Source: an uncultured virus (IMG/VR IMGVR_UViG_3300027708_002678)
Taxonomy: Duplodnaviria > Heunggongvirae > Uroviricota > Caudoviricetes
IMG/VR virus record: IMGVR_UViG_3300027708_002678
Direction: 5' to 3' (one strand)
Length of the DNA: 20,000 bases
The position numbers and the translations under genes were made by a program. Within the stretch, counting starts at the first letter, position 1. Each line of letters opens with the position of its first letter. Under the pieces are notes generated by a model, which was given only the letters and a program-made list of their open reading frames with translations, made no database searches and was not told the DNA's origin. Shown in pieces: positions 1 to 20,000 of this stretch.

Positions 1-841
1 CATCGTCACTAATACCTTCTTCTCCGGTTGGTTCTTCACCACCTTCTTCATCAGGGTTAAAATCACCCATACCTTCTTCTTCAGCCCCTTCAATTTTGTC
101 AACAATCTCTTCTTTATCATCTTCGTCCATAGATTCTAAATCTAACGCCGATAAAATTGAGTTGATAACGTATTTTGAATCTTTAGAAGTCATTTCATCT
201 TTACCTTCTTCAGTTTCTTGGAACGCTCTTAATTTTTGAGCTAACTTACCTGTTAATTTTTGAATAGATTTTAAAGTAACTTCTTCATTATCATCATCTT
301 CAACATCTACATCTACATCAACATCTTCAGGAGCCGGAGCCGGTTCTTGTTCAGGTGCTGGTGCAGGTGCCGGAGATGGTGCAGGTGCCGGAGCAGGTGC
401 AGGTGCCGGAGCTGGCGCCGCTTGTTCTGATGTTTCACCACCATTCATTTTTAAAATATACTTAGTAGCCTCTTGAGGACTTTCGTAAAATAAATTAACA
501 TTCTTTTCGTTACCTTCATTAACATTAACTTCTTTAGCAACTAAATTAAGTCTTTTTAATGCTTGAGAATATGATGAATAGTATTTTCTATTTTTCATAG
601 GCTCCATATAATCAAACTCATTAGTTGATTCAGTTAAACTACACTTAAGTACATATCCACTTTTTTCTTTATCAATTTTATAAGTTTTACCATTAGCTAA
701 AACTTTAGTATATTCAGTAGATTTATCCTCATTAATTGGCGTAGGTATATTTTCTTTGTATCTAGCGATTTCCATAATACGTTGGATTTTATCCATTCCT
801 TGTAGTTTTTCGCTACCAACCGGTCTTAAATTGTTTCCCAT
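1..841 (-). CDS. Hypothetical acidic, Pro/Ala-rich phage protein (partial; runs off the window edge), probably virion-associated
   Basis: ATG at 841; open frame MGNNLRPVGSEKLQGMDKIQRIMEIARY...APAPAPAP...EDVDVDVD... to position 1. TATTTATA motif upstream (873-880). Absent from the ORF track because it is truncated. Confidence 0.8.
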   Translation of the reverse strand, partial: MGNNLRPVGSEKLQGMDKIQRIMEIARYKENIPTPINEDKSTEYTKVLANGKTYKIDKEKSGYVLKCSLTESTNEFDYMEPMKNRKYYSSYSQALKRLNLVAKEVNVNEGNEKNVNLFYESPQEATKYILKMNGGETSEQAAPAPAPAPAPAPAPSPAPAPAPEQEPAPAPEDVDVDVDVEDDDNEEVTLKSIQKLTGKLAQKLRAFQETEEGKDEMTSKDSKYVINSILSALDLESMDEDDKEEIVDKIEGAEEEGMGDFNPDEEGGEEPTGEEGISDD

Positions 842-925
842 TTTATATGTTTTTGTTTGGAATTATTTTATATATAAATATGTTCAGAATTAAAAATGTT
901 ATAATTCTGAATGGTTTATTGTTAA

Positions 926-1663
926 TTATATTGATTTTTCCTTTAAAGAAAGTTTTTTATCTTGATACTCATTTTGAAAATCAAATAGTTTTTGAATATA
1001 ACCATTTCTTCTCAAAACTTTAAATACCAAATTTTCATCAGACATTTCCCCACCATCTTCAAGACCAGCAGTTCTATATTTTTTTAATTTATCTTTAACT
1101 TTATTAATACTATCCATACCGGATTCTATTGATTTGTCATCTGAATCCTCAATTACCTCATCAATAATTTTCATCCAATGTTTAGATTTATTTTGAATAA
1201 GTTCCGTATCAATTTCAACGTCTTCTTTTTTAGGTTTGGTTTTCCACTCATCAAATAAAACAGAATACTCACCACTACTAAAATGTGCCTCAACATCATT
1301 TTGAACATAAAGTTCCACATCATAACCATAGATTTTGATATTGTGTTTGTCGTTAAATAAAGCTTTTTTTAATTTGAAAAGTTCTTCATATAATGGAAGT
1401 TCTTTTTCTGAGAATTGGTCAAAGTCCGCAATTAAGTGTAAATCAACATCGGAATATTGTGACCAATTGTAATTGGCTAACGAACCTGTCATAACAACAT
1501 CTGATATTACAACATCAACACCTAAAAATTCAATGAACTCGTATGCGATTTGTAATAGACGTTCTCTAACCTTAGAAGACATTTTATCAGACGATTCCCA
1601 AATCTTTGGATTTAGTTCGTCCTGTAAATGAAAACTAGATAATATACTTTTTAGATTACTCAT
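926..1663 (-). CDS. DNA polymerase beta-superfamily nucleotidyltransferase
   Basis: hG[S]-x-DxD motif 'VMTGSLANYNWSQYSDVDLHL' and a downstream acidic strand 'YDVELYVQ'. Confidence 0.8.
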   Translation of the reverse strand: MSNLKSILSSFHLQDELNPKIWESSDKMSSKVRERLLQIAYEFIEFLGVDVVISDVVMTGSLANYNWSQYSDVDLHLIADFDQFSEKELPLYEELFKLKKALFNDKHNIKIYGYDVELYVQNDVEAHFSSGEYSVLFDEWKTKPKKEDVEIDTELIQNKSKHWMKIIDEVIEDSDDKSIESGMDSINKVKDKLKKYRTAGLEDGGEMSDENLVFKVLRRNGYIQKLFDFQNEYQDKKLSLKEKSI

Positions 1664-1693
1664 TAACTATAAATACTTAAATATCTATAATTG

Positions 1694-1936
1694 TTAGATT
1701 TTTTTGTGTTTGTAAGTTTTAACTATTTTTGACGAAAAGAATTTCCCTTGAGATTCCGCCATTCTGAATTGAGTATATACTTGGTGTGGAACTTCATCAT
1801 ATTCATATAATGAACCATTATTGAATTCTACGACTAACTTTTTAGTTTCGGTGTCGTATTCTGTTTTCTTAACATTTGACGATTGGATTTCATTAATAAT
1901 CTTCGTCCCTTGAATTGTTTCTTTTAATATTGCCAT
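1694..1936 (-). CDS. KTSC-domain protein
   Basis: 'SSNVKKTEYDTETKKLVVEFNNGSLYEYDEVP...F..AESQGKFF..KI' fits the KTSC pattern. Confidence 0.85.
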   Translation of the reverse strand: MAILKETIQGTKIINEIQSSNVKKTEYDTETKKLVVEFNNGSLYEYDEVPHQVYTQFRMAESQGKFFSSKIVKTYKHKKI

Positions 1937-2234
1937 CTTTTAAAGGTATTTCTAAATCTATTTGTTTTAATTTACTCATAATATAATTAGTAAGCTCTTC
2001 ATTGTCAATATTCCCAAAATAAGATATTAATTCACTTTTTAAATCATTAATTAAATTTCCCAGTTTATGGTATCCATTCATAATATCCTGTGGATAATAT
2101 GGTGGTTTCTTCAAATCTTCTTCACCCCAACCCTCTCTATTAAATGCGTGACGAAGTTTTCTATAAAGATTAGCCAATTCAGATTCCGGATGAATCGTGT
2201 CCATATATTTTTTCCAAGCAGCTTTCTTTTCCAT
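1893..2234 (-). CDS. Hypothetical protein
   Basis: 113-aa ORF with the TATTTATA motif 3 nt upstream of its ATG; overlaps the KTSC gene start. Confidence 0.6.
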   Translation of the reverse strand: MEKKAAWKKYMDTIHPESELANLYRKLRHAFNREGWGEEDLKKPPYYPQDIMNGYHKLGNLINDLKSELISYFGNIDNEELTNYIMSKLKQIDLEIPLKDGNIKRNNSRDEDY

Positions 2235-2259
2235 ATTTATAAATATAATTTAAATTTGT

Positions 2260-2290
2260 TTTGTCCATCCAAATATTTGTATTACTTTTG
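2260..2290 (+). promoter_or_regulatory. Bacteroidota-type primary-sigma promoter for clpC
   Basis: TTTG (2260-2263), 19-nt spacer, TACTTTTG (2283-2290) matches the -33/-7 consensus TTTG-N19-21-TAnnTTTG. Confidence 0.65.
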
Positions 2291-2345
2291 TCGAACCATT
2301 TGAAATAATGGAATTAACCCTTATACTTAAATAAAACAATTAATT

Positions 2346-4391
2346 ATGATAGAATCTATGGATGGTGGAAGTAATAGTGGAAATAAAGCAGTTAAGACTG
2401 ACTCATCAACACCCGTATTAGACAATTTTAGTAGAGATTTAATTAAACTTGCCGAAGAGGGTAAACTTGACCCTGTAATTGGTAGAGAAAGAGAAATCAC
2501 ACGAATCGCCCAAATCCTTTCACGTAGAAAAAAAAATAACCCAATTATCATTGGAGAACCTGGTTGTGGTAAAACCGCAATCGTTGAAGGTCTTGCCATT
2601 ATGATTTATAATGGGGAATGTCCAAGAAACTTAATGGACAAACGTATCGTATCATTAGATATGACATCAATTGTTGCCGGAACCAAATATCGTGGACAAT
2701 TCGAAGAAAGAATGAAAGTTATTATTGAAGAACTTCAGAACGCACCGAACATCATTGTATTCATTGATGAAATCCACACAATCGTAGGTGCAGGAAATTC
2801 GTCAGGTTCAATGGACGCATCAAACATCTTTAAACCGGCACTTGCCCGTGGCGAGATTCAATGTGTTGGAGCAACAACCTTAGATGAATACCGAAAAAAC
2901 TTTGAGAAAGATGGAGCGTTAGAGAGACGTTTCCAAAAAGTTGTGGTGGATTCGGCGACCAAAGAAGAAACTTTGGAAATCCTTAAAAACGTAAAAGATA
3001 AATACGAGAACTTCCATAAGGTAACTTATACGGATGAAGTATTGTCAGTATGTGTTGATTTAGCGGACCGTTACATCACCGATAGAGAATTTCCGGATAA
3101 AGGGTTTGACATCATTGATGAGGTTGGAGCAAGAAGTCAAGTTGAAATTAAAATGCCAGAATCAATTGAGAAGTTAAAACAACAAGCCGCAGACATCAAA
3201 CAAGAAAAAGTGGATGTTGTAAAACAACAACGATATGAGGAGGCAGCAAATCTTCGTGATAAAGAAAAACGCATCTTAACCAAACTTGAAGTTGAAAAGA
3301 AAAAGTTTGAGGAAGAACTTCTTTCACACAAAAAAGAAATCAGTTTGGATTTAGTTTATGAGGTGGTTTCCAATATGACCAAAATTCCGGTAACCAAATT
3401 AAACGCAGACGAAACCAAATTATTATCTGATATGGAGACAAACCTATCCGATAAAGTTATTGGACAATCTGAAGCCGTTTCAAAAATTGCAAAATCAATT
3501 CGTAGAAACAGAATCGGAATCAAGGACCCAAACAAACCAATCGGTTCATTCATCTTCTTAGGGTCAACAGGTGTTGGTAAAACATACTTGGCAAAACAAC
3601 TAGCGAAACAAATGTTCGGTAGCGAAGATAATATGATTCGTGTGGATATGTCCGAGTATCAAGAAAAACACACCATTTCAAGATTAATTGGAGCACCTCC
3701 GGGATACGTTGGATACGATGAAGGTGGACAATTAACCGAACAAGTGAAAAACAAACCTTATTCTGTAATTCTATTTGATGAGATTGAGAAAGCCAATAAA
3801 GATATTTTTGGAACTCTTCTTCAAGTATTAGACGATGGTCACCTTACCGATGGTATGGGGAGAAAGATTAACTTCAAAAATTGTGTCATCATTATGACAT
3901 CAAACGTGGGTGTTAAAAAATTACAGGATTTTGGTTCAGGTGTTGGTTTCAAAACTGGTAATAGTTCTTACGCTGAAGAAGAGTACAAACGTGAGGTTCT
4001 TAAAAAAGAACTTAAAAAATTCTTTACACCTGAATTCTTAAACAGAATTGATGAGGTCGTTATCTTCAACTCTTTGGTTAAAGAAGATGTTAAGAAAATT
4101 GTGACTTTGGAGTTGGATAAATTATCTAAAAGATTGGTTGGATTAAAATATAACATCACATTTGATGAAACTATTTTAGAATTAATTTCTGAAGTTGGAT
4201 TTGACGAAACCTATGGGGCTCGACCAATCAAAAGAGCAATCCAAGATAAGATTGAGGATTTTGTATCCGAAGAGATTATCAAAGGAAATATGGTGGAGGG
4301 TGTTCCATACACCCTTATAACCGTAGATAAAGAAGTGGTGGTTAAATCAGAACCTGTTAAAAAAACAAGAAAGAAAAAAGAGGATAATTAG
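2346..4391 (+). CDS. clpC: ClpC-type AAA+ Clp protease ATPase lacking the N-terminal Clp-repeat domain
   Basis: Two AAA modules ([16 protein letters not shown] and [16 protein letters not shown]), UVR-like middle coiled coil ([12 protein letters not shown]), GYVG pore loop, VGF ClpP-docking loop. Confidence 0.9.
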
Positions 4392-4404
4392 TCCTCTTTT
4401 TTTT
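4374..4404 (+). terminator. Intrinsic terminator of clpC
   Basis: AAAAAAGAGGA-TAATTAG-TCCTCTTTTTTTT hairpin spanning the stop codon. Confidence 0.65.
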
Positions 4405-4420
4405 GTTCTAAAAATATAAG

Positions 4421-4446
4421 AAAAAAAAAGAGACCGAAGTCTCTTA
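4421..4446 (-). terminator. Intrinsic terminator (same hairpin at 7845-7871)
   Basis: Minus strand TAAGAGAC-TTCG-GTCTC-T9. Confidence 0.8.
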
Positions 4447-5022
4447 ATATTTTATTTTTTTTCTACAATCATTACAAATCCACAATAATTCATTTTTTAC
4501 TTGGGAACCTTTTCCTTTAGCATCATTCATTAAACATTTAATATTTGTTTCACAATGAGGTATTCCTAAAGTATGTCCAATTTCGTGAACCACAACTTTA
4601 ACCATTTCATCAGAATGATTTTTACCTAATCTTTTAACTGATACAACACAAGGTTTACCACTCATAAGACCTAAACCAAAAATACCCCAATTATGATATA
4701 ATTTACCGTTTAGTTCTCTATCGGTAGAAATATCAACATCTGTTAAACCTAATACTTTACCATCACAATTTGAATACTTTGACTCTAAATAATTAAGTAT
4801 TTGGTCTGCGTTATATTTTTTTAGACCATTAACTTTTGTTGATTTAGGAACCTTAATACGGTTTAATACTACAACATTAAAAGAATAAAATTTGTTTAAT
4901 TCTTTTGAGCTCAATTCAACATCATCATTTGAGATGTTTCCCATAGGGACCAAATATATTGTTGGTTTACGTGTGGTAAATCCAAACAATAAAAATACGG
5001 ATATTAATAATATTTTTTTCAT
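4444..5022 (-). CDS. Archaemetzincin-like (M54) zinc metalloprotease with a hydrophobic N-terminus
   Basis: HEIGHTLGIPHC zinc motif, CLM Met-turn, C-terminal CxxC; signal-like MKKILLISVFLLFGF. Confidence 0.85.
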   Translation of the reverse strand: MKKILLISVFLLFGFTTRKPTIYLVPMGNISNDDVELSSKELNKFYSFNVVVLNRIKVPKSTKVNGLKKYNADQILNYLESKYSNCDGKVLGLTDVDISTDRELNGKLYHNWGIFGLGLMSGKPCVVSVKRLGKNHSDEMVKVVVHEIGHTLGIPHCETNIKCLMNDAKGKGSQVKNELLWICNDCRKKIKY

Positions 5023-5045
5023 ATCACAAAGATACGAAAAAAAAA

Positions 5046-6281
5046 TTAAGCAACCTCTTCTATTTTAGGTAACATTTGACCTAAAGATTCAAGATTAGGA
5101 CATTGTTGTGAATCTTCACCCATTGCTTTGAAGAATTTATCATTTTGAACTAAATAATTATTTTGAGTTTCACCAATAATAAAAACTAACGCACCGACTG
5201 CATATGGTCTTGCAATTTTTAAAAAGTCTTCAGGAAGATTAATACAACCATATGATTTGTTAAATTTAGAAGTACCTAAATATTGTTCAACAGTTTTTAT
5301 AAATGAATCCGGAATACTTTCAGATTTTGGTGATGCACTACTACCCATAGCTTTTTTAAGTTCTCGCATTGCTTTTACTCTTGGAGCTTCATTATAAAAT
5401 CCGTGAATAGCGTTTGCTAAACTTTCGCCGTCTAAAGTTGTTACATTAAAGATATTATTATCACCACCAACATAATCCTCATCAGTTTTTAACGCATTAA
5501 TAGAATAAATTCCTTTAGGAAAAAATCTTGATTTATTTTTATTTATATAATCGTAAATTAATTCCTTATCATATTTTTTACCACCACCAGTTTTATCTTT
5601 ATATTCTTGTGATTTCACATCATATTTAAAACCCGCAGCATTGGCATATTCGTCCCAAGACCATAATGCTTTAGCTATTGATTTAGCGTCTTGAGATTGA
5701 GCATTTAACCCATCTATCGTATATGATTTAGCAACAAAATCGCCTTTTTTGTTAAACAAATAAATGTTATTATCTCTTGTATCAATAACGAAAAAATTTC
5801 TATTACTAAATTTAGGTCGTATACCAACATATGAAATTTCACAAGCACTTCTTACAGGAACACCATTAGAAATTAATTCTCCACCAACTTTTTGATATTG
5901 ACTCATTTTTGTCAAATCAACCCCTTTAGTACTAGGTATTGAAGGACAAAAATTTTGAGATGTTTTATCATCTTTTTTAATTGGTGTTTCAGGTTTTTTA
6001 ATTTGCATAGTCTTATCACCAATAACTTGTTTAATACTAGTTATTGATTTATGATTTTTAGCCTCTTTCCAATTAGGGTACTTGTCACCATATTTTGTAT
6101 TTTCTTTACCTTTAAAATAATATTTACCATTTTCAAATTTATAATCATACGCATTATCGTGGTCAGTAACTATAATTGGAGACACACCTTGTTCACTTAA
6201 ATAGTGACGTTTAGTTGCACTTTCGTGAAGATTTAATATTCTATTTTTTTCTTCTTCGTTAATTATAAATAAATTTTTCAT
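5046..6281 (-). CDS. Probable virion protein with a C-terminal L,D-transpeptidase (YkuD)-like domain
   Basis: Start re-assigned to ATG 6281 (MKNLFIINEEEKNRILNLHESATKR), just after the upstream stop. Motifs FFVID..., PKGIYSI, AIHG...SYGCINL. Confidence 0.7.
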   Translation of the reverse strand: MKNLFIINEEEKNRILNLHESATKRHYLSEQGVSPIIVTDHDNAYDYKFENGKYYFKGKENTKYGDKYPNWKEAKNHKSITSIKQVIGDKTMQIKKPETPIKKDDKTSQNFCPSIPSTKGVDLTKMSQYQKVGGELISNGVPVRSACEISYVGIRPKFSNRNFFVIDTRDNNIYLFNKKGDFVAKSYTIDGLNAQSQDAKSIAKALWSWDEYANAAGFKYDVKSQEYKDKTGGGKKYDKELIYDYINKNKSRFFPKGIYSINALKTDEDYVGGDNNIFNVTTLDGESLANAIHGFYNEAPRVKAMRELKKAMGSSASPKSESIPDSFIKTVEQYLGTSKFNKSYGCINLPEDFLKIARPYAVGALVFIIGETQNNYLVQNDKFFKAMGEDSQQCPNLESLGQMLPKIEEVA

Positions 6282-6282
6282 A

Positions 6283-7101
6283 TTATTTCGGAGTTGTTGG
6301 GGTATAACCCTTAAATTCAGGGAATGATTTAGCTTTGAACTGTGAACCCGCAGCTGTCGGTGCTCCCGCAGTTGGTGGATTAGTTCCAGCACCCGGTTGC
6401 CCTATTAAATCATTGATATCGATTTCAGAATATCCTGAACCTCCACCAGCAGCTACACCACTATTTTCTGTACCGGTTTTTTGACCTCCGGTATTAGCAC
6501 CTGTAGTTTGAGCACCTGTTGATGCACCTTGAACACCAGTTTCAGCGGTTTTCTTAATTGCTGCCGATGACGCGTCGGTAGTATTGTTGGTTGGTTGAGT
6601 TGTAGTAGTTGTTGTGGTTGCGTTTGTATCTGTTTTTGGTAAATTTTGTAATGACGATAAAATACTTGCAGATGTTTTAGGTCCATATTTACCATCCGGA
6701 GTTAATCCGGCTTGAGATTTTGTATTTAATAAAGTTTGTAATTCAACAATTGAAGGGTATTTAACCCCTATTTTAATAGGTGTCACTGGTGGTGGTGGTG
6801 TTGTTGCTGCCGGTGGAGTAGTTCCTGCAGCTGTTGGTGGAGTAGTTCCTGCTGCTGTTGGTGGAGTAGTTCCTGTGTTAGCACCTGTAACACCACCAAT
6901 TTCTACACCAGGTTTAGACCCACCAATCGTATTTAGAGATTGTTTAATAGCATCAACCACTTTTGGGTCTAAATTTCCATAATTCCCTGAGTCAATGTTT
7001 CCAGCAATAGTTTTAACATCCTGTTCAGAAATAACAATACCTCTTTTATACCCCAAAAGGTATTTCATATTTTCAATTTCTTTTAATATATTTTTTTTCA
7101 T
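6283..7101 (-). CDS. Low-complexity Thr/Pro/Gly-rich protein with a peptidoglycan-binding (PG_binding_1-like) domain
   Basis: 'IKIGVKYPSIVELQTLLN...LTPDGKYGPKT'; TTPPTAAG repeats. Confidence 0.7.
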   Translation of the reverse strand: MKKNILKEIENMKYLLGYKRGIVISEQDVKTIAGNIDSGNYGNLDPKVVDAIKQSLNTIGGSKPGVEIGGVTGANTGTTPPTAAGTTPPTAAGTTPPAATTPPPPVTPIKIGVKYPSIVELQTLLNTKSQAGLTPDGKYGPKTSASILSSLQNLPKTDTNATTTTTTTQPTNNTTDASSAAIKKTAETGVQGASTGAQTTGANTGGQKTGTENSGVAAGGGSGYSEIDINDLIGQPGAGTNPPTAGAPTAAGSQFKAKSFPEFKGYTPTTPK

Positions 7102-7817
7102 TATCTTGGTCTATTTGCGTTTGCTTGTAATTGTTTTATTGCATCATTAAGTTGGTCTGAAGTCATACCAACTTGTTGTTGTGCTTGAGCGATACCTCCA
7201 GCGGGTGTTCCTGTTGTTGGAGTTGTTGTCCCAGCAGCAGCTGCTGGTGGTGTTGTAACCTCTGATTTAGGAGTATCTTGTGGTTTACCATTTAATTTTT
7301 CATTAATTTTTTGTAACAAACCGGAATCCATAATACCTGTTTCAGGTAAACCTAAGAATTTTTGAATAGCCTTAGTATTTTCAGTTGTTTTAGCAACAAT
7401 TTGTTGTTTATATTGTTGTAATTTTTTTGCCTTGTCATCAGTTGTTACCGCAGTTTTAAATTCAGGGTCATTACAAGAATATTTTTCAGATTTATTATTG
7501 GCAACAGGTTGTTTACGTTTATAACCATTATTATAATACACATAACCTTTTATTATATATGCTGTCGACCCGTCTGATAATTTAGTTGGTTTAACCCCTT
7601 GACTAGGGACACACGAATATATTCCTTCCCAATTTTTTTCTCTAGCAAGACCATCTTTCTTACCAGCACCTGCTTGAGCATTAAATCCAAGTGGATTATT
7701 TGGTATTGCTCCAAATGGTGAAGTTTGTTCATTCAAATATTGACGTTTTGTTGCACTCTCGTGAATATTTAAAATTCTATTTTTTTCTTCTTCGTCTAAG
7801 AAATATAATTTTTTCAT
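7101..7817 (-). CDS. Probable virion protein with EEKNRIL leader and a possible PG-binding-like segment
   Basis: N-terminus MKKLYFLDEEEKNRILNIHESATKR; 'AIQKFLGLPETGIMD'; TATTTATA upstream (7831-7838). Confidence 0.65.
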   Translation of the reverse strand: MKKLYFLDEEEKNRILNIHESATKRQYLNEQTSPFGAIPNNPLGFNAQAGAGKKDGLAREKNWEGIYSCVPSQGVKPTKLSDGSTAYIIKGYVYYNNGYKRKQPVANNKSEKYSCNDPEFKTAVTTDDKAKKLQQYKQQIVAKTTENTKAIQKFLGLPETGIMDSGLLQKINEKLNGKPQDTPKSEVTTPPAAAAGTTTPTTGTPAGGIAQAQQQVGMTSDQLNDAIKQLQANANRPR

Positions 7818-7844
7818 AAAATATTTTATTTATAAATATCATAT

Positions 7845-7871
7845 AAAAAAAAAAGAGACCGAAGTCTCTTA
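7845..7871 (-). terminator. Intrinsic terminator (same hairpin as 4421-4446)
   Basis: Minus strand TAAGAGAC-TTCG-GTCTC-T10. Confidence 0.8.
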
Positions 7872-8690
7872 GAATAAATTTTTAAATTTTGGTTCTGATT
7901 TATATTGGTATTTCTGATATCCCAATCCTTCAATCATTTTTTTACCAGTTTCAATTCCATTATAAACATCCTCAACTACAACATATTCATTTCTTGTGTG
8001 ATAGTCGTAATAACCTATTGCAAAATTGATACAGGCAAAATCAAAAGTATTCTTTAATGCGTAAACATCGGTATAAGGGTTTGAGAAGTATTCTTGTTCC
8101 CCATTGAAACTCTCGTTTAACACATTATTACAAGTCTCAAAGAACTCACTATCTCTTTCAAATAATCTTGTTCCCATACAAACTTCAGTAACCATTCTAT
8201 TACCCGGAGCGTCAAACTGAATCCCATAACCAACATTCATAAAGAAGTTTGGGTCGGCTTTTTTAGACCCGTGACATCCGGTTTCTTCTGATACGAAAAA
8301 TGCTGCTTTCAGATTTGGTAATTCTTTTAATAATTCCAAACACGCATAAACACCACATTTATCATCACCACCAATTCCGGTTGGTTCATCAAAATCGTTA
8401 TAAGCCTTTAAAGCCGGTTTAATTTCATACTGACTATTCTGTAACATTTCCTCACGAATATTGATTGAGTCAATACTATGAACTGTATCAGTGTGAGCTA
8501 TTACGCAAGGGAAGTAATCGACAAATTCATCCGTTTGTTTAACAGCGTAAATATTGTAATGTTCATCCACATTGAAGGGAATCCCATTTTCTTCTAACCA
8601 ATTGGTTATAAATTCAACCATAAGGTCTTCTTGATAAGTTTTTGTCGGAATTGACAAAACCTCTTTTAATAATTCGTAATTTCTTTCCAT
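7869..8690 (-). CDS. M20/M28-family zinc peptidase
   Basis: Metal-ligand motifs AHTDTV, GGDDKCG, SEETG, QFD and a C-terminal YH. Confidence 0.85.
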   Translation of the reverse strand: MERNYELLKEVLSIPTKTYQEDLMVEFITNWLEENGIPFNVDEHYNIYAVKQTDEFVDYFPCVIAHTDTVHSIDSINIREEMLQNSQYEIKPALKAYNDFDEPTGIGGDDKCGVYACLELLKELPNLKAAFFVSEETGCHGSKKADPNFFMNVGYGIQFDAPGNRMVTEVCMGTRLFERDSEFFETCNNVLNESFNGEQEYFSNPYTDVYALKNTFDFACINFAIGYYDYHTRNEYVVVEDVYNGIETGKKMIEGLGYQKYQYKSEPKFKNLF

Positions 8691-8732
8691 AGAGCAAATA
8701 TAGGAAAAATAATTTGAATATTAACTATTATT

Positions 8733-10094
8733 TTAATTTATTCTAATAAACCCTTCAAATAACTCAGGTGAAACTAAAAAATTATTAAATTCTTCTTCAG
8801 TATAACTTCTATCTTCTATTCCCACACTACCGTCTTTTTTAAACACCTGAACAAGTATTCTATTATTTTTTGGGTTAATTCCTCTATAGAAAAATTCTCT
8901 TCCGGATTTAGTTGTATATCTGTTATTAATTTTAAATTTAGAATCAAGTCGTTTATATAATTCACCATACTCGTAGATATCGACATATTGAGATTCGTCC
9001 TCAAGTTTATCAATAATTTTATCCAAGTATCTTGAACATTCGGAATCAAAATATTCTTGGTCAAAATCCACAGCATCTATTTCATAAATATAATCACCCC
9101 ATCCAGTAATCTCCATATCTGAACCAATTCTAAACAATAATTCACTTATAGTTAATGTTTTATCTCCCATTGTATCGTATAGAGATAATAACATCCCAAC
9201 ACTTGTAAAATATTCTCTAAAACAATGTTTTGTAAAAATTCCGTAATTGTAGAATGGGTTACAAAAATCGTCTTTTATCATTTGGTTAAACCCTCTGGTT
9301 TTAGATTCATTTGTTTGTGAAGTATACTCGTAAATCATTGACTCTACCTCATTCCCAAACATATTAAGTAATTTTTGACCTGCTTCCGATTTTTGGTCAT
9401 CAGTATCTAATGGAACTGACTGTGGAGAAATGATTGAAAGAATTTGTTTTACCTTTGTAAGGTTTTCTTCATTAAATTGATTAAAAAAATATCCATCCTT
9501 AAAATCTTGGGTTGCCTGATAATCATCTTCCCACTCATAGGTATCGTAGTTCCCGGTAATAGCGTTGTAATACCACATATCATCATCACTAGGATTGAAT
9601 AACTTAATATAGTCATCCTCGTCAAAACTTAAATCTATTTTACTTTTGAACGGAGCTTTTGGTGTGTATTTAAAATCGTAAATAGCATCGTCAGCATTCT
9701 CTAACTCACGACTACTAACTTGTTCACCCTTGGCAATTTTAGTTAATAACTTATACGTTTCACCAACACCAATAATATCATCAACAACTGATTTAACCTC
9801 ATCGGGAAAATTATACAGAATATCATTTTTTGGACGAGCAGTACCATAGGTATTATAATATTCAATCTTACCATCCTCTTTATGAATCGTATAAGTAACC
9901 AAACCATTATTTAATTGGAGATTTTTATCTATAATAAAGTAAGTATCCCCCTCTCTAAATTGATTCCAACTACCTTTAAATTTTTCCGGAGCGTAATACA
10001 CAAAGGCATCATAGTCCAATGGGTCTACAACCAACCAATCGTCATTGTCTAATAATATGTTTTTCATTCCGTGAAAGCTCTTTGTATCAGGCAT
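8733..10094 (-). CDS. Hypothetical acidic phage protein
   Basis: 453-aa ORF; TATTTATT motif upstream (10111-10118); no recognised catalytic motif. Confidence 0.75.
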   Translation of the reverse strand: MPDTKSFHGMKNILLDNDDWLVVDPLDYDAFVYYAPEKFKGSWNQFREGDTYFIIDKNLQLNNGLVTYTIHKEDGKIEYYNTYGTARPKNDILYNFPDEVKSVVDDIIGVGETYKLLTKIAKGEQVSSRELENADDAIYDFKYTPKAPFKSKIDLSFDEDDYIKLFNPSDDDMWYYNAITGNYDTYEWEDDYQATQDFKDGYFFNQFNEENLTKVKQILSIISPQSVPLDTDDQKSEAGQKLLNMFGNEVESMIYEYTSQTNESKTRGFNQMIKDDFCNPFYNYGIFTKHCFREYFTSVGMLLSLYDTMGDKTLTISELLFRIGSDMEITGWGDYIYEIDAVDFDQEYFDSECSRYLDKIIDKLEDESQYVDIYEYGELYKRLDSKFKINNRYTTKSGREFFYRGINPKNNRILVQVFKKDGSVGIEDRSYTEEEFNNFLVSPELFEGFIRIN

Positions 10095-10126
10095 TGATAT
10101 TTATTTTAATAATAAATATAATTTTA

Positions 10127-10157
10127 TTTGGATTTATCCAAAAATGTATTATCTTTG
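10127..10157 (+). promoter_or_regulatory. Bacteroidota-type promoter for the tmRNA
   Basis: TTTG (10127-10130), 19 nt, TATCTTTG (10150-10157), 14 nt before the tmRNA 5' end. Confidence 0.75.
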
Positions 10158-10171
10158 TGGTATCAAAATAT

Positions 10172-10565
10172 GGGAGCGACACGGAATTGATTATTAGTAA
10201 TAGTTATTCGGGGCACGTAGTGAGATGTTCTCTATCACTTAAATCTATGGGTACAACAATTTAGACGGAAACGTTTTAAACAAAATGGCTCTAGTAGGTC
10301 TTGTACGTCAAGACGAGCTTGTGAACGTAGCGTAAGCAAACTCACATTGGGGTCGGTGGACATATAACCCAGCAACAGGAGTCCCTACAAAGGTGTGGTA
10401 CCTATCCGAAAAGGTACAAGTGGAGGATTAGTTCTCAGTAAACCAAACCACTCTAAAAATAAGGGAATTGTGAAATTTTGGATTGTTAGCTTAAACAATA
10501 TCCTAAACGTGTAGTCCTTAATAGGTAGTACAAATAAGACCGGAGTTCGAGTCTCCGCGCTTCCA
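10172..10565 (+). ncRNA. ssrA: tmRNA (one-piece); predicted tag ORF 10267-10335, (A)GNVLNKMALVGLVRQDELVNVA*
   Basis: Acceptor stem GGGAGCG/CGCTTCC with the G3-U Ala determinant and discriminator A; T-arm CGGAG-TTCGAGT-CTCCG; UAG-NN-resume context; smpB 1 kb away. CCA is not encoded. Confidence 0.92.
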
Positions 10566-10600
10566 CTTCCACCGGAGAGTCCCGACACCTCCATCAAAAG

Positions 10601-10628
10601 AAAAACCCATCATATGATGGGTTTTTTT
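10601..10628. terminator. Bidirectional intrinsic terminator
   Basis: AAAAACCCATCAT/ATGATGGGTTTTTTT inverted repeat between the convergent tmRNA and ORF 10653. Confidence 0.75.
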
Positions 10629-10652
10629 GTTATCAGTTCAAATGTTTATTTT

Positions 10653-11018
10653 TTAATCTTGTAGTAAATCCTTTGATACCGGAGTTACATTTAATTTATT
10701 TATTAATTTATCAAATCTTGAATCCATAATTCTATATACTTCATCAAAACCTTTATGTGTTTCGTCAGCTCTAGCATTAATATACCTATTTGTTTCCGTA
10801 TATAATTCGTCTGTTCGTTTAATCTCACCATCTATACGACGATGTAGTTCCTCACTTACTCTGTTTATATCATTAAAGATAAGTCCTTGTACTTGTTCCA
10901 ATTGGGAACATTTTGATTTTAATCTTTTAATTTGAATGTACATCATAACCACAACTCCAACTCCCAGTATCCCGAGAACCAAACCTATACCCATAATGAA
11001 CGATGTTAAATCTACCAT
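10653..11018 (-). CDS. Single-pass membrane protein with a coiled-coil tail
   Basis: Hydrophobic N-terminus FIMGIGLVLGILGVGVVVMMYI followed by a charged helical region. Confidence 0.7.
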   Translation of the reverse strand: MVDLTSFIMGIGLVLGILGVGVVVMMYIQIKRLKSKCSQLEQVQGLIFNDINRVSEELHRRIDGEIKRTDELYTETNRYINARADETHKGFDEVYRIMDSRFDKLINKLNVTPVSKDLLQD

Positions 11019-11067
11019 AATTTCTTTTTTTTATTTGTTTATTATTGAACTGATAATTAAGTATAAT

Positions 11068-11096
11068 AAAAAAAGGGACTATTTCAAGTCCCTTTA
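11068..11096 (-). terminator. Intrinsic terminator
   Basis: AAAAGGGACT-ATTTCA-AGTCCCTTTT hairpin with a U-tract on the minus strand. Confidence 0.65.
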
Positions 11097-11116
11097 TTAT
11101 ATAGTATTTTTATATT

Positions 11117-11578
11117 TTAATTTTCGTCATCATCAAACATTCCCATTTCATCACCCCAAGATTGTAAAAAATCTTGTTCTTCTTCGTGGCTAGGTTCCTC
11201 ATCATCTTTAGTATATTCCCAAGCTTGAACTTCATTCTTAAATTTATTAAATGAAAAATTAATTTCGTCTAAATCAAAACCTAATTTATAATCATTAAAA
11301 ACATTTTTCATATCATCTTTAATGTTATGTTTCATATATCCAACCATAACTTTGAAATACTTACGTAAATGATTTTCATTAAATGGTTCTCCAATAACTT
11401 CATCTAAAACGTGTTGGAAATGAGCGTCTATATAAAACTCCCAAGCTTTAGATAATGTTAAAACTTTTTTGTTTGAACCTAAACTATCATCTTCTTTAAT
11501 CACATTTTTTTTACCTGAGTGCATCTCAAGGATTCTATTTTTCTCTTCTTGAGAAATGTTATTTAACAAATTTTTCAT
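11117..11578 (-). CDS. Hypothetical protein with EEKNRILEMH leader
   Basis: MKNLLNNISQEEKNRILEMHS; TATTTATA upstream (11595-11602). Confidence 0.7.
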   Translation of the reverse strand: MKNLLNNISQEEKNRILEMHSGKKNVIKEDDSLGSNKKVLTLSKAWEFYIDAHFQHVLDEVIGEPFNENHLRKYFKVMVGYMKHNIKDDMKNVFNDYKLGFDLDEINFSFNKFKNEVQAWEYTKDDEEPSHEEEQDFLQSWGDEMGMFDDDEN

Positions 11579-11621
11579 ATTATTAGTTTTTTATTATAAA
11601 TATATTAAAATTAAAAAAAAA

Positions 11622-12059
11622 TCATTTCAAGTCTCTTTTCATATCTCTATCAATGTCCCGAGATTTTATACTATCTCGTTTATCGTGGAGTTTTTTCCCT
11701 TTGGCAAGAGCAATCTCCATCTTAACTAATCCGGTGTCATTTATGAAGACACGATAAGGAATGATGGTTGTCCCGTTGATTAACTCACTCTCCAACTTAT
11801 TCAGTTCTTTTCTCTTGGCTAATAGTTTTCTATCCTTAACGGTCTCGTGGAATGACCCAAACCCATAATCTGAGATGTTCATTCCTTTAACAAATAACTC
11901 ATTATTATTGAAATAACAATAACTTTCCGAGATGGAGACCTTTCCCTGACGGATGGATTTCACTTCTGAACCAACTAGTTTGATTCCCACAATTAAAGTT
12001 TCCAAGAAGGAATATTCAAACTTGGCTTTCTTATTGACTATGTTAATTGATTTTTTCAT
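11622..12059 (-). CDS. smpB: SsrA-binding protein SmpB
   Basis: NKKAKFEY, GIKLVGSEVKSIR, RKLL, ALAKGKKLHDKR motifs; start re-assigned to ATG 12059 (MKKSINIVNKK). Confidence 0.95.
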   Translation of the reverse strand: MKKSINIVNKKAKFEYSFLETLIVGIKLVGSEVKSIRQGKVSISESYCYFNNNELFVKGMNISDYGFGSFHETVKDRKLLAKRKELNKLESELINGTTIIPYRVFINDTGLVKMEIALAKGKKLHDKRDSIKSRDIDRDMKRDLK

Positions 12060-12063
12060 ATGA

Positions 12064-12094
12064 CAAAGATAATATAAAAATTGATATAAACAAA
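12064..12094 (-). promoter_or_regulatory. Bacteroidota-type promoter, probably giving a leaderless smpB mRNA
   Basis: TTTG-N19-TATCTTTG-TCAT-ATG on the minus strand. Confidence 0.7.
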
Positions 12095-12153
12095 AAACCC
12101 CAACCAATTAAATGGTGGGGTTTTTATAATTTTATTTTTTTTAATAAAATATA

Positions 12154-12561
12154 CTATCTAGGTCCTAAATCATATTCATTATCATCTTCATCTTCATCAT
12201 CATTACTATCTTCAACAGGAGTCACACTTAGTATGTTAAATCTTTTAGAAAATTTAGGAATTTTTGTTACATTAATTATAGATGAACTACTTCCAAATTC
12301 TGTTGAGTATCTTACTATCACTTTCTCATCATTACTATCTTCAACAGGATTTACACTTCGTATATTAAATCTTTTAGAAAATTTAGGAATTTCTTTTACA
12401 TCAATTATAGATGAACTACTTCCAAATTCTGTTGAGTATCTTACTATTACTTCCACACTTTCATTTATTGTTTCTTTAGTAATAATACTCTTTTTATTTG
12501 AGTGCATCTCAAGTATTCTATTTTTTTCACCTTGTGATATATCATTAAATAAATTTTTCAT
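12154..12561 (-). CDS. Hypothetical protein with EKNRILEMH leader and an internal 43-aa duplication
   Basis: MKNLFNDISQGEKNRILEMHS; VIVRYSTEFGSSSSII...PVEDSND occurs twice; TATTTATA upstream (12575-12582). Confidence 0.65.
   Translation of the reverse strand: MKNLFNDISQGEKNRILEMHSNKKSIITKETINESVEVIVRYSTEFGSSSSIIDVKEIPKFSKRFNIRSVNPVEDSNDEKVIVRYSTEFGSSSSIINVTKIPKFSKRFNILSVTPVEDSNDDEDEDDNEYDLGPR
12197..12451. repeat. Tandem duplication, 129-bp period, two copies
   Basis: Near-identical copies start at 12197 and 12326. Confidence 0.9.
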
Positions 12562-12594
12562 AATATTCTTTTAATATAAATATATGATATAAAC

Positions 12595-12628
12595 AAAAAA
12601 GGTGATACAAATTAATGTACCACCTTTT
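12595..12628 (-). terminator. Intrinsic terminator closing the large ncRNA
   Basis: Minus strand AAAAGGTGGTACA-TTAATT-TGTATCACCTTTTTT. Confidence 0.75.
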
Positions 12629-12629
12629 G

Positions 12630-13478
12630 GCTTAATACGATGAGAATACTCGTCTTATTGAGAATCTTCGGAAGCATTATTTTTTCGCTTCTTTTCCACC
12701 ATCTTTTGAATGGTAATCCTCATTGCCGATTGGTTAGACCAATCACTCCTTGAGATATCATCTACTCTCTCATTATTCAACTCTCTTCAATCTTGCGAAC
12801 TGACTCCGGATTCGACTCCGTAGAGGTTTTTGGCGAGAATACATTCAGACTTGCGGTCATCCTGTGCAACGAACGGCTCGTTACTATGTAGGCAACTTGT
12901 CGACGATACCTGACAGACACTTTTGCTCTTTTCTGTTTAGTTTTTCACCATATTGAAAATAGTTAACGTGTTGTGGATGTGTCCAAGTAGAGGTCTGTCT
13001 TAGGCTTCATCATCTTTTGGACGAAGAAATACCAACCTACTCGGTAGAGTGTCCCCACTCTCATATTTTAAGAATTCTTCAAATCAAAATCTTGGTAGAT
13101 GTTTGATAAGGATAATGACAGCACCACCTGTTACTTATCTTGTCTTTCGACTTTAAGATTTCTCTCATATTGGAACCCGCAATAATTAAGTTGGATAACC
13201 TAACTTCTTACTTGATTCCTATCACTTATTCCTGTTGGAGTTCCCCCCTCAACCGAAAGACCCACATCTCCCGGTCACCCAACCACTTTCTCTAAAGCGT
13301 CGCCCTCAATACTGAAGGTCAGATGGTATGTGACTTGTATACTCGAGTCCCATTTCTGAGACCGCAAACCTGTTAACACAACAGATTCACTTTAGCCCGG
13401 TTTCCCGGTTTATTTAAGGATGATATACCACCCATTATCGTTTTTATAATACCTAAGTACTATATGGATAATCTAAAA
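12630..13478 (-). ncRNA. Large structured non-coding RNA, GOLLD-like (boundaries approximate)
   Basis: About 850 nt with no ORF of 60 aa or more, visibly more GC-rich than its flanks, with its own promoter and terminator. Many hairpins, several with GNRA loops (CCGG-GAAA-CCGG, GUC-GAAA-GAC, CGCAAG). Size, closeness to tRNA-like genes and a recalled resemblance of the 3' end (AAUAAU...AUUCUCA) suggest GOLLD; the family is not verified. Confidence 0.7.
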
Positions 13479-13516
13479 TGTTTAAGAACGTTTTGAGGTT
13501 TCCCTCATTTGTTTTA

Positions 13517-13547
13517 CAAAGGTAAGTGATTTTTTTGAGAAGTCAAA
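13517..13547 (-). promoter_or_regulatory. Bacteroidota-type promoter for the large ncRNA
   Basis: TTTG (13547-13544), 19 nt, TACCTTTG (13524-13517); boxA-like CGTTCTTAAACA follows at 13490-13479. Confidence 0.75.
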
Positions 13548-13567
13548 CACTTTTGTATTTTTTTTTA

Positions 13568-13765
13568 TTATTTAATATTTTGTAGTTCCCAATCAAAATT
13601 TTTTCCCCTCATAACATCATCTGTCATTAACTTACTTTTATGTAAATCCCAAATAACCTCAATCTTTAAAAATGGGTTAAAACCACTAATTAATAAAAGA
13701 TATTGTTCATTATTGTTTGTTTTATTAGTTATAATATAATAACCACTTTCAAGTTTTGTGTCCAT
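13568..13765 (-). CDS. Small hypothetical protein
   Basis: 65-aa ORF with an A-rich leader, in the same orientation as its neighbours. Confidence 0.5.
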   Translation of the reverse strand: MDTKLESGYYIITNKTNNNEQYLLLISGFNPFLKIEVIWDLHKSKLMTDDVMRGKNFDWELQNIK

Positions 13766-13802
13766 TTTTTTTATTTTTTTTATTTTTTTTATTTTTTTTT
13801 AA

Positions 13803-13921
13803 TCTGTGATAAGACCTTAAGATTTACAAATTCGTAGGTCACCCATTCTTTACTACCTAAAACTCGCACTCCCGGCAGGGATAGTCTGCTGTAATAGGTC
13901 TATCTGCTATCTTATCACAGA
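13803..13921 (-). ncRNA. Putative ~119-nt structured RNA of unknown family
   Basis: Perfect 12-bp terminal inverted repeat TCTGTGATAAGA/TCTTATCACAGA, 7 nt downstream of the tRNA-like array; strand inferred from context. Confidence 0.5.
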
Positions 13922-13928
13922 ATAAATT

Positions 13929-14017
13929 ATGTGTGTGTACGCTCTACCATTATAGCTAAACCTTGGTCATCACGATTACGGTTGTTGGAATCGAACCAAC
14001 GACTTTACACTACACAT
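13929..14017 (-). ncRNA. Circularly permuted tRNA-like RNA (YrlA-like topology)
   Basis: 5' ATGTGTAGTGTA, T-arm GTTGG-TTCGATT-CCAAC, loop-closed acceptor AACC...GGTT, TA, D-arm GCT-ATAATGGTAG-AGC, 3' TACACACACAT pairing with the 5' end. Confidence 0.75.
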
Positions 14018-14021
14018 TTTG

Positions 14022-14113
14022 TGGTATCGGCAGGGTTCGAACCTACGGCACAGAGTCTTTCGTTACTCCTGCTCTACCAAAGGAAGACGAATCCCCCACT
14101 GAGCTACAATACC
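14022..14113 (-). tRNA. Atypical tRNA-like RNA with a D-loop hairpin insertion and a non-canonical 8-nt anticodon loop (no assignable isotype)
   Basis: Acceptor GGTATTG/CGATACC-A; D-arm GCTC...GAGC containing GGGGGA-TTCG-TCTTCC; GGAGT-AACGAAAG-ACTCT; T-arm GTAGG-TTCGAAC-CCTGC. Confidence 0.7.
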
Positions 14114-14123
14114 ATTATAAGTT

Positions 14124-14200
14124 AGTGGACGTATGCTCTACCATCTGAGCTACAGCTTTTAATCACCGGAGGGATTTGAATCCTCGACACAACGTCCACC
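14124..14200 (-). ncRNA. Circularly permuted tRNA-like RNA (YrlA-like topology)
   Basis: 5' GGTGGACGT, T-arm GAGGA-TTCAAAT-CCCTC, loop-closed acceptor CGGT-GATTAAAA-GCTG, TA, D-arm GCTC-AGATGGTA-GAGC, 3' ACGTCCACT pairing with the 5' end. Confidence 0.75.
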
Positions 14201-14237
14201 TATATTTTCAATAATTTTAAGAACTTTATTTCTTCTA

Positions 14238-14269
14238 CAAAGATAATACTTTTATTTTAATATATCAAA
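14238..14269 (-). promoter_or_regulatory. Bacteroidota-type promoter for the tRNA-like RNA array
   Basis: TTTG (14269-14266), 20 nt, TATCTTTG (14245-14238); boxA-like AGTTCTTAAAAT at 14225-14214. Confidence 0.75.
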
Positions 14270-14450
14270 TTATTTTAAAAATAATTTTATTAATTGAGTT
14301 AATCCTCCCATACAACATATTCCCGCACAAAAATAACTAAATCCGGGATTTCTACCATTCTCTTTTTGTGTTTTTGCGGAGAATAGGTTTAATCCCATCA
14401 ATCCGAATTGTAATAATACTATTTCCATAATTTTTATAATTTAATGTTTG

Positions 14451-14523
14451 TAGTCAGGACAGGACTCGAACCTGTAACTTTATTCCACTACACGGTTTGC
14501 GTCTACCATTCCGCCACCTGACT
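14451..14523 (-). tRNA. tRNA-like RNA with a Leu-type D-arm and a degenerate anticodon arm (pseudo-tRNA)
   Basis: Perfect acceptor AGTCAGG/CCTGACT-A; D-arm GCGGAATGGTAGACGC; T-arm ACAGG-TTCGAGT-CCTGT. The middle, AAACCGTGTAGTGGAATAAAGTT, cannot form a canonical 5-bp stem with a 7-nt loop. Confidence 0.7.
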
Positions 14524-14675
14524 ATGTTTCGTTAATGTTAAAAACTGATTCAATCCTCCTAAAAAACACTAACTTGCTACTTACTGATATTGGCTCGCCC
14601 ATCCATTTCTCATATTGATTTACCTGAAACTTCTTCGGGTTGTTGATTGACCACTCCCGCTTACTCAAGTAGTTT

Positions 14676-14930
14676 TTACATACTCATCATCCAACCCATT
14701 CGGTTTTGTTCTTGATACTGAGAATAAGTACATTTTCTCATTGACTTATAATCCGGTCTCAACTTAGTGTGAGTTGGGTATTTCTTCTCGTGTTCTTTCT
14801 GTTCTCTCATAACACGAGCATACGCCTCTCTTTTACTTGGTGCCCACACATCATTAAATCCACCACCAATCCAATTAAACAAATATAGGTATTCACCATT
14901 AACACTTCTATACAATTTCTCTTTAGCCAT
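14676..14930 (-). CDS. Small basic hypothetical protein
   Basis: 84-aa ORF downstream of a consensus promoter. Confidence 0.7.
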   Translation of the reverse strand: MAKEKLYRSVNGEYLYLFNWIGGGFNDVWAPSKREAYARVMREQKEHEKKYPTHTKLRPDYKSMRKCTYSQYQEQNRMGWMMSM

Positions 14931-14951
14931 AATTTATCCGTTTTGTGAGTA

Positions 14952-14982
14952 CAAAGATAAGCATTAAATTCAAACTACCAAA
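14952..14982 (-). promoter_or_regulatory. Bacteroidota-type promoter
   Basis: TTTG (14982-14979), 19 nt, TATCTTTG (14959-14952). Confidence 0.7.
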
Positions 14983-15035
14983 CTTTTTTTAATTTTTTTT
15001 TATTTTTTTTACTACAACGATTCCGTAAATTTTTG

Positions 15036-15050
15036 TGGCATAGAACTTGA
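15036..15050 (+). promoter_or_regulatory. Possible sigma54 (-24/-12) promoter
   Basis: TGGCATAGAACTTGA compared with consensus TGGCACG-N4-TTGC: correct spacing, GA instead of GC at -12. Confidence 0.45.
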
Positions 15051-15113
15051 TATAGTGGGTGTAATAAACTATAATTTTAACGAACTTAAAATTAACATTA
15101 AAAACAAATTATT

Positions 15114-15275
15114 ATGAAAAAAGTATTTTTAGCCCTTGCAGTAGTAGCGACGTTATCTTTAACATCTTGCAAACACGAAGCAAAAACTTCTGAAACTGAA
15201 GTTGTTGCCGATTCAACATCTGTAGATTCTACATCAGTTGATACCACTCAAGTAGACACTACTGAAGTGAAGTAA
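15114..15275 (+). CDS. Small lipoprotein (53 aa)
   Basis: MKKVFLALAVVATLSLTS-C lipobox, then KHEAKTSETEVVADSTSVDSTSVDTTQVDTTEVK; A-rich leader; followed by a terminator. Below the ORF-track cutoff. Confidence 0.85.
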   Translation: MKKVFLALAVVATLSLTSCKHEAKTSETEVVADSTSVDSTSVDTTQVDTTEVK

Positions 15276-15282
15276 AACAAAC

Positions 15283-15307
15283 AACCCCTCTTCGGAGGGG
15301 TTTTTTT
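15283..15307. terminator. Intrinsic terminator between convergent genes
   Basis: AACCCCTC-TTCG-GAGGGG-T7. Confidence 0.8.
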
Positions 15308-15941
15308 ATTTTAATAATTGTTTGATTCTATCTATATCGTTAATTATTCGTTTTTGTTTACTTTCGTTTAAACCAAACATTGGTTTAGCTACTTTGGAAA
15401 TCATATCTATCATAAAATTTTGACCGAATTTTTTAGCTCCTTCCTCACTATCCGCCTCATCTCCACTTGAACTACCATCATTTGATGAACTACCAACATT
15501 ATTAGAAACGTGAATATGGTTTTCGTGTTTTCCATCACTAAATCCAAAATATAAAACAGCCTTATCATTTCCTGATTCACGATTAATCGTATAACTATAA
15601 CCATTGGACAATTTATTTACAAATGCTATAATACTATCATAGATTCCATTTTTTTTGGCGTCCGCCACAGAACTCCATCCTTTACCATTAATTCTATTAA
15701 TATCAATAGCCTCACCTGTTTTATGTCTACTTTGATTACCTGACGATGTTGTATCTCTATGTCCGGAATTTGCGGTCCCAATAGTCACTGTTATACCAAC
15801 AGCATCAGCAGCATTATCAATATCTTCAAGTAATGATGAGTTTATTTCATCTGATGCTGCACTACCCTCCCATTTTATATTTGGATAATCCGATGTGTTA
15901 ACAGCACTAACATCTTCCATTAAATTGATTAACTTTTTCAT
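15306..15941 (-). CDS. M15/Hedgehog-DD-peptidase-fold zinc peptidase, putative cell-wall hydrolase
   Basis: H-x6-D motif 'SRHKTGEAIDI' and distal HxH 'HENHIHVS'. Confidence 0.7.
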   Translation of the reverse strand: MKKLINLMEDVSAVNTSDYPNIKWEGSAASDEINSSLLEDIDNAADAVGITVTIGTANSGHRDTTSSGNQSRHKTGEAIDINRINGKGWSSVADAKKNGIYDSIIAFVNKLSNGYSYTINRESGNDKAVLYFGFSDGKHENHIHVSNNVGSSSNDGSSSGDEADSEEGAKKFGQNFMIDMISKVAKPMFGLNESKQKRIINDIDRIKQLLK

Positions 15942-15942
15942 A

Positions 15943-16548
15943 TTATTGTTCTAAATGGTTCATTAATACACCACCAATAGATGTTGAATAAACCAATAAA
16001 TGATTTACCGATTCTTCATTTAATTTTGTTTTTTTCTTGGTATAATCAATACCTAACATACCAATAAATCGACCTTCAATACATTTTATCGCAAAAAGAT
16101 AACCTGATTTACATCCAGTATCTTCAGCAATATATTTTAACCCAAAAGTTGCTATAGTTTCATCTTTAAAGTCAGATATTTCAATTTTATCGTGTTCTAA
16201 TAATTGATTAATTGAACGGCTAAATAAATTAACAGGTATATTGTGAAAATTCCCCTGTATTGAAGATACTGATGGTGCCACAGATTCATATATAATACTG
16301 AATTTTGCCATCGATTTCCCGGTTGGGTAAAAATTACCTCCATTATGAAATTGTGCAACCCAAACTCTATCTCCTTTTAATTCTTCTTTAATATGGTCTA
16401 ATTTTGTCATTACAAGTTCACTGACTTTTAACGTTTCCAACACCATATCCGGTTTTTCTTCTTTTTTCTCTAATTTATTCTTGATGAATAATAATAGAAC
16501 GGGACCTAATACCCCCGTAATAAACGCTACTATTATAGATGCACTCAT
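15943..16548 (-). CDS. Protein with an N-terminal TM helix and a GAF-like domain (possible holin or lysis regulator)
   Basis: Hydrophobic IIVAFITGVLGPVLLLFI; 'DRVWVAQFHNG' and 'KSGYLFAIK..EGRFIGMLGIDY' are GAF-like strands. Confidence 0.6.
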   Translation of the reverse strand: MSASIIVAFITGVLGPVLLLFIKNKLEKKEEKPDMVLETLKVSELVMTKLDHIKEELKGDRVWVAQFHNGGNFYPTGKSMAKFSIIYESVAPSVSSIQGNFHNIPVNLFSRSINQLLEHDKIEISDFKDETIATFGLKYIAEDTGCKSGYLFAIKCIEGRFIGMLGIDYTKKKTKLNEESVNHLLVYSTSIGGVLMNHLEQ

Positions 16549-16553
16549 AAATT

Positions 16554-17105
16554 TTATCTTAAATTACCAAAGTTTTTTAAGAATTGTTCCTTAGTAATTT
16601 GTAATTTTTGACCACTTTTAGTTCTAACCACCATCATTTCAGGTTTTTTAGGTGTGGATTCAACAATTTTTTTCTTTGGAACTTCAAAAACTTTAGGTTT
16701 ATGGTTTTCAACCACTTTAACTTTTGGTTCTTCAATAATAGGTTCTTCCTGTTGGAAAACCTCAACAGTTAATCTTGGTTTTTCTTCTTGTTCTTGTTCA
16801 GAAACAACCACATTAACTTTTTTGTTTGTTTTTACACCAAAGTCAGAACTCCAAGGCTCAAAATAGACATCGTCGGCAATGACCTCTAATCTCATATTAC
16901 CTTTTGTTCCTTCAGGTAAAAAATGTTTAGTTTTTGGGATATTTACTTCACACACTCCTGTATTTTCAATAGCACCATTAAACATATAAGACATTTCATC
17001 TGTCTCAATTACTAATCTTACTTTAGATTTCGCTAAAGAAGTTCCTTCAATTTGTATATTACAATTGAATTTATTCGGTTTGTCTGTATATAAAAAGTAA
17101 CTCAT
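16554..17105 (-). CDS. Hypothetical (probable late/structural) protein
   Basis: 183-aa ORF with a beta-rich N-half; TATTTATT 4 nt upstream of the ATG. Confidence 0.7.
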   Translation of the reverse strand: MSYFLYTDKPNKFNCNIQIEGTSLAKSKVRLVIETDEMSYMFNGAIENTGVCEVNIPKTKHFLPEGTKGNMRLEVIADDVYFEPWSSDFGVKTNKKVNVVVSEQEQEEKPRLTVEVFQQEEPIIEEPKVKVVENHKPKVFEVPKKKIVESTPKKPEMMVVRTKSGQKLQITKEQFLKNFGNLR

Positions 17106-17119
17106 AGCTAATAAATATC

Positions 17120-17446
17120 TTAATCTTTTATAATTGTCACATCAACTTTAATATTTTTCTGTTCTTTCATCAATACTTCCACATCTTTTAACTTTACTGT
17201 GACTTTATTGTTCTTAGTTTTATTAACTCTTGTCTCAAATTCAATCTCATCAACATCTAATCTTACAAATAATCCAATTAAGGTTGCGACTTCGTCTTGC
17301 CTTAATTCTTTCATTTTTTTACGGATTCTTGGTCCAATACCTCCTGCACCAACAATTTTCTGAATTACGCAAGCCTCTTTCCACGTAAATGGTGTCTCCA
17401 TCCACGCGAAAGGTGTATCATCCCAAGAATAACAAATGCTTCCCAT
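17120..17446 (-). CDS. Hypothetical protein
   Basis: 108-aa ORF with a Trp-repeat N-terminus (SWDDTPFAWMETPFTW); TATTTATA upstream. Confidence 0.7.
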   Translation of the reverse strand: MGSICYSWDDTPFAWMETPFTWKEACVIQKIVGAGGIGPRIRKKMKELRQDEVATLIGLFVRLDVDEIEFETRVNKTKNNKVTVKLKDVEVLMKEQKNIKVDVTIIKD

Positions 17447-17448
17447 AC

Positions 17449-17460
17449 TATTTATAAATA
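17449..17460. promoter_or_regulatory. Palindromic TATTTATAAATA, putative bidirectional late promoter
   Basis: Perfect palindrome in the 38-bp gap between divergent genes 17446(-) and 17485(+); the same 12-mer occurs at 2234-2245 and 7827-7838. Confidence 0.55.
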
Positions 17461-17484
17461 ACTAAAAATTTGTAAAATTGTAGT

Positions 17485-20000
17485 ATGTCTGATATTTCTA
17501 ATCAATTAATTAAGGATTCATATAATTATGTCCTACAATCTGACCTATCAACCGGTAATATTTACCGTATTGGTGGGGGTATTCCCGTTAATCCAATATT
17601 TTTATCCGGATTAACAATTATCTCAAGTTTTAAATTTTCAAATGGTTCTGAAAGAGCAGGATATGTTTTAACATCAGATGGTTCAGGTAATGCAACTTGG
17701 AGTCCTGTTTCAAATCAAAAAATAATATTAAAAAAAATTGATTTAGGCACTAGATTAATTAATGGATTGGGTAATGTTGTAGTTAATTTAGTTAATGTTT
17801 GGGATAGGTTAACTAATTCTATTATTGGTAAACAACTTTACTATTCCGGAGTTAAAGTTGATTATTATTTTACTTACAATAATCCAAATAATGGTATTAG
17901 AACTAAAGAATTATGGACAACTCAAACATTTAATGTAAATCTCAATACATCATTTGCGTTTAGTGGTATTTGCAATTATATTAGTCAAAATTATGAAACA
18001 ACATTAGTGAATTTTTATTGTGAAATTTATTTAAATTTAAATCAAAATTATTTATCTCCAACACAAGTTAGATTAACCAATCCACTATTTAATTCATTAA
18101 ATCCGTACAAATATAGTAGAGGTAAAAATTATACAGGTGAGGCTGAGTTTGTACGAAGTAATAATAACTTACCAAAATCATTGAATTCTATTGAAAATAA
18201 TTTTATAAATGGCTGGCAATATTATTACGACGTTGGAGCTTCAAAAGATATTGTGAAAAAAGTATATGATATAATTTCAACACCTGAATTTTATGGTCCA
18301 TTCTCGGCAGAGTCACAGTCAATATTAATTTTTGACACTCCATATTCAAATGAAAGTAGAGAGGTTATTAAAAATAGTGTCTATGTTGAAACTTTAACCG
18401 GATTTTATTCAAAATTTAAAATACCGGTAAATCAACACGGATTTTTCGAATCTTGTGTAAAATTATTTAATAATTTTTATGGTAATTTATTGTATGATAT
18501 TGTTAGTGGCTCTACACCTACAATTAATAGTCACGCATCAATAGATGGGTATAATTCATCATCATTCTATCAAATGATTGACACTTATCGTATTTACCCC
18601 AAAGGAACACCAGGAATAATTTATTACACGGTTAATTTTAAATTAAATGATTTACTTTTTTCAATGGGAATAGATAAACATCTAAAATATATTGGAAAAT
18701 TTAGACAAAAGTCATATGTTCAAGTATTGCCGTATTATCAAAACGTTTATATATTAAAAATAAGTGTTAATGGGGATAATAATCCACTATTATTTATTAA
18801 TAATTTAATTAATAATTATCTTCAAATTAATGACTCGTCACTAAAAAGTAAAATCATCGATAACACCCCTAATCCTTATTGGACTAACGGGAATTATGGT
18901 TATATGGCTAATGAAAATTATTTTTATAATTATAACCCTTATGGTCCGTATTTGGTAATTCAATCAACGGATGAAAAGATGTATCAACTATCTCAAAACC
19001 CAATTTATACTGCGAGTAGTGTGGATACCATTTATATTGGGGGTGGTTTTACTAATTATAATCACAACGGAGCAAATTATATTATTAACTTAAATACGGA
19101 TGGCTCAGTTAATTCCACATATAATTCAGGATTTGATAGTTATGTTCAGGTAATTGTAATACAATCAGACAATAAACTATTAGTTGGCGGTAATTTTTAT
19201 AGTTATAACGGAACCGGAGCAAGTAGAATTATTAGATTAAACTCAGATGGTTCAGTTGATTCATCATTTGTTTATGGTTCGGGATTCAATGGTAAAACAA
19301 CTGTTCAAACAATTGCAATACAATCAGATAATAAAATATTGGTTGGCGGTGGTTTTAATAATTATAACGGAACCGGAGCAAATTATATCATTAGATTAAA
19401 TTCAGACGGTTCGGTTGATTCATCATTTGTTTATGGTGATGGATTTGATGACCTTGTTAATATAATTACAATACAATCAGATAATAAAATATTGGTTGGC
19501 GGTGGTTTTAATAATTATAACGGAACCGGAGCAAATAGAATTATTAGATTAAACTCAGACGGTTCGGTTGATTCATCATTTGTTTATGATGATGGATTTG
19601 ATAGTGATGTTCAAACAATTGTAATACAATCAGATGGAAAAATATTGGTTGGAGGTTATTTTAGGAATTATAACGGAACCGGAGCAAATAGAATTATTAG
19701 ATTAAACTCAGACGGTTCGGTTGATTCATCATTTGTTTATGGTTCGGGATTTGATAACCTTGTTAATATAATTACAACACAATCAGACAATAAAATATTG
19801 GTTGGTGGTTATTTTAATAGTTATAACGGAACCGGAGCAAATTATATCATTAGATTAAACTCAGATGGTTCAATTGATTCATCATTTGTTTATGGTTCGG
19901 GATTTGATAACCTTGTTAATATAATTACAACACAATCAGACAATAAAATATTGGTTGGTGGTTATTTTAATAGTTATAACGGAACCGGAGCAAATTATAT
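17485..20000 (+). CDS. Large tail-fibre/receptor-binding-like protein with delta-60 (DUF5122-type) beta-propeller repeats (partial)
   Basis: ATG 17485, open to the window end. Fibre-like 'GYVLTSDGSGNATW' and repeats such as 'IQSDNKILVGGGFNNYNGTGANYIIRLNSDGSVDSSF'. Confidence 0.8.
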   Translation, partial: MSDISNQLIKDSYNYVLQSDLSTGNIYRIGGGIPVNPIFLSGLTIISSFKFSNGSERAGYVLTSDGSGNATWSPVSNQKIILKKIDLGTRLINGLGNVVVNLVNVWDRLTNSIIGKQLYYSGVKVDYYFTYNNPNNGIRTKELWTTQTFNVNLNTSFAFSGICNYISQNYETTLVNFYCEIYLNLNQNYLSPTQVRLTNPLFNSLNPYKYSRGKNYTGEAEFVRSNNNLPKSLNSIENNFINGWQYYYDVGASKDIVKKVYDIISTPEFYGPFSAESQSILIFDTPYSNESREVIKNSVYVETLTGFYSKFKIPVNQHGFFESCVKLFNNFYGNLLYDIVSGSTPTINSHASIDGYNSSSFYQMIDTYRIYPKGTPGIIYYTVNFKLNDLLFSMGIDKHLKYIGKFRQKSYVQVLPYYQNVYILKISVNGDNNPLLFINNLINNYLQINDSSLKSKIIDNTPNPYWTNGNYGYMANENYFYNYNPYGPYLVIQSTDEKMYQLSQNPIYTASSVDTIYIGGGFTNYNHNGANYIINLNTDGSVNSTYNSGFDSYVQVIVIQSDNKLLVGGNFYSYNGTGASRIIRLNSDGSVDSSFVYGSGFNGKTTVQTIAIQSDNKILVGGGFNNYNGTGANYIIRLNSDGSVDSSFVYGDGFDDLVNIITIQSDNKILVGGGFNNYNGTGANRIIRLNSDGSVDSSFVYDDGFDSDVQTIVIQSDGKILVGGYFRNYNGTGANRIIRLNSDGSVDSSFVYGSGFDNLVNIITTQSDNKILVGGYFNSYNGTGANYIIRLNSDGSIDSSFVYGSGFDNLVNIITTQSDNKILVGGYFNSYNGTGANY
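19162..20000 (+). repeat. Coding tandem repeat, 153-bp period (first unit 159 bp)
   Basis: caatcaga anchors at 19162, 19321, 19474, 19627, 19780 and 19933. Confidence 0.9.

Follow-up and report, generated by a model that had tools for sequence, protein, structure and literature searches.

A predicted tRNA-Phe look-alike with an added D-loop arm in very large freshwater phages

Known tRNA mimics and the look-alike

Known tRNA mimics include the tRNA-like domain of tmRNA, YrlA RNA and the tRNA-like structures of viruses. To our knowledge, no described tRNA mimic combines the complete tRNA order and free ends with an added helical arm in the D-loop, and a full-text literature search yielded no description of a D-loop-armed tRNA-Phe look-alike. 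Anticodon loops of 8 nt are known from the frameshift suppressors sufD and sufJ and from yeast mitochondrial tRNA-Thr, and the look-alike presented here resembles these in having one surplus nucleotide in the anticodon loop; it differs in that the surplus base is on the 5' side of a position held mostly by C in place of U33, in that the Y and R residues around GAAA covary, and in the arm of its D-loop. The non-proteinogenic tRNA-Gly of Staphylococcus is a chargeable tRNA that is kept from translation by changes in its body; in the phages that carry the look-alike, by contrast, no aminoacyl-tRNA transferase was found, the profiles Leu_Phe_trans and FemAB each having matched in 0/8 complete genomes. 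YrlA is a non-decoding mimic of the tRNA elbow, reported from phages too; YrlA of M. smegmatis is reported to be cleaved by RNase P and to receive CCA, and YrlA RNAs are assigned by their position within ~4 kb of a Ro60 (TROVE) gene (PMC4201824). In YrlA the order is circularly permuted (T-arm, closed acceptor, D-arm) and there is a link to Ro60, whereas the look-alike has the normal tRNA order and free ends. Its likeness to YrlA would lie in mimicry of the tRNA elbow without decoding, and weak YrlA-like modules flank its gene. GOLLD RNAs occur near tRNA islands, and tRNAs sometimes lie inside a GOLLD linker, according to Kretsch et al. (10.1101/2024.12.08.627333). The look-alike resembles such GOLLD- and ROOL-linked tRNAs in being encoded beside a phage GOLLD RNA, but it lies upstream of the GOLLD promoter and outside the GOLLD contigs, and it is no ordinary tRNA.

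Compared with canonical tRNA-Phe(GAA), the look-alike shares a 7-bp acceptor, A73, the D-stem UAGCUCAG..GGUAGAGCA, a GUGYC variable loop, the T-loop UUCGA and a GAA that is followed by A. It departs from it in a D-loop helix of 16-19 extra nt, an 18-nt anticodon arm and an 8-nt anticodon loop; the copy in the window also lacks U33, and the look-alike coexists with a normal tRNA-Phe in 7/7 genomes examined. Its conservation extends over two clades of ~310-320-kb phages, always alongside that normal tRNA-Phe. Decoding being unlikely for this conserved extra RNA, some component of the infected cell may be expected to read 'tRNA-Phe' on it, and the look-alike could serve as a probe for a tRNA-Phe-specific host factor that the phages need to engage.

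The window, by which we mean the whole stretch of 20,000 nt that was analysed, is part of an 89.9-kb record estimated to hold 30% of a genome; complete relatives measure 309-322 kb. The look-alike occupies 14022..14113 on the minus strand (14113->14022) and comprises 92 nt including the discriminator A at 14022: GGUAUUG UA GCUC AGU [GGGGGA-UUCG-UCUUCC] UUUGGUA GAGC A GGAGU AACGAAAG ACUCU GUGCC GUAGG UUCGAAC CCUGC CGAUACC A. The Rfam tRNA model RF00005 aligns with it end to end at 39.0 bits (gathering score 29, E=3.3e-5 for the window), with a D-loop surplus of 21 nt and an anticodon loop of 8 nt. As read from the sequence, the acceptor stem GGUAUUG/CGAUACC has 7 bp, one U-G among these, and the D-stem is GCUC/GAGC. 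The extra arm, the hairpin GGGGGA-UUCG-UCUUCC (14082..14097, RNA positions 17-32, minus strand), lies as an insert between U16 and G18 of the D-loop and has 6 bp, 2 of these G-U; the UUUGGUA on its 3' side provides G18 and G19. The 18-nt 'anticodon' arm (14052..14069, minus strand, placed by the Rfam alignment) consists of the stem GGAGU/ACUCU and the loop AACGAAAG at 14057-14064, which has 8 nt and no U, hence no U33. A GUGCC variable loop and the T-arm GUAGG-UUCGAAC-CCUGC follow, the latter at 14030..14046 on the minus strand according to the Rfam alignment and to covariation among 22 sequences. The acceptor, D-stem, T-arm, D-loop hairpin and 8-nt loop without U33 that a preliminary description had reported are thus confirmed, on the minus strand.

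The look-alike therefore has the 7-bp acceptor, D-stem, T-arm and above-gathering score of a cloverleaf, while it departs from a decoding tRNA at two places: its D-loop, with a 6-bp hairpin inside, measures 26 nt where ~7-11 nt are expected, and its anticodon loop has 8 nt and no U in place of the 7-nt loop, U33 and 17-nt arm. The tRNA core is formed by U8-A14, G15-C48, G22-G46 and the contacts of G18/G19 with the T-loop, and all of these partners are present in the look-alike (T-loop UUCGA). In known tRNA structures residue 17 of the D-loop faces the solvent at the elbow. We picture an L-shaped RNA that would keep what tRNA-handling enzymes require and would not be built for codon reading, with an extra arm of 5-7 bp at D-loop position 17 and an 18-nt anticodon arm whose loop might be closable as Y-GAAA-R. 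The insert alone folds at -5.5 kcal/mol, and 31/2000 shuffles are equally stable. Left unconstrained, the 92 nt take a minimum-free-energy fold (-30.4 kcal/mol, z -1.38) other than the cloverleaf, whose computed energy, extra arm included, is -25.8 kcal/mol. ARAGORN labels the look-alike tRNA-Thr(GGU), having taken the G18G19 region of the D-loop as the anticodon; its calls of orthologues conflict (Thr GGU in genomes G022 and G001, Pro UGG in G032), and the label was treated as an artefact for this reason.

Conservation of the extra arm

Scanning the IMG/VR viral records with the pattern TAGCUCAGUGG-N12-30-GGUAGAGCA returned 37 viral loci, with an insert of 15-17 nt in 37/37. Thirty-three of these belong to the type found in the window (class A), two are distant relatives (L010, L018) and two are a different, tRNA(CAU)-like RNA. 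Additional scans contributed a further class-A locus (L060) and two metagenome copies, so that class A comprises at least 34 viral records and at least 24 distinct sequences. The wider pattern TAGCUCAGU-N14-34-GGUAGAGCA gave 90 viral loci and at least 121 metagenome loci; a first reading took in 80 loci, and later parsing covered all 90 viral and at least 121 metagenome loci. The metagenome scan also returned archaeal-looking tRNAs with D-loop inserts. A blastn search of positions 13400-14700 against GenBank phages produced no match. When one genome of each of 185,579 species was scanned for the 8-nt-loop pattern, 32 matches were obtained, 31 of which were re-read; four lay in tRNA genes, and a D-loop insert was present in 0. 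Within the scope of these 185,579 genomes, one per species, the look-alike is confined to phages, and the records collected identify it, by sequence, as a small RNA gene that is conserved in freshwater phages of very large size.

Among the matches listed, the D-loop hairpin is found at the same site in 24/24 distinct class-A sequences, and the minimum-free-energy structure of the insert is a hairpin in 24/24 class-A and 18/18 class-C distinct sequences. Class C comprises at least 18 distinct sequences from a second clade of ~320-kb phages and shares with class A the D-arm, the GUGCC variable loop, the type of T-arm and the insertion site. The sequence of the arm is wholly different between the classes, the class-C hairpins including AACUC-UUCG-GGGUU, UGUUAAG-GUGA-CUUAACA, UGUGUGG-CAUUA-CCACACA and UGUGAAG-CAUGA-CUUCACA. 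Two further forms are environmental: class B, with two GNRA mini-hairpins in the D-loop and the anticodon loop CUGAAAA, and L199, with a UUCG-capped arm.

Covariation was assessed on an alignment of 22 distinct sequences (21 of class A and L010). The cloverleaf with the arm is paired in 97.4% of cells, and double changes occur in 12 pairs; 0/500 shuffles reach these values, and slid controls are 41-50% paired. In the T-arm, 3/5 pairs show a compensatory change and pair 51-63 is unpaired in 7/22 sequences. The helix of the extra arm is paired in 97.7-100% of cells. Inside class A it varies mostly by exchange of G-C for G-U or A-U for G-U, and one pair is compensatory; taken by itself the class-A alignment lends modest support to the arm as a helix. 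Class C adds to this. In its long-hairpin subgroup (9/18 sequences), the arm shows compensatory change at 4/7 pairs, with pairing in 95.2% of cells; in the same nine sequences the acceptor, D and T helices hardly vary and show no compensatory change. Compensatory change in 4/7 arm pairs on a near-invariant body indicates that the arm is selected as a helix.

These results bear out the earlier suggestion that the added hairpin is selected and not decayed, which now rests on 24/24 class-A sequences among the matches listed and on the 4/7 compensatory pairs of class C. The homologue alignment that had been proposed as a check of the inserted helix, paired in the proportion given above, revealed neither random unpaired insertions nor a one-off copy. 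The UUCG tetraloop, which had been singled out as a feature of the RNA, did not hold up: the loop of the arm is not conserved, UUUA being commonest, followed by UUCG and UUCA, with UUAU, GNRA loops and pentaloops also occurring. Binding by the arm, should it have such a role, would therefore not be sequence-specific across the group.

The same observations bear on the idea that the D-loop of a tRNA-Phe gene holds an intron or a mobile hairpin here, which would either be removed or inactivate the gene. Removal of the 16-nt hairpin would indeed give a normal 10-nt D-loop, and the archaeal-looking tRNAs of the metagenome scan carry inserts in the D-loop as well. Against this, what lies between U16 and UUU is a plain hairpin that does not have the bulge-helix-bulge of the archaeal type, a hairpin-free class-A copy was found in 0/24 distinct sequences among the matches listed, the helix is kept through compensatory change, the anticodon loop would still have 8 nt after removal, and no repeat copies of the hairpin occur elsewhere. 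We regard this as scarcely credible and as the least probable of the explanations considered.

The anticodon loop, tRNA-Phe origin and decoding

In class A the anticodon loop has 8 nt and the anticodon arm 18 nt in 24/24 distinct sequences among the matches listed. The loop reads NNYGAAAR in 23/24 of them, the exception ending in U (AACGAAAU); the commonest form is AACGAAAG (14 sequences), followed by CCCGAAAG, UCUGAAAA and UUUGAAAG (2 each) and by CUCGAAAG, UUUGAAAA and AAUGAAAG (1 each). The U33 position is occupied by C in 18/24 distinct class-A sequences among the matches listed. The Y:R residues flanking GAAA are C-G in 17, U-A in 3, U-G in 3 and C-U in 1 of these listed sequences, and their covariation reaches p = 0.0025 in a Fisher test on the 22-sequence alignment, uncorrected for relatedness. 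The independent events behind this covariation are few, and U33/A38 corresponds to the canonical state as well. A sarcin-ricin-like reading of AGUAACGAAAGAC was considered and dropped, as variants such as AGUCCCGAAAGUC are without the motif.

The preliminary description had proposed that the anticodon arm is capped by a GAAA tetraloop. The Y:R covariation in class A is in favour of such a cap, and in class A C33-G38 may close the loop. The energies, however, disfavour the closed C-GAAA-G form, which evaluates at -24.2 kcal/mol and is 1.6 costlier than the open cloverleaf, so that closure rests on covariation and not on energy; moreover, the UGAACA loops of relatives cannot be GNRA loops. GAA is found in the loop in 24/24 class-A and 18/18 class-C distinct sequences among the matches listed, despite differing stems, and with UGAACA loops in class C, reading of the Phe anticodon by some factor accounts better for this conservation than a GNRA cap does. 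As judged from these loops, the 'GAAA cap' is, in part at least, the Phe anticodon GAA inherited together with A37.

A73 is present in 23/24 class-A sequences among the matches listed, the remaining one having T (L161). G34, A35 and A36 together with the discriminator A73, which we take to be the identity set of tRNA-Phe, are thus all found in the look-alike. The retention of GAA, A73, U20 and the GUGYC variable loop indicates that the RNA derives from tRNA-Phe. In a comparison by global identity, the top two of 25 for the window RNA are tRNA-Phe genes of Bacteroidota (77% and 74%); its identity to the phage's own tRNAs is 59-72%, and to the phage's own tRNA-Phe 67%, so that the margin is small.

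An ordinary tRNA-Phe is nevertheless available to these phages. In 7/7 genomes examined, a tRNA-Phe(GAA) gene whose loop has 7 nt was found in the tRNA island, apart from the look-alike, namely in 5/5 of class A (G000, G004, G019, G022 and G032) and 2/2 of class C (G046 and G047). Four of the class-A genomes have the gene with the loop CUGAAGA and an unusual T-loop, located by Rfam and relaxed ARAGORN at G000:C1:79294-79366, G004:9506-9578, G019:293177-293249 and G022:87132-87204; G032 has another tRNA-Phe(GAA), and in G046 and G047 the tRNA-Phe lies in the tRNA island while the look-alike stands alone ~40 kb off. Default ARAGORN misses the tRNA-Phe(GAA) with the odd T-loop, which Rfam finds, and the look-alike as the phage's only Phe decoder was thereby ruled out. 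With an ordinary tRNA-Phe(GAA) in 7/7 genomes, the look-alike is an extra RNA.

Whether this extra RNA decodes has to be weighed separately. In the known cases, the frameshift suppressors and yeast mitochondrial tRNA-Thr, 8-nt anticodon loops can decode. The look-alike could be a decoding tRNA-Phe isoacceptor, a back-up decoder whose loop and arm make it resistant to host defences that cleave or modify tRNAs. GAA, A37, A73 and all tertiary-pair positions are retained, as such a function would demand, and armed relatives with canonical 7-nt loops exist (CUGAAAA in class B, CUGAACA in class C). Phage tRNAs with altered anticodon loops that evade host nucleases have been reported (PMC10264068, PMC11464382, PMC11555353), and a term search of PMC10264068 gave nothing on Phe or on the D-loop. 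In class C, the anticodon arm measures 15 nt in 4, 16 nt in 9, 17 nt in 4 and 18 nt in 1 of the sequences among the matches listed, and 4/18 class-C sequences, again among the matches listed, have 5 bp with the canonical loop CUGAACA. The canonical arms of class B and of these four class-C sequences, which may decode, imply that the extra arm by itself leaves decoding possible. What speaks against an isoacceptor is the 8-nt loop in 24/24 class-A sequences and the C at the U33 position in 18/24, both among the matches listed, the drift of the class-C arm between 15 and 18 nt, the unpaired T-stem pair 51-63 in 7/22 sequences, and the 7-nt-loop tRNA-Phe that the phage already has in 7/7 genomes examined. 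We think the isoacceptor unlikely. That the RNA is non-decoding, as had been proposed at the outset, is probably right, given the loop of invariably 8 nt, the prevalent C at the U33 position (18/24) and the separate tRNA-Phe (7/7). A hairpin-less relative with an 8-nt loop is labelled by ARAGORN with the 4-base anticodon CGAA, and its records carry GOLLD.

We consider it reasonably probable, on the basis of the sequences compared, that the look-alike is a non-decoding mimic of tRNA-Phe that is matured like a tRNA and recognised by a host factor through GAA and A73. RNase P and the 3'-end machinery would excise it in the same way as the phage's real tRNAs. A host protein, for which PheRS, a tRNA-targeting defence nuclease or a modifier are candidates, would then recognise it as 'tRNA-Phe' through G34, A35, A36 and A73, and the extra arm and the mis-sized loop would keep it out of normal decoding. 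Recognised as tRNA-Phe by such a protein, the look-alike would act as a competitor, a decoy or a dedicated substrate.

The context of the gene is consistent with maturation of this kind. All 22 ARAGORN-called tRNA genes of the record, the look-alike included, have an A/U-rich 5' leader, and most of them have an N73-C-AAA trailer without an encoded CCA; this shared leader and trailer context suggests tRNA-type processing of the look-alike. In class C the gene is preceded at ~10 nt by a TAttTTTG promoter element of its own, is directly followed by a terminator hairpin and lies 40 kb from the tRNA island, which indicates that the look-alike can be an independent gene. As to the partners that the phages themselves might supply, the profile search of eight complete genomes gave 0/8 for the PheRS core and for RtcB, as it did for the two transferase families, and a CCA-enzyme-like gene (PolyA_pol) is present in 3/8 complete genomes.

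Permuted modules and GOLLD beside the gene

The look-alike gene is flanked on both sides by modules that resemble YrlA. Module 1 (14111..14212, minus strand, RF02553 34.6 bits) consists of a T-arm, a short hairpin and a D-arm with the stem GUGGAC/GUCCAC; a possible promoter, TTG-N20-TAtcTTTG, lies ~25 nt upstream of it at 14238..14268 on the minus strand, a single match against 0.73 expected that is not significant alone. Module 2 (13912..14024, minus strand, RF02553 25.3 bits, E 0.014) starts in the 3' trailer of the look-alike. An equivalent of module 1 was found in 12/12 fetched class-A loci (30.1-42.3 bits), abutting the gene in 8 and lying ~140 nt upstream in 4, and the sequence block of module 2 in 6/13 loci compared. 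The modules have the YrlA architecture of T-arm, closed acceptor-like hairpin (of only 3-4 bp), D-arm and enclosing stem, and both score under the RF02553 gathering score of 69. The TROVE (Ro60) profile gave no hit in G000, the record that contains the window (0/1), or in 4 complete genomes (0/4), against 2/14 known genomes in the control. With scores far under the cut-off and TROVE in 0/5, we name them permuted tRNA-like modules and not Y RNAs. The motif GNCGAAN0-1G, given for Ro60 binding by YrlA in PMC4201824, was compared with the loop of the look-alike and rejected; ACGAAAG resembles it with the leading G missing, and the UGAAAA variants do not fit.

The close packing of these elements raises the idea that the look-alike serves solely as processing punctuation, a tRNA-shaped handle by which RNase P and RNase Z would release the neighbouring YrlA-like RNAs. 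The modules do abut the gene on both sides with 0-2 nt of overlap, and the upstream one accompanies it in 12/12 fetched class-A loci. Yet the downstream module is missing in 7/13 loci, in class C the gene stands by itself, with a promoter and a terminator of its own, and a handle of this kind would leave the conservation of GAA, of the extra arm and of the 8-nt loop unexplained. Punctuation as the sole role thus appears highly improbable.

Further downstream, in 5' to 3' order on the minus strand, a 125-nt stem-closed element and then a 65-codon ORF lie between module 2 and the promoter of the GOLLD RNA itself. This promoter, TTGAC-N-TAccTTTG at 13517..13546 (minus strand), is contained in a block that also lies upstream of GOLLD in relatives. 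GOLLD occupies 12637..13510 on the minus strand; RF02032 covers 12637-13044 at 298.8 bits, and the 5' region is inferred to ~13510. A terminator hairpin follows at 12628-12597 (minus strand). The motif TTG-N19-TAnnTTTG, which we take to be the promoter consensus of Bacteroidota, was counted 5 times in the window where 0.76 is expected, and 0/200 shuffles reach 5, so the promoters of the window look Bacteroidota-type. In contigs from four lake metatranscriptome runs, GOLLD extends from ~12645 to 13425-13495, in one case to 13760; one contig runs into adapter sequence at 13457 and another at 12652. A single RNA contig of low depth covers 13806-14009, overlapping module 2, and 14022-14113 is covered by no contig of the four runs. 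Since the GOLLD contigs halt ~500 nt short of the gene and GOLLD has its own promoter at 13546-13517, the look-alike is not part of the GOLLD RNA, and with its gene upstream of that promoter it is not one of the tRNAs internal to a GOLLD linker.

GOLLD is present in 30/33 class-A records, and in the other 3 the gene lies <900 nt from the contig end on the GOLLD side; in 13/13 loci compared, GOLLD follows the look-alike on the same strand at a distance of 526-1036 nt. A dense island of tRNA-derived RNAs adjoins GOLLD, and the look-alike is a candidate GOLLD ligand that could easily be tested. As a partner or cargo of the GOLLD nanocage, its tRNA-shaped body would dock through the arm and the GAAA loop or become enclosed. 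GOLLD also occurs in 4/5 complete class-C genomes, 56-71 kb from the look-alike, and accompanies the hairpin-less relative with the 8-nt loop in its records, and tRNAs are suggested as possible contents of the cage in the cryo-EM paper (10.1101/2024.12.08.627333). Opposed to this are the separate GOLLD promoter, the ~500 nt between the GOLLD contigs and the gene, the 68 kb that separate the two in G001, and the complete class-C-like genome G056, which has the look-alike RNA and no GOLLD. Furthermore, all class-A records belong to one phage clade, so that the linkage may be synteny by descent. We therefore hold a role as GOLLD partner or cargo to be very unlikely. A broader proposal would make the look-alike a dedicated tRNA-Phe-shaped adaptor that either docks to or is enclosed by the GOLLD nanocage through its arm and the closed GAAA loop, or is charged with Phe and, excluded from the ribosome, supplies a non-ribosomal reaction. 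We give this adaptor a distinctly low probability; were its docking to GOLLD true, the look-alike would be the first identified RNA ligand of the cage. The preferred reading remains the tRNA-Phe mimic recognised by a host factor.

The proteins encoded beside the look-alike offer no functional lead: those neighbouring it in the window have no Pfam matches, and the neighbours of the class-C copy are Endonuclease_NS, GH25 and Laminin_G_3. On the upstream side, a further tRNA-like gene lies at 14450..14523 on the minus strand, called tRNA-Tyr(GUA) and having a weak anticodon stem; its orthologue in G032 has 88 nt and a different middle part.

Genes and elements flanking the probable tRNA mimic and GOLLD RNA

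The region between the probable tRNA mimic, a tRNA-Phe-like RNA with a D-loop hairpin, and GOLLD RNA holds two further elements on the minus strand. An element of about 125 nt (window 13803-13925), which has no match in Rfam, is closed by an 11-bp stem (CUGUGAUAAGA...UCUUAUCACAG) and is covered at low depth by one of the RNA contigs from the lake metatranscriptomes. It is kept at two loci recovered in the pattern scans (L081 and L086), and its interior is different at two others (L085 and L087). Between this element and the GOLLD promoter lies a 65-codon ORF (13568-13765), for which Pfam returned nothing; relatives in which the spacer is short lack this ORF. A single RNA contig of high depth, X8, extends from GOLLD through it.

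Upstream of the mimic is a gene called as tRNA-Tyr(GUA) (14450-14523, minus strand), the anticodon stem of which is paired at only 3 of 5 positions. Its orthologue in G032, a related class-A phage genome, is 88 nt long and differs in its middle part, with the acceptor, D and T arms retained. The gene looks like a further tRNA-like RNA with a D-arm of class II (Leu/Tyr type).

The phage also encodes a tmRNA (10172-10568, plus strand; 74.9 bits), for which a promoter motif that looks Bacteroidota-type is present at 10128-10157, and SmpB (11622-12107, minus strand; Pfam E 3e-47), and these adjoin the GOLLD/tRNA-mimic island. Four minus-strand ORFs (5046-6392, 7101-7817, 11117-11578 and 12154-12561), in which no Pfam domains were found, carry a common motif near their N termini, of the form (E/Q)EEKNRIL(N/E)(L/I/M)H(E)S, and appear to be a paralogous family dispersed through the island.

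tRNA genes of the phage

The real tRNA-Phe(GAA) of the phage lies outside the window (G000:C1:79294-79366, in the 89.9-kb record) and has the T-loop GCGUAAC in place of UUCRANY. ARAGORN with default settings overlooked it, and both points apply equally to the gene in the related genomes G004, G019 and G022. The 22 tRNA genes that ARAGORN called in the record, the mimic among them and none encoding CCA, have conserved flanks: on the 5' side the last bases of the leader are AAAAT, AATT or ATTT, and in most of them the 3' trailer is N73-C-AAA(A). A 117-nt match to the Rfam tRNA model, likewise located beyond the window (G000:C1:71863-71979), carries two T-arm-like hairpins in one acceptor stem.

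Other tRNA-shaped RNAs with D-loop inserts

Further tRNA-shaped RNAs with D-loop hairpins were among the matches listed. Those at L020, L021, L179, L152 and L159 comprise a CAU-loop type in a complete 63-kb phage, a tRNA-Lys(UUU) with a D-loop hairpin, an RNA with a GCAA-capped anticodon arm and an RNA with the arm shrunk to a mini-hairpin. In the Phe-type RNAs at L135, L167, L169 and L206 the D-loop bears two mini-hairpins of the GNRA kind, and the anticodon loop is the canonical CUGAAAA. Among the matches listed, the metagenome loci L133-L209 include many archaeal-looking GGGCCCG/GGGUCCG tRNAs, with D-loop inserts of 24-29 nt plus further inserts, and, besides these, long tandem arrays of a D-arm-like unit of 26 or 34 nt.
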